Shown: positions 1 to 64,000, counted from the first letter of the stretch. The stretch is 64,000 nucleotides of DNA from an uncultured Polyangiales bacterium (GCA_964624885.1 CAZUZY010000004.1:1438-65437), one strand, 5' to 3'. Numbers and translations are program-made. The notes: a model not told the origin generated them from the sequence alone.

Positions 1-452
1 AGGGGGCCAAAGGCGCCTCCACCCCAGACCATCATCTGATCACCAGTCCACACCGCCCCGTGAAACGACCGTGCTCCGATGGGCGCGGCCGGCAGCATGG
101 CCCAGCTGTCTGTGCTCGGATCATATTCAGCGCCGTCCGCGAGGTCGGCGGTGCCAGTGAACCCGCCCCACACCATCATCTTGGTGCCGGTCCAGACTGC
201 AGAGTGATTGGCCCTACCAGCCAGGGGTCCACCAGTCATCGGCAGCCACCTCGGGCCGGCATCACCGGCATCCCCATCAGCGGCGTCCGACGCGTCGGCA
301 TCGGTGGCAGCCTCCGGCGCGACGTCGAGACCAGAGTCGCTCGCCGCATCCGCGCACAGCTTCGGGTCGCTTGCGCATGCCGTCGGCGCGTCGAGATTGA
401 CGCATCCCGACGGGAGGAAAGCGAGAGCTAGAACGGGTACAGCGCACTTCAT
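1..452 (-). CDS. Kelch-repeat lipoprotein; partial, 3' part runs off the window start
   Basis: Absent from the ORF track because it has no stop inside the window. My own minus-strand translation from the ATG at 452 gives MKCAVPVLALAFLPSGCVNLD (signal peptide plus lipobox Cys). A D/A-rich linker follows, then two Kelch-like blades (NHSAVWTGTKMMVWGG, FHGAVWTGDQMMVWGG). The frame stays open to base 1. Confidence 0.7.
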   Translation of the reverse strand, partial: MKCAVPVLALAFLPSGCVNLDAPTACASDPKLCADAASDSGLDVAPEAATDADASDAADGDAGDAGPRWLPMTGGPLAGRANHSAVWTGTKMMVWGGFTGTADLADGAEYDPSTDSWAMLPAAPIGARSFHGAVWTGDQMMVWGGGAFGP

Positions 453-492
453 TCGACACCACGTTAGTTGGTTCACGCGGCGCCGCCAGCCG

Positions 493-951
493 CTATGCGG
501 TGTCATTGGCGACGGGGAGGACAGCTTCCTGGTAGTCCAGCAGGTCCCGCTCGTGCTGGCGGGCAAGCTCCGCCCGCAGGCGGCTCCAGTCAGCCGCCGG
601 TGGCACGTCGATAGCAACCATTTCCTCGGCGAGTTCCGACTCGCATCCACAGGACCGTGCCAGCTCTCGAATCTCGTGGAGGCGATCGGGCGGAGCCACA
701 ACCCGCACGGTTCCGTGCCCCGATGCCCGCACAAGTTCGGTCGCGACCAGGTCACCATTGGTGCGGCGGACCCGAACGTGATCGCCGAGGGCCACGCATG
801 CATAGAACGGGATGTTGTCGAGCACGTACACATTGCCGTCGTCTGACGAGGGAGTCGCCCAGACTCCCTCGCGCCGCACCGGCGGGTAGCCATCGGCGTC
901 GGGCTCGAGCTCAAAGACGATTTTCACATGGGTGGGGTCACTTGTTGTCAT
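493..951 (-). CDS. DUF4265-like immunity protein for the adjacent RHS-HNH toxin
   Basis: 152-aa ORF whose start overlaps the RHS stop by 14 nt (938-951). VKIVFELEPDADGYPP, GVWATP, YVLDNIPFYA, GDHVRV and SGHGTVRVV recall the DUF4265 family found beside polymorphic toxins (family call from memory). GC is lower than in the RHS body. Confidence 0.8.
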   Translation of the reverse strand: MTTSDPTHVKIVFELEPDADGYPPVRREGVWATPSSDDGNVYVLDNIPFYACVALGDHVRVRRTNGDLVATELVRASGHGTVRVVAPPDRLHEIRELARSCGCESELAEEMVAIDVPPAADWSRLRAELARQHERDLLDYQEAVLPVANDTA

Positions 952-1687
952 TGGCGGGCGTCGTCTTCGTCCAGCTGTGTGGCATCGACTGATGTCGAAC
1001 GTTGTCGCGCTTCTCGAGGTTGCACTTCGAACATAGCTTGTCCAGGTTCGTCTCGTCCCCAGCGCCGCCCTTGGACCGCGGGAATCGGTGGTCGCGGCGG
1101 AACTCGTTGGGGTCGGTCGGCTGGTTCTTGACGCTCTGCTTGGCCGGTTTCAGCTCGACCCCGCAGTTCTCGCAGTGCACCCCTCCCCGGGCTACCTCGG
1201 CATTCGTCTCCTGCTTGAGCTTGCGCGTGAAGTCCTTTCCGCCCCGTGGGCCACCAAAGGTGCCGACCTTGGGGATCTTCGCTTCTTCGTCCTTCTTGTG
1301 GAAAGTGTCCACCGCGGTCTTCGTCCCGGCAGCCATGTCGCGGACGCCCGACTGGACCAGCCCCACACCCAACCCCATGACAGCCGTTCCTGCGGCCACG
1401 GCGGGAATCGAGACCGGCGAGCTTGTCCCGGCCGTGGTGACAGTGGCCGCGCCACCGAGTCCAGTCAGGGCAGCCCCTGCGTAGGTCAGCTCGACACCGA
1501 TCCAGGTCTTGATCCCACCGGTGACCGTCTGGCCGACAGCCTCGCCGTACTTGAAGCCAGCGCTGTCGTTGGGCGAGATAGGGATGTACGTCCCTCCAGG
1601 GGTGAGGGCCTTCATCGTCCCGTAGGCGACGCCACCGAGGACATTCGCGACGGGGGCAATCTTCTCCTTCAGCCACTCGCCGAAGGC
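938..1687 (-). other. Variable C-terminal toxin region of the RHS protein: hydrophobic Gly/Ala-rich segment plus HNH nuclease
   Basis: It begins right after the DPSG motif (D codon at 1697-1699). A Gly/Ala-rich hydrophobic stretch (WIGVELTYAGAALTGLGGAATVTTAG...AVAAGTAVMGLGVGLV) comes first. Next is HCENCG...RRDHRFPRSKGG...NLDKLCSKCNLEKRDN, which is the CxxC...DH...N...CxxC pattern of HNH endonucleases. Confidence 0.75.
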
Positions 1688-4447
1688 ACCGCTTGGGTCC
1701 ACGAACTCCGTCGGGCGCAGGGCCGCGTAGGCGTACGCGTTTGAGTTGCCGAGCTCGGCCCCCACGGTGCGCGAGGGGTCGTGGACCGCAATGGGATCCG
1801 CGCTGGTCCACACGCCGAGCTCCGGGGCATAGGCGCGCATGCCCATCTGGTCGAGGCCGACGCCACCGTCGCGCGGGGTGTTGGCGTACTTGCGCGTGAC
1901 GTCGCCTGCGGAGTCGTATCGGGTGAAGCCGTAGGGGAAGACCGCGCTCGAGCCCTTGGCGACGCCGTCGCCGGACGTGGTCTCGGTGGCGGAGCCGATG
2001 GCGTCCGAGAACATGAGCTCGTCGGCATCGGTGAGCGTGAGGACCGTCCCGTCCTCGATGGGCTCCGCCTCGGCGCTGCTGTGGCCGCAGCCGGGCGTCC
2101 CGAGCGCTGCAAGGACGGCGAGGCAGAGAAGGGGCACCGCCACACGGGGCGCGGCCCGCCCGCCTTGGCGATGGCGGCCCACGAGCACGCCGACGGCCAC
2201 CAGGAGCGTAAGACCCAGGGCTGCGACCCCGCCTCGCGACGAGGGCTTCCGCGGCCCAGCGACGGCGCACCCAGATGGGGGCTCGGCCCTGCCGAGACCG
2301 TTGCCCTCGGCGAGCTTCGCGACCCGGCGCCCGCCATGGACGATGTACCGGACGACCTTGCCGTCCTTGATCTCGGCCCAGTCGTCGACGAAGAGCGTGG
2401 TGTGGTCGCCCGAGGCGTCGTGCTCGACGCGGACGCGGCGCATGCCGGCATGGTCGAAGAGCGAGCTCGACGTCGCGCCCGTCGTCCGGCTCGCGGCGAG
2501 GACGAGCTGGTCGGCGTCGTTCCAGGTGTAGAGCCGGTCGCCATCGTCGAGCATCCGGCCGCGCACGTCGTAGACGATCGTTCGCCCCCTGAACCCTGTG
2601 AGCGCGTGCGGGCCGGCGCCGGCCCCGTACGACATCGCGCCAACGTGGTGCTTGGGGTCCGTGCTCTTGCGCTCGAGGATGTTGCCCGAGGCGGAGTAGG
2701 CCCAGGAGGTCTCGCCCCAGCGACCGGCGACCTTGGTCAGCCGGTAGAGGTTGTCGAGCGTGTAGGCTTCCGAGCGGTCCTTGTCGGCCGCGACGCCCAC
2801 GCGCTTGTCACGCACCTCGGTGATGTTCCCGACAGGATCGAGCACCCACTCGAGCTGCTGGACGATGAGACCTGCCTTGGTGCGTGCGAGCGTCTCGATC
2901 CGGCGGCGGTCACCGTCGTAGCGCTGCCACTCCTCGACGCCCGTCGCGAACTTCCGGGAGAGCTCGCGCCCGTCGGCGTCGTGGTCGAAGAGGACGGCGT
3001 CCTTGCCGTAGCCCGAGATGAGGCCCCGCGGGTCGTACTGGATGCGAAGGGAGGAGCCGTCCGGGTAGCGGTGCAGGTACTTGCGGTCCTGGGCATCGAA
3101 CCCATTTCCCGTCGTCACCGTGGGCTGTCCGCCGAGCGTCAGGAGCGCCTTGGTGTTCCGGAGGCGCGCGTCGTACTCGAAGGCCATGAGGCCCGCGGGG
3201 CTCTTCGCGCTCGTGAGCATTCCGGGGCCGGAGCCCTCGTCGTAGGCCCGGAGGATCTCGGGCGCGCCGTCGCCGTTCCAGTCATCGGCCGTGGGCCGCT
3301 CGGCGAGGTCGAAGGCGTACTTCGAGACGACGCCGCCCGGGTGGGTGTGGGCGACGAGGTTGTCGCTCGTGTCGAACGCGAAGTGGTGCTTGCCTGCGTC
3401 GGGGTCGTCGACGAGGACGCGGCGACCCTTGCCGTCGTACTGGTAGCGCGCGGTGTGCCCCTCGGGGTCGACCCGGAAGAGCAGGGCGCCGGCGGCGTCG
3501 TACCCGTAGCTCGAGACGAGCGGCTTGCTGCCAAGCGTGCGGGTGATCGCGACAAGTCGACCGAGCCCGTCGTGCTGCTCGACGACCGGGGTGTGCTCGT
3601 AGGGCGTGCTCGGGTCGGTCTGGTTCGGGTCCCAGGACTTGGTGAGGAAGGGGAGAAACTCGGTGCGGCTCTCGAAGCCGAGCTGGGTCCTGCTCCGGAC
3701 GAGGCGGCCCGCGGCGTCGAAGAAGGCGTCGTCTCCGGGGCCGTCGGCGAAGAGCGGCGGCGCCTCGAGCGCGCTCGGGTCGACCCAACGAGCGCGCACC
3801 GTGCGGCGCGTGTTGCCTCGGGCATCGAAGAGGCCCACCGGAGAGAGCACGTACCTGCCACCGGCCGCTGGGCTCACGACGCCGCGCTTGCGCCCGAGTC
3901 CGTCGGTGAAGGCGACGCTGTCCTCGGTCTCGTCGTGTCCCGAGAAGATGCGCCCGAAGGTGCGGACCTTGGAGAGTGGCGCTCCGAGCTCGTAGCTGTA
4001 GCGGAGGGTGGGCCTCTCAGGGGAATCGCCCGGCTTGACGATGGCGGTGAGGCGCCCGAGCCCGTCGTACTCGAAGGAGGAGACGGCGCCGTTGAAGTTG
4101 GAGAATGTCTTCACCGTGCCGAGCAGATCGTCGTAGGTGGCCTGCTGGAGGAGCAGCTTGTCGGCCGAGACCTTGAGCCCCTCCGCGATCGGGAAGGTGC
4201 GCGACTCGTCCCACTTGAAGAGGCGCCCGCCGCCGCGGGCCGTCCTGACTTCCAGGGGGTTCCCGTCGGCGTCGTACTTCGAGGCGCTCAGCATCTCGAA
4301 GGCCTCGCCGCCGACCCAGGCTTCTTCCCGGACAAGGTCGCCCCGGACCACCTGGCCGAGCGGGAGGCCGGTGAAGGGCTCGCCGTCGTAGAAGTGCCGC
4401 TTGAAGCGCGCGCGCTTGCCCGCGGCGTCCGTGAGCTCCTCGCTCAT
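938..4447 (-). CDS. RHS-repeat / TcC-like polymorphic toxin with C-terminal HNH nuclease tip
   Basis: The ORF is 938..4543 (1201 aa); I prefer the ATG at 4447 (MSEELTD). It has many YD-type repeats (FEYDGLGRLTAIV, YGYDAAGALLFRVDPEGHTARYQYDGKGRRV, YTWNDADQLV). The RHS core ends in GMRAYAPELGVWTSADPIAV...RPTEFVDPSGAF and is followed by a variable tip. No signal peptide, PAAR or other delivery domain is present at the N terminus. Confidence 0.9.
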   Translation of the reverse strand: MSEELTDAAGKRARFKRHFYDGEPFTGLPLGQVVRGDLVREEAWVGGEAFEMLSASKYDADGNPLEVRTARGGGRLFKWDESRTFPIAEGLKVSADKLLLQQATYDDLLGTVKTFSNFNGAVSSFEYDGLGRLTAIVKPGDSPERPTLRYSYELGAPLSKVRTFGRIFSGHDETEDSVAFTDGLGRKRGVVSPAAGGRYVLSPVGLFDARGNTRRTVRARWVDPSALEAPPLFADGPGDDAFFDAAGRLVRSRTQLGFESRTEFLPFLTKSWDPNQTDPSTPYEHTPVVEQHDGLGRLVAITRTLGSKPLVSSYGYDAAGALLFRVDPEGHTARYQYDGKGRRVLVDDPDAGKHHFAFDTSDNLVAHTHPGGVVSKYAFDLAERPTADDWNGDGAPEILRAYDEGSGPGMLTSAKSPAGLMAFEYDARLRNTKALLTLGGQPTVTTGNGFDAQDRKYLHRYPDGSSLRIQYDPRGLISGYGKDAVLFDHDADGRELSRKFATGVEEWQRYDGDRRRIETLARTKAGLIVQQLEWVLDPVGNITEVRDKRVGVAADKDRSEAYTLDNLYRLTKVAGRWGETSWAYSASGNILERKSTDPKHHVGAMSYGAGAGPHALTGFRGRTIVYDVRGRMLDDGDRLYTWNDADQLVLAASRTTGATSSSLFDHAGMRRVRVEHDASGDHTTLFVDDWAEIKDGKVVRYIVHGGRRVAKLAEGNGLGRAEPPSGCAVAGPRKPSSRGGVAALGLTLLVAVGVLVGRHRQGGRAAPRVAVPLLCLAVLAALGTPGCGHSSAEAEPIEDGTVLTLTDADELMFSDAIGSATETTSGDGVAKGSSAVFPYGFTRYDSAGDVTRKYANTPRDGGVGLDQMGMRAYAPELGVWTSADPIAVHDPSRTVGAELGNSNAYAYAALRPTEFVDPSGAFGEWLKEKIAPVANVLGGVAYGTMKALTPGGTYIPISPNDSAGFKYGEAVGQTVTGGIKTWIGVELTYAGAALTGLGGAATVTTAGTSSPVSIPAVAAGTAVMGLGVGLVQSGVRDMAAGTKTAVDTFHKKDEEAKIPKVGTFGGPRGGKDFTRKLKQETNAEVARGGVHCENCGVELKPAKQSVKNQPTDPNEFRRDHRFPRSKGGAGDETNLDKLCSKCNLEKRDNVRHQSMPHSWTKTTPANDNK

Positions 4448-4566
4448 GCGAAGGAGGCCTTCGCGTGGGCACACACCTCGAGACCCTGGCGGACTTCCCA
4501 CGGCGAGGTTCGGGCTCAACGTGTCGCGTGCCGAGGCACCCACCGCCCGGCACGGAGCACGCCATC

Positions 4567-5340
4567 ATGAGCAAGTCGAACAAGTCCTCGAAGAAGGCGC
4601 ACGGCACCAAGAAGAGCACCAAGGCTGCGGCCGCGAAGAGTGCGCCCAAGACGTCCCCGGTCAAGGACGCCAAGCAGGTTGGCTCAAAGGCGCGCGGTGA
4701 CAAGGACGCGGCGCGGCCGCTGACGTCCAGCACGGCGGCGGGGGCGCCGACGACCAAGGTCGGCAAGGCCACGCCCGCGTCGGCGACCCAGAAGACGGCC
4801 ACGTTGCCGGTGACGCAGGAAGTCACCGCGCCGAAGGCGCGCAAGGAGACCCCCGCGTCCGCGAACTCCCGAGCACGCGCCCTGGTCCTCGACGAGTCCG
4901 ACCCCAAGAAGGCCATCGCGGCCCTCCAGAAGTTCGGCTCGACGCAGCTCCAGCGGGCGTTCGGAGACCTCTTCGGCGCCGAGACCACGAGCCGCAACGT
5001 GATGTACCTCCGGAGCGCCATCTCCAAGGGCCTGCTCGACCGGGCGGCAGGTATCCCGCTCGCCGCGCCCGCCGAGGAGAAGAAGGCCGCACGCAACAAG
5101 ATCGTCACCGAGCCCAAGCCGAAGGAGCCGCGCCCGCGGGATCCGCGGCTCCCGGCCGTCGGCACCACGATCGAGCGCCTCTACAAGGGCGAGGCGCTCC
5201 GGGTGAAGGTGCTCGAGGAGGGTTTCCTCTTCAAGGGCACGACGTACCCGAGCCTCTCCGCGCTCGCCAAGTCCCTCACGGGTTGCTCCACGAACGGGTT
5301 CCTCTTCTTCCAGCTCATCGAGCGCCCGGCGAAGGCCTGA
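4567..5340 (+). CDS. DUF2924-like protein with Lys/Ala/Pro-rich N-terminal tail; mobile-element accessory protein
   Basis: The ORF is 4465..5340; I prefer the ATG at 4567 (MSKSNKSSKKAHGTKKSTKAAAAK). The C-terminal GTTIERLYKGEALRVKVLEEGFLFKGTTYPSLSALAKSLTGCSTNGFLFFQL matches my memory of DUF2924, which usually sits beside recombinases. It lies directly upstream of the integrase on the same strand. Confidence 0.75.
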   Translation: MSKSNKSSKKAHGTKKSTKAAAAKSAPKTSPVKDAKQVGSKARGDKDAARPLTSSTAAGAPTTKVGKATPASATQKTATLPVTQEVTAPKARKETPASANSRARALVLDESDPKKAIAALQKFGSTQLQRAFGDLFGAETTSRNVMYLRSAISKGLLDRAAGIPLAAPAEEKKAARNKIVTEPKPKEPRPRDPRLPAVGTTIERLYKGEALRVKVLEEGFLFKGTTYPSLSALAKSLTGCSTNGFLFFQLIERPAKA

Positions 5341-5351
5341 GGGGTCCCGCC

Positions 5352-6578
5352 ATGAGCCAGCCCAAGGCCACCAAGGGACAGCTCAAGTGGTGGGGCAAGT
5401 CCTACTCGGTCAGGGTGCGCTTCGCCGACGGCTCGCGTCGGTGGGTGCCCCTACCCGAGGGGCTCTCCCACGCCGAGGCGGTCGCGCGCGCAGAGGTCGT
5501 CGCCGCTGAGGCGCGGCGGCGGGCGTCACCGGTCGACCTCACCACGCTCACGCAGCCGGGCGAGACCCTCGCCGAGTGGAGCGAGCGGTGGCTCGCGAGC
5601 CGCGTGCAGGCCGGCTATCGCAGCACCAAGGACGACCGCTCGCGCCTGAAGGTGCACATCCTACCGCTCATCGGCGGCGTGAAGATCGCCGCGCTCTCGA
5701 CCGATGACGTCGAGCGCGTGCGCGACCGGCTGGATGCCCGTGTACGCGCCGGGGAGATCGCGTGGGGCACCGCCCAGCTCACGTGGGCGTTGCTCAAGTC
5801 CATGTGCAAGGCCGCGCGGCTCTCGAAGGATCGCGAGCTGCGGGTCCGGCGAGACGATCCCACGCGCGACGTCGCCCCGCCGGATCGTGGGATCGTGAAG
5901 GCGAAGCAGTTCCTCTATCCGAACGAGTTCTTGAAGCTCGTGTCCTGCGAGGAGGTGCCGCTGGCCTGGAGGCGCGCTGTCGTGTTGTCGGTGTACCTCC
6001 TGCTCCGGCAGTCCGAGCTCCAGGCCCTCGCCTGGGACGACCTCGACCTCGAGCACGGCGTCGCCCACGTCCACCGCTCGGTGGACCGCGCAGACCGTGC
6101 CGCCGACAAGACCACCAAGACAGAGACGACTCGCAGACTTGCGATCGAGCCCGCGCTGATGCCTCTCCTGCTCGCCATGCACGAGCAGGCAGGGAAGCCG
6201 AAGAGCGGGCGCGTGCTCGCCGACCTTCCACCCTGGTACGACCTCGCCAAAGGGCTCCGGGCCTACCTCGCGCTCGCGGGCGTCGACCGGCCCGAATTGC
6301 TGGCACGCGGGCCCACGCGGCGGTGGATCACCTTCCACGACTTGAGGGCCACCGGGATCACGTGGATGGCCGTGCGCGGGGACGACCCGCTCAAGATCCG
6401 GCAGCGCGCGGGGCACCAGCACATCGCCACCACCGAGAAGTACATCCGGCTCGCCGAAGACGTGCGGGTTGGGTTTGGCGAGGCGTTCGCGCCACTCCCC
6501 CACCTCGCTCATACGTCAGCGCAAGGTCGACCGTGCGACGGTGACAATGGTCACGGACCTCATGTGACGATCTGGTGA
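5352..6578 (+). mobile_element. Tyrosine recombinase / phage-type integrase
   Basis: The ORF is 5283..6578; the ATG at 5352 (MSQPKATKGQLKWWGKSYSVRV) gives an SAM-like N-terminal domain. The catalytic region has LLLRQSEL, HDLRATGITWMAV and RAGHQHIATTEKYIR (the R...HxxR...H...Y pattern). Confidence 0.9.
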
Positions 6579-6769
6579 AGCTGCGCTTGTGTTGGGCGTC
6601 GACCCGTTGCATCACCGGCCCACTCGCCGAATCCTCGGGAGCCTCGGGGGGGGGCCGCGATCTCCGTCGTAGGGGTTCTCCGGAGCCACCAGGTGGCGTG
6701 GACTGCAACACCACAACGGCGCGCGCGATCCTCGCAGCACTTTGCCATCACACAGTAGCCGGGGGCCTC

Positions 6770-7561
6770 ATGAACAGTTTTCGGAATCTCACGCAGTACG
6801 CCGAGTGCCATCTGGTCTCGAACAACACGGGTACGACTCTGTACCAGTGGTTCACGGATTGGATGTGCTGCGACGGCGTCGATGCCATCCGTGCCGTCCT
6901 CAAGGCCAAGAACGCCACAAGCGCCAACTTCAGCTGGCAACTGGCGATCCAGTACGCACCCGTCCGGTCGGACAATCCCGACGCTCCGGCTGCTATCGGC
7001 AACGGCCAGACAGGCTCCGGCGAGTATCAGACCGGCGACCTCTCCCTGGCCGCACAGGCCGACGCACCCACACATCGCCTCTTTCGTCTCGGCATCGCCT
7101 ACACGAGCGTCAATGCGAGTGTGCAACAAGCCGATGTGAGCCTACAGGCGAGCTACAAGAGTGTCGCGACTCCCCTGGGCATGGCGCGGGCAACGCTTGC
7201 GATCACCGACAGCAGCAACAAGTACGAAGTCCTGACGCCGTGGATTCCCGCGATCTACATGGCCAAGGTGAAAGCTGCCTTCGTCCTGAATAGCATCAAC
7301 CCCTCCAACGGCAACTTCAAGTACCGACTCGCATACCAGACCGCCGGGACGACCGTCACGCAGCCCAGCGCTTGGACGGATATCGAGTCCGGGTGGACTC
7401 AGCCAGGCAACGGAGTAACCTACAGCGAGCGCAACACGGGCGAGGTCACGGTGACGACCTCGGAGATGTGGTTCCGGCTCGGCGTCGCCTACACCCAGGC
7501 CGGTGGGGTTGATACGAACTATACAGCCGTGCTCGAGGCCGTTCTGTCTTGCAGGGCCTAG
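6770..7561 (+). CDS. Hypothetical beta-rich protein made of two homologous halves (ORFan)
   Basis: The ORF is 6575..7561; I prefer the ATG at 6770 (MNSFRNLTQ). There is no signal peptide. GC is about 57 percent with A/T-ending codons atypical for the window. The halves share NFSWQLAIQYA...LFRLGIAYTS with NFKYRLAYQTA...MWFRLGVAYTQ. No family recognised. Confidence 0.65.
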   Translation: MNSFRNLTQYAECHLVSNNTGTTLYQWFTDWMCCDGVDAIRAVLKAKNATSANFSWQLAIQYAPVRSDNPDAPAAIGNGQTGSGEYQTGDLSLAAQADAPTHRLFRLGIAYTSVNASVQQADVSLQASYKSVATPLGMARATLAITDSSNKYEVLTPWIPAIYMAKVKAAFVLNSINPSNGNFKYRLAYQTAGTTVTQPSAWTDIESGWTQPGNGVTYSERNTGEVTVTTSEMWFRLGVAYTQAGGVDTNYTAVLEAVLSCRA

Positions 7562-7569
7562 GGGGAAGA

Positions 7570-8442
7570 ATGCCGAGAATCCAACGCCCAAGCCTTCCAA
7601 ACCCCGCTGTGGCATCAGTCTTCGACCCCGCAGCCGTGCTCTTTCCAACGAACGATTTCCCGGGCACACCAACCGACTTTTTGGGTCCTGGCTCCATGGA
7701 TCCAATTGGCTTCGACGACTCGTTGGATTTTGGAATCTCCTTCGATGATGCGTCCGGTCTTCCCACTGGCCCCTCGGGCGTCGGAGGGGAGACCGAGGAC
7801 CTTGGCGGATGGATCTCCAGCAGACTTGGACGGTCGTCCACGGAGGTCATTCCGATCTCGCCGTGGCCGACAAATGGGGACGGCACCCCTGGAACTCCCA
7901 TCGGCCCGCTCGCACCGTCAAGGGGACTCGGGCCCAACAACTACCCAACGGCGCTCGGAACGGTAGAGGTCTGGGAGATTGCGCCGCGAAACCAGGGTGG
8001 CGGACGGACAACCACCCAGAAGACGGTGCTCGTCGAAGTGGTTCCCGCTGCAAAGAGCGCAGCGCCAAGCCCTTCTTCTCCAAGCTCTCCGCAGCTCACG
8101 GACGGCTGGATTTCGGGACGCGGCTCGACGGCCGCGGAAAGCGCCGCAATGAACGCGCTCGTGCCGAAGAAGCCTGACAGCACGCCCGACCCAACGCGCG
8201 ACCCCGACCGTCTCTCCTGGGCCAGCGCATCGGACTTTGCGAGAGCGATGCGGGGCTTTCGGCCCCGCTCGCCTGCTTCTGACGCTGGGAGTGACGAGAC
8301 CCGCGACGCCCACGGGGCCGTCGCAATTCTCGACCCATGGAGCGAGACGGGATATCGCGCCGTGCGGCCCCGGTCACACACCGCTGCGTCTGTTACCGTG
8401 ACGTATGCTTCGGACAGCCCGGACTTCGGTGCGCCTCGCTGA
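7570..8442 (+). CDS. Hypothetical Pro/Ser/Gly/Thr-rich, probably disordered protein (ORFan)
   Basis: The ORF is 7549..8442. The ATG at 7570 is preceded by gggggaag. It is the only long ORF in this interval, on the same strand and with the same low GC as its neighbours. It has no recognisable domain and no signal peptide. Confidence 0.5.
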   Translation: MPRIQRPSLPNPAVASVFDPAAVLFPTNDFPGTPTDFLGPGSMDPIGFDDSLDFGISFDDASGLPTGPSGVGGETEDLGGWISSRLGRSSTEVIPISPWPTNGDGTPGTPIGPLAPSRGLGPNNYPTALGTVEVWEIAPRNQGGGRTTTQKTVLVEVVPAAKSAAPSPSSPSSPQLTDGWISGRGSTAAESAAMNALVPKKPDSTPDPTRDPDRLSWASASDFARAMRGFRPRSPASDAGSDETRDAHGAVAILDPWSETGYRAVRPRSHTAASVTVTYASDSPDFGAPR

Positions 8443-9508
8443 GGCAACGGTCCTTGCCTCGCTTGCGGCTTGCGTTGCAGGTCCGTCCGCAACGACCCCG
8501 CCGCGCAACGGAAGACCGACCACATCAAACCATCCACGGACCATCATCATTCCTGGCGCACAGGCCTCCAAAGAGGTTCACGCGAAGCTCAAGAATCGCG
8601 GACTCGTGCTTGTGCGCCAGAAACTCAATGGACTCGAGGTGACGTGCCCGGCCGTCGGGCGGGAGGTCTACGGTGTTGTTGACCTTCCTGCCCCATCTTG
8701 GCTCGAGTTGCCCAAACTGACGGCTGAAGAGCTCGCGGAGAATAGTGACGGCTCGGGCGAACTGTCGGCGCAACGTCTTCGGGTTACGCGTCGGCTGTCT
8801 GCCCGGGTCCCCGTCCCGCTTAGCGACCGTTGGCTTGACCACTGCATAGAGGCCACGCACTACGTTGATCGTATCGATGTGGACGTCGACAAGGGTGGCT
8901 CGGAGATCGTCAGACGTCTGGTTCTCGTACCGATCGGCGCCACGGCTCTGCCGCCTGACTGTCGAGGGGACTTTCGCCTCGCCTCTGATATCCCCGATCT
9001 ATGCGTGAAACGAGCCCCACACACATGCAGGATCGGCGACAAGGACTGCCTCGCGCTGTGTGCCGCGGGAGACGCAGGCTCGTGCGAGCGCGCCTCCAGC
9101 GCAGGCGGTCTGACCTTCGGCAAGCTGACGAAGGAGCAGGCTAGTCTCGCGGAGCAGGCCTGCAATCTAAACTCATCTCATTGCTGTTACCTCGCGACGC
9201 TGCTGACATACGACTCATCGGCCTCACAGCGTATCGAGGATGTCGCCACTGGTGGATGCGCGAACGCACAACACAGCTGCTGTCTGGCCCTGGCGATTGG
9301 TCGCCAGAACGGGGGCGCGAAGGAGGGCTCTTCGGCGGCCTACGCGAGCGCCTGCGAGGCTGGCGCAGAAGGGGCGTGTCTACTCTCAGCACGTGCCGCC
9401 GAGTCGGTGGGCAAGTTCGAACTGGCGCAACGCCACGCAGCCGTCGCCTGTCAGGCCGAGGTTCCAGGAGCATGCGAAGAACTCCGTCGTCTCACCAAGG
9501 TCAAGTGA
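8405..9508 (+). CDS. Lipoprotein with C-terminal Cys-paired Sel1/Hcp-like repeats (ORFan)
   Basis: MLRTARTSVRLAEATVLASLAACVAG provides a signal peptide and lipobox. The C-terminal 160 aa carry repeated A..AC..G...(S/A)C motifs (CLALCAAGDAGSCE, AEQACNLNSSHCC, ATGGCANAQHSCC, ASACEAGAEGAC, AVACQAEVPGAC). GC is about 58 percent. Confidence 0.7.
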   Translation: MLRTARTSVRLAEATVLASLAACVAGPSATTPPRNGRPTTSNHPRTIIIPGAQASKEVHAKLKNRGLVLVRQKLNGLEVTCPAVGREVYGVVDLPAPSWLELPKLTAEELAENSDGSGELSAQRLRVTRRLSARVPVPLSDRWLDHCIEATHYVDRIDVDVDKGGSEIVRRLVLVPIGATALPPDCRGDFRLASDIPDLCVKRAPHTCRIGDKDCLALCAAGDAGSCERASSAGGLTFGKLTKEQASLAEQACNLNSSHCCYLATLLTYDSSASQRIEDVATGGCANAQHSCCLALAIGRQNGGAKEGSSAAYASACEAGAEGACLLSARAAESVGKFELAQRHAAVACQAEVPGACEELRRLTKVK

Positions 9509-9704
9509 CCCGTTTTGATGTCGTCTTGAGCCCGCGGACGACAACGGCGTCGGAACGAGAGGTACTTCAAGACACTCGGTAACGGGTCGAGTTTGCTCGG
9601 CATTCCCTCCTCCGTTCTCCTGGTCGGGCCGTAGGGGCTGACAGCCAATCACGCCAGCCCACGCGCAGCCCGATGGCCCACCTCTCGCCAAGAACTCCGC
9701 CCAC

Positions 9705-10045
9705 TCCGCGCTGGGCTGCGCGGGCTGCCCACGTCCATCCGCGGGGTTGGCCACGCCGCACATCGCCTTGGGCACACACGCGACCCCGCCCGGCCCACGC
9801 GATCCCCATGAATCCTCGCCCCGTCGTCGACAACACTCGGTGGGACAACGTCAGCCCGCGATCAGCCTGCGGCACCGCATCCCGGCCATTTCTTCGCGCG
9901 CTTCGCGCTGGGCTGGCCGGGCTGCCGGCGTCCATCCGCGGGGTTGGCCGCGCCGCTCATCGCCCTCGGCACACACGCAACCCGCACCGGCCCACGCAAA
10001 CCCCCTGAATCCTCGCCCCTTCGTCGACAACATCCGCTGGGACAA
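9705..10045. repeat. Two direct copies of a ~144-bp repeat (9705-9848 and 9902-10045), period 197 bp
   Basis: Base-by-base comparison by hand found about 20 mismatches in 144 and no indels (about 86 percent identity). Both copies contain ATCCGCGGGGTTGGCC, GGCACACACGC, CCGGCCCACGC, TGAATCCTCGCCCC and TCGTCGACAACA. They lie in an 825-bp gap with no credible CDS. Confidence 0.9.
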
Positions 10046-10334
10046 GGCACCGCCGAAGGTGCCGACGGGTGAGGTCGAGCGTCCGCCCAAGTGAGGACGG
10101 AGCCGTTCGGTCGCCGACCTGCGGAGAGCTCGTCCCCGTCGAACGCGTGACCCACCGGGAGGACGGTCGGGCCGTCGGCCTCACCCGCTCGGAGAGAGGG
10201 TAACCGGTTGGCGTCGATGGCCCGGGGGCGAGGTTCTCCTTCGGAGGCCCATCGGGCCCATCGGCGACGCGCCCGTCGTTGCCGCGCACACGCCAGACGC
10301 CTCGCGCAGTGGCGCAGTCCTTCGCCGGTTCAGT

Positions 10335-10736
10335 TCACGTGCGCCGCTTCCGCTGGACGAACGACAGGCCTCCGAAGGCGAGCAGGAAGACGAGGGGTAC
10401 GACGACGACGTAGCTCGCGAGGATGACCCGCACCGAGCCGTCTTCGACCTCGTACCGCGCCAGATCGTCGACGTCGTCCAGCGAACCCTTCGGCGGCTGG
10501 CAGTAGGTCCTCGCGGCCTTGCCGCCGCGGCTACCTCCGTTGACCTTGGTGCCGCCGCGGCTCGCGTACGGACCGTGGCAGCCGTCGCACACTTTCGTGC
10601 ACGTCCACGCGGCGTGGGCGCCCAACCAGGGATCGCTCCCGGAGGCGACGGTGGCGAGCGCATAGAGGGGACCGAGCAGCCCGCCGACGAAGACCGTGAT
10701 CAGAGCCGCCTGGGCGCCGCGCCGAACCATGCTCAT
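10335..10736 (-). CDS. Small two-TM membrane protein with a CxxxCxxC loop
   Basis: The ORF is 10335..10775; I prefer the ATG at 10736 (MSMVRRGAQAALITVFVGGLLGPLYALA). The loop carries WTCTKVCDGCHGP. A second TM (VILASYVVVVPLVFLLAFGGLSF) follows, and the protein ends QRKRRT. Confidence 0.6.
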   Translation of the reverse strand: MSMVRRGAQAALITVFVGGLLGPLYALATVASGSDPWLGAHAAWTCTKVCDGCHGPYASRGGTKVNGGSRGGKAARTYCQPPKGSLDDVDDLARYEVEDGSVRVILASYVVVVPLVFLLAFGGLSFVQRKRRT

Positions 10737-10832
10737 GGACGATCCCTGGCTAAGCGCGGGGAGATCGCCCGGCAAGCGCTGCGCTCCGCGAAGTCGTCCA
10801 CGTGGAGTGACGCCCGCTGCGTCCCACTCCGT

Positions 10833-11399
10833 TCAGTCGTGCTTGTTCAAGGTCACCGCAAAGCTGCCCTTCAGCGCGCCCTTCGACGATCCGCAGCCGC
10901 TCTGCCACTCGAGCTCGAAGGAGCCCCGGACACGCCGCTCTCCGGCCGACCACTCCGTGACTTCGATCGCTCCTCGCGCGCCGCCGTACGAGGTGATGGG
11001 TGTCTGCGAGCTCACGCCGCAGAGGGGACTCGTCGCCGCGAGCTGGACGCGACTGCCGGGCGGCGCAACCCCCACACGCACGTTCGCGAGCTGGAGCGTG
11101 AGGGTGAAGCCTTGACCCTCACAGCTGATCAAGGCCAACCCGGACGGCCACAGGATGGCTGTCGCCGGGTCGATCATGCGGTCGCCGAACACCGTGCAGG
11201 AGAGCTCGACGCTCTTGCCGGAGACCGAGCCCGTGGCGACGAGTCCCGTCGTCACCGTGCTCGTCGCCGTCGAAGCGCTCGTGGGCACGGCGACCGGGGC
11301 AACCACGCTGACGCTCGCTGCAGGGTTGGAGGACCGCGCCACCGTCGGAGCAGGCGCGCACGCGCCGATCCAGAGGGCCAGGCTCGCCACGAACTTCAT
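10833..11399 (-). CDS. Lipoprotein, function unknown
   Basis: This is the C-terminal part of the artefactual 865-aa ORF 10833..13430. The in-frame ATG at 11399 gives MKFVASLALWIGACAP (signal peptide plus lipobox), then a T/S/V-rich linker and a beta-rich domain with paired Cys residues. Confidence 0.75.
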   Translation of the reverse strand: MKFVASLALWIGACAPAPTVARSSNPAASVSVVAPVAVPTSASTATSTVTTGLVATGSVSGKSVELSCTVFGDRMIDPATAILWPSGLALISCEGQGFTLTLQLANVRVGVAPPGSRVQLAATSPLCGVSSQTPITSYGGARGAIEVTEWSAGERRVRGSFELEWQSGCGSSKGALKGSFAVTLNKHD

Positions 11400-11432
11400 C
11401 GAGGCATCATAGGTGCGCCCGACGCGCCGAGC

Positions 11433-11912
11433 ATGGCCTACGATGGGCAGGTGAGGCGCCCCGAAGCGGACCTGGTCCTCCCCGCCACGCTGCGGCGCCT
11501 GCTCCGCGCCCGCGACCGCCTGCGCGACGCGCCCGCGGAGGCACCCTCGCTCGCGGACCTCGCCGCCGACGCGCACATGTCGCGCGAGCACTTCCTCCGC
11601 GCCTTCGCGCGCGCCTTCGGCCGCACCCCGCGAGACTTCGTCGTCGACCTGCGGCTCGAGCACGCCAAGCGCGACCTGGCTCGGGGCGCCTCGGTGACCG
11701 AGGCCTGCCTCACGGCCGGCTACGCGAGCCTCGGCACGTTCAGCCGCACCTTCTCCGGCCGCGTCGGCGTGTCGCCGCGCGACTGGCAGCGTCGCGTGCG
11801 CACCGTCCTCCCGAGCGCGGAGCTCTGGCCCGCGGTGTGGATCCCTGGGTGCTTCCTCGATCACCACGCGGCGGTCACTTTCGGAGAAGCACCCATCCGC
11901 AGCGCGTCCTAG
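11433..11912 (+). CDS. AraC-family HTH transcriptional regulator (short form)
   Basis: This is the C-terminal part of ORF 10575..11912, starting at the in-frame ATG at 11433. SLADLAADAHMSREHFLRAFARAFGRTPRDFVVDLRLEHAKRDL...VTEACLTAGYASLGTFSRTFSGRVGVSPRDW is a double AraC HTH. Confidence 0.85.
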   Translation: MAYDGQVRRPEADLVLPATLRRLLRARDRLRDAPAEAPSLADLAADAHMSREHFLRAFARAFGRTPRDFVVDLRLEHAKRDLARGASVTEACLTAGYASLGTFSRTFSGRVGVSPRDWQRRVRTVLPSAELWPAVWIPGCFLDHHAAVTFGEAPIRSAS

Positions 11913-11921
11913 CCTGCCGGC

Positions 11922-12329
11922 ATGATCCTCAAGCAGAGCCACTCCACCCTCTACGTGTTCGACCAGGAGCGCGCCAAGGCGTTCTACACCGAGAAGCTCG
12001 GCTTCGAGGTGCGCGAGGACGCCACGCTCGGCGCGTTCCGCTGGCTGACCGTGGCCCCCAAGACCCAGCCCGATCACTGCATGATCCTGATGGCGCTCAC
12101 CGCGGGACAGTTCATGGATCAAGCCACCGTCGACGCGCTCGGCGAGCTCGTGAAGCGCGGCAAGCTGGGCGGGGGTGTCCTGCAGTGCGACGACATCCAG
12201 CGCACCTACGAGGAGCTCCGCGCCAAGGGCGTGGAGTTCAAGGGCCCGCCGCGCCAGATGCCGTACGGCGTCGAGGCGATGTTCGTCGACGACTCCGGCA
12301 ACTTCTTCTCGCTCGGCGAGAAGAAGTGA
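11922..12329 (+). CDS. VOC (glyoxalase/bleomycin-resistance/dioxygenase) family protein
   Basis: 135 aa. HSTLYVFDQERAKAFYTEKLGFEV...FRWLTV and VEFKGPPRQMPYGVEAMFVDDSGNFFSL are typical VOC beta-alpha-beta modules. It starts 10 nt after the AraC gene. Confidence 0.85.
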   Translation: MILKQSHSTLYVFDQERAKAFYTEKLGFEVREDATLGAFRWLTVAPKTQPDHCMILMALTAGQFMDQATVDALGELVKRGKLGGGVLQCDDIQRTYEELRAKGVEFKGPPRQMPYGVEAMFVDDSGNFFSLGEKK

Positions 12330-12377
12330 ACGTGGCCTCGACGCCCTCGAGCCTCCGACCAGCGGCGGAGGATCGGT

Positions 12378-13187
12378 ATGCTGGTCCGCGTGCGCTCCTT
12401 CCGCTCCGCGTTGGTGCTGTTCTTCGTCGCGTGCACGTCGCGTGAGGCCGTCGAGCCTGCGCCCGAAGCCGGGACCTGCACCGATCTGTTCGGCGTCCCC
12501 AACGAGAAGACCGGTCTCGACGACGCGACCTGTCGACCGACGTGCGGCTGCGGCGATGCCGCCTGGATCGCGCCCACGTGGACTCCCGATCGGATCGCCG
12601 AGCTGCGCTCGTGGACGCTCCTCGATCCCCCCGCCGAGCTCACCGCGGACCCGTACGCCTCCCCTCCGACCACCCCGAGTGGGGTGTGCGCCGTGCAGGT
12701 CGTCGACCGCGCGAAGAAGACCTACCGGCTGGCCTCGTTCGCCACGCGCGCCGAGGCCACGGCGAGCGGCGCGACCATGACCCACGACGACCACTGCGGG
12801 CTCTGCTCCTCCCTCGCCGACCTCGCCGTGTACGCCAGCCAGCCCGATCTCACAGATCCTGTGCGGAGCTGCGGCCTCGACGCCGGCACCGACCTCGAGA
12901 AGAACGTCGTGTGTCTGCAGAAGCTGGGCTTCACCCGGCCGTGCGCGCAGATCTGGGCCTACAACACGCGCAACACCCGCGCCCAGTGCTTCGGCCTCTG
13001 CCTGTCGCTGCTCACGGCGCCCTACCACCAAGAGGACGGTGGCTTGAACGCCTGCCTCCTCTGCGACGAGCAGAAGAGCGGGCCGGTGTTCAAGGCCATC
13101 GCGGGGAGGACCCGCCGCAACACCGGCGTGCCCTCCTCCATGTGTCGTCCCTGCGCGGAGGTGGTGCGCCTCGAGCACCGCTACTGA
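12378..13187 (+). CDS. Cys-rich lipoprotein, function unknown
   Basis: MLVRVRSFRSALVLFFVACTS provides a lipobox. The mature part contains 17 further Cys residues (TCRPTCGCG, HCGLC, ACLLCDEQ, MCRPC). Confidence 0.75.
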   Translation: MLVRVRSFRSALVLFFVACTSREAVEPAPEAGTCTDLFGVPNEKTGLDDATCRPTCGCGDAAWIAPTWTPDRIAELRSWTLLDPPAELTADPYASPPTTPSGVCAVQVVDRAKKTYRLASFATRAEATASGATMTHDDHCGLCSSLADLAVYASQPDLTDPVRSCGLDAGTDLEKNVVCLQKLGFTRPCAQIWAYNTRNTRAQCFGLCLSLLTAPYHQEDGGLNACLLCDEQKSGPVFKAIAGRTRRNTGVPSSMCRPCAEVVRLEHRY

Positions 13188-13378
13188 ACACGGCCACACA
13201 ATCCCTGACGATTCCTGTACACGCACGCCTGGGCCTCGCGCCACGAACCACGCCCGCATGCGGCCTGACGCCCGCGGCACGCCCCCGTGGCAACACTGTG
13301 CACGCCATCGTCGACTCGAGGACCTGGACCACGGCGTCGCACGTTGCTCGGCCGCGCGACGCCTGATATCCCCCGCCG

Positions 13379-13774
13379 ATGCTCCGGCACGCGTCCGTCG
13401 CCCTCGCCCTCGTGATTCTCCCCGTCGCATGCGGCTGCAAGAACGCCGACGACAAGGCCACCACCGGTGACGACGCGGTCCGCCTCCCCGAGGAGGGCAA
13501 GGCGACGGTCAAGGTGGGACAGCGCCTTCGCTACGCGTCACCGCACCACGGATCGGTGGGCATCGACTCCTCCGTCGCCGTCGAGGGCAAGGCGGTGACC
13601 TTCGAGAAGAGCGAGGTCGTGCTCGACGCCAAGAACCCCGCCCCGGGCGGCGACGCGGGACGCAAGATCCACACGTTCAAGGCCACCGCTGCCGGCGATG
13701 CGACGATCGTGGTGACTCGCGTTTATCGCGGGAAGGACGAGGAGAAGAAGACGGTCGTCGTCCACGTCGAGTGA
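13379..13774 (+). CDS. Small lipoprotein, possibly a chagasin/I42-like beta-sandwich
   Basis: MLRHASVALALVILPVACGC provides a lipobox. The size is 131 aa. The overall pattern (VKVGQRLRYASP...GSVG, FKATAAGDATIVVTRVYRG) resembles peptidase-inhibitor I42 proteins; that family call is weak. Confidence 0.7.
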   Translation: MLRHASVALALVILPVACGCKNADDKATTGDDAVRLPEEGKATVKVGQRLRYASPHHGSVGIDSSVAVEGKAVTFEKSEVVLDAKNPAPGGDAGRKIHTFKATAAGDATIVVTRVYRGKDEEKKTVVVHVE

Positions 13775-13899
13775 GCGAGGCGGTGTCGTGAGGGAAGCCG
13801 TCGCTCAGCGCGTCTCCACTTCCACGCTGCCCTTGGATCCCGCCAGCCGGACCGCTCTCGGGTTGCGGTGCGGGCGCGGCGGCCGGGGGCGTGCCGCAT

Positions 13900-13923
13900 A
13901 CGCGGTGTCGCGTGTCACCGCGT
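13900..13923. terminator. Candidate hairpin between convergent genes
   Basis: ACGCGGTG-tcgcgtgt-CACCGCGT forms an 8-bp perfect stem. It lies in the 233-bp gap between the 13379..13774 (+) and 14008..14799 (-) genes. No U-tract follows. Confidence 0.3.
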
Positions 13924-14007
13924 CGATCCGACGCGCGGCGGCGTGTTGACCCTCCTCGCCACCGACCCTCGCTCACGGCGCGCGTCGTGCTCTCGCCGAG
14001 ATCCCCG

Positions 14008-14799
14008 TCAGGGCAGGTCGACGAGGATGGACGTGAGGGTGCGTTGCGACACCACGCCCGTCTTGAGTCCAGCGCCCCCCGCGACGACGACCGGCGTCTC
14101 GAAGACGGTCGGGCGAGCTCGGTACGAACCCTTCGGCAGACGAGCGATGGCCTCGGGCGGAAGGCGGCCGGTGCCAGCGGAAGCCGCGTATGCGCAGGTC
14201 AGTTGGGTGAAGGTCGGGGTGTCGAGCGTCGGCTGGAGCAACACCGACAAGGTGCCCGTCCCACCCGTCCATCGAGCGATGGGCGGACTCTCGCTGAGGG
14301 TGCACTTGTCCTTTGCTCCGGATGGGCAGCCGCCGAGACTGGTGAACTGCACCGGTGAGGGCACCACGACCGACAGATCGAAGGGAGCAACGACGGCGCT
14401 GCCCGCGCCGATCAACCGCACGACCTCGCCGCTCTTGAAGTCGCCGGCCTGGATCAGCCGCGCGTAGCCGCTCGTCACGGGGATCTCGACCGCATCGCCG
14501 ATCGACGGGCTCGAGGCCGTGAGCCGCCCCGGGTCGACCGGGGTCGCTGGTGTGCCCGCCACCTTCTCGCAGACGGAGAGAGAGCAGCCCCCGACCTTCT
14601 CCACCGTGCACTTCTGGCTCGGGGTCCCGCCGGTGGCGACGGCTCCCATCACCAGACGCTCGGCGCCCCCGTTCGCGAACACCAGGAGGGTCAAGTCCGC
14701 CGACAACGTCGGTGGTGCCACCGGGTCGGAGCCCGTGGGTGCGGCCTCGCTGGAGCAACCGAGGCAGACGCTGACGACGAGCAGGAGGGGGTGCCGCAT
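14008..14799 (-). CDS. Lipoprotein, function unknown
   Basis: The ORF is 14008..14937. The in-frame ATG at 14799 gives MRHPLLLVVSVCLGCSS (lipobox). The rest is a beta-rich mature domain. Confidence 0.75.
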   Translation of the reverse strand: MRHPLLLVVSVCLGCSSEAAPTGSDPVAPPTLSADLTLLVFANGGAERLVMGAVATGGTPSQKCTVEKVGGCSLSVCEKVAGTPATPVDPGRLTASSPSIGDAVEIPVTSGYARLIQAGDFKSGEVVRLIGAGSAVVAPFDLSVVVPSPVQFTSLGGCPSGAKDKCTLSESPPIARWTGGTGTLSVLLQPTLDTPTFTQLTCAYAASAGTGRLPPEAIARLPKGSYRARPTVFETPVVVAGGAGLKTGVVSQRTLTSILVDLP

Positions 14800-14952
14800 G
14801 GGGCGATTACACTCGGCACGACCCACGGCTGGCAACCCGCGTTCGATGCTCCTTCCGTCGACATCCTGCGCTCGCGCTGTGGTTCCGCGTTGGCAGGGAC
14901 CACGCGCGTGGTGACGGACAGGGGGTCTACGCGGCATGACGACACCGCTGCG

Positions 14953-15873
14953 TCACGGCGGCGTCCTCGGACGAGCCGTGATGTCGGGCTCCTCGGTCAG
15001 CTGGGACGCGAGCCACGCGATGCCGATGAGTACGGCGCTCGCGGTCGTCGCGACCCAGGCGCTGCTCCACGTGTCTGCCGGCGCTCTGAGCCACATTCGC
15101 ACCTGAGTCACCGCCACGAACACGAGATACCACTGGAAGGGGATACCCAGCATCAGGAGGACGACAACCCGCTGGTCCGCGGAGCCGAGCGCATTTTCCG
15201 CCGCGTCCGCTCGTCTCGCACGCATCCGACGACGCACCAACAGCACAAGGCCCGCTCCGGCAGCGAGCGTCGCGAGCGCGACGATCGGCACGGCCTCCCC
15301 CACCGGACTGCCCAGGAGTGCGGGCATCGTCACCGCGGACACCCACGCGAGACCGAGCGCGAGCGCAGCACCGCCGTCCCCGAGCACCTCCCTCCGCGGG
15401 AGTGGTCGGGGTTCGACCCACACCTCTGGCTTGTACGTCGCCGGGTCGGATGGCAACCCCAGCGCCGACTCGATCTCGTGCTTCAGGCGAGACAGTCGGT
15501 GATGGAACTCACTCTGGTACTCCACCGTGACCCGTGTGCCTGAAGCGTCTTCGACGAGCCGCCAGCGCTCCGTGGTGATCATGCCACCGCTGCCCCACGA
15601 GGAGCTGTAGCGGATGGCCAGCTGGTGAGGCCGCTCGTACTCCGTGCGGGTGACTTGGTGGGTTTGACCGATATTGGCGTAGTAGCGGATCCAGAAAGTT
15701 GGGATCAACTTGATCTGAATGGAGTAGCGATGGCCGACCCGGTGTGGCAGCGGATCGCTCGACTCGAGCCGGGCCGTGCAATTGGGCGGTGGCACCAGGT
15801 GTTGCCGGGGGTCATCGATCCAGTCGAAGACGTAGGTGGCCGGGGCCGAGATGTGGATCGTCTCCCGAGGCAT
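14953..15873 (-). CDS. SRPBCC (polyketide cyclase/START-like) domain protein with C-terminal TM helices
   Basis: The ORF is 14953..15957; I prefer the ATG at 15873 (MPRETIHISAPATYVFDWIDDP). The N-terminal 150 aa look SRPBCC-like. The C-terminal half has 4 hydrophobic helices. Confidence 0.7.
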   Translation of the reverse strand: MPRETIHISAPATYVFDWIDDPRQHLVPPPNCTARLESSDPLPHRVGHRYSIQIKLIPTFWIRYYANIGQTHQVTRTEYERPHQLAIRYSSSWGSGGMITTERWRLVEDASGTRVTVEYQSEFHHRLSRLKHEIESALGLPSDPATYKPEVWVEPRPLPRREVLGDGGAALALGLAWVSAVTMPALLGSPVGEAVPIVALATLAAGAGLVLLVRRRMRARRADAAENALGSADQRVVVLLMLGIPFQWYLVFVAVTQVRMWLRAPADTWSSAWVATTASAVLIGIAWLASQLTEEPDITARPRTPP

Positions 15874-16011
15874 CGGCTCGTGAGGGTGAGTCCGCCCAGA
15901 GGCCCTCGCGTTTCGAACGCTCGCGACCGGGTCGGCGAGCGCAGCAGCGCCGACCACACTGCATTCTGGCCATTCTTCTGCCCCCCCTCGTGGCTAGGCT
16001 GCGGTCTTCCC

Positions 16012-16796
16012 GTGACCGACCCTCGATCTCCGCACGCCTATCGGGACGAGGCCACCGACGGCGAGCCGGACACCGCGCTGCTCGTGTACGACAGCGAGGA
16101 GGAGACGCGCCGCAGTCGCGGCGGCGCCTGGCTCTTGATCGCCATCGCGCTGGTCCCGGTGGCGTATGGTCTCGTCGGGATCGGACAGAGCACCCGGCTG
16201 GCCGAATCGGTGGGCTCGGCGAGCATCGTGGTGTTCGGTGTCCTGTCCCTCCTGGTCTTCTACCAGTGGCGACGGCGCACAGAGGAGAGACGCCTGCGGG
16301 TGGAGTTCTCGCCCTCGTGCGGGAGGAGGACGGCGAGCGGGTGAGGATCCCCTGGTCCGACGTCACCAGCGTCCGCAACCGCGTGACCAGCAACCCGTCG
16401 GCTCGCCGGATCGAGCACGAGCATGTCGTCCACTATGGTCACGGTGGGGTGCTGAGCCTGACGGGGGAGAGCCCAGCCCTGGAAGAGGTGCACGCGCGAC
16501 TCGTGGACGGCGTGGCCCGCCACCTCCTGCCGCGGATGTTGGCGACGCTCCTCGAAGGAGAGACCGTCCACGCGCGGCCGTTCTCGATGACCCTCGACCA
16601 TCTGGCCTTCGGCCCGGAGCGACGCGCCTGGGCAGATCTGGTGGACGTGTCGCTCCACGCGGACGTGCTGACGCTCCGCGACTCGAAGGGGGTCTGGCTC
16701 GAGCGTCCCCTCGAAGATCTCGACAACGGCATCGCGGTGGCCGCCATCGCCGAACGGATGATCGAGCGCGCTGCGGAGGGACCGTCGGGACCCTAG
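16012..16796 (+). pseudogene. Two-TM, PH-like membrane protein; the reading frame appears broken near 16305-16320 (frameshift or assembly indel)
   Basis: Frame 1 from the GTG at 16012 encodes two TM helices (GGAWLLIAIALVPVAYGLVGI, SIVVFGVLSLLVFY), then WRRRTEERRLRVEFS, and stops at 16344. Frame 0 continues from about 16308 as ALVREEDGERVRIPWSDVTSV... to 16796. Joined, they read like one bPH-type protein. An alternative is a separate GTG start at 16316. Confidence 0.45.
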
Positions 16797-17386
16797 TCCG
16801 ACATCTCGAACGCGAGCGGGTAGCGGACGAAGACCCGTCCCTTGTCCGGGGCCGGATACGAGAGGCAGGCGAACACCCGCTCCATGCAGCCCAGCAACTC
16901 CTCGTCGACCAGCGACGTGGCCGGGCTCCGCACGTCGGCCCACTCGGTGTGCCCGTCGACGCCGACGACGAACTCCGTCGCCACCACCCCGACGCTGCTC
17001 GGCTCGCGCTTCAACAAGCGCTCGTAGCAAGCGCGGATGCGGGGGAAGTGGCTCCGCAGGATGCGCTTGATGAATTCGGGCCGCAGGCGCCCCTGGATCT
17101 CGGTGCCGGTCTCCCGCATCATGACCATGCGGGGTTTGACGCTCGGGGTCGGCGCCGCGGCGCTCGGGGTCGGCGGCGCGGCGCTCGAGGACGGCGGCGC
17201 CGACGCCGCGACCGGTGGCGTCGGTTTGCCGCTCGGCACGGGGAGGCGGTCCCCCTCGGGGCACACGTAGCCGCGCTTCGGCGGCTTCTCGGGCGTCGCC
17301 CCCAGCGCGGTCTCGAAGGGCACGGGTGGGCTTGGACGCGGCGCGCCGCACGCGGCGAGGGCCACGAGGACCACGGCTCTTCTCAT
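16793..17386 (-). CDS. AgmX/PglI C-terminal-domain-like lipoprotein
   Basis: MRRAVVLVALAACG provides a lipobox and is followed by a Pro/Ala/Ser linker. Next comes GRLRPEFIKRILRSHFPRIRACYERLLKREPSSVGVV...LLGCMERVFACLSYPAP..GRVFVRYPLAFE, the myxobacterial AgmX/PglI-type C-terminal domain (from memory). Confidence 0.75.
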   Translation of the reverse strand: MRRAVVLVALAACGAPRPSPPVPFETALGATPEKPPKRGYVCPEGDRLPVPSGKPTPPVAASAPPSSSAAPPTPSAAAPTPSVKPRMVMMRETGTEIQGRLRPEFIKRILRSHFPRIRACYERLLKREPSSVGVVATEFVVGVDGHTEWADVRSPATSLVDEELLGCMERVFACLSYPAPDKGRVFVRYPLAFEMSD

Positions 17387-17514
17387 GGACGCGGACTCTA
17401 GATCCGCTGGGCAGGCAGATCACAGGATCGTGTGCCACGATGGCGCACGACACCGCGACACCCACGGTCCGACACGTCTCGCCCTGTGGCCCACTCGTTG
17501 CTCTGGTCGATCCC

Positions 17515-18792
17515 ATGCCCTTCCTCGAGCTCTCCCAGATCTTCCGCGCCATCGCCCTCGGGACCCTCGCCACCAGCGTGGTGGGGTGCAGCCACACGCT
17601 CGACCTCTCCCGCTTCGACGTGAGCCTCTGCGAAGGGGGAAAGTACCGCGTGATCAAGGGATTCCGGGCGGGGCTCGGCGTCGACTACGTCGCCCTCCAG
17701 GGGAAGGACGGCACCACGAGCGCCACGGCGACCGTCGTGGAGGCCGAGGGGACACCTTGCTCGGGCGCAACAGACCCCGGCGCCTGTTCGGCCGCCCTCA
17801 CCTCCGCGATCGCCGCCGCCGACGGGTGGTACCGCGGCGACTTCGGCCCCAACCTGCACTTCCTCGTGACCACGCGTGGCAACGAGGTGCGCGTGTACAA
17901 GACCCTGGCCGAGGTCAAGGCTCTCCTCACGCCCATCGACTCGCCCGCCGAGGCGGCGTTCCTGTTGACCGAGACGGGCCCGCACCGCATCCAGTGCAAC
18001 TACGCCAACGCGCACGCGGTCTCCGGCGGGTTCGAGATCGTGACCGAGACCGGCTCGGGGTGCGGCGACGACATCCAGCGCCGCATCACCTTCGTGGGGT
18101 CGACGGGCGCGACCAGCGAGAGCGACCACGAGGTGCTCGTCGAGGGCGATCCGGGGTGCGTCGTCGGGCGTCGACCCGAAGGCCTGCGGGAGCCGTCGGC
18201 GCGCGCCGACCTCGGCGGGTACTTCGCGCTGCTCGCCCACCTCGAGGCGGCGGCGATCGTGGCCTTCGCGAGGCTCGCGGCGGAGCTGCGGCTGCACGGC
18301 GCGCCCGGCGTCCTCGTGCGCGCGGCCGAGGCGGCGCGTCGGGACGAAATCCGACACGCCAGGACGATGCGCGCGCTCGCGCGACGGTTCGGCGGATCGC
18401 CGCTCCCGATCGAGGTGGCCGAGGTCGCCCCCCGCCCGCTCCTCGCCGTGGCGGTCGAGAACGCGGCCGAGGGCTGCGTGCGGGAGGCGTTCGGTGCGGT
18501 CGTCGGGGCCTTCGCAGCCGAGCACGCGACGGACCCGGCCGTCGCGCGGGCGATGCGGGTGATCGCGGCCGACGAGGCCCGGCACGCGGCGCTCGCCTAC
18601 GCGGTCGACGCGTGGGCGCGCTCGGTGCTGGACGAGGAAGGCCTGGCGCAGGTCGAGGCGGCGCGGGCCGAGGCGCTCGCGGGGCTCGGACGCACCGCCG
18701 CGTGGTCGGCCGAGGTGCGCGCGTGCACGGGACACCCGGACGCCGCGGAGCACCACGCGCTCGCCGGACGCTTCGCGCGCTTCGCGGCCTGA
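17515..18792 (+). CDS. Lipoprotein with C-terminal ferritin-like (four-helix, EXXH) domain
   Basis: The ORF is 17215..18792; I prefer the ATG at 17515 (MPFLELSQIFRAIALGTLATSVVGCS, lipobox). The C-terminal half has LLAHLEAAAIVAF...RRDEIRHA...ENAAEGCVRE...AADEARHAALA, typical of ferritin-like diiron folds. Confidence 0.75.
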   Translation: MPFLELSQIFRAIALGTLATSVVGCSHTLDLSRFDVSLCEGGKYRVIKGFRAGLGVDYVALQGKDGTTSATATVVEAEGTPCSGATDPGACSAALTSAIAAADGWYRGDFGPNLHFLVTTRGNEVRVYKTLAEVKALLTPIDSPAEAAFLLTETGPHRIQCNYANAHAVSGGFEIVTETGSGCGDDIQRRITFVGSTGATSESDHEVLVEGDPGCVVGRRPEGLREPSARADLGGYFALLAHLEAAAIVAFARLAAELRLHGAPGVLVRAAEAARRDEIRHARTMRALARRFGGSPLPIEVAEVAPRPLLAVAVENAAEGCVREAFGAVVGAFAAEHATDPAVARAMRVIAADEARHAALAYAVDAWARSVLDEEGLAQVEAARAEALAGLGRTAAWSAEVRACTGHPDAAEHHALAGRFARFAA

Positions 18793-18873
18793 TCGCCGTG
18801 GAGCTCAGGAAGTGCGCTGGCCTTGCCTCCAGCCACACTGGGCTCGGATCGCGAACTCGGGTACGGAGGGGTG

Positions 18874-19524
18874 ATGCGACGGCACGTGCTCCGGACCGAC
18901 GGCCACGCGGACTTCGTCCCCCGCTTCGTCGCCACCCTGCCCGCGGTGCGCGAGCTGTCGTCGGTCTCGTTCGCCTACAGCCACGCCGAGGATCTCACCG
19001 ACGACGTGCGCCGTCACGTGGCGGTGGACGCCGCGGGCCACGGCACCCTGAGCGTCCTCGTGGATCTCGAGCTCGAGATGCGCTGGGTCGAGATCGAGGG
19101 CGACTCCGCGGCGTTCGAGCGCGCGGTGGACGACGCGGTCGTGGCGCTCGTGCAGATCGTCCCGCTGCGCCAGCTACGCGGCGAGGCGCGCCGGAGGCCC
19201 GACGAGGAGACCCTCGTGCGCCTCGCGCGCGGGGCCCAGCAGGTGGCCGACGCCGAGACCCTCGAGATCCTCGTGGCCGCCCTCGCGAGCGATCACCCTG
19301 CGCGCCTCTGCGGCGCCGCGATGGCCGCGCGGATCCTGCGGTGGCCCGAGCTCCTCGCCCCGCTCGAGGCGGCGAGCGCCGTCAAGCGCACCGCGCGCGT
19401 CAAGCGGGCGCTGCGCGAAGCCCTCGCCGCGGGTGGCGCGCGGACCGACGTCGACGCCCTCACGAGAGGCGACGCAGCAGCTCCTCCTGGGAGTGCACGC
19501 CCACCTTCTGGAACGCCGACTTGA
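18874..19524 (+). CDS. Hypothetical protein
   Basis: The ORF is 18823..19524. The ATG at 18874 is preceded by ggaggg. The 3' end overlaps the convergent response-regulator gene by 65 nt. No domain recognised. Confidence 0.4.
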   Translation: MRRHVLRTDGHADFVPRFVATLPAVRELSSVSFAYSHAEDLTDDVRRHVAVDAAGHGTLSVLVDLELEMRWVEIEGDSAAFERAVDDAVVALVQIVPLRQLRGEARRRPDEETLVRLARGAQQVADAETLEILVAALASDHPARLCGAAMAARILRWPELLAPLEAASAVKRTARVKRALREALAAGGARTDVDALTRGDAAAPPGSARPPSGTPT

Positions 19525-20113
19525 GGTGGTTGCGCACCGTCGCCGGGCTGATGTGCAGCCGCTCGGCGATGGTGGGCACGCGGAGGTGCTCGGCGAGGAG
19601 CCGCACGATCTCCCACTCGCGCTTGGACAGCAACGCCGCCGCGCCGACCCCCTGGTCGAGCGTGCGGCGGGCCGGGCTCACCAGGCCGAGCTGCGTCAGG
19701 ATGCGGGCGATGTCGTCGAGCGCTGCCGCGACGGGCGCGGTCGCGGTCGAGCTCAGCGAGAGCCGCACCGAGGTGAGGAGCTGGCTCTCGGTGAACGGCT
19801 TGGTGACGAACCCGCGAGGAGCGGTCTCGAGCGCTTCTTCGACGACGTCTGTGTCGACGCACCCGCTCAGATACAGGAACGGCACGCCGTGCTCCTTCAT
19901 CGCGCGCCCGACGGCGAGCCCGGAGGTCCCGGGCAACGAGATGTCGAGGAGCGCCAGGTCCACGCGGCGCCGACCGACCCACGAGAGGGCTGCCTCGCCG
20001 TCGCGGGCCGTCCCGACCACGCCGAACCCTCCCCGACCGAGCATCACCACCACGGTCTCGAGGACGCGCGGATCGTCTTCGACCACGAGGATGCCGGGTT
20101 GAGCTGCGTTCAT
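19460..20113 (-). CDS. Response regulator, receiver plus LuxR/GerE HTH (FIST module A output)
   Basis: This is the C-terminal part of ORF 19460..21748, starting at the in-frame ATG at 20113. ILVVEDDP...DLALLDISLPGTSG...TKPF is the receiver. LSKREWEIVRLLAEHLRVPTIAERLHISPATVRNHLKSAFQKVGV is the LuxR HTH. The start overlaps the kinase stop (ATGA). Confidence 0.9.
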   Translation of the reverse strand: MNAAQPGILVVEDDPRVLETVVVMLGRGGFGVVGTARDGEAALSWVGRRRVDLALLDISLPGTSGLAVGRAMKEHGVPFLYLSGCVDTDVVEEALETAPRGFVTKPFTESQLLTSVRLSLSSTATAPVAAALDDIARILTQLGLVSPARRTLDQGVGAAALLSKREWEIVRLLAEHLRVPTIAERLHISPATVRNHLKSAFQKVGVHSQEELLRRLS

Positions 20114-21969
20114 CTCGGACAGTGCTCTCCGCCGGCGACCAGCCGGCAATGGGGGAATCCGCCACACTCGAGACAAGACGTCTCCGCCGGCCCCAGCGCT
20201 TCTTCCACGTGTCGCAACAACTCCGTCGCGCCGAACGGCTTCGGGAGGAACCCCGCGTCGGACGCGCGCTCGTCGGCGTCGAAGGCGTGCCCCGAGGTGA
20301 ACAGCACGGGCAGCGCCGGCTTCTTCTGACGCAGGGCGCGGGCGAGCGCGACGCCACCCATGCCCGGCATGACGATGTCGGTCAGCAGGAGGTCGACGCG
20401 GTGGGCGTGGTCGTGGACGACCAGCGCGTCCTCGCCGCTGCGCGCCTCGAGCACGGCGAAGCCCTGCGCCTCCAGGATCCGCCGCACGATCGCGCGGATC
20501 CGGTCCTCGTCGTCCACGACCAGCACCGTGATCTTGCGGTGACGACCGGAGTCGGGGACCTGCCGCGCGCCGAGGGTCGGCAGGAGCACCGTGAAGCGGC
20601 TCCCTCGCCCGAGGGTGCTGTCCACGAGCACGTGGCCTCCCGACTGCTCCACCACTCCGTGCACGATGGCGAGGCCGAGGCCGGTGCCCTTGCCGACGGT
20701 GGCCGTGGTCTGGCTGGAGAAGAACGGCTCGAAGATCCGCGCCTGCGTCTCGGGGGCCATGCCGACCCCGGTGTCCGAGACCTCGAGCGCGCAGTAGCAC
20801 GACGGATCGAGCTTGCCGCCGGCCATGCGCACCTCCTCCGCCGAGGCGGCGCGCGTCTCGATCGTCAGCGCGCCGCCTTCGGGCATCGCGTCCCGCGCGT
20901 TGACCGCGAGGTTCATGATCGCCTGCTCGATCCGGGTCCGGTCGGCCATCACGTCGCCGACACCTGGATCGAGGTGCAGTCGCAGGTGCACGTGCTCCCC
21001 GATGAGGCGCGCGAGGATCTTGGCGAAGCCCTCGAGCAGGTTGTTCAGCGACAGGCGCTGCGGTCGCAGCTCCTGGCGGCGCGAGAAGGCGAGCAGCTGC
21101 TGGGTGATCCTCCGGGCCTGGTCGGCCGCGTCGACGATCGGCGCCACCTGGTCCCGGTGGGGCGAACCGTCCTCGAGATCGAGATCGAGCATCGACGCGT
21201 TGGCGAGGATGACGGTGAGCAGGTTGTTGAAGTCGTGGGCGATTCCCCCCGCCAGGCGCCCGATCGCCTCGAGCTTGCTCGCCTCGGCCAGGCGATGCTG
21301 CGCGCGCTCGACCTCCCGGAGCGTGTTGGCGAGCTGCTCGTTGCGCTGGCCGAGCTCGTGGGTCCGCGCCTCGAGGGCCTTGGTGAGGGCGATGTTGCGC
21401 AGGGCGCGGTCGAGGTGATCGTGGAGCAGGGCGAGGAACGGCCGGTGTCGCTCGCCCGGCGCCTCGAGGAAGAACGAGCGCTGGCTGCAGGGGCAGCTCC
21501 AGGCGACCAGCGCGCTGACCACCGAGTTGTGACCGATGGGCATGACGACACCGACGGTGCCCTCGACCGGCGCCGCCCCCACCACCCGCGCGAACGCCTC
21601 GGAGAGCTCCGCGTGGTCGCCCACGGCGCCGACCCACGGCCGCGCGTCGACGCTGGGCGCGACCTCGAGCGCCACGAGCCGCAAGCCGGTCGGCTCGACC
21701 AGCGCCTCGGGATCGCCGAGGGCGACGATGGTGTCGATGGCGAACCACTCCTCGAGGAGCGCGGCGGCGCGCTCGATCACCACGAGGGGACTCTCGAGCG
21801 CCGACGACGCGAGGGCGAACGTCGAGAGGGCCTGCACCCGCGTGAGCTGGCGGTCGAGCTCCGTCTGCGAGCGCGTCCAGCGGTGCTCGGTCTGCACGAG
21901 GTTCTTCACCTGCTCGTCGAGCTCGCGGTTCTCGGCCTCGAGGGCAGCGATGCGTGCGGCCTCGCTCAT
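20110..21969 (-). CDS. Hybrid sensor histidine kinase (FIST module A)
   Basis: The in-frame ATG at 21969 gives an N-terminal coiled coil (IAALEAENRELDEQVKNL) and a GAF-like region. The H-box is GGIAHDFNNLLTVI, the N-box NLAVNARDAM, and the G-boxes DTGVGM and GKGTGLGLAIV. A C-terminal receiver (VLVVDDE...DLLLTDIVMPGMGG...PKPF) follows. Confidence 0.9.
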   Translation of the reverse strand: MSEAARIAALEAENRELDEQVKNLVQTEHRWTRSQTELDRQLTRVQALSTFALASSALESPLVVIERAAALLEEWFAIDTIVALGDPEALVEPTGLRLVALEVAPSVDARPWVGAVGDHAELSEAFARVVGAAPVEGTVGVVMPIGHNSVVSALVAWSCPCSQRSFFLEAPGERHRPFLALLHDHLDRALRNIALTKALEARTHELGQRNEQLANTLREVERAQHRLAEASKLEAIGRLAGGIAHDFNNLLTVILANASMLDLDLEDGSPHRDQVAPIVDAADQARRITQQLLAFSRRQELRPQRLSLNNLLEGFAKILARLIGEHVHLRLHLDPGVGDVMADRTRIEQAIMNLAVNARDAMPEGGALTIETRAASAEEVRMAGGKLDPSCYCALEVSDTGVGMAPETQARIFEPFFSSQTTATVGKGTGLGLAIVHGVVEQSGGHVLVDSTLGRGSRFTVLLPTLGARQVPDSGRHRKITVLVVDDEDRIRAIVRRILEAQGFAVLEARSGEDALVVHDHAHRVDLLLTDIVMPGMGGVALARALRQKKPALPVLFTSGHAFDADERASDAGFLPKPFGATELLRHVEEALGPAETSCLECGGFPHCRLVAGGEHCPR

Positions 21970-23195
21970 GGGGCGTACACCGCGAGCACGGTCGCCGTGT
22001 AGTTGTGGTAGCGGGCCTTGCCGCCGAGCGGGGCGACCTCGCCGTAGCTGTGCATCCCGAGCCAGGGGACCTGGTCGCCGATGCGCGACTGGAGCGGCTC
22101 GACCGTGTGGGCGTAGGTCGTGGAGCCGAACAGCAGCTTGCCGCGACCGGCGCAGTCGAAGTGGAGCACGGCCTTCGGGCGGTCCGCGCGGTCGCCGAGT
22201 CGATCGCCGAGGGCCGCCGCGCTGGCGGCGATCGCGGAGGGGCTCCGCATCACCATGCGGATGGCATCGCCGGTGGAGAGATCGCCGCCCGGGAAGAACA
22301 GCGCGCCATCCTCCTTGCGCAGGAGCATCGGGGTGCGGATGGTGTATTCGGCCACGGCGCCACCGGGGGTGAGCTCGCGCCCCACGCTGACGTGCATGAT
22401 GCCGTCGGCGTTGAGCTCGGTGGGGTGCCCGTCGAGATAGGCGCGCACCTCGTCCCACGCCGGCCGGTGGTCGATCTCCTCCACCCAGCCGTCGTGGGCG
22501 CGGGTGATCCGCTTGCGCGAGCCGATCGGCGAGCACCCGTGGGAGACCCCGTGCGCGACCGAGCCTCGCCCGGTGAGCAGCAGCGCCGCGACACCGCCGC
22601 TGATCACGGAGTCCCCGTGCAGCTGCGAGGTGCGCTCCATCCGTTGCGCGTCGGCGCTCGCGCCACCGACGATCGGGAAGCCGTCGGGCAACCCCTCCTG
22701 CAAGCGCGCCAGGAACGCGCTGCAGTCACCGGCCAGCCCGTCGGGGAGCACGACGAGGGCCAGCGCATCGTCGGTGAGCTGCCGTTGGACCGCGGTCGCG
22801 AGGACGGTCCCGGCCTCGGCGGAGCGCTCGCCGTAGTCAGGAACGAGGAAGCCCGTGGCCCGCAGTCCGCCACCGATCGCCATGACCCCGAGCACGTGCT
22901 CGCCCTCGTCGGCGCGCCCCCGCGTGATGACGCCGCCGGCGGAGCACCCGGTGGTCTCGGCGCCGCACACGGCGCGCAGCGTCCGGGCCACCGCGACCGC
23001 GTCGTGTCGCGCGGTGTAGAAGGCGATCACGTGGTGGACCGGCCCCCCGAGCTCGGTGACCGCCTGCTCGATGGCCTCGCGGGCGGCGCGCTCGGACGAG
23101 CGGGCCGTGCTCCACCCGACGCCGGTCCACGCGCGGGACGACGCCTCGACGCCACCGACACCTCCATCGAGGGCCACGCCCGCGTCGAGCTTCAT
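21966..23195 (-). CDS. FIST N/C domain sensor protein (FIST module A)
   Basis: 409 aa. The pattern is typical of FIST: VIAFYTARHD, GCSAGGVI, LVVLPDGLAGD, IVGGASAD, FDCAGRGKLLFG, GMHSYGEVAP. Its stop overlaps the kinase start. Confidence 0.85.
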   Translation of the reverse strand: MKLDAGVALDGGVGGVEASSRAWTGVGWSTARSSERAAREAIEQAVTELGGPVHHVIAFYTARHDAVAVARTLRAVCGAETTGCSAGGVITRGRADEGEHVLGVMAIGGGLRATGFLVPDYGERSAEAGTVLATAVQRQLTDDALALVVLPDGLAGDCSAFLARLQEGLPDGFPIVGGASADAQRMERTSQLHGDSVISGGVAALLLTGRGSVAHGVSHGCSPIGSRKRITRAHDGWVEEIDHRPAWDEVRAYLDGHPTELNADGIMHVSVGRELTPGGAVAEYTIRTPMLLRKEDGALFFPGGDLSTGDAIRMVMRSPSAIAASAAALGDRLGDRADRPKAVLHFDCAGRGKLLFGSTTYAHTVEPLQSRIGDQVPWLGMHSYGEVAPLGGKARYHNYTATVLAVYAP

Positions 23196-23288
23196 GGGCT
23201 GTCACATCAGCAAGACACGTACCGGTTGTGTCGAGGTCGATTCAGGAGGCCATTTGTCACCACATGGGTCAGTTTTCACCCACCACTT

Positions 23289-23304
23289 TGCACCAAAGAG
23301 TGCA
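23289..23304. promoter_or_regulatory. Inverted repeat TGCAC-N6-GTGCA in a divergent intergenic region
   Basis: tgcac caaaga gtgca, read directly from the sequence. It lies between the FIST operon start (23195, -) and the RCC1 gene start (23480, +). The 5-6-5 geometry resembles Crp/Fnr-family operators, but the half-site sequence differs from the CRP and FNR consensus. Confidence 0.3.
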
Positions 23305-23372
23305 TTTCTCGACGGATCTTGTGCGGGTCACTCCTGACTCACTCCGCAGACTGTACCCCTCGTTCTGGGCCG

Positions 23373-23412
23373 GTCGAGATGGGTGAGACGAGGCGTCGAG
23401 ACGGGTGAGACG
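23373..23412. promoter_or_regulatory. Tandem 18-bp direct repeat GTCGAGA(T/C)GGGTGAGACG x2, period 22 bp
   Basis: The copies are at 23373-23390 and 23395-23412, with 17 of 18 bases identical. They lie 68-107 bp upstream of the RCC1 lipoprotein ATG. The spacing equals two helical turns, as for winged-helix or response-regulator sites. Confidence 0.35.
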
Positions 23413-23479
23413 GGAGGTAACGAAACCGCGCAGAAATCGACGGGCCGTGGGCCTTCGAAGCGACTGCTAGCGTGGCCCG

Positions 23480-24757
23480 ATGCGTCGTACCCACCTGCTC
23501 GCCCTCTCTTTCCTCGCTCTCCTCTCGCCTGCGTGCGTCACCCAGCAGGACGCTGCCGACGGCGGCGCGGACGCCGGGGTGGACAGCGCGCTGGATGCAG
23601 GCTCGGACGCGGCGGTCGACTCCGCGGTCGGCGACGACGGCATGGACACGACGAAGCCCGACGGTGGCGGGGGCGGGCCCGAGGTGAAGTCGCTCTCCGC
23701 GGGCAGCGAGATGACCTGCGCCGCCCTGGCCGACGGCACCGTGCGCTGCTGGGGCCGCAACAACGTCGGGCAGCTGGGCAACGGCGCGAAGACCTTCGAT
23801 CCCGTCGTGCGCCCCGTCCAGGTCACCGGCCTCACCGACGCCGTCGCGGTCTCCGCCGGCGTCGAGTACGCGTGCGCGCTCCGCGCCGGGGGCACGGTCG
23901 TCTGCTGGGGCGGCAACGCGCTCGGCGTGCTCGGCAACGGCACCACGACCGACGCGCTCACGCCGAGCCCGGTGACCGGCCTGACGGGGGTGAGCGAGAT
24001 CGCCGCGGGCTACTCGGCCACCTGCGCGCTCAAGACCGATGGGACCGTGTGGTGCTGGGGGCGGGGCGGCGACTACGGCACGACCTCGCTCACCCAGAGC
24101 AACGTCCCGGTGCAGGTCACAGGGCTCGCCAACGTCCAGCACCTGGCGAGCGCGAACGAGGGCGGCACCTCGTTCACCTCGCTGGTCTGCGCGCTCCTCG
24201 CGGACAAGACCGTGCAGTGCTTCAGCAACTACAACGGGTCCGGCCAGCTCGGGAACGGCACCAAGGACAGCTCGCGCACACCCGCGCCGGTCAGCGGGAT
24301 CGCCGACGCGAGCGCGATCACGGCCTCCCTGATCCACGCGTGCGCGGTGCGCGCCGACGGCACCTGGTGCTGGGGCGCGAGTCAGCTGGTGGGCGACGGT
24401 AGCGTCGAGAACCGGCTCCTGCCGGTGAAGGTCGCGCCGACGCTGTTCGCCGAGCTGTCCTCGGGCTTCGAGCACACCTGCGCGCGCGAGACCGGCGGCG
24501 CGGTGTGGTGCTGGGGCTCCAACAACCGCGGTCAGTCGGGCGACGGCGCGACGATCAAGGTGAGCGACTACCGCCTCAGCCCCGCCAAGTCGAACGTGAC
24601 CGACGCGGTGCTGCTGTCGGCCGGCATGTTCCACAACTGCGTGTACACCAAGGCCAAGCGCACCCTGTGCTGGGGCGCGAACAACTACGGCGAGCTCGGC
24701 TGGGGCACGCCCAGCAGCTCCGAGCGCACCTCGGTCCCGACCGAGGTCGTCTGGTAG
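23480..24757 (+). CDS. RCC1-repeat (beta-propeller) lipoprotein
   Basis: MRRTHLLALSFLALLSPACV provides a lipobox and is followed by a D/A/G linker. Seven or so repeats of the type CAL..DGTV.CWG.N..GQLG.G follow (VRCWGRNNVGQLGNG, VVCWGGNALGVLGNG, VWCWGSNNRGQSGDG, LCWGANNYGELGWG). Confidence 0.9.
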   Translation: MRRTHLLALSFLALLSPACVTQQDAADGGADAGVDSALDAGSDAAVDSAVGDDGMDTTKPDGGGGGPEVKSLSAGSEMTCAALADGTVRCWGRNNVGQLGNGAKTFDPVVRPVQVTGLTDAVAVSAGVEYACALRAGGTVVCWGGNALGVLGNGTTTDALTPSPVTGLTGVSEIAAGYSATCALKTDGTVWCWGRGGDYGTTSLTQSNVPVQVTGLANVQHLASANEGGTSFTSLVCALLADKTVQCFSNYNGSGQLGNGTKDSSRTPAPVSGIADASAITASLIHACAVRADGTWCWGASQLVGDGSVENRLLPVKVAPTLFAELSSGFEHTCARETGGAVWCWGSNNRGQSGDGATIKVSDYRLSPAKSNVTDAVLLSAGMFHNCVYTKAKRTLCWGANNYGELGWGTPSSSERTSVPTEVVW

Positions 24758-24797
24758 AGCCCAGGTAACGCGCCTCGAGGGGGCGCGACGCACGGGG

Positions 24798-25088
24798 ATG
24801 CGACGTCCGACACTCCTGCTCCTCGTCGCGATGGGCTGCGCGCGACCCGGCGCTGGCCGGGTCGACGAGCGAGCTTCGTGCGATGCCGACCGCGACTGCT
24901 CGGTCTCCTGCAGCACCGGCGCGGTCTCGCGTGCCTGGGCGCGGGAGCACATCTTCGAGGAGTGTAGCGGGGGCTGTGCGCAGCGGGTCCCGCGCTGCAT
25001 CGAGCACCAGTGCGTCGCCTACCTCGAGGGCAAGCTCGATGTGGCGTGTGGCACGGGTGTGCCGCACGTGGAGAAGACAGCGAAGTAG
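24798..25088 (+). CDS. Small Cys-rich lipoprotein
   Basis: MRRPTLLLLVAMGCARPG provides a lipobox. The protein is 96 aa, with eight further Cys residues in the mature part. Confidence 0.6.
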   Translation: MRRPTLLLLVAMGCARPGAGRVDERASCDADRDCSVSCSTGAVSRAWAREHIFEECSGGCAQRVPRCIEHQCVAYLEGKLDVACGTGVPHVEKTAK

Positions 25089-25180
25089 CTCCCCCACGAG
25101 ATTCGTCCGTCCGCGACTGCAGGCCGGGTCGTTCGGCCCGTTCCTCTGTTCTACGCGGCTCGCACCGCGCAAGGAGGACC

Positions 25181-25597
25181 ATGGCCCTGGACGCAGAAGC
25201 ACTTCGGTCGAGCCTCGAGCTCGTCGTCTCCCGTCAGCCCCACGTCACCCGGCGCTTCTACGAGATCCTCTATACGAGGTACCCGTCGGTGCAGTCGCTG
25301 TTCCGACGCAACGCTCCCGAGCAGCAGCAGAAGATGCTCCAGGAGGCGATCGTCGCCGTCGTCGACCACGTCGAGGACGCCACCTGGCTGACCACCACGC
25401 TCCGCGGGATGGGCAGCAAGCACGTCGAATACGGCGTCCGCCCGGAGATGTACGCCTGGGTCGGCGAGTGCCTCGTCGCCACCCTCGCCGAGATCGCCGG
25501 CGCCGACTGGTCGCCGCGGATCGAGAAGGCCTGGGTGGATGCCTACGGGGCCATCACGGGGCTCATGCTGGAAGGCGCGGCCTCGGCCGCCGCCTGA
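25181..25597 (+). CDS. Single-domain globin
   Basis: The ORF is 25010..25597. The ATG at 25181 is preceded by aaggagg. Globin hallmarks are present: FYEILYTRYPSVQSLF, a proximal-His region LRGMGSKHVEYGVRPEMYAWVGECL, and KAWVDAYGAITGLM. Confidence 0.85.
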   Translation: MALDAEALRSSLELVVSRQPHVTRRFYEILYTRYPSVQSLFRRNAPEQQQKMLQEAIVAVVDHVEDATWLTTTLRGMGSKHVEYGVRPEMYAWVGECLVATLAEIAGADWSPRIEKAWVDAYGAITGLMLEGAASAAA

Positions 25598-25708
25598 CGC
25601 GACCACCGCGACGGACGTTGCGCTCGCGCAGGCTCGCGGAGACAACAAACTCGCAACAGACGTGGCGGCGTGCGAACCGCATGTTCTGGCCCAACACAGG
25701 GGCCCAGC

Positions 25709-26611
25709 ATGCGCATCGTCCGGCACTCCCTCCTCACCGTCGCCACACTCCTCGTCCTCGGGTGCTCGAGCACCACGCCGCCAGGCAGCGCAGCGCCCGA
25801 GACGACCACCGTCACGGAGAAGGAGCCGAACGACGGTCCGGACATCAGCAACGCCCAGGACCTCGGCGTCTTCGATCGCGACCGCACGGTGACGGTGCAG
25901 GGGAGCCTCGCCACCGGCGGGAACGACGGCACCAAGTACACCGGCGACTTCGACGTGTTCGCGCTCGACGTGACCGAGAGCGGCACGCTCGACGTCTCGG
26001 TCACCTGGACGGGATCGGCGGACGTGGACTTCGCGGTCTACGACGCGTCGACCAAGCAGGTCGCCGCCGATGGATCGACCGCGATGCCCGCCAAGGCGAG
26101 CCTCGCGAGCGCGAAGGGCAAGTACCGGCTCGCGCTGTTCTCGAAGGACCGGGAAGCCACCTACACGGTGACGGTGACGTACCGGAAGACAACCACCACG
26201 ACGCCACCCCCGGGAGGCGACTGTCCGACCACCCCGATCGCCGCCGCGGCCCCGAGCGGAGGCTGCAGCATCACCTTGACCACCCCCACCTGCTCGACCG
26301 CCGACCTCACCGGGGGCAAGGACTTCGAGCTCGCGTGGTCCACGAGCGCCACCTTCTGCGAGGGACCCCACAAGATCCAGGTCGGTGGCGATCCGCCGAG
26401 CAGCTGGACCAGCGGCAACGCGCTCGAGTGGTCGGTCGCGTCGACCAGCACGTCGGATCGGGCGCAGATGACCCGCAACATCGGGGGGTTCGTGAAGTTC
26501 AACGCCTCGGAGATCGCCGGGCTCACCTCGGCGAGCGGTGTCTACTACTACCGCGTCGTGAGCTTCTACGGGTCGGCCTCGGAGGTGCGAGCGTTCCGCG
26601 TCGTGCGCTGA
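25709..26611 (+). CDS. Lipoprotein with pre-peptidase C-terminal (PPC)-like domain
   Basis: The ORF is 25670..26611. The ATG at 25709 gives MRIVRHSLLTVATLLVLGCSS. EKEPNDGPDISNAQDLG...GDFDVFALDV...GTLDVSVTW...DVDFAVYD resembles bacterial PPC domains. A Thr/Pro linker and a second Cys-containing domain follow. Confidence 0.75.
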   Translation: MRIVRHSLLTVATLLVLGCSSTTPPGSAAPETTTVTEKEPNDGPDISNAQDLGVFDRDRTVTVQGSLATGGNDGTKYTGDFDVFALDVTESGTLDVSVTWTGSADVDFAVYDASTKQVAADGSTAMPAKASLASAKGKYRLALFSKDREATYTVTVTYRKTTTTTPPPGGDCPTTPIAAAAPSGGCSITLTTPTCSTADLTGGKDFELAWSTSATFCEGPHKIQVGGDPPSSWTSGNALEWSVASTSTSDRAQMTRNIGGFVKFNASEIAGLTSASGVYYYRVVSFYGSASEVRAFRVVR

Positions 26612-26645
26612 CCCCATCGCCGGGCGTCTTCGCTACGCTCGGGGC

Positions 26646-27080
26646 GTGTTCGCGTTCGCCTACGAGCCCGTCTCCGGCACCGCCGTGTTCCACTTCAGCG
26701 GGACCTCCAACGACGACGCGGACTTCGAGCGCTACCTCGCCGCCGTGGACCAGCTGGACACCCTGGCCGGCGGGCGGGCCGACGCGGCGGTCGTCACCGT
26801 CGTCGAGCCCGGCAACCCACCCCCGAACGCCAAGTGGCGTCAGCGCATCGCCGAGCGGGCACGCGGCCTCCGCACGCAGGCCATCGCGGTGCTGGTCTCC
26901 GATTCCCCCATCATCCGCGGCGTGATGACCGTCCTCAACTGGCTCGCCCCGCGGCGGTTCCGCGAGCAGACGGTGACGGGCTCGTTCGAGGAGGCGGTGG
27001 AGTGGGTGGAACGGCGGCTGCCCCACCGCGGCGTCGTGCTGCGCCAGCTCCTGAGCGAGGTTCGCGGGAGCGCACGCTGA
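26646..27080 (+). CDS. Hypothetical cytoplasmic protein
   Basis: 144-aa ORF with a GTG start at 26646. The composition is clean (MFAFAYEPVSGTAVFHFSGTSNDDADFERYL...). No family recognised. Its stop abuts the convergent gene (tgatca). Confidence 0.6.
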   Translation: MFAFAYEPVSGTAVFHFSGTSNDDADFERYLAAVDQLDTLAGGRADAAVVTVVEPGNPPPNAKWRQRIAERARGLRTQAIAVLVSDSPIIRGVMTVLNWLAPRRFREQTVTGSFEEAVEWVERRLPHRGVVLRQLLSEVRGSAR

Positions 27081-27731
27081 TCAGCGGAACGCCCAGCCCG
27101 CGGCGGCGCCCAGGTAGAACAGGCGGTGTCCGTCGCCCGCGTGGCCGCTGCTGCAGTGGCCGAACGAGCTCGAGCCCGCGCCCCAGCCCACGCAGCCGAG
27201 GGCGCTCGGGTTCAGCATCCACGCGTACCCGAGGAACATGCGTGCCGAGAAGCCGCTCTCGTGGCGCGCCTCGAACGAAGCCTCGACGTTGGTCCAGTGC
27301 GCGCGCTCCGTCGTCTTGTAGGCAGGCCCGTCGGTCGTGAGCTCGACCCACGTGTAGCCACCGGTCGAGTAGCCGCCGCCGAGGGCGAGCGCTGCGTGCT
27401 CGCGCGTGATCAGGCGATAGCGTGCCTGCAGCGCCAGCTGGACGTCGCGGTGCCAGCGGTTGCAGACCGCGTCGAACGAGCTCGGCTGCGTGCCTTTCGC
27501 TTTGCAGTACGGACCGCTGCCGAGACCGAGCCCCACCGAGGCGACCAACATCGGGGTCGGCGCGACCTCGAGCGCCGCGCCGTAGTAGCCGGTCGGCGTC
27601 CCGAACCCGAACTGCGCCATCACTGCCAGTGTCTGCTCGAACGCGTGGGTGGGGGCGCGCGGCGGGGGTGGCAAGGGCACCTCCTCGCCGACGACGAGCG
27701 CGCCGACGAGGACCATGGCGGAGACGGACAT
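27081..27731 (-). CDS. Hypothetical secreted / outer-membrane beta-barrel-like protein
   Basis: This is the C-terminal part of ORF 27081..28814, starting at the in-frame ATG at 27731 (MSVSAMVLVGALVVG). It has alternating Gly/aromatic beta-strand-like segments (GYYGAALEV, VGLGLGSG, LALGGGYSTGGYTWVE, RMFLGYAWM, LFYLGAAAGWAF). Confidence 0.55.
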   Translation of the reverse strand: MSVSAMVLVGALVVGEEVPLPPPPRAPTHAFEQTLAVMAQFGFGTPTGYYGAALEVAPTPMLVASVGLGLGSGPYCKAKGTQPSSFDAVCNRWHRDVQLALQARYRLITREHAALALGGGYSTGGYTWVELTTDGPAYKTTERAHWTNVEASFEARHESGFSARMFLGYAWMLNPSALGCVGWGAGSSSFGHCSSGHAGDGHRLFYLGAAAGWAFR

Positions 27732-27841
27732 GGCGGTGCCCCGAGCAAGCCGTGGGCCACGCAGGATGCCGAGAATCCTCGCGGTTCCTGGCGTGCGCGC
27801 GCCGCACACTGGGGTGCGCGGCCCACAACGCGTGAATCCAG

Positions 27842-29152
27842 CTACCGGTAGAGCATCGAGGCGGCGTCGAACGACAGCGTGACCTTGGCCTCGCCCTTCA
27901 CCATGATCTGCAGCTTGGAGGGCGCGGCGCCGCTGGTCGTCACGTCGACCGTCTCGTCGGCGTCCTTGCCGCGGGCGAACGCCACGTCGATCAGCGGCTC
28001 GAGGAACCCTCGCTCGAAGGTCCAGGCGCGCATCCCCGACGACCGCGTGGCGCTCTCGCCGCTCGCGAAGCCCCACGTGAAGACCACGTCCGACAGGTTC
28101 GCGCGGTGGAGGGGCTGCACGCTGACCTTGGTGGCGTCGGCGTCGAAGCCGTCGGGCCGGCCCTCCTGCACGAGGTAGTCGGTGCCGATGTGCACGTACT
28201 TGCCGCCCTCGATCGCACCGAGCGCGATCGCGTAGAACACCATGCGCTTCTGCGGCGCGGGCGGGTCGGACGGCGGGTCCTCCGGCTTGTACTCGAACGA
28301 GAGCCGGAGCAAGAGCTCGTTGCCCGGCTGGCCGTCGAGGTCGACCTCGTCGAGCGACGCGCGGCACCGCTGATCGGTGAGCAGGTCGCCGAGGATCGGC
28401 GCGCCGATCTTGTTGATCAGCTGCACCGCGTCCGACGCGCTCCACTTCTCCCAGCGGGTCGTGATCGTCTCGACGGACTTCTTGAGGTCGGCCAGATCCT
28501 GCGGGGGGCTGTCGGTCCCGTCGCCGAGGATCGCCGCCTCGGTCACGGCGAGCGCGCCCTTGCCCGCGTGGATCTCGTCGAACACGATGCGCACGGCCTT
28601 GGCCTCGGTGCCGTCGAGCTCGATGAACGCGCCGTGCTGGTCGGCCCCGATCTCGCGGGTGGCCACCGTCTTGCCGTCGAGCAGGATCGACACCTTCTTG
28701 GCGTGCGAGTTCTCGCCGAACAGGTCGCCGTCCTTGGCGCCGAAGTCGACGAGGCCGGTGTCGAAGCGCACGCCCCAGATCTTCTTCGGCTGCTTGAGCT
28801 TGGCCTCGAGCCACTCCGGATCGGTGGACTTGGGCTTGGGGGCCGCGATCCAGGTGGTGGACCGCGAGCCGTCGAACGCGCGCTTGCCGGGGTAGAAGCC
28901 GCCCTTGGCGAGCTCGGTGGACGCCGACACGGAGTCGACCGGCAGCTTGCGCAGCCAGCGCGGCCCCTTGCGCGGCTCCACCTTGGCGACCACCGGCGCG
29001 GAGGCCGACGCGCTGGCCGTCGCCGAGGCGCTCGACGCGACCGTGGGTGGCGTCGACGCCGGCGCCGCGGGCGCGGGCTTGTCGTTCTTGGGCTCGGACT
29101 TGCAGTGGAGCAACGACAACGCCAACAACGCGAACGCAGACGAGCGCTTCAT
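27842..29152 (-). CDS. Lipoprotein with discoidin (F5/8 type C)-like domain
   Basis: The ORF is 27842..29236. The ATG at 29152 gives MKRSSAFALLALSLLHCKS. KRAFDGSRSTTWIAAP...EWLEAKLKQPKKIWGVRFDTG...VSILLDGKTV...AVRIVFDEI is the discoidin-type pattern. The C-terminal 200 aa are unassigned. Confidence 0.8.
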   Translation of the reverse strand: MKRSSAFALLALSLLHCKSEPKNDKPAPAAPASTPPTVASSASATASASASAPVVAKVEPRKGPRWLRKLPVDSVSASTELAKGGFYPGKRAFDGSRSTTWIAAPKPKSTDPEWLEAKLKQPKKIWGVRFDTGLVDFGAKDGDLFGENSHAKKVSILLDGKTVATREIGADQHGAFIELDGTEAKAVRIVFDEIHAGKGALAVTEAAILGDGTDSPPQDLADLKKSVETITTRWEKWSASDAVQLINKIGAPILGDLLTDQRCRASLDEVDLDGQPGNELLLRLSFEYKPEDPPSDPPAPQKRMVFYAIALGAIEGGKYVHIGTDYLVQEGRPDGFDADATKVSVQPLHRANLSDVVFTWGFASGESATRSSGMRAWTFERGFLEPLIDVAFARGKDADETVDVTTSGAAPSKLQIMVKGEAKVTLSFDAASMLYR

Positions 29153-29289
29153 GGACGGCATGCTAGGCGGGAAGTTCATGCCGAGACAAACGAGGATGTG
29201 CGGCTCCTCGATTCCACGTCGACCCTCGCGTGACACGGCGCACGCGTCGGCGAACCGAGGGTGGCGTTACGGAGTCTCCGTCGGATCGT

Positions 29290-30174
29290 TCACTTGATCG
29301 GCGGGCACTCGGCGCCGGGGGCCGGGTCCGGATCGCAGTAGAGGAACCCGCCCCCCGTGGTGCGCGTGACGAGCACGAGGGTGTTCGAGCGCGTGGCGTC
29401 GTCGATCGTGGGGAGCACCCGCTTCACGGCGTCGTAGTAGGTCGCGCTCGGCACCCAGATGTGGAGGATCTGCTTCACCCAGCGGTCCTCGGGGAGCACC
29501 CGCGCGCTGCTCGCCTTGATCGACTCGAAGTCCTTCACCAGCTGCGTGCGCACCTCGGCGTCGGTCATGGTGAGCGGCAGCGGCTTGAACACCCGCTTGG
29601 GGTTCACGCCGATCTTGTCGCCGCCGATCGACACCAGGAGGTCGGTGATGGTGGCCGCGCCGCCGTCGGGGGGCGGACCGTACTTGATCTCGGTCTCCGT
29701 CTTCAGCAACGCAGCGCCCGCGCAGTGGAGCAGGAGCTCGTAGGTCATCACCTCGGACTCCTTGGAGCTGCCGCCCGCGTTGGGCGCGTCGAACACGATC
29801 TTGCCGCCCGGGGACAGGCGCGCGCGCTCGTACTTCTCGGTGGCGTCGAAGGTCAGCGGGATCTCCACCGTCACCGAGGCCGTCGCCTTCACCGCGGCCG
29901 CGAGCCCGGCGCAGTCACCAGAGGCGGTGCCCAGGATGTCGAACGGAGCGGCCGCGTCGGCCGCGTCGACCGCGGCTTCGGGGGTCGCGTCCAGGGCGAC
30001 CTCGACCGCGGCGTCGCTGGTCGTGTCGTCTCGCGGGCCGACGTCCTCCACGAGCGCGGTGTCCGGCTCGACCCCGGTGTCGGTGGCGCTCGACGCGGGG
30101 GGACTGCTGGACGTGCAGCCCACCGAGGCGAACGCGAGCAGGGCGAGCGTGGAGAGGGCGGTCAGGAGACGCAT
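29290..30174 (-). CDS. Lipoprotein, function unknown
   Basis: This is the C-terminal part of ORF 29290..30951. The in-frame ATG at 30174 gives MRLLTALSTLALLAFASVGCTSS. A D/A/T-rich linker and a globular domain ending CDPDPAPGAECPPIK follow. Confidence 0.8.
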   Translation of the reverse strand: MRLLTALSTLALLAFASVGCTSSSPPASSATDTGVEPDTALVEDVGPRDDTTSDAAVEVALDATPEAAVDAADAAAPFDILGTASGDCAGLAAAVKATASVTVEIPLTFDATEKYERARLSPGGKIVFDAPNAGGSSKESEVMTYELLLHCAGAALLKTETEIKYGPPPDGGAATITDLLVSIGGDKIGVNPKRVFKPLPLTMTDAEVRTQLVKDFESIKASSARVLPEDRWVKQILHIWVPSATYYDAVKRVLPTIDDATRSNTLVLVTRTTGGGFLYCDPDPAPGAECPPIK

Positions 30175-30292
30175 CGGACACCCGATTACCCCTCCTCCCG
30201 CCGGGGTGCACGGGGCCCATCCTGGTCGTCCGCGAGAAACCTGAGCCGATCGGTGGCCGCCCCGGCCTCTCCCCCCCGAGGAGACCTGCGCC

Positions 30293-31597
30293 ATGAGGAC
30301 GACGACGGTGATCGGGGTGGTGTTCGCGTGTCTCGTGGGGTGCTCGGGGTCGGACGCCCCCTCCGACCCGGCCGGGGACGACGCCGCGACGACCGACGAG
30401 ACGGGCACGCCGATCGACTCGGGGAGCCCGCCGGCCGATGGTACCCCCACCGACACGGGCACGCCGCCCACCGACACCGGTATCGCGCCGACCGACTCGG
30501 GCACGCCGCCCACCGACACCGGCACCCCCGACACGGGCACCCCCGACACGGGTCCCCTCGGTACGGCGGGCAACCCCGACGGCTCGTGCAAGGCCGGCAT
30601 CCCCGCGGGGGGCACGCCCGCCGACGTCTCGAAGCCGACCGCGGTGGTCGGCACCGGCACGGCGGCGAGCTGCACGTTCGCGGCGCTCAAGACCGCGGTC
30701 AACGCGGGTGGCGTCGTGACGTTCAACTGCGGCGCCACGCCGGTCACCCTCCTCGTCACCGCGACCCTCGATCTGCCGACCACCAAGAGCACGGTGATCG
30801 ACGGCGGCAACAAGGTCACCCTCGACGGCGGCGGCACCGTGCAGATCCTCCGCTGGTACAGCGCCGACTTCCGCAAGAACGACAACCGGCTCACGCTGCA
30901 GCACATCAACTTCGTCAACGGCAAGACCACCCCCACCAAGGCCATCCCCAAGGCACCGCCGCCGTGCTCGCAGGGCTGGAACGACGGCGAAGGCGGCGCT
31001 CTCTACATGCGCGACGGCAACCTGACGGTCATCGACGCCATCTTCGCCAACAACCAGGGCGCGCCGCTCGGCCCCGACACCGGTGGGGGCGCGATCTACG
31101 TGGTCGGCAGCAAGAACGGCGCGCTGATCGTCAAGAGCACCTTCAAGAACAACAAGGCGGCCAACGCGGGCGCGTTCGGCGGGCTGTTCTGCCCCCTCGA
31201 GATCTACGACAGCCTGTTCACCGGCAACCAGGGCATCGGCAACGGCGCCAACAGCGACGACCCGAGCAAGTGCAGCGTCATCAACAACGGGCAGCACGAG
31301 GTGGGCTCGGGCGGCAACGGCGGCGCGATCTACAGCGACGGCGCCTCGGTGAACCTCAAGGTGTGCGGCAGCGCGGTGCTGGGCAACGCGGCGGGCACGG
31401 GCGCGTTCGGCGGTGGCCTGTTCTTCACCAGCAACGACTTCGGCGGCACGCTCTCGATCATCGACTCCACGATGACCGGCAACACGGGCGGCTACTGGAC
31501 CTCGGTGGCCTCCGGCGCCACCAAGAACGCGGGCACCGCCGTCGGCACCAACACCAAGAGCCTCACCATCGTGAACTCCACGCTGCAGGGGCTCTGA
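30293..31597 (+). CDS. Right-handed parallel beta-helix (pectate-lyase-fold-like) lipoprotein
   Basis: MRTTTVIGVVFACLVGCSG provides a lipobox and is followed by a TGTP-type repeat linker. Then come repetitive GGAIY...N..F.NN / GGLF...S.F.GN turns (GGALYMRDGNLTVIDAIFANN, GGAIYVVGS...STFKNN, GGLFCPLEIYDSLFTGN, GGAIYSDGA, GGGLFFTSN). Confidence 0.8.
   Translation: MRTTTVIGVVFACLVGCSGSDAPSDPAGDDAATTDETGTPIDSGSPPADGTPTDTGTPPTDTGIAPTDSGTPPTDTGTPDTGTPDTGPLGTAGNPDGSCKAGIPAGGTPADVSKPTAVVGTGTAASCTFAALKTAVNAGGVVTFNCGATPVTLLVTATLDLPTTKSTVIDGGNKVTLDGGGTVQILRWYSADFRKNDNRLTLQHINFVNGKTTPTKAIPKAPPPCSQGWNDGEGGALYMRDGNLTVIDAIFANNQGAPLGPDTGGGAIYVVGSKNGALIVKSTFKNNKAANAGAFGGLFCPLEIYDSLFTGNQGIGNGANSDDPSKCSVINNGQHEVGSGGNGGAIYSDGASVNLKVCGSAVLGNAAGTGAFGGGLFFTSNDFGGTLSIIDSTMTGNTGGYWTSVASGATKNAGTAVGTNTKSLTIVNSTLQGL
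30444..30552 (+). repeat. Coding tandem repeats specifying a (T/S)GTPPTD linker
   Basis: acgccgcccaccgacaccgg occurs at 30461-30480 and at 30503-30522 (period 42 bp). cacccccgacacggg occurs twice in tandem (30523-30537 and 30538-30552). Confidence 0.8.
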
Positions 31598-31697
31598 GGC
31601 CTCGCGTTCGCGCGGCCACGTGCCGCTCGCAGATCACGCAGCGAATCGGGCGATCGCGGCGCCCTCGATCGGGCACGAGGCCTGCAAACGACCGCGC

Positions 31698-32267
31698 ATG
31701 CGCTCCCCGATCTCCGCCCTGCTCGTCGTGTCCCTCCTGGTCGCTGGTTGCTCGTCGGCGACCCCGGCGCCTTCGGCGGCCATCCCCGCCGAACTCGCCG
31801 ACTACTGCACCGGCACCCTCTCCGTCGCCACCAAGTACCGCTCACCCGCCGCGGGCGGAGGCTGGGAAGGGATCGGCGCCACCCTGCCCGCGGGCACCAC
31901 CTTCGTGCTCGCGGAGGACTTCTCGCACTACGGCGGCTTCGCGTTCCTCGACGGCACGCCCGTGGAGCTCGAAGGGGACTTCCTCAAAGGTCTCGCGCTC
32001 GGCACCGACTTCGCGTCGAGCTGCGCGACCAAGCCGGAGCGAGCCAACGCCGACTTCGTCGTCCTCGAGAAGACCGTCCTGTTCGCCAACAAGGATCTCA
32101 GCGGCGCCTCGTGCCAGCTGACCCGGGGGACCAAGTTCAAGTCCTACAGCTACTCGGCGGGCGGCTCGGACACCGTGGAGTTCGGGTCGAGCGACCTCTC
32201 GGCGATCTGCGGCTTCGCCAAGGGCTACGCGAGCACGTTCCACTACGGGGCGCTGCTGCGCCGGTAG
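31698..32267 (+). CDS. Lipoprotein, function unknown
   Basis: The ORF is 31620..32267. The ATG at 31698 gives MRSPISALLVVSLLVAGCSS. Confidence 0.75.
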   Translation: MRSPISALLVVSLLVAGCSSATPAPSAAIPAELADYCTGTLSVATKYRSPAAGGGWEGIGATLPAGTTFVLAEDFSHYGGFAFLDGTPVELEGDFLKGLALGTDFASSCATKPERANADFVVLEKTVLFANKDLSGASCQLTRGTKFKSYSYSAGGSDTVEFGSSDLSAICGFAKGYASTFHYGALLRR

Positions 32268-32975
32268 TCAGGCGGCGACCGTCTCCGCGCCGACGACGCT
32301 CGACCGGGCGAGCCAGCCCGGATCGGGCAAGCGGAAGCCCTCGGCCGTGGTCTCCACGAGCCGCTGCTTCTGCCACCGGCTCATGGCGCGGATGGTGGTC
32401 TCGACGGTCGCGCCGACCAGCGAGGCCAGCTCGCCGCGCGAGAGCGCCACGGGGATGTGGACGCCGTCGTCGAACTCGTCCCCGAAGCGCTCGACGAGGT
32501 GGCTGAGGAGCGCCTTGAGCCGCTGCTCCACCGGCCCGGCGCTCATGATCCCGATCTTGTCGTGGAGGGCATAGCTGTGCTCGGTCAGCGAGCGCGCCAG
32601 CGCCCACGCGATCGGCGGTCGCCGCTCGGCGGCGGTGAGGACCGCCTCGGACGAGAGCGTCAGCACCTCGGCCTCCTCGGAGATGACCACCGCGTTGCCG
32701 GGGTAGACGTCGCGCGCGATCACCGCCAGGTTGCCGATGGTCTGCCGCGGGCCCCACAGCGCGAGGATGCACGACCCGCCCTCGTTGGTCGGCCGCACCA
32801 GCTTCACGAGCCCGTGGGTGACCACGCCGAGGAACGACGCGCGCTCCCCCACGCGGAAGATGAGCTCGCCGCGCGCGAAGCGTCGACGCACCACGAAGCC
32901 CGCCAGCTCGGCGAGGCAGTCCGGGGGGAGCCCCGCGAAGAGGTTCGAGGCACGCAGCATCGGCGACAGGTCCAT
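32268..32975 (-). CDS. Crp/Fnr-family transcriptional regulator
   Basis: 235 aa. It has a cNMP-binding-like barrel (FARGELIFRVGERASFLGVVTHGLVKLVR) and a C-terminal HTH (LSRGELASLVGATVETTIRAMSRWQKQRLV). No N-terminal Cys cluster of the FNR type is seen. Confidence 0.9.
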   Translation of the reverse strand: MDLSPMLRASNLFAGLPPDCLAELAGFVVRRRFARGELIFRVGERASFLGVVTHGLVKLVRPTNEGGSCILALWGPRQTIGNLAVIARDVYPGNAVVISEEAEVLTLSSEAVLTAAERRPPIAWALARSLTEHSYALHDKIGIMSAGPVEQRLKALLSHLVERFGDEFDDGVHIPVALSRGELASLVGATVETTIRAMSRWQKQRLVETTAEGFRLPDPGWLARSSVVGAETVAA

Positions 32976-33129
32976 TCGGCAAGGTCTTGCACGCGGTGAT
33001 CCAACGGCGGTCTGCGGGGAAATGGCCGTTTCGTAGTGTCGCGAGGGCGCACCGTTTGCAGGCGCGCGTTCGTTGCGTGCTCAGGACGGCGCTCAAGCGG
33101 AGGGCTCGGTGGACCGTTCTCTCGCTGCG

Positions 33130-34245
33130 ATGCAAACCGCCGCGTTCCAGTACGAGTCGGGCCGCTGGTCCGTGCCTGTGTTCCCACCCCTCGACTCCGA
33201 CGACACCCTGGTGCTCGTGTTCGGGGGCGCCGGCTACCGCGACGCCCCCGCTCCCCTCGCCGAGCTGACGCGGGCGTACCCCCGCGCGAAGGTCACCGGT
33301 TGCTCCTCCGCGGGAGAGATCCACGGCGCCCGGATCAGCGACGACACGCTCTCGGTGGTGGTCGTCCGCTTCGACAAGACCCACGTGCGGCTGGCCCGCG
33401 CGACGCTGGGCGCCGACTCGACGGACGCGGGCGCGAGCCTCGCGCGGGAACTGGCGGCGCCCGACCTGCGCGCCGTCCTCGTGTTCTCCGATGGCCTCGC
33501 GGTCAACGGCACCGCGCTGCTGCGCGGGATCCACTCCGTCGTGGGGCGGGACGTGATCGTGACCGGCGGGCTCGCCGCGGACGGCGATCGCTTCCAGCAC
33601 ACCTGGGTCTTCCACGAGGGTGGGCCGGTCGAAGGAAGCGTGGTGGCGGTGGGGCTGTACGGCGACGCGGTCGGCGTGAGCCACGGCTCGCGCGGCGGGT
33701 GGGACGTGTTCGGCCCGGAGCGGATCGTGACGCGGGCCGAGCAGAACGTGCTCTACGAGCTCGACGGAGAGCCGGCCCTCGACCTCTACAAGAAGTACCT
33801 GGGCGATCGCGCGGCGGGGTTGCCGTCGACGGCGCTCCTGTTCCCGCTGGCCCTGCGCACGACGGCGGGGGTCGTGGTGCGCACGATCCTCGGGGTGGAC
33901 GAGGCGACCCAGAGCATGACCTTCGCGGGGGACGTCCCCAAGGACTCGGTGGTCCAGCTGATGCGCGCCAACTTCGACCGGCTCATCGACGGCGCGGCGG
34001 ACGCGGGGCGGGACGCGGTCGCTCCCCGCTCGCCCTCGGTCGCGCTCGCCGTCAGCTGTGTGGGCCGTCGCATCGTCCTCGGTGAACGCACCGAGGAGGA
34101 GGTGGAGGGAGCCTTCGAGAGCGTGCCGGACGGCGACGTGCTCGTGGGGTTCTACTCCTATGGCGAGATCTCCCCGCTCGCCACCGGCGAGTGCGGTGTG
34201 CTGCACAACCAGACGATGACCCTCACCCGCCTGTGGGAGACCTGA
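33130..34245 (+). CDS. FIST N/C domain sensor protein (FIST module B)
   Basis: The ORF is 33073..34245; I prefer the ATG at 33130 (MQTAAFQYESGRW). FIST-type motifs are present: LVLVFGG, GCSSAGEI, VLVFSDGLAVNG, VTGGLAAD, LAVSCVGRRIVLG and GFYSYGEISP. Its stop overlaps the kinase start (TGATG). Confidence 0.85.
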   Translation: MQTAAFQYESGRWSVPVFPPLDSDDTLVLVFGGAGYRDAPAPLAELTRAYPRAKVTGCSSAGEIHGARISDDTLSVVVVRFDKTHVRLARATLGADSTDAGASLARELAAPDLRAVLVFSDGLAVNGTALLRGIHSVVGRDVIVTGGLAADGDRFQHTWVFHEGGPVEGSVVAVGLYGDAVGVSHGSRGGWDVFGPERIVTRAEQNVLYELDGEPALDLYKKYLGDRAAGLPSTALLFPLALRTTAGVVVRTILGVDEATQSMTFAGDVPKDSVVQLMRANFDRLIDGAADAGRDAVAPRSPSVALAVSCVGRRIVLGERTEEEVEGAFESVPDGDVLVGFYSYGEISPLATGECGVLHNQTMTLTRLWET

Positions 34246-35291
34246 TGCACCGGGTGCTCGAGCGGCAGCTGCGCAAGCTGGGGCTCTCGGAGGCTCCGCC
34301 CGACGCCGCGCAGTGGCGGGCGTTCCTCGAGCGCGTGGACCAGAGCTACACGAGCGCCGACCAGGACCGCTACACACTCGAGCGCGCGCTCGACCTCTCG
34401 TCGGGCGAGATGCGCAAGCGCTTCGCCGAGCTGCGGAGCGCCCAGGACCAGCTGGTGCTGGCCTCCCGGAAGGCCGGCATGGCCGACGTCGCGACCAGCG
34501 TGCTGCACAACGTGGGCAACGTCCTCAACAGCGTGAACGTGGCCGCCAACCTGGTCTCCCAGCTCGCCAAGTCCACCACGCGCGCGGGCCTCGGCAAGAG
34601 CCTCACGCTGCTCCGCGCCCAGCCGGCGCCCGGGCGGTTCCTCGACGACGATCCGCGCGGCAAGAAGCTGCTCCAGTACCTCGATGCGATCGACAGGACG
34701 CTCGGCGAAGAGGGTCGACAGATGTCCTCCGAGCTCGAGAACCTCTCCCGGCACATCGATCACATCAAGGCCATCGTGGCCCAGCAGCTCGCGGTGGCCC
34801 GCGGGGGCAACCAGGCCCTGGTCGAGGAGCAGATCGTCCTCGGCCAGCTGCTCGACGACGCGGTGCTGGTGGTGAAGGGCTCGCTGCCGCGGCGCTCGGC
34901 GATCACGTTCGTGCGCGACTACGCGCCGTGCGTGGTCCGCGCCGATCGCCACAAGCTGTTCCAGATCGTGCTCAACCTGCTCGCCAACGCGCGCGACGCC
35001 CTCGCCGCGCGGCCGGAGGGCACCATCACGCTGCGCATCCACTCGGTGGAGAGCCAGGCGAGGGTCGACGTGGAGGACGACGGGGTGGGCATCGCCGCCG
35101 AGAACCTCGCCGAGATCTTCACCCATGGCTTCACCACCAAGCCCACGGGGAACGGCTTCGGGCTCCACTCGTCGGCGTGCGCGGCGATGGAGCTCGGGGG
35201 GAACCTCTCCGTGCACAGCGACGGTGTCGGGCGGGGCGCGCGCCTCACGCTCTGCCTGCCCTGCGAGAGACCTCTTTCAAAATCTGCCTGA
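34245..35291 (+). CDS. Cytoplasmic histidine kinase (FIST module B)
   Basis: The ATG at 34245 lies within ORF 34191..35291. The H-box variant is DVATSVLHNVGNVLNSV. The N-box is LNLLANARDAL and the G-boxes are DDGVGI and GNGFGLHSS. There is no TM segment. Confidence 0.85.
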   Translation: MHRVLERQLRKLGLSEAPPDAAQWRAFLERVDQSYTSADQDRYTLERALDLSSGEMRKRFAELRSAQDQLVLASRKAGMADVATSVLHNVGNVLNSVNVAANLVSQLAKSTTRAGLGKSLTLLRAQPAPGRFLDDDPRGKKLLQYLDAIDRTLGEEGRQMSSELENLSRHIDHIKAIVAQQLAVARGGNQALVEEQIVLGQLLDDAVLVVKGSLPRRSAITFVRDYAPCVVRADRHKLFQIVLNLLANARDALAARPEGTITLRIHSVESQARVDVEDDGVGIAAENLAEIFTHGFTTKPTGNGFGLHSSACAAMELGGNLSVHSDGVGRGARLTLCLPCERPLSKSA

Positions 35292-35300
35292 AAGCCACCC

Positions 35301-37622
35301 ATGGGAATCGAACAAGACCCCCCCGCCCGCCGCATCCTGGTCATCGACGACAACCGGTCGATCCACGAGGACTTCGAGAAGACCCTCGTCGCCACGACGC
35401 GGAGCGACGAGCTCGGGGCGCTCGAGGGAGAGCTGTTCGCCGAGACCGGTCGGCCGCCGCCGCGGGCGCCGATGAAGTTCGAGGTCTCGTTCGCCTCGGG
35501 CGGCGAGGAGGGCGCCGGGATCGCGGCCGCGGCCCTGGCCGAGGGTCGACCGTTCTCGGTCGCCTTCGTCGACATGCGCATGCCACCCGGCTGGAACGGC
35601 GTGCAGACCATCCGCCGCCTCTGGGAGCTCGACCCCGAGCTGCAGTGCGTGATCTGCACCGCCTATTCGGACTACTCCTGGGAGGACATCCTCGCCGACC
35701 TCGGCGTCAACGACCGCCTGCTGCTCCTGCGCAAGCCGTTCGACCCCGCCGAGGTGTGTCAGCTCGCCTGCGCCCTCACCGAGAAGTGGCACCTCGCTCG
35801 GCGGGCACACCTCAAGCTCGAGCAGCTGCGGGGCATGGTCGAGGAGCAGACCCGCCACCTCGAGCAGGCCAACCGCAGCCTCGCCGAGAGCGAGGCGCGC
35901 TACGCCCTCGCCGCCGAGGGCGCCAACGACGGGCTCTGGGACTGGAACCTCACGACCGGGCGAGTGTTCTACTCGCCGCGCTGGCGCGCCCTGCTCGGGA
36001 TCCCGATCGAAGGGCCGCTCGGGGACGGGCTCGAGGCGTTCTTCGACCTCGTCCACCCGGAGGACCTGCCGACGCTGCGCGCGGCGTTCGCCGACCTGCG
36101 GGACGGCGCCGCGGATCAGGTCTCGGCCGAGTACCGCATCCGGCACACGGACGGTCAGCACCGCTGGATGCTCTGCCGCGGCGCCGTGACGCGGCGCCCG
36201 GACGGTCAGCCGACGCGCGCCGCCGGCTCGCAGACCGACATCACCAACCGCAAGATGGCCGAGACGCAGCTCCGGCACGAGGCGCTGCACGACGCCCTCA
36301 CCGGCCTGCCCAACCGGGTCCTCCTCAACGAGCGCATCCAGCGCTGCCTCGCGCGCCAGCGCCGCGACCCCGCGTTCCGCTTCGTCGTCATGTTCATCGA
36401 CCTCGACCGCTTCAAGGTCATCAACGACAGCCTCGGCCACGTGATCGGCGACGCGCTCCTCGTCGCCGTGTCCGAGCGCCTCTCGTCGTGCCTGCGCGAG
36501 ACCGACACCCTCGCGGCGGTGGACGCGCAGGGGGTCGCGCGACTCGGCGGGGACGAGTTCGTGGTCCTGCTCGAGGGGGTCCGACAGGACGCGGACGCGC
36601 TGCGGGTCGCCGAGCGGCTCCTCGAGCGCGTGGCCGAGCCGGTCGTGCTGTCCGGCCACACCGTGCACGTCTCGCTCAGCATCGGCGTCGCCATCGGGCA
36701 CTCGGGCTACGAGCGCGTGGAGGACATCATCCGCGACGCCGACACCGCGCTCTACCGCGCCAAGGGCGGCGGACGCGGGCGGTACGACGTGTTCACCGAC
36801 GACCTGCACGTGGCCGCCGTCAACCGCTGGCGGACCGAGGGCGAGCTGCGCCACGCGATCGAGCACCGCGAGTTCGTGCTGCAGTACCAGCCCGTGATGT
36901 CGCTCGCGACGGGGTCGGTGACGCACTTCGAGGCGCTCGTCCGCTGGGACCACCCGACCCGAGGGCGCGTCGGTCCGCACGAGTTCATCCCGCTGGCCGA
37001 GGAGAGCGGGCTCATCGTGCCGCTCGGCCGCTGGATCCTCGCCGAGGCGTGCCGGCAGATGGAGCAGTGGCAGGCGCTCGGCGTCGCGGCGGCGGTCGCG
37101 GTGAACGTGGCGAGCAAGCAGTTCGCCCAGCCCGCGTTCGTGGACGAGGTCGGCGCGCTGCTCGAGGCGACCGGCGTGCCGGCGGACTCGCTGCGCATCG
37201 AGCTCACCGAGAGCACCACCATGGATCCCAAGGCCATCGACACCTGCAGCCGCCTCGCCGCGCTCGGGGTGCGGCTCTACCTCGACGACTTCGGCACCGG
37301 GTACTCGTCGCTCAGCTACCTCACCCGGATGCCGATCCACGCGCTCAAGATCGACCGCTCGTTCGTCGCGCGGCTGACCGAGGACCCGATGAGCGCCTCG
37401 ATCGTGCAGACCATTCTCGCCCTCGCCACGGCGCTCGGCATGGAGGCCATCGCCGAGGGGGTCGAGACGAACGCCCAGGCCGAAGCGCTGCGGAGGATGA
37501 GCTGCGCGGCCGCCCAGGGGTACCTCTGGCACCGCCCCCTCGACCCCACCCGGGCCCTCTCCCTGCTGCAGGGGGAGCCCGAGCGGTGGCCGACCGGCGC
37601 GGCGACCGCGGCCGCCGAGTGA
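35301..37622 (+). CDS. Response regulator with PAS, GGDEF and EAL domains (FIST module B output)
   Basis: 773 aa. The receiver is ILVIDDNRSIHEDF...VAFVDMRMPPGWNG...RKPF. The PAS region is NDGLWDWNLTTGRVFYSPRW. The cyclase region contains RLGGDEFVVLL. The phosphodiesterase region contains FEALVRW, ELTE and DDFGTGYSSLSYL. Confidence 0.92.
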   Translation: MGIEQDPPARRILVIDDNRSIHEDFEKTLVATTRSDELGALEGELFAETGRPPPRAPMKFEVSFASGGEEGAGIAAAALAEGRPFSVAFVDMRMPPGWNGVQTIRRLWELDPELQCVICTAYSDYSWEDILADLGVNDRLLLLRKPFDPAEVCQLACALTEKWHLARRAHLKLEQLRGMVEEQTRHLEQANRSLAESEARYALAAEGANDGLWDWNLTTGRVFYSPRWRALLGIPIEGPLGDGLEAFFDLVHPEDLPTLRAAFADLRDGAADQVSAEYRIRHTDGQHRWMLCRGAVTRRPDGQPTRAAGSQTDITNRKMAETQLRHEALHDALTGLPNRVLLNERIQRCLARQRRDPAFRFVVMFIDLDRFKVINDSLGHVIGDALLVAVSERLSSCLRETDTLAAVDAQGVARLGGDEFVVLLEGVRQDADALRVAERLLERVAEPVVLSGHTVHVSLSIGVAIGHSGYERVEDIIRDADTALYRAKGGGRGRYDVFTDDLHVAAVNRWRTEGELRHAIEHREFVLQYQPVMSLATGSVTHFEALVRWDHPTRGRVGPHEFIPLAEESGLIVPLGRWILAEACRQMEQWQALGVAAAVAVNVASKQFAQPAFVDEVGALLEATGVPADSLRIELTESTTMDPKAIDTCSRLAALGVRLYLDDFGTGYSSLSYLTRMPIHALKIDRSFVARLTEDPMSASIVQTILALATALGMEAIAEGVETNAQAEALRRMSCAAAQGYLWHRPLDPTRALSLLQGEPERWPTGAATAAAE

Positions 37623-37721
37623 GCCTGGTGAACCCAGCCAACCGGTGAGCCTGCGCCGACACCGACGAGCTCCTCCGCGCGTCGCCCGACATTGCTCTGT
37701 CGGACCGCGCGAATCGGAGCC

Positions 37722-38333
37722 ATGCTTGGCGCCGTGGACACGTTCACCGCCGCGAGTCAGCACTGTGACATCGTGGAACGCCTGGCCCGCGTGACGCCGG
37801 ATCAACAGGTCCGCGGGGTCTGGTTCGCGATGCTCCACGACGAGGTCCGGCGCCGAGGCGAGACGCTGGGCGCGGCGTTCGACGCCGAGGTCGGCGCCCC
37901 CGACTACGTCACCTTCCGCATGTATCCGGTGGCCGACTACCTGCGGCGCCTGGTGGTGGCGGGGGCCCGCGTGGCCTCGCCCGAGCGCGTGCACGAAGGC
38001 ATGCGCGACCTGCACCGCGAGTCGGTGCGCTACTTCGCGCGGAGCGTGGTCGGGCGCGCGTTCGTCTCGCTCATCCGCTTCTCCCAGACGCCCCTCGGCT
38101 TGTTCCAGCAGGTCGCACGGAGCCGCAGCCACATCGCGACCTACGGGCGCTGGCTCATCGAGCCCATCGCGACCCGGCGGGCGCGCGTGCGCATCGAGGG
38201 CGAGCCGGTCTACGTCGAGAGCGCGCAGGTCGGGGGCATCCTCAGCGTCTGTGACATGTGCGGCGTGCGCGGCGAGATCGAGCACGTCGAGATGCTGGGC
38301 CCGTTCGACGGCATCGTGGAAGTCAGCTGGTAG
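37722..38333 (+). CDS. TIGR02265/DUF2378-like protein (myxobacterial paralogous family)
   Basis: The ORF is 37692..38333; I prefer the ATG at 37722. The size and overall pattern (VRGVWFAMLHDEV, YPVADYLRRLVVAG, RDLHRESVRYF, ESAQVGGILSVCDMCG) match my memory of this family. The family call is moderate. Confidence 0.6.
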   Translation: MLGAVDTFTAASQHCDIVERLARVTPDQQVRGVWFAMLHDEVRRRGETLGAAFDAEVGAPDYVTFRMYPVADYLRRLVVAGARVASPERVHEGMRDLHRESVRYFARSVVGRAFVSLIRFSQTPLGLFQQVARSRSHIATYGRWLIEPIATRRARVRIEGEPVYVESAQVGGILSVCDMCGVRGEIEHVEMLGPFDGIVEVSW

Positions 38334-38336
38334 GGA

Positions 38337-39686
38337 TCAGCCGCTGCGACGCAGGCGATCGAGGCGGCGCTGGAACGCCTTGCGCTGCACCCCGAGCAGT
38401 CGGGCGGCGGCGCTCTTGTTGCCGTCGCACTCGAGCATGGCGGCCGTCAGCAGCTTCTCCTCGGCGATGTGCAGGCGCGAGCGGCCGTCGGGCGCGGGGA
38501 GGTGCAGCAGGGTCTGTACGGCCTCGCCGACGTCGGTCGTGGTCTCGGTGGGCGGCACGAGCGCCTCGAGGGTCGGGACGTCGACGTGGGGGTCCTCGGC
38601 GAGCACCGCGAGCCGCTCCACGACGTTGTGGAGCTCGCGCACGTTGCCCGGCCACGGCCGGTGGCGCAGCCACTCGAGCGCCTCGCGGGTGAACGTGAGG
38701 CCCCGCGGCTGGGCGGCGGCGAACGCCTCGACGAGCTCGCGCACGTCGTCGCCGCGCGCGGCGAGCGAAGGCACCGCGACCACCACCACCGACAGCCGGT
38801 GGTAGAGGTCTTCGCGGAAGAGCCCCTGGCGCACCCGGGCCAGGAGGTCGACGTGGGTGGCCGCCACGATGCGCGCGCGCAGGGCCACCTCGCGCTCGGC
38901 ACCGAGGGGTCGGAAGCTCCGATCGTCGAGCACGTGGAGCAGCTTCGCCTGCATCTCGAGCGGGAGCTCGGCGATCTCGTCGAGGAGCAGCGTGCCGCCG
39001 CCGGCGAGCTCGAGGTGCCCACGCACGCGGCGATCGGCGCCGGTGAACGCCCCGCGCTCGTGGCCGAACAACGACGACTCGACCAGCGTCGGCGGCATCG
39101 CCGCGCAGTGCACGACGACGAACGGCTCGGCCGCCCGCCGGCTCGCGCGGTGGAGCGCGCGTGCGACGAGGCCCTTGCCCGCGCCCGTCTCCCCGCGCAG
39201 GAGCACGGTGGAGGGGGTGTCGGCGACGCGCGCGATCAGCTGGCGCAGGTGCTCCATGGCCGGTGACGAGCCCAGCACCTCGTTGTGCGAGGTCACCCGC
39301 ACGCGGCTCGGCGGCGGCTCGCGGAGCTCCTCGAGCAAGGGGACGAGCACCTGCGCGCTCAGCTCGTCCTTGAGGAGGTAGTCGCGCGCGCCGAGGCGCA
39401 GGGCCTCGCGCACGTCCTCGAGCTCACTGGAGGAGGTGAGGACGATGGTGGGCAGCGCGCGGCCTGCCTGTCGGAGCTCGCGGAGCAGGTCGAAGCCGCC
39501 CCGATCGGTCGGACGATCGCTGAGGCGCACGTCGAGGATCATGGCGTCGATCGCCACGCGCTCGAGGGCGAGGCGGGCCGTGGCGACGTCTTCGGCCTCG
39601 ATCACGTCGACGTCTCCGAGGCGACCGATCATCGCGCGCAGGACCTGCCGCAGACGGCGGCTGTCCTCGACCAACAGGATTTTCAC
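38337..39686 (-). CDS. Sigma54-dependent enhancer-binding response regulator (NtrC family)
   Basis: The ORF is 38337..39836; I prefer the GTG at 39686 (VKILLVEDS). The receiver has DAMILDVRLSD. The AAA+ domain has Walker A GETGAGKG, the GAFTGA loop (ERGAFTGA), and LLLDEI. The C-terminal Fis-type HTH is GNKSAAARLLGVQRKAFQRRL. Confidence 0.92.
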   Translation of the reverse strand: MKILLVEDSRRLRQVLRAMIGRLGDVDVIEAEDVATARLALERVAIDAMILDVRLSDRPTDRGGFDLLRELRQAGRALPTIVLTSSSELEDVREALRLGARDYLLKDELSAQVLVPLLEELREPPPSRVRVTSHNEVLGSSPAMEHLRQLIARVADTPSTVLLRGETGAGKGLVARALHRASRRAAEPFVVVHCAAMPPTLVESSLFGHERGAFTGADRRVRGHLELAGGGTLLLDEIAELPLEMQAKLLHVLDDRSFRPLGAEREVALRARIVAATHVDLLARVRQGLFREDLYHRLSVVVVAVPSLAARGDDVRELVEAFAAAQPRGLTFTREALEWLRHRPWPGNVRELHNVVERLAVLAEDPHVDVPTLEALVPPTETTTDVGEAVQTLLHLPAPDGRSRLHIAEEKLLTAAMLECDGNKSAAARLLGVQRKAFQRRLDRLRRSG

Positions 39687-39713
39687 GGGGTCCAAACATA
39701 CGTCGCCGTGGGC

Positions 39714-39745
39714 CGTTTTCGACCCCGACCTGGACGTTTCCGACC
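39714..39745 (+). promoter_or_regulatory. Direct repeat CGTTT(T/C)CGACC x2 (period 21 bp); candidate upstream activator site
   Basis: The copies are at 39714-39724 and 39735-39745, with 10 of 11 bases identical. They lie 57-88 bp upstream of the -24 element, between the EBP gene and its putative target promoter. Confidence 0.3.
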
Positions 39746-39800
39746 AGCCGACACCTCCCACGCCGACTCCCTCGACCGGCGTCTGCCCTACATCCACCCA

Positions 39801-39816
39801 CGGCACGGTCGATGCT
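39801..39816 (+). promoter_or_regulatory. Sigma54 (-24/-12) type promoter for the ThDP-enzyme/KASIII operon
   Basis: cGGCACGgtcgaTGCt has GG at 39802-39803 and GC at 39814-39815, exactly 10 nt apart. It matches GGCACG-N4-(T)TGC. An RBS-like gggagga at 39836-39842 and the ATG at 39848 follow. A sigma54 EBP gene is divergently adjacent. Confidence 0.65.
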
Positions 39817-39847
39817 CTCGCGCGGCGCGAACCCACGGGAGGATTCC

Positions 39848-41572
39848 ATGCACACCCAGGAAATCGAGCTCAGTCCACGTCCACAGAGCCGCACGTCGAG
39901 CGAGACGAGCGGTGCGCACCTGCTGCTCGACACGCTCCTCGGCCACGGCATCGACGTCGTGTTCGGCTTGCCGGGCGGCACGATCATGCCGCTGTACGAC
40001 GCGCTCGGGGATCGGTCGGCGATCGAGGTGGTGACGTGTCGTCACGAGACGGCCGCGATGTTCGCCGCGATGGGTTACGGGCGAGCGACCGGTCGACCCG
40101 CGCTCGTGCTCGTGACGTCGGGGCCGGGCCTCACCAACGCGCTCACGGGCCTCGCCGCGGCGGCGTGCGAGGGGATCCCGCTCCTCGTCGTCGCGGGCGA
40201 GATCTCCACCGCGAGCGTCGGGCGCTTCGCGCTGCAGGACGGGAGCCCGAGTGGGCTCGACGTCCTCTCGTTGACCCGCCCCCTCACCCGCTTCTCCGCG
40301 CGCGTCGATCGGCCGACCGCGCTGGAGGCGCTGGTCCGGAGGGCGCTGGCCGAAGCGACCGGCCCCCGCCCCGGCCCGGTGTTCCTATCGCTGCCGCTCG
40401 ACGTCGCGCGGGCCAAGGTGCGTCCCCACAGCCTGGGCGGCGCGGTCCAGGCGACCCACGAGACGACCGACCGGAGCGCGTGCGAGGCAGCGGCGCGGCT
40501 CCTCGGGCGCGCCACGCGCCCGGCGATCGTGCTCGGCAACGGCGCGCGCGAACGGGGCCTGTCCACGCTGGTGGAGGAGATCGCCGAGCGGACCCACGCG
40601 ATGGTCACGGCCACGACCCACGGCAAGGGCGCGTTCCCGGAGCGCCACCCACGCTACCTCGGGGTCCTCGGATTCGGGGGCCACGCACGGGCGCTCGACT
40701 ACCTCGCGAGCGCCGACCTCACGCTGGTGGTCGGGTCGCGCCTCGGGGACATCTCGACCAACGGCTGGACGGTCTCGTTCGGTGGCCCGCTGGTCCACGT
40801 CGACCGGGATCCCACGGCGATCGGGCGCAACCACCCGACGGAGCTGGGCATCGTCGGCGACGCCCGCGCGAGCCTCGCGGCGATCCGCGCGGCGCTGCCG
40901 GCGCGCGCCTCGTACGCACCGCACCCCTCGGGCCTCGCCCTCGACGAGGACCCCCGGCGCGCCGACACCAGCGTGCCCCTCAAGCCCCAGTGGTTGATGG
41001 CGACCCTCGAGCGCGCGCTGCCCCGATCGACGATCTTCACGGTCGACATCGGCGAGCACGCCGCGTTCGCGGTGCACCACCTCCGGGTCGACGGGCCGGA
41101 GCGGTTCCACATGTTCGCCGGGCTCGGCTCGATGGGGAGCGGGATCTGCGCCGCCATGGGGTTCAAGGTCGCCCACCCGAACACGCCCGTGGTCGCGATC
41201 TGCGGCGACGGCGGCCTCGCGATGCACGCGGGCGAGCTGCTCACCTGCGCGGAGAACGGCATCAACGTGACGTTCGTGGTCCTGAACGACGGGCGCTACC
41301 GGATGGTCGACGCCGGCCTCCAGCACATCTTCGGGCGACGCTCACCAGGCCTCCCGGCCCACGTGGCCGACCTCGCGAGCCTGGCCCGCGCCTGCGGGGT
41401 GATCGGCGTCACGGTCGACGCGCCGGGCGACCTCGACTCGCGGCGACTGTCCGCGCTCTTGTCGATCCAGCGCCCCGTGGTGCTGGACGTGCGCATCGAC
41501 CCGAGCGAGCACCTCTCGATCCAGACGCGGCTCGCCTCGCTCAAGCACTTCTCCGAGGAGGGTGGACGATGA
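39848..41572 (+). CDS. Thiamine-diphosphate-dependent enzyme, acetolactate-synthase-like
   Basis: The ORF is 39812..41572; I prefer the ATG at 39848. The N-terminal Pyr domain has GIDVVFGLPGG...RHETAAMFAAMGY...TSGPGLTNALTGLAAA. The ThDP-binding motif is GDGGLAMHAGELLTCAENGINVTFVVLNDGRY. Confidence 0.9.
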   Translation: MHTQEIELSPRPQSRTSSETSGAHLLLDTLLGHGIDVVFGLPGGTIMPLYDALGDRSAIEVVTCRHETAAMFAAMGYGRATGRPALVLVTSGPGLTNALTGLAAAACEGIPLLVVAGEISTASVGRFALQDGSPSGLDVLSLTRPLTRFSARVDRPTALEALVRRALAEATGPRPGPVFLSLPLDVARAKVRPHSLGGAVQATHETTDRSACEAAARLLGRATRPAIVLGNGARERGLSTLVEEIAERTHAMVTATTHGKGAFPERHPRYLGVLGFGGHARALDYLASADLTLVVGSRLGDISTNGWTVSFGGPLVHVDRDPTAIGRNHPTELGIVGDARASLAAIRAALPARASYAPHPSGLALDEDPRRADTSVPLKPQWLMATLERALPRSTIFTVDIGEHAAFAVHHLRVDGPERFHMFAGLGSMGSGICAAMGFKVAHPNTPVVAICGDGGLAMHAGELLTCAENGINVTFVVLNDGRYRMVDAGLQHIFGRRSPGLPAHVADLASLARACGVIGVTVDAPGDLDSRRLSALLSIQRPVVLDVRIDPSEHLSIQTRLASLKHFSEEGGR

Positions 41573-42633
41573 GCGCCACGATCCACGGCCTCGGGCTCTA
41601 CCTGCCCGAGACGGTACGGCGCAACGAGGACTGGCCGCCCTCGTTCCGCGAGCAGTTCGAGCGCCTGCGCCGCGACGACCTCACCCGCATCGATCCCGCC
41701 GACGACGCGATTGGAGCCCTCGCCGAGCGCCACGCCGCGATCCACGAGCGCGACCCGTTCCGCGGCGCGCGGCAACGGCACGTCGCCGTCGAGACGACCT
41801 CGAGCGAGGCCGGGGCCCGGGCGGCAGAGGCTGCCCTCGCGGACGCCGGGATCGACGCCTCGGAGGTGGACCTCGTGCTCTCGCACGCGCTCGTGCCCGA
41901 GCGCGTGTCGCCCCCGGATGCGGCCCGCATCGCGGCGCACCTCGGCATCCGGCGGGCGGCGGCGCTGGGGCTCGACGCGGTGTGCGCTTCGGTGATCGCG
42001 CAGCTCGTGGTGGCGAGCGCGATGATCGAGAGCGGCCGCGCGCGTCGTGTGCTCCTCGTGCAGTCGCACCTCGTGTCACCCACGCTCGACTGGACGAAGC
42101 CGGCGTCGGCGATCTTCGGCGACGCGGCCACCGCGCTGGTGGTCGGGCCGGGCGCGCCCGGTGAGGGGCTCCGCGCCGATGTGGCCTCCGTCGACGGCGC
42201 GATGCACGCGGCCGTGAGCTTCGAGCGGCGGGAGGGGACGCCCTGGTACACCGGGGGTGAAGCGATGCACCCGGCGAGCGCGGATCGCGCGGCCACCCAG
42301 CGCATGACGTCGCGCCTCCTGCACTTCGGCGTCGACACGCTCGGCGCCCTGTTCGACCGCGCGCACATCCACGGCGGTGACGTCGACGTGCTCGCCACCA
42401 TCCAGCCCGCCGCGTGGTACCCGACAGCACTCGGCGAAGCGGTGGGGGTGCCGCGGGGCCGCGCCCCTTCGACCTTCGACCGCATCGCGCACGTCGGGGC
42501 CTGCGGCGTGGTTGCCAACCTGCTCGAAGCGCGCGCGCAGGGGCTGCTCGTGCCCGGTGCCCAGGTGGTCCTCTACGCGCACGGCGCGGGGATGAACTGT
42601 GTGGCAGCTCTGCTCCGATGGGGGCAAAGGTAG
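41569..42633 (+). CDS. KASIII (FabH)-like thiolase-fold protein with non-canonical active-site motifs
   Basis: The in-frame ATG at 41569 lies within ORF 39436..42633 and overlaps the upstream stop (ATGA). The FabH-like layout has the Cys motif LGLDAVCASVIAQL. The position of PHQAN reads ATIQPAAW, and the position of HGNTSAAS reads AHVGACGVV. Confidence 0.8.
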   Translation: MSATIHGLGLYLPETVRRNEDWPPSFREQFERLRRDDLTRIDPADDAIGALAERHAAIHERDPFRGARQRHVAVETTSSEAGARAAEAALADAGIDASEVDLVLSHALVPERVSPPDAARIAAHLGIRRAAALGLDAVCASVIAQLVVASAMIESGRARRVLLVQSHLVSPTLDWTKPASAIFGDAATALVVGPGAPGEGLRADVASVDGAMHAAVSFERREGTPWYTGGEAMHPASADRAATQRMTSRLLHFGVDTLGALFDRAHIHGGDVDVLATIQPAAWYPTALGEAVGVPRGRAPSTFDRIAHVGACGVVANLLEARAQGLLVPGAQVVLYAHGAGMNCVAALLRWGQR

Positions 42634-42677
42634 GAGTCACAAGCGGGACACGAGCGGGCTGCTAAGCTGTCTCGACG

Positions 42678-44165
42678 ATGTCGGGGCGGCCGTTCACAAC
42701 CCACATCCTCACGACGCCCTCGCGAGCGACCGCCGTCCGCCAGGCGCTGCTCGCGTCTGGCGTCGACGCGCAGTTGCTGGTCGGGGAGATCACCCTGCTC
42801 GCGGAGACGCTCCGCAAGGGCGACCCCTCGGTGGTGCTCATCGGCGTCGCCGACGAGGGCGTTCATCGCGGCTGCCTCGACGAGATCATCTCCTATCGCG
42901 CGCTCACCCCGGAGCTGCTCGCCCTCGCGGCGCGCACGAGTGTCGAGCGGGTGGCCATGGTCTCTCGCCTGGCAGACGCCGAGCGTTCGAGCCGCCACAA
43001 GGAGCAGCTCGCGTCCCTCGGGGTGGTGGTCGCGGGCGCGATGCACGAGATCAACAACCCGACCGCCGCCCTGCGGCTCAGCATGGAGGCCCTCGGAGAC
43101 CTGGTCGGCGAGCTGCGCACCGAGGTGGCCCGCCTCGAGGAGCTGCTCGTGGCCCCGGGCGCGCACGAGCTCGAGGCGGCGCGAGCCTCCGTCGGTCAGC
43201 TGCACGCGCTCTTGCGGGAGGACGGCGCCACGAGCCTCATCGGTGACTCGCTCGAGGACCTGCACGTGATCCGCGACGTCGCCCGCGATCTGCGCACCAT
43301 CGCCTCGGTGGAGTCGAAGGACGTGGCGCCCGAGATCGTCAACGTGGCCACCGTCGTCAAGCAGGCGCTGCGCCTCTCCCCGATCGATCCCGACGTCGTG
43401 CACGTGGAGCTCGACTTCTCCGATCCGGTCCCGCTGCTCTGGCTCCCACGCTCGCGACTCGTCCAGATCGTGAGCAACCTGGTGACCAACGCCTGCCACG
43501 CGATGCAGCAGATCGAGCGGCCGATGCACCGCCTGCGGATCAGCGTGCGCGAGGACGAGACCACCCTCTTGCTCGCGGTCAGCGACACCGGCATCGGCAT
43601 CGAGCCCGAGGTGCTGCCGTCGGTGTTCGAGCCGTTCTTCACGACCAAGGGCCCCGAGCGCGGCACCGGGCTCGGCCTCTCGATGTCGCGCGAGATCGTG
43701 CGGCGCCTCGGTGGCGATCTGTGCATCGACGCCATCGCCGGTGAGGGCGCCATCGCGATGGTGTTCCTGCCCCTCAGCCTCCGCGCCGACGTCACGCCCC
43801 CGCCGAGCGACCGTCAACGGCCGCGGGTGCTGCTCGTCGACAGCGACTTCGAGCGACTGCGGCGCATGGAGCGCGCGCTGCGCCACGACTTCGAGGTGCT
43901 CGTCGCGCAGAGCGGGCTCGACGCGCTCGCGTTGCTGGAGTCGGGCGCGCGCGTCGACGGGATCCTCGGCGAGGCGACGATGCGCGAGATGGACGGGGAG
44001 GCGTTCCTCGGCGAGGTGAAGGCGCACTGGCCCAGCCGTCAGCGGCACGTCGTCCTCTATGGCAGCGAGACGCCGGTCGAGGGTGTTCGGGTCGCGCACT
44101 GCCCGAGCGACGACGCGGCGTGGCTCGCGCTCGCCCGAGAGGCCACCGGGATGGCCTTGCACTAG
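42678..44165 (+). CDS. Hybrid sensor histidine kinase (pseudo-receiver N-terminus, HisKA, HATPase, C-terminal receiver-like domain)
   Basis: 495 aa. The H-box is GAMHEINNPTAAL. The N-box is VSNLVTNACHAM and the G-boxes are DTGIGI and GTGLGLSMS. The C-terminal region is VLLVDSDFERL...DGILGEATMREMDG. It starts 45 nt downstream of the KASIII-like gene. Confidence 0.88.
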   Translation: MSGRPFTTHILTTPSRATAVRQALLASGVDAQLLVGEITLLAETLRKGDPSVVLIGVADEGVHRGCLDEIISYRALTPELLALAARTSVERVAMVSRLADAERSSRHKEQLASLGVVVAGAMHEINNPTAALRLSMEALGDLVGELRTEVARLEELLVAPGAHELEAARASVGQLHALLREDGATSLIGDSLEDLHVIRDVARDLRTIASVESKDVAPEIVNVATVVKQALRLSPIDPDVVHVELDFSDPVPLLWLPRSRLVQIVSNLVTNACHAMQQIERPMHRLRISVREDETTLLLAVSDTGIGIEPEVLPSVFEPFFTTKGPERGTGLGLSMSREIVRRLGGDLCIDAIAGEGAIAMVFLPLSLRADVTPPPSDRQRPRVLLVDSDFERLRRMERALRHDFEVLVAQSGLDALALLESGARVDGILGEATMREMDGEAFLGEVKAHWPSRQRHVVLYGSETPVEGVRVAHCPSDDAAWLALAREATGMALH

Positions 44166-44313
44166 TCGCGTACGTCGAAGAAGGGCATCCACCTACATCC
44201 ACGCCGTCTCGGTGCACGGACGAATGTCACGTGGCGCAGACACGGGAGATGGCGAATTCTCCGGTGTTCTGGCCGTGAGGCGGGGTGGTACGCGGATTGA
44301 ACTGTCGCCGGTC

Positions 44314-45162
44314 ATGACGCTCGCTCGCTCCCTCGTGGTGGTGCTCTCGCTCGGTCTCGTCGTGGGCTGCGCTGCCCAGCACGAAGACCCGAGCGACGCG
44401 CTGGTCGGTGCGGAGGAGCCCGACGACGACGCCGACCTGCGCGGCGCGGAATCGGTGACCGACACCCTCGCGGCGGGCGCGCAGCTGCGGACCAACGCGG
44501 CGCTCAACCTGCGGGCGAGCCCTTCGAAGAGCGCGACGATCCTCGAGGTGATGCCGGAGGGCACGCTCGTCACCGCCGTCACCGGGAAGCCGAGCGCGGG
44601 CTGGTATCAGGTGAAGCACGGCGCGAAGACGGGCTGGGCCTACGGCGTCTACCTCGACCGCGTGACGAGCAGCGGAGGCTCCACCGCCGCCGGCGGCTCG
44701 TGCTCGCCCGCGCGCGCCATCGGGATCGTGAGCGCGCCCAAGAAGGCGCTGCTCGACACGATCGCCTACGCCGAGGGCACGCGGGGCTACAGCCAGGATG
44801 GCTACGACGTGATGTTCTCGTTCAAGACCTTCAGCAGCTGCGACAGCCACCCGCGCCAGACGCTCTGCTCGGGTGGGTACTGCTCGACGGCGGCCGGGCG
44901 CTACCAGTTCCTCTCCACCACCTGGGACGGCCTCAAGCTGCCGAACTTCCGCCCCGAGAACCAGACCACCGGCGCCATGACCCTCATCGCCTGGCGCAAG
45001 GCGACCATCCCGGCCGACCGTCCGCTCACCGCGACCGAGTTCACCAACGTGATGAACAAGATCTCGTACGAGTGGGCCTCGCTGCCGCCGGGGCGCTACG
45101 GGCAGCCGATCAAGACGATGTCGCAGCTGCGCACCGAGTACTGCAAACTCGCCAAGTGCTGA
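44314..45162 (+). CDS. SH3b-domain plus GH104 (lambda-R-type) lytic transglycosylase lipoprotein
   Basis: The ORF is 44059..45162. The ATG at 44314 gives MTLARSLVVVLSLGLVVGCAA. The SH3b-like segment is LNLRASPSKSATILEVMPEGTLV...GWYQVKH..KTGWAYGVYL. The GH104 motifs are LLDTIAYAEGT, GYDVMF, DSHPR, AAGRYQFL and EWASLPPGRYGQ, compared with phage lambda R from memory. Confidence 0.85.
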   Translation: MTLARSLVVVLSLGLVVGCAAQHEDPSDALVGAEEPDDDADLRGAESVTDTLAAGAQLRTNAALNLRASPSKSATILEVMPEGTLVTAVTGKPSAGWYQVKHGAKTGWAYGVYLDRVTSSGGSTAAGGSCSPARAIGIVSAPKKALLDTIAYAEGTRGYSQDGYDVMFSFKTFSSCDSHPRQTLCSGGYCSTAAGRYQFLSTTWDGLKLPNFRPENQTTGAMTLIAWRKATIPADRPLTATEFTNVMNKISYEWASLPPGRYGQPIKTMSQLRTEYCKLAKC

Positions 45163-45938
45163 CGGGACGACAGACCTTCGCCTTGCTCGGGGTGCTCGCG
45201 GCGCTCGTGGCCCTCGCCGCGTGGCGGCTCGTCGCGCCTGCGCCGACGCCGCTCGGATCGACGGCGTCGAGCGGCGTGCCGTCGGCCAGCATGGTCACGC
45301 CCTCGCTCAGCGGTGCAACATCGGCGCCCCCACCTTCCGTGGTCCCGTCGAGCCCTTCGCCGGTCACCAGCGGCAAAGCGGGGGGACTCGTGGTGGCGCT
45401 CGCCTCCACCGACCCGTTCGTGCGTCGGAAGGCCATCGAGGACGCGGTGGTCGCCAAGGACGTCACTGCGCTCGCCGAGCTCTACCAGGTGGACCTCGCG
45501 GCGAACGGCTACGTGGCGGCGGCGGCGATCGACGGTGTCGGCAAGCTCGCGGCGCTGCTGCCGATGGCCGAGCGCAAGGAGGCGATCCGCACGCTGGATC
45601 GCTGGCTGCGGGCGGAGTCCCAGCGCGACGCGAAGGAGGCCGTCGGCAACGCCTCGATCGCGGTGGACGCCCTCGGGGAGACCAAGTCGAAGGACGCGGT
45701 GACGCCGCTGATCGACGCGCTCGACGGAGGGCGTCTGCCCTTGCACGTGCAGACGCGCATCGTCGAGGTGCTCGGCACGCTGGACGACCCCCGCGCGGCG
45801 CCGAGCGTGCAACGGTTCCTCTCGCGGGTGGAGGCGGAGGCCAAGAAGCTGACCGACGCCAGCGACGCCTTGGAGCGCGAGCTGCTCACCGAAGCCAAGG
45901 CGGCGGGCGACGCGGCGCTGGCGCGCTGGTCCCACTGA
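45156..45938 (+). CDS. Membrane-anchored HEAT-repeat protein
   Basis: The in-frame GTG at 45156 lies within ORF 44700..45938 and overlaps the lysozyme stop by 7 nt. A TM helix (FALLGVLAALVALAAW) and a Ser/Pro linker come first. HEAT/PBS-lyase-type repeats follow (DPFVRRKAIEDAV, AIDGVGKL, AVDALGETKSKDAVTPLIDAL, RIVEVLGTLDDPRAAPSVQRFL). Confidence 0.65.
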   Translation: MLTGRQTFALLGVLAALVALAAWRLVAPAPTPLGSTASSGVPSASMVTPSLSGATSAPPPSVVPSSPSPVTSGKAGGLVVALASTDPFVRRKAIEDAVVAKDVTALAELYQVDLAANGYVAAAAIDGVGKLAALLPMAERKEAIRTLDRWLRAESQRDAKEAVGNASIAVDALGETKSKDAVTPLIDALDGGRLPLHVQTRIVEVLGTLDDPRAAPSVQRFLSRVEAEAKKLTDASDALERELLTEAKAAGDAALARWSH

Positions 45939-46103
45939 CCAGCCTCGGGAGCACGCCGGCGACTCTGGACCTCAAGATCGCGCGGGAGCGGCCGTAGACA
46001 GGGTGAACCGGGTGCGCTCGCGCTGACGTTCGCTCGTCGCGTCCACCGAACGTCAGGGCCGACGCTCACCCAGCTCGTTCCCGCCAGGCAGAAGGGGTCA
46101 TCG

Positions 46104-47456
46104 ATGCTCCGGACGGAGACAGGCACGCGCGCACCGAGGGCAGCGGCCATCACAGCCGACTTCTTGCACGAGCCACCGAGCGAACGGGTGACCGTCCCTT
46201 CCGTCCTGTCTCCTGGCCAGCAGGTCGACGGACGCTTCTGCCTCGAGCAGCCGCTCGGCGCCGGCGCCCAGGCCGACGTCTGGCGCGCGCGGGACATCCA
46301 CCTCGAGCGGCACGTCGCGCTCAAGGTGTTGCGGGGGTCGGCGGCCACGGGGTTGCACAGCGCGGCGCGCTTCCGGCGGGAGGCGGCCATGCTCGCCCGC
46401 CTGCGCAGCGCGCACCTGGCGACCATCTTCGGCTTCGGCTTCATCGAAGGCGAGCCCTACTTCGCGATGGAGCTCGTGGACGGCAAGAGCCTGCTCGAGC
46501 TCTGGGACGTGCACCTCGAGGCCCAGCGCCCGATGCCGCTCGGTCGCACGGTGGAGATCGTGGCGGACGCCGCGCGGGGCCTCTCGGTCGCGCACGCGCA
46601 GGGCATCGTCCACCGCGACGTCAAGCCCGAGAACGTGATGATCGAGGACGACACCGGTCGGGTGGTCGTCGTGGACTTCGGCGTCGCGCTGGATCGCGAC
46701 GACGTCGGCGACGGCATGATCTACGGCACCCCGGAGTACCTGGCGCCCGAGCTCTTGCGGGGCTCTCCGGCGAGCGCGCTGAGCGATCAGTACGGGCTCG
46801 CGCTGATCGCCTACGAGCTCCTGGTCGGATCGCTGCCGTTCGCGCACGAGCCCGCCACGATGCAGATCCTCCGGCGCGGCGAGGAGGGGCTGCCTGCCCC
46901 GTCGATCGCCCGGGCGGAGCTCGCGCCGCTCGACCGCGTGCTGCTCCGCGCGCTGTCGCCCGATCCCGCGGAGCGCTATCCGACCTGCGTGGCGCTGGGG
47001 AACGCCCTGACGCAGGCGATCGGCGGCCCGGCCCACGCGGCCCTCGACGGCAACGTGCGGGTGCTCGTCGTCGACGACGATCCGCTGTTCGGTCGGCTCG
47101 TGACGCGGTGCCTGCACGTGGCGCTCGCCGGGATCCCGCTGACCATCGAGCGCGCGACGGATCCGCGCGCGGCCCTCGAGAAATGCCGACAAGAGCTGCC
47201 CGAGCTCGTCGTGCTCGACTACGCGATGCCGGGGATGGACGGCGTGGAGCTCCTCTCGCAGGTGCGCGCGCTCCCCGAGGGCGACGCGGTGCGAGCCGTC
47301 GTCCTGAGCGGCGCCACCGACAACCAGACGCGACTGCGGTTCGCCATGCTCGGCGTGCGCACCTTCGCGACCAAGCCGATCGACTTCGAGGCCCTCGTGA
47401 CGACCCTGCGACGGCTGGCGCGATCGAACGGGTGGGTCACCGCAGGGGTCGAATGA
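46104..47456 (+). CDS. Ser/Thr protein kinase fused to a C-terminal receiver domain
   Basis: 450 aa. Hanks motifs are present: GAGAQADVW, VALKVL, HRDVKPENVMI, DFGVA and GTPEYLAPE. The receiver follows: VLVVDDDPLF...LVVLDYAMPGMDG...TKPI. Confidence 0.9.
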   Translation: MLRTETGTRAPRAAAITADFLHEPPSERVTVPSVLSPGQQVDGRFCLEQPLGAGAQADVWRARDIHLERHVALKVLRGSAATGLHSAARFRREAAMLARLRSAHLATIFGFGFIEGEPYFAMELVDGKSLLELWDVHLEAQRPMPLGRTVEIVADAARGLSVAHAQGIVHRDVKPENVMIEDDTGRVVVVDFGVALDRDDVGDGMIYGTPEYLAPELLRGSPASALSDQYGLALIAYELLVGSLPFAHEPATMQILRRGEEGLPAPSIARAELAPLDRVLLRALSPDPAERYPTCVALGNALTQAIGGPAHAALDGNVRVLVVDDDPLFGRLVTRCLHVALAGIPLTIERATDPRAALEKCRQELPELVVLDYAMPGMDGVELLSQVRALPEGDAVRAVVLSGATDNQTRLRFAMLGVRTFATKPIDFEALVTTLRRLARSNGWVTAGVE

Positions 47457-49918
47457 CCGACGAGGGGGTGGCCGCCGAGCAGACGGATCTGGTCCGTCTG
47501 CATCGCTTCTCGGCCATCGTGGCGCTGGCCTGGGCGGCGTTCGCCCTGTTGCACCTCTTCATGGGTCGAAGACTCCTCGCGCTGGTCCACGTGGGGGCGG
47601 CGGCGCTGGCGGGGATCGGCGTGCTCCTCGCGCGTCGGACCGCGCGCGGCCCGTCGCTCTCGATCGTCGCGATGAGCTCGTGCGTCGCGCTGGTGGTCGT
47701 CACCGTGCTGACCGGCGGCGCGCGCGCGCCGACCATGGTGTACCTGGCCCTCCTCCCGCTCGTGACCGGCCTGTTCCGGCGGCCCCTCGTGCGGAGGACG
47801 TGGCTCGCGGTGGCGCTGCTCGCCATCGTCGCCATCCCGCCGCTCACGACGCTGCTCGGCAGCGACGTCGTCCAGCCAGGCCCCTTCGAGCAGGTGTTCG
47901 TCGTGGTCGCGCTCGCGCTGATCCTCTACGGGTTCGGCAGCGAGTGGCGGGCCTCGAGCGACGCGCTGGTGACGCTGCTCGAGGCGCGGCGACGCACGAT
48001 CGAGGGGCAGGCCGAGGAGGTCCAGCGGGCGCACGACGACGCGGTGAAGGCCTCGGAGAACAAGAGCCGCTTCGTCGCCATGACCAGCCACGAGCTGCGC
48101 GGGCCGCTCAACGGGATGCTGGGCATGAGCCAGGCGCTCGCGGACACCCGTCTCACCGACAACCAGCGCGAGCTGGTACGCGCGCTCACCACGAGCGCCG
48201 AGTCGCTCTCTCGGCTGCTCAGCGACCTGCTGGACATCGCCCGCATCGAGGCCGGACGCGTCGAGGTGGTGCTCAAGGACACCGACGTGCGCGGGCTCGT
48301 CGCCGACGTGGTCGACACCTTCGCCACCGAGGCCGACGCCAAGGGCCTCGACATCGTCGCCATCGCGGATCTCACCGTGCCCGCGGTGGTGAGCGCCGAC
48401 GCGGGCCGGCTCGCCCAGGTGCTGCGGAACCTGGTCTCCAACGCCGTGAAGTTCACCGAGAAGGGCGCGGTGACGGTCTCGCTCACCCGCGAGGAGGCGA
48501 CCCTGTGGATCTCGGTGAAGGACACCGGCCGGGGGATGAAGAAGGAGGACGTCGGTCGGATCTTCCTCCCCTTCGAGCAAGTTTCCGCCGAGCTGGTCGA
48601 CCGCCGCGCCGGCACGGGGCTCGGCCTGTGGATCGCGCGGAGCTTCGTCGAGAGCTGGGGTGGGACCATCGTCGTGGACTCGGCGCTCGGGCAAGGGACC
48701 GAGTTCCGGGTCGCGATCCCGCTCGGCCCCGAGGAGGTGAATCCACGGTTCACGACGCTGATGGGCATGCCCGTGCTCGTCGTGATCACCCAGCGGCCGG
48801 CCACCGCCCAGGCGTTCCTCGCCGTCGGTCGGGAGATCGAGGCGCGGGTGGTGCACGCCACCTCCGCCGACGATATCCTGGCCGCGGGTCGCCTCGACGC
48901 ACGGGCCCTGATCGTGGACACGGCGCACGGCGGGCTCGACCTCGCCGACGCGCTCGCGCCCCTGCGGCTCAAGGCGCGCCTCGTCCTCGCGGCGACCGCG
49001 AGTCAGCTCGCGGAGGCCGAGAAGCTCGCCGCCAAGCTCGAGGCGCGGGTGATGCTGCTCCCACCGCGCGCCTCGCGGCTGCTCGCGGCGCTCGAGGCGC
49101 CCCACCGCGCCCTCACCCACCGCCCGAGCTACCACACCCCCTCGACCGTCGACGCCACCCTGCTGGTCGTGGACGACGACGCGATCAACCGTCGCGTGGC
49201 GCGGCACGCGGCCCAGCAGCTCGGCCTGCGGGTGCTCGAGGCGGCGTCCGGCGAGAAGGCGCTCGAGGTGCTCGGGCGAGTGACGGTGGATCTGGTGCTG
49301 CTCGACCTCCACCTCGAGGGGATGGACGGCGACGAGGTCGCGCGACGCATCTGCGCGAGCCCCACCGCGCCCGCCATCATCGCCTACACGGGCAGCGTGA
49401 ACGAGGCGGACCGGCGGCGCTTGCTCGAGGCCGGCGTCACGGAGATCCTCGCGAAGCCGCTCGATCGCGGCTCGTTCCTCGGCGCCGTCAACCGAGCGAT
49501 GAACGCGCGACGCCAGCAGGCGCGCAAGACCGGCCGGTCCCTCAAGCTCGACGTGCTCGACCCCGGCGCGCTGGACGAGCTCACCAAGATCATGGGCGAA
49601 GAGGTGCCCGACATGATCACCGAGTTCCTCCCGCAGCTTCGCGCCCGGGTCGACAAGATCGTGGCGGCCGCCATCGAGGGCGAGCTCGCCCAGGTCGGCG
49701 CGGAGTCACACTCGCTCGCTTCCACGGCGGCGACCTTCGGCGCCCTGCGGGTCGCGATCATCGCGCGCACCCTCGAGGCCGCGGCCCACAAGCAGGACCT
49801 CGGCCGGGCGCGCCCGCTGTCGAGCGCCCTCGCCGAGGCGGCAGAGGAGAGCGTCCCGCTGCTCGAGGCCGAGGCGCGAGCGAGGGCCACAGATCCTCGG
49901 GCTTCTTCGCGCGTGTAA
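47453..49918 (+). CDS. Membrane-bound hybrid histidine kinase with pseudo-receiver, receiver and HPt domains
   Basis: The in-frame ATG at 47453 lies within ORF 47108..49918 and overlaps the kinase stop (ATGA). There are about 6 TM helices. The H-box is MTSHELRGPLNGMLG, the N-box is LVSNAVKFT, and the G-boxes are DTGRGM and GTGLGLWIA. The receiver is LLVVDDDAINR...LVLLDLHLEGMDG. The HPt region is AESHSLASTAATFGA. Confidence 0.9.
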   Translation: MTDEGVAAEQTDLVRLHRFSAIVALAWAAFALLHLFMGRRLLALVHVGAAALAGIGVLLARRTARGPSLSIVAMSSCVALVVVTVLTGGARAPTMVYLALLPLVTGLFRRPLVRRTWLAVALLAIVAIPPLTTLLGSDVVQPGPFEQVFVVVALALILYGFGSEWRASSDALVTLLEARRRTIEGQAEEVQRAHDDAVKASENKSRFVAMTSHELRGPLNGMLGMSQALADTRLTDNQRELVRALTTSAESLSRLLSDLLDIARIEAGRVEVVLKDTDVRGLVADVVDTFATEADAKGLDIVAIADLTVPAVVSADAGRLAQVLRNLVSNAVKFTEKGAVTVSLTREEATLWISVKDTGRGMKKEDVGRIFLPFEQVSAELVDRRAGTGLGLWIARSFVESWGGTIVVDSALGQGTEFRVAIPLGPEEVNPRFTTLMGMPVLVVITQRPATAQAFLAVGREIEARVVHATSADDILAAGRLDARALIVDTAHGGLDLADALAPLRLKARLVLAATASQLAEAEKLAAKLEARVMLLPPRASRLLAALEAPHRALTHRPSYHTPSTVDATLLVVDDDAINRRVARHAAQQLGLRVLEAASGEKALEVLGRVTVDLVLLDLHLEGMDGDEVARRICASPTAPAIIAYTGSVNEADRRRLLEAGVTEILAKPLDRGSFLGAVNRAMNARRQQARKTGRSLKLDVLDPGALDELTKIMGEEVPDMITEFLPQLRARVDKIVAAAIEGELAQVGAESHSLASTAATFGALRVAIIARTLEAAAHKQDLGRARPLSSALAEAAEESVPLLEAEARARATDPRASSRV

Positions 49919-49948
49919 GGACTCAGACCTTCCACCGTTGGAGAGATC

Positions 49949-52117
49949 ATGAGACGCCTCGCCCACCTGTTCGGCGTGACCTGCCTGGTCGCGCTCGTCG
50001 GCTGCGGTCCGACCACCACCACCTACGTGAAGAGCCCCGACACGACCCTCGGTCGCGTCGTGGTGTACCGGAACGGCATCGCCTATTTCGAGCGCTATGC
50101 GCACGTCGAGGGCAACGTCCTCAAGGTCTCGGTGCCGACCGACAAGCTCGACGACTTCCTCAAGTCGTTGACCGTGACCGACACCAAGACCGGAGAACCG
50201 GCGCCGATCTCGTACCCGACCACCCTGCCGGCCTCCGCGACCGGGCTCGTCGACCTCGAGATCCGGCTCGGCGGCCAGGCGCCCCACGACCTGAAGCTCA
50301 CCTACGTGACCGAGGCCCCGAGCTGGAAGCCGAGCTACCGCATCGTGCTCGGCAACGACGGCAAGATCACGATGGAGGGCTGGGCGATCGTCGACAACAC
50401 CTCGGGCGAGGACTGGGTCGACGTGCGCCTCGGCGTCGGGTCGAGCTCCGCGCTCTCGTTCAAGTTCGACCTCAAGTCCGTGAAGGTGGTCAATCGCGAC
50501 ACCCTGCACGCGGACGAGCTGTTCGCGACCGCGCCGCCGATGGGCGGCACGACCTACGGCGGGGAGGGCGAGGTGCAGGTCGCGACGCTCGACGACAAGA
50601 CCGCCGAGAAGATCGCCCTCGCCGACACCAACAAGAAGCTGCCGTCCGCGACAGGAACGCCCGAGCCGCAGAAGAAGCCGCCGGTCTACGTGGGCGGTCC
50701 CATGGGCGGCCCGGGTGCGAGTGGCGGCAAGATGAAGGGCCTGCCAGGTCAGCCCGCCGGCGTGACGCCGGCGACGCCCGCGCCGGTGATGCCACCGCCG
50801 CCGCCCGCGGACCCGGCGTTCGAGGCCACGGCCTACAAGCTCGCGGCCAGCAAGAAGCCGGTGGTGGTGGAAGGCTTCGCGACGGAGGCGGACGTGGACA
50901 AGGCCGGCGCCTCGCTCGAGCGCGCCGGACGCGTGCGCCTGCAGCTCATCGCGCGCGGCGTGCCGCCCGAGAACGTGGTCGCGGTCGGCAAGGGGCTCGT
51001 GCCGGGCAAGAACGGCGGCGTCCGCATCGTCGAGGTGACCCCGAAGGCGCCGCCCAAGGGTCTCCCGGCCGAGGGTGGTGCGGGCGACCCCATCGGCACC
51101 TCGCACTTCGAGTCGTCGGGCAAGATGAGCGTCAAGAAGGCCAACTCGGCGATGATCTCGATCGTGAAGGGGGCGACCAAGGGAGAGGTGGTCTACTTCT
51201 ACGATCCGGAGAGCCCGCGGGGGAACCTGACCTTCCCGTTCCGGGCGATCCGGCTCGAGAACCCGACCGAGAGCACCCTCGAGAGCGGGCCCGTCACCGT
51301 GTTCGGCGAGGGCAAGTTCATCGGCGAGGGCATCAGCGAGCCGATCCCGCCACACGCCTCGGCGTTCATCCCGTTCGCGCTCGACCGCCAGATCGTGGTC
51401 GAGACCAACGACGGTCAGAAGGACGACATCCTCCGGGTGCTCGCCGTGCAGCGGGGCGTGTTCTCGACCGAGAGCAAGCACACCCGGACCACCAAGCTCG
51501 TGTTCCACAACCGGCTGACCCACAAGGCCAAGATCAACATCCGGCACACGACGCCCAAGGGCTACACGCTGGACGAGCAGGGGTTCGTCTCGGTGCAGAA
51601 GATCGGGGCGGCCCACGTGCTCGGCATCGAGGTCGACCCCGGCGCCAAGAAGGAGATCGTGATCTCCGAGACGACCCCGGTGTTCAAGACCATCGACCTG
51701 CGCTCGCCAGGGGGGCTCGACGCGGTGAAGGCGTACGTCTCGTCCGCCGCCACCGCCGGCCCGCTCAAGGAGCAGGTGGCCCGCATCGTCAAGCTGCAGC
51801 AGGAGATCGGCAACCTCGAGCAGCGCATCGAGACCACCAAGGAGCAGCTCGGCGAGTACCGCACGCGCATGGACGAGCTCCACATGCAGCTCGTCACCCT
51901 GAAGGCGGTCAAGAGCGCCGGCCCGCTGATGAAGGACCTCGAGAAGAAGATGCAGGAGACCAGCGACAAGGTGTCCAAGACCACCCTCGACCTGGTCGAC
52001 CAGCAAGAGAAGCTGATGATGGCCAAGATCCGCCTGCAGGACGCGATCTCCGAGCTCACGCTCAAGAAGGACGAGGAGCCGAAGGGGGATCCGAAGGCAG
52101 ATCCGAAGAAGACCTAG
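49949..52117 (+). CDS. DUF4140/DUF4139-like lipoprotein with C-terminal coiled coil
   Basis: MRRLAHLFGVTCLVALVGCG provides a lipobox. VVVYRNGIAYFERYAHVEGNVLKVSVPTDKLDDFLKSLTV and APSWKPSYRIV...GWAIVDNTSGEDW match my memory of the DUF4140/DUF4139 (MuiA-like) family. The central roughly 200 aa are Pro/Gly-rich. The C-terminal 150 aa form a heptad-like coiled coil. Confidence 0.8.
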   Translation: MRRLAHLFGVTCLVALVGCGPTTTTYVKSPDTTLGRVVVYRNGIAYFERYAHVEGNVLKVSVPTDKLDDFLKSLTVTDTKTGEPAPISYPTTLPASATGLVDLEIRLGGQAPHDLKLTYVTEAPSWKPSYRIVLGNDGKITMEGWAIVDNTSGEDWVDVRLGVGSSSALSFKFDLKSVKVVNRDTLHADELFATAPPMGGTTYGGEGEVQVATLDDKTAEKIALADTNKKLPSATGTPEPQKKPPVYVGGPMGGPGASGGKMKGLPGQPAGVTPATPAPVMPPPPPADPAFEATAYKLAASKKPVVVEGFATEADVDKAGASLERAGRVRLQLIARGVPPENVVAVGKGLVPGKNGGVRIVEVTPKAPPKGLPAEGGAGDPIGTSHFESSGKMSVKKANSAMISIVKGATKGEVVYFYDPESPRGNLTFPFRAIRLENPTESTLESGPVTVFGEGKFIGEGISEPIPPHASAFIPFALDRQIVVETNDGQKDDILRVLAVQRGVFSTESKHTRTTKLVFHNRLTHKAKINIRHTTPKGYTLDEQGFVSVQKIGAAHVLGIEVDPGAKKEIVISETTPVFKTIDLRSPGGLDAVKAYVSSAATAGPLKEQVARIVKLQQEIGNLEQRIETTKEQLGEYRTRMDELHMQLVTLKAVKSAGPLMKDLEKKMQETSDKVSKTTLDLVDQQEKLMMAKIRLQDAISELTLKKDEEPKGDPKADPKKT

Positions 52118-52118
52118 A

Positions 52119-52155
52119 CGACGAAGGGAGCGCCCGGGGGGGCGCTCCCTCGTCG
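52119..52155. terminator. Strong GC-rich hairpin between convergent genes (candidate bidirectional terminator)
   Basis: cgacgaaGGGAGCGCC-cggggg-GGCGCTCCCtcgtcg has a 9-bp perfect core stem that extends to about 15 bp with one bulge. It starts 2 nt after the DUF4139 stop and ends 13 nt before the MCP stop. Confidence 0.6.
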
Positions 52156-52167
52156 CGCGCGCCGTCG

Positions 52168-53895
52168 CTAGAACTCGTCGCAGTGAGCGGCGGCGAGCTG
52201 CGGCTTCGGGGCCTTCGCGAGGCGGCGCAGCGCGGGCTTGCGGGCGACCTCGCGGACGACGACCGGCGGCCGCGGCGCCGCCACCGCGGGCTCCGCGCCC
52301 GTGTCGAGGCGGAAGCGCGCGACCAGCTCCTGCAGCTGCTCGCCCTTGCTGGCGAGGTTCTGGGCGGTCGAGGAGAGCTCCTCGGTCTGCGCGGCGTTCG
52401 ACTGGGTGACCTGGTCCATCTGGCTGACGGCCTTGTTGACCTGCTCGATCCCGGTCGTCTGCTCGTTGGAGGCCGCGGCGATCTCGCCGATCATGTCGGT
52501 GACCCGCTTCACCGAGGTCACGATCTCGCGCAGCGTCTCCCCGCTCGTGTTCACGTGCTGGGAGCCGGCGGCGACCTTCTCGGTGGAGTCGCCGATGAGG
52601 CCCTTGATCTCCTTGGCGGCCGCCGCGCTCCGCTGCGCGAGGTCACGCACCTCGGCGGCGACCACCGCGAAGCCCCGCCCCTGCTCGCCGGCCCGCGCCG
52701 CCTCGACGGCCGCGTTGAGGGCGAGGATGTTGGTCTGGAAGGCGATCTCGTCGATGGTGGTGATGATGTCGCCGATGCGGCGGGACGACTGGGTGATGTC
52801 GCCCATCGCCTCCACCGCCGATCCGACCACCGCGCCGCCCTTCTCGGCGACGGTCCGCGAGCCGGCGGCCAGCTGGGCCGCGTGCTTGGCGTTGTCGGCG
52901 TTCTGACGGACGGTGGCCGCGACCTCCTCCAGGCTCGCCGCGGTCTCCTCGAGGCCCGAGGCCTGCTCCTGGGCGCCGGTCGAGATCTGGTCGGCGGCGC
53001 CCGAGAGCTGCTGCGAGGCCGAGGCGAGCTCGTCGGCGACGGTCCGCACCTCGCTGAGGGCCTGGTGGATCGCCCCGACCGCGGTGTTCAGGGACGAGGC
53101 GAGGGCACCCAGCTCGTCGTGGCTCTCGACCTCGAGGCGCTGGGTGAGGTCGCGGGCCGCGACCCCCTCCAGCACGCCGACCGCCTTGCGCAGCGGACGC
53201 GCGATGAGGCCGGCGATGAAGACGCCGAGGCCCATCGAGAGGAGCACGCCGAGGATGGTGCCGGCGACGTTCAGGCGCGTGGCCGAGGCCGCGGTCGCCG
53301 CCCCGGCCTGGTCCATCTCGCCGGCGATGTCGGCGATGATCTGCGCCTGCTCGTCGAACGAGCGCACCGCGACGAGCAGCTTGGGGCCGGCGTCGTCGCT
53401 GGAGTTCTTCGCGGCCTGCTGGTGCAGGGCTGCCTTCTGGTCCGGGTCGGTGGCGACGGCCGCCTCCCGCGCCAGCGTCAGGGTGCGCTCGGCCGCGACG
53501 AGGTAGGCGGTCGCGTTGGTCTGCAGCGCCTCGAAGGCCCGCCGCTCGTCACGTCCGTCCTTGGTCACGGTGAGGTTGGTCGCGCCGTAGTCCTTCAGGA
53601 TCTTGTCCATCTCCCCGCGCAGACGGGCCTGCGTGACGATCATCTCGTCGATCTTGTGCGCGTCGGTGTAGTTCAACCCGTTGATCGCGTTCGCTCGGTA
53701 ACGCGTGAGCTTGGAGGCGAACATGGCCAGCTGCGTGCCGGGCACGGTGTAGTCGACGTACATCCCCCGCATCTTGTCGGTGACGCGGTGCAGGCTGTTC
53801 GCCGAGAGCACGCCGAGCGAAATCATCAGGACGCTCACCAGCGCGAAGGCCGTGAGGAGCTTCGCCCTCACCTTGAGGTTCGTGAACCATTCCAT
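52168..53895 (-). CDS. Methyl-accepting chemotaxis protein (4HB-type sensor, HAMP, signalling domain)
   Basis: The ORF is 52168..54012; I prefer the ATG at 53895 ([28 protein letters not shown]). A second TM plus HAMP follows ([24 protein letters not shown]). The conserved hairpin is [34 protein letters not shown]. Confidence 0.92.
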
Positions 53896-53948
53896 GTGCA
53901 GCTCCCTCCGGCAGCGCAGGCGCCGGTCGAGCTCGAGCGGTGCACCGG

Positions 53949-53972
53949 CCGTGCCCACCGGAGTGGGCACGG
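53949..53972. terminator. Perfect hairpin ccGTGCCCAC-cgga-GTGGGCACgg
   Basis: It has a 10-bp stem and a 4-nt loop. It lies in the 195-bp gap between the AraC/GyrI gene stop (54091) and the MCP start (53895), both on the minus strand. It could be a terminator or an operator. Confidence 0.35.
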
Positions 53973-54090
53973 GCCTTGCCGATTGAGCGGCGCTCCCCGC
54001 GATTTGCGCCAAACCGTTGACGCGGCGGCGGGCGCGGCGACAAGCGCCGAACGCCTGCGCCGCGCTCTTCCTGCCAGTTGCTGCCAGCGG

Positions 54091-55002
54091 TCAGGCGAGC
54101 GGGACGTAGAGCTCGGTGCGCAGCGCCTCGGGCGGCGTGGTGGAGGGATCGTTGCGGTAGATCTCGAAGCTGACCCCCTCCGCCAGACGGTGCCCGCTCT
54201 CGGGGAGCCACCCGCCCATCAACCGCGCCCACGCGTCGCCGAGGCCCGAGTACGGGCCGACGTGGGTCGCGCAGGCGTAGCGACCGGCGGCGATGCGCTG
54301 CTCGGCGAGTCCGGCCGGCAACGGCGCGCCTTCGGGCACCGTGATGGCCGCGTCGGAGCAGAGCTCCTCCTTGGGCTTGCCCTCGGGGTCGTCGTGGTAG
54401 ATCGCGATCATCTGCGTCGAGAGGCCGAACAGCCCGGCGGGCCCGGCGAGGGCGCCGAGCCGACCGAAGGCCTCGCCGATGCGATCGTAGGGCCCCACGT
54501 GACGGACGGTGAACACGCGTTGCTCGGACAGCTGCTTGATCTCGATGTTCATGGGCGTGCCTCCTCGGGTGAAACGGAGGGTGACGGGAGCGCCGCCCTC
54601 GCGGAAATGGACGCCGCAGCGGGCGGCGATCTCGGTGCGGGTGCGCTCGGGGCCACACGCCTCGACCGGCTTGCGGAAGCCCGATGGCGAGTCGCCGTAG
54701 GCCTGCCGGAAGGCCCGGGTGAAGGCCTCGTGGGTCTCGTAGCCGGCCTCGAACGCGATGCGGGTCACCGCCTCGTCGGTGCGGAGCAGGCGCAGCGCGG
54801 CGCGCTCCAGGCGCAGGCGCCGGTGCAGCTCGAGCGGGGTCTCGCCGACGAGGCCGCGGAAGATGCGGTGGAAGTGCAGCGGGGCGAGCGCGGCCTCCCG
54901 GGCGAGCACCTCGAGCTGCAGAGCGTCGTCGAGCCGGGCGGCGACGTGGTCGACCGCCCGCTGCACGGCGGCTTCGTAGAACGATCGGGTCTCTTCCTTC
55001 AC
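54091..55002 (-). CDS. AraC-family regulator with GyrI-like effector domain
   Basis: The ORF is 54091..55089; I prefer the GTG at 55002 (VKEETRSFY). The HTH region is LAREAALAPLHFHRIFRGLVGETP...VTRIAFEAGYETHEAFTRAFRQAYGDSP. The GyrI-like C-terminal part has IKQLSEQRVFTVRHVGPY and FEIYRNDP. Confidence 0.88.
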   Translation of the reverse strand: MKEETRSFYEAAVQRAVDHVAARLDDALQLEVLAREAALAPLHFHRIFRGLVGETPLELHRRLRLERAALRLLRTDEAVTRIAFEAGYETHEAFTRAFRQAYGDSPSGFRKPVEACGPERTRTEIAARCGVHFREGGAPVTLRFTRGGTPMNIEIKQLSEQRVFTVRHVGPYDRIGEAFGRLGALAGPAGLFGLSTQMIAIYHDDPEGKPKEELCSDAAITVPEGAPLPAGLAEQRIAAGRYACATHVGPYSGLGDAWARLMGGWLPESGHRLAEGVSFEIYRNDPSTTPPEALRTELYVPLA

Positions 55003-55133
55003 GAGACCGAGGGTAGCGACTGCGGTGGGGCCCGCTTGACGGGGATTGCGATTTTTCGCGCGAGCCGGGGGTGCGAACCGCGCTCGCAACCTTGCACGTC
55101 CGGCGGGCGCGTCTGCATGCCAGGCTCCCGCCC

Positions 55134-55523
55134 ATGTCCCGCTACCTCGTCCTCTCGACCGTGCTGACCTGGGTGATGTTGCTCACCGCGAGCCTGCTCC
55201 GCTCGCGGGGGTGGAGCCTCGCCGGTCTGCGGGTCGCGTTCGGCAACCGTGACGATCTCGCAGAGGCCACCCCGCTCGCCGCCCGCGCCGACCGCGCGGC
55301 GAAGAACATGCTCGAGAACCTGCTGCTCTTCGTGGCGGTCTCGGCGGCGGTCGCGCTGAAGGGCGCCGCCGCCCCCGCCCAGCTTTCGCTGGGGGGCGCG
55401 GTGTTCTTCTTCGCCCGGGTGGCCTATTTCGTCGTCTACCTCGCGGGCGTGCGGTACCTCCGCACCCTGATCTGGGCCGTGGGGCTGGTCGGCGTGGGGA
55501 TCGTCGGCGCGGCGGCGCTCTAG
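55134..55523 (+). CDS. MAPEG-family membrane protein
   Basis: The ORF is 55071..55523; I prefer the ATG at 55134 (MSRYLVLSTVLTWVMLLTASLL). It has RADRAAKNMLENLLLFVAV and ARVAYFVVYLAG, with four hydrophobic helices. It is divergent from the AraC/GyrI gene. Confidence 0.75.
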   Translation: MSRYLVLSTVLTWVMLLTASLLRSRGWSLAGLRVAFGNRDDLAEATPLAARADRAAKNMLENLLLFVAVSAAVALKGAAAPAQLSLGGAVFFFARVAYFVVYLAGVRYLRTLIWAVGLVGVGIVGAAAL

Positions 55524-57160
55524 ACGTCGATCGCGGACACCGAGCCGACGCGGGCGCGGAGCTCGAACTTCTGGATCTTGCCCGTGGCCGTGCGCGGCAG
55601 CTCGCCGAACACCACGGCCCGCGGCACCTTGAAGTGGGCGAGGTGCTGGCGACAGTGGGCGACGATCTCCTCGACGGTCGCCGTGGCACCGGCCCGCAGC
55701 TCGAGGAACGCACACGGGGTCTCGCCCCAGCGCGGGTCGGGCTTGGCCACGACAGCGGCCGCGAGGATCGCGGGGTGGCGGTAGAGCACGTCCTCGACCT
55801 CGAGGCTCGAGATGTTCTCGCCGCCCGAGATGATGATGTCCTTGCTCCGGTCCTTGATCTTCACGTAGCCGTCGGGGCCGAGGACACCGAGATCGCCGCT
55901 GTGGAACCACCCCCCGGCGAACGCCTGCTCGGTGGCCGTCGGGTTCTTGAGATAGCCCTTCATGGCGATGTTCCCGCGGAACATCACCTCGCCCATCGTC
56001 TCGCCGTCGGCCGCCACCTCGCGCATGGTGTCGGGGTCGAGGACGCTGATCGCCTCCTGCAGGTGGTAGCGGACCCCTTGTCGAGCGTTGAGCCGCGCGC
56101 GCTCGCCGACGGGGAGCTCGCGCCAGTCGGGGTGCTTCTCGCACACCGCGGCGGGGCCGTAGGTCTCGGTGAGGCCGTAGACGTGGGTCAGATCGAAGCC
56201 CAGCGTCTCCATGGCCTCGATCATGGCGGCCGGCGGCGCGGCGCCGGCGACCATCGCGTGCACGCGGTGGGTGATGCCCGCGCGCAGCTCGGCGGGTGCG
56301 TTGATCAAGGTGGCGTGCACGATCGGCGCGCCGCAGTAGTGGGTGACGCGGTGCTCGCGGATGGCGTCGAAGATCGCCTTGGGCTCCACCTTGCGGAGAC
56401 ACACGTTGACGCCGGCGCGCGCCGCCACCGTCCAGGGGAAGCACCACCCGTTGCAGTGGAACATGGGCAGGGTCCACAGGTAGACCGCGTGCTTCTCCAT
56501 GTCCCACTCGAGCGCGTTGGAGATGGCGTTCAGGTACGCGCCGCGGTGGTGGTAGACCACGCCCTTCGGGTTGCCGGTGGTGCCCGAGGTGTAGTTCAGG
56601 CAGATGGCGTCCCACTCGTCGGCGGGGCCCTCGGAGACGAACGCCGGATCGCCCTCGGCGAGGAGCGCCTCGTACTCGAGGGTGCCGATGCGGTGGCCGG
56701 GCCCCGTGTACTCGGGGTCGTCCACGTCGATCACGAGGAGCTCACGACCCGCCATGGCGACGGCGCGCTCGACGACCGGGGCGAGCTCGCGGTCGACCAG
56801 CAACACCTTGGCCTCGCCGTGGGCGAGCGTGAAGGCGATGCTCTCGGCGTCGAGGCGCGTGTTGAGCGCGTTGAGCACGGCGCCGCTCATCGGCACCCCG
56901 AAGTGCAGCTCGACCATGGCCGGGACGTTGGGGAGCATCGCCGCCACCGTGTCACCGCGGCCGATGCCTCGGGCGCGGAGCGCGCTCGCGAGGCGGCGAC
57001 ACCGCTGGTCGACCTCCCGCCAGCTGCGGCGCAACGGACCGTGCACGACGGCGAGGCGATCGGGGTGGACAATGGCGGCGCGGGTGAGGAACGACACCGG
57101 CGTCAGCGGGACGTAGTTGGCGGCGCGCTTCTCGAGGCCGTGGTCGTAGGGGGAGGTCAT
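55520..57160 (-). CDS. Acyl-CoA synthetase (AMP-forming, medium-chain type)
   Basis: This is the C-terminal part of ORF 55520..57892, starting at the in-frame ATG at 57160 (MTSPYDHGLEKRAANYVPLTP). The AMP-binding motifs are LNYTSGTTGNPKGV, YGLTETYG, GWFHSGDLG, KDRSKDIIISGGENI and TATGKIQKFELR. Confidence 0.92.
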   Translation of the reverse strand: MTSPYDHGLEKRAANYVPLTPVSFLTRAAIVHPDRLAVVHGPLRRSWREVDQRCRRLASALRARGIGRGDTVAAMLPNVPAMVELHFGVPMSGAVLNALNTRLDAESIAFTLAHGEAKVLLVDRELAPVVERAVAMAGRELLVIDVDDPEYTGPGHRIGTLEYEALLAEGDPAFVSEGPADEWDAICLNYTSGTTGNPKGVVYHHRGAYLNAISNALEWDMEKHAVYLWTLPMFHCNGWCFPWTVAARAGVNVCLRKVEPKAIFDAIREHRVTHYCGAPIVHATLINAPAELRAGITHRVHAMVAGAAPPAAMIEAMETLGFDLTHVYGLTETYGPAAVCEKHPDWRELPVGERARLNARQGVRYHLQEAISVLDPDTMREVAADGETMGEVMFRGNIAMKGYLKNPTATEQAFAGGWFHSGDLGVLGPDGYVKIKDRSKDIIISGGENISSLEVEDVLYRHPAILAAAVVAKPDPRWGETPCAFLELRAGATATVEEIVAHCRQHLAHFKVPRAVVFGELPRTATGKIQKFELRARVGSVSAIDV

Positions 57161-57262
57161 GGGAGGCTCGTCCGCGGGTTCGGGGTGCGATCGATGGGAA
57201 CCTGCGCCGCCGAGCGCCGCAACTGCTAGAAGCTCCCCGTACCCCGACAAGGACGAGATCCC

Positions 57263-57862
57263 ATGGCAATCTGGCTGGAAGACGACGACGACAAGAAGCC
57301 GGAGATCGAAGCGAAGCCCTCGGAGGCGATGGAAGAGCGCCTCTTCAAGTCGCGCTCGGTGTTCGTGTTCGGCTCCATCGACATGAAGCTCGCGCAGCGC
57401 GTCACCGCGCAGCTGATCGCCCTCGCGACCGAGAGCGAGTCGAAGGAGATCCGCGTGTTCGTGAACTCGCCCGGCGGCCACGTGGAGTCGGGGGACACCA
57501 TCCACGACATGATCCGCTTCGTGCCGTGCCCGGTGAAGATCATCGGCACCGGCTGGGTGGGGAGCGCCGCGGCGCACATCTACCTCTCGGCCCCCAAGGA
57601 GCGGCGGCTCTGCCTGCCGAACACGCGGTTCCTTCTCCACCAGCCGAGCGGTGGCGCGGGCGGTCAGGCCACGGACATCGCCATCCAGGTCGAGCAGATC
57701 CTCAAGGCCAAGCGCCGCATCCAGAAGGCCATCGCCGACGCGACCGGGCAGACCCTCGACAAGGTGATCGCCGACACCGAGCGCGACTACTGGATGAGCG
57801 CGGAAGAGGCCAAGGAGTACGGCGTGGTCTCGCGCATCATCAAGACGCAGTCCGAGATCTGA
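57263..57862 (+). CDS. clpP: ATP-dependent Clp protease proteolytic subunit paralogue
   Basis: 199 aa. ClpP-family motifs are present: [36 protein letters not shown] (Ser), [18 protein letters not shown] (His) and [17 protein letters not shown] (Asp). It has an unusual acidic N-terminal extension, [18 protein letters not shown]. Confidence 0.88.
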
Positions 57863-57930
57863 GCTCGAGGGGCGCAGGCGACCGGTCGTCATGGCTCAAG
57901 AGGCACGCGGGGCCGTCCGTTCACCCCGAC

Positions 57931-58449
57931 GTGGAGAAGAGCGACTGGGACTGCCTGCACCAGCTGGTGGCCGACTGCGCCCTCGCGCTGTTCGAGGGCG
58001 TGGAGGTCCCGCTCGAGTACCGGGGGCTCGTGCCGGGCAGCACCACCGCGACCACCATCGCGGTGCTCGGGTTCGCCGGGGAGCACCTCCGCGGAGCTGT
58101 CGTGCTCGAGGCGCCCGAGACCGTCCTCACGCGGTCTCTGCCGTGTGGCGAGCCGACCAGCGAAGCGCTGCTCGACTGGGCGGGTGAGCTCGCCAACCAG
58201 CTGTGCGGGCGGATCAAGAACCGCCTGCTCACGCACGGGGTCGTCATCCAGCTCGCAACGCCGACCGTCATCAGCGGGCAGGTCACCACGGTCACCGCGG
58301 AGCCGACCGCGAAGGCGGCCCACCAGTTCCAGACCGCGCGCGACGAGGCGATCGCCGTCCGCTTCAGCGCCCTGCCGAGCCCGGAGCTCGTGTTCCTGCC
58401 CGTGGTGGAGTCCAACGCCGCGGACGAGGGCGACTGCCTGCTGTTCTGA
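57931..58449 (+). CDS. CheX-like (chemotaxis phosphatase fold) protein
   Basis: The in-frame GTG at 57931 lies within ORF 57526..58449; no ATG is available in frame. IAVLGFAGEHLRGAVVLE...LLDWAGELANQLCGRIKNRLLTHGVVIQLATPTVISG parallels the CheX core (...GELGN...G...TPPTVV.G) as I remember it, including the E..N pair. Confidence 0.6.
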   Translation: MEKSDWDCLHQLVADCALALFEGVEVPLEYRGLVPGSTTATTIAVLGFAGEHLRGAVVLEAPETVLTRSLPCGEPTSEALLDWAGELANQLCGRIKNRLLTHGVVIQLATPTVISGQVTTVTAEPTAKAAHQFQTARDEAIAVRFSALPSPELVFLPVVESNAADEGDCLLF

Positions 58450-58451
58450 CC

Positions 58452-59381
58452 TCAGGGGACCCGCACCGACGAGGTGCCGTCGAGGTCGGGCTCGACGAAG
58501 ATCCAGCGGGCCTGCGGGATCTCCGCGCGCAGGCGGGCCTCGAAGTCGTTGATGATGCGCGACACCGCCCGGGCCTCGAGCTCCGCGCGACAGGAGATCT
58601 TGAGGGCCACGAGCACCTCACCCGGCCCCTGCTGCACCGTGATCACCTCGCGCACGTCGTCCACCCGAGGGTCCTCCACGGCGAGGCGCTCGACGACCGC
58701 CCGGATGCGGGGATCGGCGCTCTCGCCGATGAGCAGTGACTTCACCTCCATGGTGAGGAAGATCGCGACGCCGATGAGCACCACGCCGACCAGGATGGAG
58801 CCGAGGGCGTCGAACCGCCCGTCGCCGGTCTTCCACGAGGCGAAGAACGCGAAGAACGCGAGGACGGTGCCGATGAGCGCGGCCGCGTTCTCGCCGAACA
58901 CCACGATGAGATCGCTCTCCTTGGAGCCGACGACGAAGGCGAAGAACCCCTGCTCGCCCTTGAGCGCGCGGATCTGTCGCACGTTGGCCCCGGTCACCAG
59001 GATCTCGAGGACGAGGGAGAAGCCGAAGATGGTGAAGCCGACCCAGGCGTGCTCGATCGGCGCCGGGGCGGCGAGCTTGTGCACGCCCTCGTAGATCGAG
59101 AACAAGCCGCCCGCGGAGAACAGGAGCAGGGCGACCAGGAACGACCAGAAATACAGCTCTCGCCCATAGCCGAGCGGGTGGGTGGTGTCGGGCGGCCGGC
59201 GCGCGGCGCGGACGCCGATCAGCAGGAGCACCTGGTTGAGCGAGTCGGTGGTCGTGTGCAGGGCCTCCGCGAGCAGCGCGCCCGACCCGGTGTAGAACGC
59301 GGCCGCGAGCTTCACCGCGGCGAGGGCCAGGTTGGACAGCAGCGACTGCAGGATGTGCGACGTGTCGTGGGCCTGGCTCAC
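58452..59381 (-). CDS. Cation diffusion facilitator (CDF) family transporter
   Basis: 309 aa with six TM helices. AAFYTGSGALLAEALHTTTDSLNQ and HPLGYGRELYFWS are typical CDF motifs. A C-terminal cytoplasmic domain follows (VREVITVQQGPGEVLVALKI). Confidence 0.9.
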   Translation of the reverse strand: MSQAHDTSHILQSLLSNLALAAVKLAAAFYTGSGALLAEALHTTTDSLNQVLLLIGVRAARRPPDTTHPLGYGRELYFWSFLVALLLFSAGGLFSIYEGVHKLAAPAPIEHAWVGFTIFGFSLVLEILVTGANVRQIRALKGEQGFFAFVVGSKESDLIVVFGENAAALIGTVLAFFAFFASWKTGDGRFDALGSILVGVVLIGVAIFLTMEVKSLLIGESADPRIRAVVERLAVEDPRVDDVREVITVQQGPGEVLVALKISCRAELEARAVSRIINDFEARLRAEIPQARWIFVEPDLDGTSSVRVP

Positions 59382-59571
59382 CGCGCGAGACTACCCGGGG
59401 CGTCCGCCGGGCAGGAGCCACGCACCACCCCTCCGACGAGCTCTGCGACATTCCCTGATCGAGAACAGGGTGGCGCGATGTGTTCGCGCTCGCGCACGGC
59501 TTGCTCACGCGTCGTCGGCGACGCGCCCGGGGCCTCGACGAAGCCTCGACGAACATCGACGGCGATTGTCG

Positions 59572-60807
59572 ATGGCACCACTGAAGGCACCTGCCCACAC
59601 GCAGCCGATTCGTCGCCTGCGCGACCTCTGCGTCGACGAATTGCCCAGCGCGAGCGAGGCCAGGAGCCAATCTTCGAATGGCTCGGCCATTGCTTCGCGG
59701 ACCGACGTGCCTTTGTCCGCGAAGAAGCCCGCCGCTGCGTCCGCCCGGCGGCTGCGCGTCGATGGCGGCCGAGACTCCCGATCCACGCGGATCCTGGAGG
59801 TGGTGCAGGCCGGTGTGATCGCGCTGGACGGGGCCGGGTTCGTGCTCGAGTGCAACCCCTTCGCGTGCGCGATCCTCGGCGTCGACGTGGGCGACGTGCT
59901 GGGGCTCCCGATCGAGCAGTGCATCGCCTCGGTGGCGGAGCTCCGTCGCCGGACCGGCAAGGACGGTCGCGGTGAGATCGCGTACACGCGCCCCGACGGC
60001 CGCACGCTGACGCTCGGCTTCGGCTTCTCCGAGCTCGAGGCCTTGCCCGACGCGGTCGGCCTGGTGCTCCTGTTCCAGGACGTGTCGGCGCTGGCGGGGC
60101 TCCGTCGCGAGCGCGATCGCTTGCTGCAGATGGCCGCGGTGGGCGAGGTGCTCCCCGCCATGCTGCACGAGCTGCGCAACCCGCTCGCCGCCGTGATGAC
60201 CATGCTCGAGCTCCTCGTGGAGGAGGCCTCGGGACACCTGCAACACGACCTGCACACGGTGCTCGCCGAGGTGCGGCGACTGATCCTCAGCCTCCAGGGC
60301 ATCGGCGGCTTCCGCGGCGAGATCGCGAGCGCCCACCACCAGGCCATCGACGAAGCCATCGAGGAAGCGGTCGAGATCCTGCAGCCCACGGCGGCGCGAC
60401 GCTCGCTCACGCTGACCGCAGCGGTCGAGACGATGCCGCTCTTGCCGCTCGCCCGTGAAGCCATCAAGGGCGTGGTGTTCAACCTCGTCCGCAACGCGAT
60501 CGACGCCTGTGGCCCCGGTCAGAGCGTCGAGGTCCGCGCGCGGCTCACCCGGGAGGGCTGGCTCGAGCTCGTGGTGATCGACACCGGCAAGGGCATGGAA
60601 GAAGAGGTGCTCCAGCACTGCACCGAGCTGTTCTTCACCGACAAGGAGAGCGGCTCCGGCATCGGCCTCGCGATCTGTCGTCAGGTGGCCGAACGGGCGC
60701 ACGGCGAGCTCTCGATCGTCAGCGCGAAAGGAACTGGGACCACGGTCACGTTGCGCGTGCCTGCCCGCACGCGAGGAGGCACGACATGTCACGAGTCGAC
60801 AGTCTGA
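59572..60807 (+). CDS. PAS-domain sensor histidine kinase (first gene of the Roadblock operon)
   Basis: The ORF is 59332..60807; I prefer the ATG at 59572, since upstream codons overlap the divergent CDF gene. The PAS region is ILEVVQAGVIALDGAGFVLECNPFACAILG. The H-box is AMLHELRNPLAAV, the N-box is LVRNAIDA, and the G-boxes are DTGKGM and GSGIGLAIC. Confidence 0.85.
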   Translation: MAPLKAPAHTQPIRRLRDLCVDELPSASEARSQSSNGSAIASRTDVPLSAKKPAAASARRLRVDGGRDSRSTRILEVVQAGVIALDGAGFVLECNPFACAILGVDVGDVLGLPIEQCIASVAELRRRTGKDGRGEIAYTRPDGRTLTLGFGFSELEALPDAVGLVLLFQDVSALAGLRRERDRLLQMAAVGEVLPAMLHELRNPLAAVMTMLELLVEEASGHLQHDLHTVLAEVRRLILSLQGIGGFRGEIASAHHQAIDEAIEEAVEILQPTAARRSLTLTAAVETMPLLPLAREAIKGVVFNLVRNAIDACGPGQSVEVRARLTREGWLELVVIDTGKGMEEEVLQHCTELFFTDKESGSGIGLAICRQVAERAHGELSIVSAKGTGTTVTLRVPARTRGGTTCHESTV

Positions 60808-61151
60808 ACCGGATCTTGCGCGCGCTGCAGAGCTCGTCGCCGGACGTGGAGGCCTGCGCCCTCATCTCCGAGGACGGCCTCATGATCGCGAGCGCGCTGC
60901 CCCAACACGTCGACGAGTCACGCATCGCCGGCATGAGCGCCACGCTCTCGAGCCTCGGCGCGCGCGCCGCGAGCGAGCTCGAGCGCGGAGAGGTGCAGGA
61001 GGTCCTGGTGCGGGGCACCGAGGGCTACGCCGCGATGATGAGCTCAGGCCACGGCACCCTCTTGCTCGGGCTCGCCAGCAAACAGGCCAAGCTGGGCCTG
61101 CTGTTCCTCGACATGCGTCGAGCCATCGAAGACCTACGCAAGGTTCTGTGA
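60786..61151 (+). CDS. Roadblock/LC7 (MglB-like) domain protein
   Basis: 121 aa. The typical pattern is present: VEACALISEDGLMIASALP...ESRIAGMSATLSSLGARAASELERGEVQEVLVRGTEGYAAMM. It overlaps the kinase 3' end by 22 nt. Confidence 0.88.
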   Translation: MSRVDSLNRILRALQSSSPDVEACALISEDGLMIASALPQHVDESRIAGMSATLSSLGARAASELERGEVQEVLVRGTEGYAAMMSSGHGTLLLGLASKQAKLGLLFLDMRRAIEDLRKVL

Positions 61152-61161
61152 GAGGATCATC

Positions 61162-61923
61162 ATGTCCAACGCGACCAATGTCACGCTGTTCGAGGGCCCC
61201 GGCCACAAGAACATCCTCCTCGAGGACTTCAACAAGGGCGGTCTCGCCGTCCAGGCGAACCAGCACATCGTCATCCACAACAAGGCCGGCATGATCCTCG
61301 ATCCGGGAGGGCACAAGGTCTACTCGAAGGTCCTCTCGGCGACCCTGCAGCAGCTGGGCAGCGCCAAGCTGCAGTACCTGTTCCTCTCGCACCAGGATCC
61401 GGACATCGTCGCGGCCACCAATGGCTGGCTGATGACCACCGACGCGACGGCCTACTGCTCGGCCCTGTGGACCCGCTTCGTGCCGCACTTCGGTCTGGAT
61501 CGACTGGTCGAGACGCGTCTCCTGCCGATCCCGGACGAGGGTATGAAGATCGACCTGGATGGGTGCCTCCTCGAGATCATCCCGGCCCATTTCCTTCATT
61601 CACCTGGCAACTTCCAGGTCTACGATCCGGTCAGCAAGGTGCTCTACACCGGCGATCTCGGCGCCTCGCTCGGCGCGCCGGGCTGGGAGGTGACCGACTT
61701 CGAGGCGCATCGCGCCTACATGGACGGGTTCCACGCCCGGTACATGGCGGGCAACGCGGCCATGCGCGCGTGGGTGAAGCGCGCGAGCAAGCTGGACATC
61801 GAGACCTTGGCGCCGCAGCACGGCAGCGTGTTCAAGGGCAAGGACATGGTCGAGAAGTTCTTCCGCTGGGCCGAGACGTTCCAGTGCGGCCTGGACCTGA
61901 TCGACAGGTTCTACGGAGGCTGA
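61162..61923 (+). CDS. Stand-alone metallo-beta-lactamase-fold domain of the flavodiiron / oxygen-binding di-iron (ODP) type
   Basis: 253 aa. NQHIVIHNKAGMILDPGG, YLFLSHQDPDIVAA, IPAHFLHSPGNFQVYDPVSKVLYTGDLGAS and LAPQHGSVFKG line up with the diiron MBL domain of flavodiiron proteins (from memory). There is no flavodoxin domain. Confidence 0.75.
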   Translation: MSNATNVTLFEGPGHKNILLEDFNKGGLAVQANQHIVIHNKAGMILDPGGHKVYSKVLSATLQQLGSAKLQYLFLSHQDPDIVAATNGWLMTTDATAYCSALWTRFVPHFGLDRLVETRLLPIPDEGMKIDLDGCLLEIIPAHFLHSPGNFQVYDPVSKVLYTGDLGASLGAPGWEVTDFEAHRAYMDGFHARYMAGNAAMRAWVKRASKLDIETLAPQHGSVFKGKDMVEKFFRWAETFQCGLDLIDRFYGG

Positions 61924-61924
61924 G

Positions 61925-62854
61925 ATGCCCACCCTCTTGGTGGTCGAGGACGAGCCCGTGCTTCGCGCGTCGGTGGTGCGCGGGCTCAGCAAGCTCGCGG
62001 GCGTGGACATCGTCGACGCCGGCACCAAGGCCGAGGCGCGCAAGCTCATCGCCGCCATGCCACCGAGCATGCTCATCTCGGACCTCGATCTCCCCGACGG
62101 CTCGGGGGTCGAGCTCCTCGTCGATCTCGAGCGGCGGGGGCTGCGGATCCCCATCGTCTTCGCCTCGGGTTTCCTCCGGCGCTTCGAGATCCCCGCGCGC
62201 GAGGACATCATCCTGCTCGAGAAGCCGGTCACCCTCGCCACGCTGCGCAAGCTGGTGACCGAACACCTGGGCGGCCGCTCGGAGCACACCTCCCCCTTCG
62301 GACTGGCCGACTACGTGCAGCTCGCGGGCCTCGGACGCCGCTCGGTCCACCTCGTCGTGAGCCGGGAGGGCGTGCAGGTGGGTGAGGTCGTGATCCGGGA
62401 CGGAGAGGCGTGGCATGCCCACGACGCCAAGGGCGACGGACCCGTCGCGTTCCGCCGCCTCGTGACGGCGCGGGACGTGACGGTGGAAGCGACGCACCCG
62501 ACCCCGACCGCTCGCACGCTGTCGGGCTCCTGCGAGCAGCTCCTGCTCGAGACAATGCGCCTCGAAGACGAGCAGAGCCGCGACGAGGAGGCGGCCGATC
62601 TGGCGTGGGACGATCTCGCGACCCGTCGACGCTCCTCGCTGCCGCCGGCGGCGCCGGCTCGCCCCTCCGAGCCACGGACGGCGGCCTCGGTGCAGCGGTC
62701 GTTCGAGGAGCTCTACGAGCGCGGTGTCGAGGCCCTCCTCGACAAGCGCTACGACGACGCGTTCACCGCGTTCAGCGCGGCCGCGGAGCTCCACCACACG
62801 CCGAGCCTCGACGTGAACCTGAGCCGGCTGCGCTCGATGGGATACGGTCGATGA
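61925..62854 (+). CDS. Response regulator receiver fused to a DUF4388 (PATAN-like) domain
   Basis: 309 aa. The receiver is LLVVEDEPVLR...MLISDLDLPDGSG...EKPV. Next comes FGLADYVQLAGLGRRSVHLVVSREG..VGEVVIRDGEAWHAHDAKG.GPVAFRRLV, which resembles DUF4388. The tail is TPR-like. Confidence 0.8.
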   Translation: MPTLLVVEDEPVLRASVVRGLSKLAGVDIVDAGTKAEARKLIAAMPPSMLISDLDLPDGSGVELLVDLERRGLRIPIVFASGFLRRFEIPAREDIILLEKPVTLATLRKLVTEHLGGRSEHTSPFGLADYVQLAGLGRRSVHLVVSREGVQVGEVVIRDGEAWHAHDAKGDGPVAFRRLVTARDVTVEATHPTPTARTLSGSCEQLLLETMRLEDEQSRDEEAADLAWDDLATRRRSSLPPAAPARPSEPRTAASVQRSFEELYERGVEALLDKRYDDAFTAFSAAAELHHTPSLDVNLSRLRSMGYGR

Positions 62855-63450
62855 AGCACGAGCTCCCCTTCGAGCACAGCGGCCCGCTGCCGGGCGCGAT
62901 CGCCGCCTGTCTCGGCGTGCTCCTGCTCGGCGCGTTCGTGTGGTCGGCGGAGCTCCCGGCGGCGGCCTCGCCGCCACGACCGACGCCCTCGGTGATCGTG
63001 ATCGAGAAGCCGGTGCCCGTGACGACGCCGACGGCGTCGGCGAGCGCAATGCCCACGCCGAGCGCCAGCGCGGTGGTGGCCTGCGCGCCGCGCGCGTCGG
63101 TGCCGTTCGCGCAGGGCCAGATCGAGGCGCCCACGGAGGCGAAGGAGCTGCTCGCGCCCCTCGTCGCCTACGCCGATGCCCACCCCGAGGCGATCCTCCT
63201 GGTCGACGGGCACGCCGACGCGACCGGCGCCGAGGAGGTCAACGTGGTGCTGAGCCACCACCGAGCCCGGGCGATCGCTGCGCTGCTCGAGGCCCAGAGC
63301 CTCCCCAAGGCTCGACTGGTGGTGCGAGGCTTCGGTGCGTACCAGCCCCTCGAAGGCAAGGCCGAACAGGCCGCCGACAATCGACGCGTGACCGTGCAAG
63401 TGCGGGGGTTGCCCGCCTGTCCTTCGACCCCGACGGAGAAGACTCCATGA
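62851..63450 (+). CDS. OmpA-like (peptidoglycan-binding) membrane-anchored protein
   Basis: The in-frame ATG at 62851 lies within ORF 62410..63450 and overlaps the upstream stop (ATGA). A TM helix (GAIAACLGVLLLGAFVW) and a Pro/Thr/Ser linker come first. The OmpA-C-like part is ILLVDGHADATGAEEVNVVLSHHRARAIAALL...VVRGFGAYQPL...NRRVTVQV. Confidence 0.8.
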   Translation: MKHELPFEHSGPLPGAIAACLGVLLLGAFVWSAELPAAASPPRPTPSVIVIEKPVPVTTPTASASAMPTPSASAVVACAPRASVPFAQGQIEAPTEAKELLAPLVAYADAHPEAILLVDGHADATGAEEVNVVLSHHRARAIAALLEAQSLPKARLVVRGFGAYQPLEGKAEQAADNRRVTVQVRGLPACPSTPTEKTP

Positions 63451-64000
63451 TGCTCGTCACGCTGATCCTCGGCACCGCTGGAGCAGCGACCTTCTTCACC
63501 TCGGGCTTCCTGCTCGCCGCGCGGCGCGGCGTCGGCGCACGCGACGCGCTGCGCGAGGACGCCGAGGTGGCGACCGCGAGCCTTCGTGCCCAGGTGGCCG
63601 AGGTCGATCGGCTCCGCGACGAGACCCACCGCCTGCGCGCCGACGAGGCCAAGCTGGCCGCCGAGCTCTCGGGCCTCCGCAGCACGGCCGATGCCGCCCG
63701 CCACTACGCGGACGGGCGCTCGGTGGAGACGGCGGCGCTCCAGGCCGACACGCAGTCGCTGCGCGCCGACCACGCGCGGATCCAAGGCGAGGCGCAGGCG
63801 CTGCGGCAGGAGCTCACCCGCACCCGCGACCTCTTGCAGCGCAACCAGGACGACCTGGCCGCGGCGCGCGCCGAGCTCGCCGAGCTCGTGTCTCGCTTCG
63901 CCGAGCGAGGCAAGGGTCAGGCGGAGGGGCAGCTGCGCGAGGTGCAGCGCGTCCTCGCGCCACTGATGGAGAAGGAGCGGCTCGCCAAGGCGCTCGCGGC
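63447..64000 (+). CDS. Membrane-anchored coiled-coil protein; partial, continues beyond the window end
   Basis: Absent from the ORF track because it has no stop in the window. My translation from the ATG at 63447 (which overlaps the upstream stop) gives MMLVTLILGTAGAATFFTSGFLLAARRG. Uninterrupted Ala/Arg/Glu/Leu heptad-like sequence follows (LRAQVAEVDRLRDETHRLRADEAKLAAEL...) to base 64000. Confidence 0.7.
   Translation, partial: MMLVTLILGTAGAATFFTSGFLLAARRGVGARDALREDAEVATASLRAQVAEVDRLRDETHRLRADEAKLAAELSGLRSTADAARHYADGRSVETAALQADTQSLRADHARIQGEAQALRQELTRTRDLLQRNQDDLAAARAELAELVSRFAERGKGQAEGQLREVQRVLAPLMEKERLAKALA

Follow-up and report, generated by a model that had tools for sequence, protein, structure and literature searches.

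What does a Roadblock protein do in an operon that places it beside a di-iron protein and no GTPase? A 2014 survey found hundreds of bacterial Roadblock/MglB homologues without a linked GTPase, none of them characterised at that time (PMC4316618), and one such gene lies in the 64,000-nucleotide stretch of DNA analysed here (the window), within what the earlier note read as a six-gene, overlapping, one-strand operon. Its coordinates and every overlap and gap were reproduced, and Pfam bore out all of the domain identities: six co-directional plus-strand open reading frames encode a PAS histidine kinase (HK), a small Roadblock (R1), a di-iron protein of the ODP family, a response regulator joining a receiver (REC) to a PATAN (DUF4388) domain, an OmpA-like protein with a transmembrane (TM) helix, and a TM coiled-coil protein. 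HK and R1 overlap by 22 nt, R1 and ODP lie 10 nt apart and ODP and REC-PATAN 1 nt apart, while ATGA overlaps join the regulator to the OmpA-like gene and the latter to gene 6, which runs off the window. Inside the cluster no plus-strand motif resembles a promoter or a terminator, and Rfam gave no match; the presumed promoter region is the divergent intergenic region at 59382..59571, between the kinase gene and a cation-efflux (CDF) gene on the minus strand (58452-59381). This region carries a perfect tandem 11-mer, GCCTCGACGAA twice at 59532-59553, which occurs nowhere else in the window (chance expectation 0.12) and is absent from L009, a locus 94%-related to the window. The nearest MCP gene to the operon lies 5.5 kb away on the opposite strand and is not conserved.

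The ODP gene (61162..61923, plus strand) specifies a stand-alone metallo-beta-lactamase fold of 253 aa that matches the whole Pfam ODP model (PF19583, 5e-68, positions 1-194 of 194). Its metal-site motifs are intact (H77-Q-D-P-D81, H143/H146, D165 and Q219-H220), with these residues invariant among 30 homologues, and comparison with solved structures (6QRQ from T. maritima, 3e-66; 6QNM from T. denticola, 1e-58) shows the motifs HQDPD, xHFxHS, GDxGA and PQHG to be the same or nearly the same. By sequence, then, it is closely homologous to di-iron proteins of solved structure that sense O2/Fe(II). R1 (60786..61151, plus strand), a stand-alone Roadblock/LC7 protein of 121 aa (Robl_LC7, 1e-13), finds its best solved relative in a Thorarchaeota Roadblock (7F8M, 7e-28) and scores 4e-8 against CvnB5 and just 0.07 against MglB, which on sequence criteria puts it much closer to archaeal and CvnB-type Roadblocks than to MglB. 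More than 1000 database clusters match it at E<=1e-10, and the 120 best of these are nearly all 121 aa long and bear generic annotation only.

The last two genes encode membrane proteins. The OmpA-like product (62851..63450, plus strand; OmpA 7e-14, with YiaD/Pal/MotB-type NCBIfam matches) is a bitopic inner-membrane protein with a short N-terminus, a TM helix at 15-31 by hydropathy, a Pro-rich linker and a periplasmic OmpA-like domain; motifs N-x2-LS-x2-RA (131-139) and NRRV (177-182) predict that this domain, past its TM anchor, binds peptidoglycan. Gene 6 (63447..64000, plus strand) contributes to the window only the first 184 of 318 aa, and its 3' end, at window-equivalent position 64403, was recovered from L001, a contig 100% identical to the window over 59001-64000 that extends beyond its end. 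The earlier description of a coiled-coil membrane protein is right as to the TM helix (3-24, followed by RRG) and the coiled coil (~150 aa), but the protein is really a membrane-tethered second Roadblock (R2m): a divergent Roadblock domain at ~193-310, lying wholly beyond the window end, is the conserved part, the coiled coil being of very variable length. An AF2 model of the C-terminal domain (pLDDT 78) has alpha-beta-beta-alpha-beta-beta-beta-alpha topology, and Foldseek ranks M. xanthus MglB (6HJM; E 2e-5, TM 0.7, rmsd 3.0 A) at the top of its matches. When 40 R2 C-terminal domains were pooled (32 membrane-type and 8 soluble-type), 18 matched Robl_LC7 and 11 LAMTOR5, and hhalign relates the R2 to the R1 family at E 4e-4 over 101 columns.

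The kinase (59572..60807, plus strand; 411 aa, or 366 aa from the alternative GTG start at 59707 chosen by the JGI gene caller) is cytoplasmic, with no TM segment detected, and combines PAS_8/PAS_9 with HisKA (2e-8) and HATPase_c (4e-24) domains; its catalytic motifs are intact (H-box His199, N 304-311, G1 337-342, G2 361-366). The regulator (61925..62854, plus strand; Response_reg 9e-11, DUF4388 26.1 bits against a cut-off of 25) consists of REC (5-83), PATAN (125-217), a Pro-rich linker and a conserved C-terminal TPR-like hairpin (~259-309). The REC catalytic residues are intact, and among 34 orthologues the acidic pocket (E8/D9), the phospho-Asp (D53) and the Lys (K100) are conserved; Pfam matches Response_reg in 34/34, DUF4388 in 32/34 (best 1e-8) and TPR in 5/34. 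Phosphotransfer from kinase to regulator is suggested solely by gene co-occurrence: loci with the REC-PATAN gene usually contain a kinase as well. PixG, PixE and PatA likewise unite REC with PATAN/DUF4388, a protein-binding output domain, which implies a non-transcriptional output (bioRxiv 10.1101/2021.06.11.447907). Unlike these PatA-type regulators, the window protein has the order REC-PATAN rather than PATAN-REC, carries the extra hairpin, and belongs to an operon with kinase and ODP genes, not to a chemotaxis-like one.

The co-occurrence check proposed in the earlier note was run on 82 related loci from Myxococcota, Pseudomonadota, Acidobacteriota and Planctomycetota (taxon labels being those of the MAG records); since there are at least 574 ODP relatives and this census stops at the closest 80 (at least 62% identity), it describes a subfamily. 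In 74/82 loci, spread over at least four phyla, the gene immediately 5' of ODP is R1, and 11 loci (this contig counted) preserve all six genes in the same order; together these figures place the arrangement far beyond chance. Around the pair, gene content varies. In 22 loci, 19 of them from Pseudomonadota, R1-ODP-OmpA-R2m stands without kinase or regulator; 18 loci combine the kinase pair with OmpA-R2m in varying gene order; 13 run HK-R1-ODP-REC-PATAN and then into a ParA-like ATPase and a soluble R2 (L027 has ATPase and R2 domain in one fused protein); and a further 13 have R1-ODP only. R2 is present in 62/82 loci, HK orthologues adjoin R1-ODP in ~38/82, and the kinase is missing beside the pair in about half. 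Permuted gene order separates two modules: in three loci (L021, L041 and L043) R1 stays with OmpA-R2m, and ODP with HK and/or the PATAN protein. The six genes, though taken together in the earlier note, do not form an indivisible system. R1-ODP is its core, surrounded by a mosaic of other modules: a replaceable anchoring module, either the OmpA-like protein with TM-coiled-coil-R2 or a ParA/MinD-like ATPase with soluble R2, and HK with REC-PATAN as an optional add-on, mainly in Myxococcota and Acidobacteriota.

The account of these patterns that we find most plausible, although we hold it tentatively, is that the six genes specify an oxygen/iron-sensing system scaffolded by Roadblocks and independent of GTPases. 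ODP, to judge from its homologues, would sense O2/Fe(II); R1 would bind ODP and associate with R2 through Roadblock-Roadblock contacts, by analogy with the heterotypic MglB-MglC and LAMTOR complexes (PMC7949163), so that the sensor would be tethered to a fixed platform. In the window this platform would be the cytoplasmic end of the TM-coiled-coil protein, held by the peptidoglycan-binding OmpA-like domain of its inner-membrane partner; in sister loci it would be the ParA/MinD-like ATPase, which the Roadblocks of those lineages possibly regulate. In a gammaproteobacterial clade without R2, R1 is far more diverged (76-82 bits against at least 129 bits) and ODP is not, an argument from divergence that comes from this one clade. 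The window ODP may also act as accessory sensor for an otherwise sensor-poor cytoplasmic PAS kinase, which would phosphorylate REC-PATAN; the PATAN output would be protein-protein interaction rather than transcription, its possible target being the Roadblock platform itself or a motility or polarity machine. The more specific proposition, that the Roadblocks are GTPase-free heterotypic adaptors docking a di-iron O2/Fe(II) sensor on a positioned platform, whether a peptidoglycan-anchored tether or a ParA/MinD-type ATPase, is possible but rather doubtful. Counting against the explanation we favour are the 13 R1-ODP-only loci, where the pair evidently can work without a linked R2, and the chance that the kinase's PAS domain senses alone.

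The earlier note saw an envelope or cytoskeletal structural output in the last two genes, and a linear pathway of this kind would lead from ODP and kinase through REC-PATAN to the OmpA-like and coiled-coil proteins as agents of envelope or cytoskeletal remodelling. It is consistent with the translationally coupled gene order, with the intact peptidoglycan-binding motifs and with the action of PATAN domains on membrane machines (bioRxiv 10.1101/2021.06.11.447907). Yet 22 loci have R1-ODP-OmpA-R2m and neither kinase nor regulator, which makes it likelier that the OmpA/coiled-coil pair anchors or scaffolds the sensor than that it is a phosphorelay output; the exchange of this pair for a ParA-like ATPase and soluble Roadblock in 13 loci, and the conservation in gene 6 of the Roadblock domain rather than of coiled-coil length, further argue against a linear pathway, which we consider unlikely. 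Since the classical role of Roadblocks is that of GAP or platform to a small GTPase, R1 and/or R2 might instead regulate an unlinked GTPase in a cryptic MglA/MglB- or conservon-type system with ODP and kinase as input, a view to which the frequent proximity of MglB homologues to PATAN proteins (PMC4316618) and the CvnA-CvnB-like HK-Roadblock order (PMC13343842) lend some colour. Unbiased neighbour clustering, however, brought up neither a GTPase nor DUF742 nor any further conserved family within ~7-8 kb of ODP across the 82 loci, and tblastn with an MglA-like probe of approximate sequence matched nothing at E<1, either across the 64-kb window or across 88 loci taken with ~10 kb on each side. 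The lack of GTPase and DUF742 genes noted earlier extends beyond the window end, where L001 shows the genes 3' of gene 6 to be convergent and none to be a GTPase; a GTPase immediately downstream would, for the earlier note, have made this a standard MglA/MglB-type unit. With R1 nearer to archaeal and CvnB-type Roadblocks than to MglB, we think a hidden G-protein circuit improbable.

Still less credible is a catalytic or protective ODP, scavenging O2, NO or peroxide or acting as a hydrolase, with neighbours that merely regulate or localise it: the fold and a distant kinship with flavodiiron O2/NO reductases speak for this, but neither a flavodoxin domain nor an electron donor accompanies ODP, the match to the sensor family is full-length with its atypical metal motifs conserved, and tight linkage to signalling proteins holds in 79/82 loci. 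Fortuitous adjacency of functionally independent genes, which has the mosaic nature of the locus in its favour and nothing else, is effectively refuted by overlapping stop and start codons and a neighbourhood conserved across at least four phyla.

The sensor-tethering account finds partial parallels in described systems. The window protein shares with the T. denticola and T. maritima ODPs the same Pfam family over its full length and, apparently, the character of a stand-alone sensor needing a partner to act. Muok 2019 reportedly describes known ODPs as coupled to CheA by way of a cytoplasmic chemoreceptor that is itself sensor-less. In that setting ODP senses O2 and acts on a signalling kinase complex of chemoreceptor and CheA (PMC7666581). 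The invariant partner here is a Roadblock protein, and no MCP or chemotaxis gene stands beside ODP, either within the operon or among the conserved neighbours at the 82 loci. Actinobacterial conservons (AGPS; CvnA kinase, CvnB Roadblock, CvnC DUF742, CvnD GTPase, sensors CvnE/F) also place a kinase before a Roadblock, and may resemble the cassette in having a stand-alone accessory sensor for a sensor-poor kinase, as CvnF8 activates a sensor-less one (PMC13343842); the cassette differs in lacking DUF742 and GTPase, in its host phyla and in a conventional HisKA/HATPase_c kinase with a cognate REC protein. The suggestion that ODP occupies the conservon GTPase position stands as a positional analogy only; about half of the loci have the Roadblock-sensor pair and no kinase. 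With the MglA/MglB/MglC module of Myxococcus xanthus the cassette shares the Roadblock fold, gene 6 superposing best on MglB, a genomic association with PATAN proteins (PMC4316618) and probably, by analogy with MglB-MglC, a complex of two different Roadblocks (PMC7949163); but it has no MglA, R1 is remote from MglB, and a TM helix with a coiled coil tethers one of the two Roadblocks to the membrane. HGbRL of Methylacidiphilum infernorum, a globin-Roadblock fusion, likewise joins an O2-binding sensor module to a Roadblock/LC7 presumed transmitter, although it is a haem protein, fused and confined to one genus, in contrast to a di-iron sensor in separate genes (PMC4476040).

The two alternative accessory modules correspond, purely by analogy, to the device types of HubP/FimV and ParC/ParP, with which there is no sequence relationship and whose cargo would here be a Roadblock/ODP complex. 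In those systems a peptidoglycan-anchored landmark and a ParA-like ATPase position signalling arrays (cf. bioRxiv 10.1101/2025.10.27.684771).

Our literature search found no paper linking ODP with Roadblock, in agreement with the earlier impression that this is not a described system; ODP paired with a small Roadblock and no GTPase forms a widespread, apparently undescribed signalling cassette built from known parts. It offers a concrete partner and context for one large, extremely conserved orphan Roadblock family, and it would carry ODP-based O2/iron sensing past chemotaxis, both into two-component signalling with a PATAN output and into membrane-anchored complexes that have no kinase. If the docking reading is true, at least four bacterial phyla would have a previously unrecognised class of cytoplasmic oxygen sensor that is anchored in space, and the large pool of 'orphan' bacterial Roadblock/MglB proteins would gain a first functional context. 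The ParA-like version hints that Roadblocks may regulate SIMIBI-class ATPases in bacteria, paralleling their GTPase role. Hosts include myxobacteria, methanotrophs, Competibacter, nitrifiers and purple sulfur bacteria, many of them typical of oxic-anoxic interfaces.

Six plus-strand open reading frames, read from the sequence, run from 59572 to the end of the window (G+C ~70%), with junctions exactly as an earlier, sequence-only note had described them: the kinase stop and the Roadblock start overlap by 22 nt, the gene for the di-iron protein (ODP) is preceded by a 10-nt gap and the regulator gene by a 1-nt gap, and the OmpA-like and coiled-coil genes are each preceded by an ATGA overlap. Purine-rich, Shine-Dalgarno-like stretches are visible by eye upstream of most starts. 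The kinase start is ambiguous, either ATG 59572 or GTG 59707 (the choice of one gene caller), and the first ~60 residues show no conservation among orthologues. Because the upstream cation-efflux gene is divergently transcribed, the 190-bp gap at 59382-59571 is the likely promoter region; inside the cluster, a motif scan returned no plus-strand promoter-like or terminator-like motifs and an Rfam scan returned no families. A perfect tandem of the 11-mer GCCTCGACGAA (two copies, 59532-59553) precedes the kinase ATG by 19 nt, and there is a further copy (91%) at 59630. Elsewhere in the window the exact 11-mer is not found (0.12 expected), and no other related locus has the 22-mer, not even the 94%-related myxobacterial locus L009; the repeat may be a site for a regulator or may be due to chance. 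No second copy of the system was found within the window.

Pfam and NCBIfam searches bore out every domain call of the earlier note. The kinase (gene 1) is cytoplasmic, with no transmembrane segments, one PAS domain, an H-box histidine (His199) and intact N, G1 and G2 boxes. Gene 2 (hereafter R1) encodes a minimal Roadblock/LC7 protein of 121 residues that, among solved proteins, is most similar to archaeal Roadblocks (7F8M, 7e-28) and CvnB5 (4e-8); its match to MglB is marginal (0.07), and database annotations of its family are generic only. The gene 3 product matches the ODP family across the whole model (5e-68) and is close to both solved oxygen-binding di-iron proteins (6QRQ, 3e-66; 6QNM, 1e-58), sharing identical or nearly identical HQDPD, AHFLHS, GDLGA and PQHG motifs that are invariant across 30 homologues. 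Gene 4 encodes a receiver domain (E8/D9, D53, K100) followed by a PATAN (DUF4388) domain and, after a Pro-rich linker, a TPR-like hairpin conserved at the C terminus; among 34 orthologues, all carry the receiver, 32 DUF4388 and 5 a TPR match. In the kinase, receiver and ODP, the catalytic and metal-binding motifs are intact. The gene 5 product combines a transmembrane helix (residues 15-31) with an OmpA-like domain bearing peptidoglycan-binding motifs.

The ODP protein sequence, looked up by exact match, recurs on longer metagenomic contigs, and from locus L001, which matches the window with 100% identity over positions 59001-64000, we recovered the 3' end of gene 6, as the earlier note had proposed. 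The complete product, 318 residues long, has a transmembrane helix (residues 3-24) followed by RRG, continues as a long coiled coil and ends in a conserved domain of ~120 residues. Four lines of evidence identify this last as a second, divergent Roadblock domain. Its AF2 model (pLDDT 78) has an alpha-beta-beta-alpha-beta-beta-beta-alpha topology; Foldseek against the PDB ranks M. xanthus MglB chains first (E 2e-5, TM 0.7, rmsd 3 A) and Ragulator/Gtr Roadblock domains next; in a pooled set of 40 C-terminal domains of this second type (R2; 32 membrane-type, 8 soluble-type), 18 match Robl_LC7 and 11 LAMTOR5; and the profile of the gene 6 domain aligns with that of the R1 family (E 4e-4, 101 columns). 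Since positive charges follow the transmembrane helix, we infer from the positive-inside rule that the coiled coil and Roadblock domain are cytoplasmic. A search for full-length gene 6 homologues gave 8 matches, coiled-coil words saturating the candidates; sequences derived from the loci themselves, and profiles, were used instead.

The operon belongs to a conserved cassette with two Roadblock domains. An ODP alignment scanned against one genome per GTDB species yielded at least 574 relatives, of which the best 80 (62-94% identity; the closest ODP subfamily only) were taken with 10-kb flanks. The window proteins, together with profiles for both R2 types and for a ParA-like protein, served as queries against the six-frame open reading frames of the loci, and all neighbouring frames were also clustered without prior assumptions; taxon labels are those of the MAG records. 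R1 lies directly upstream of ODP in 74 of 82 loci and within about 5 kb in 79, and 62 loci carry a second Roadblock domain. Beyond these, recurrence across the 82 is limited to the kinase, the REC-PATAN regulator, the OmpA-like protein and an ATPase of the ParA/MinD-like kind; GTPase, DUF742, MCP and cyclic-di-GMP families do not recur.

Several architectures emerge. R1-ODP-OmpA-R2 with the membrane type of R2 (R2m) and no kinase or regulator accounts for 22 loci, 19 of them in Pseudomonadota (including Methylococcaceae, Competibacter, Chromatiaceae and Rhodomicrobiaceae). Kinase, REC-PATAN and OmpA-R2m occur together, in various gene orders, in 18 loci of Myxococcota or 'deltaproteobacteria', 11 of which have the exact order of the window, while the order kinase-R1-ODP-REC-PATAN-ParA-like-R2s, with a soluble R2, is found in 13 loci, mostly Myxococcota with one Holophagaceae. 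R1-ODP stands alone in 13 loci of mixed hosts; a HemW-like radical SAM gene and an outer-membrane beta-barrel gene beside such loci in gammaproteobacteria reflect housekeeping synteny and are not parts of the system. ODP alone is found in two, one being that of Labilithrix luteola (L006 / L023, CP012333, ~11.74 Mb; 69% identity by BLASTP, 68% by tblastn), a member of the same subfamily with no Roadblock neighbour. The GAF-EAL gene that follows it suggests an alternative, cyclic-di-GMP-linked use of the sensor, and its record name, 'CDP-abequose synthase', is probably a misannotation. Duplications also occur: a tandem R1-ODP-R1-ODP in a Holophagaceae locus (L082), two R1-ODP pairs about 3.9 kb apart in each of L069 and L080, and, in a single myxobacterial MAG, a six-gene locus (L009) plus one of the R1-ODP-soluble-R2 type (L010).

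The soluble R2 protein, ~200 residues long, has a C-terminal domain related to the gene 6 Roadblock domain (hhalign E 3.7e-6), and its best Pfam matches, mostly sub-threshold, all fall in the Roadblock clan. In a Phycisphaerales MAG (L027 10662-12008), the Roadblock-like R2 domain, separately encoded in myxobacterial loci, is fused to the ParA/MinD-like ATPase. Soluble R2 proteins (L007 12563-13159 and homologues in ParA-like loci) conserve a basic N-terminal motif, approximately SDDLxLARxLSRRL. This motif is reminiscent of peptides by which ParA-type ATPases are activated. Separately, a 'Candidatus Methylophosphatis' MAG (L058 8414-9931) carries an AAA_22 P-loop ATPase (ExeA-like) and R1 in one uninterrupted reading frame, either a true ATPase-Roadblock fusion or a frame with an internal start for R1.

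Permutations of gene order bear on how the components are connected. Because R1 keeps with OmpA-R2m, and ODP with the kinase and/or PATAN protein, in L021, L041 and L043, and because L036 has the order ODP-R1-PATAN-OmpA-R2m, the arrangement suggests two functional links, one between R1 and the R2 anchor and another between ODP and the kinase or regulator, with an R1-ODP contact bridging both. One gammaproteobacterial clade (L039, L046, L050, L059, L066, L073 and L079) has neither R2 nor OmpA; there R1 scores 76-82 bits, versus at least 129 bits in all 59 R2-containing loci, and ODP is as conserved as elsewhere; the divergence of R1 in this single lineage faintly hints at the R1-R2 link.

How does the cassette compare with known systems? 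Having neither GTPase nor DUF742, the locus falls outside the definitions of both the MglA/MglB module and the conservon. The ODP is a bona fide member of its family, with a coupling unlike the known coupling of ODP to chemoreceptors, and the regulator shares PATAN with PatA-type regulators, but in inverted domain order. There is a precedent in a globin-Roadblock fusion (PMC4476040), where an O2-binding module is joined to a Roadblock domain. Because none of the papers searched contains both ODP and Roadblock/MglB, and R1 annotations are generic, we judge this widespread cassette of known parts to be apparently undescribed.

We tentatively favour, with somewhat less than even confidence, a picture in which ODP is an O2/Fe(II) sensor, tethered through Roadblock domains to a platform and accessory to a kinase with REC-PATAN as its output. 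The solved ODPs were reportedly presented as O2 and/or Fe(II) sensors by Muok in 2019. The window ODP would sense O2 and/or Fe(II) as these homologues do (PMC7666581). R1 would bind ODP and meet R2 by Roadblock-Roadblock association, as in the MglB-MglC and LAMTOR complexes (PMC7949163), and through these contacts the sensor would be held at an inner-membrane platform anchored in peptidoglycan; in sister loci a positioning ATPase of the ParA/MinD type would take the place of that platform. In this window ODP may also be an accessory sensor of the PAS kinase, much as CvnF8 stimulates CvnA8, a sensor-less kinase, in conservons that contain a Roadblock protein (PMC13343842). The kinase would phosphorylate REC-PATAN, which might then bind a target protein; the Roadblock platform is one possible target. 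PATAN has been demonstrated to serve as an output domain that binds proteins (bioRxiv 10.1101/2021.06.11.447907), and PATAN genes are known neighbours of MglB homologues (PMC4316618).

The earlier note had instead read the operon as a sensory input wired to an envelope or cytoskeletal structural output. That the OmpA/coiled-coil pair is the output is the main rival reading but seems unlikely to us: loci without a kinase exist, and in others the pair is swapped for the ParA-like module. Less probable still is a cryptic, unlinked GTPase acting with the Roadblock proteins. The genes downstream of gene 6 are convergent and encode a lipoprotein-like, a Cys-rich and a TPR protein, none with a GTPase domain, so the immediately downstream GTPase for which the note had left room is absent; neighbours in the 82 loci, clustered all against all without bias, included no GTPase partner, and tblastn with an MglA query had no match at E<1 either in the window or in any locus. 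A linked GTPase is absent from the cassette.

Other genes of the window lie nearby. Just upstream of the operon lie a ClpP-family protease gene (57263-57862, plus strand) and, after it, a gene for an orphan CheX-like phosphatase (57931-58449, plus strand), and a transmembrane chemoreceptor lies 5.5 kb from the operon; the upstream CheX, ClpP and MCP genes were ruled out as parts of the system because they are not conserved beside R1-ODP elsewhere. A 2495-aa open reading frame at 47680-55167 (plus strand) is a high-G+C artefact, overlapping real minus-strand genes for an MCP (52168-54012) and an AraC/GyrI-like regulator (54091-55089).
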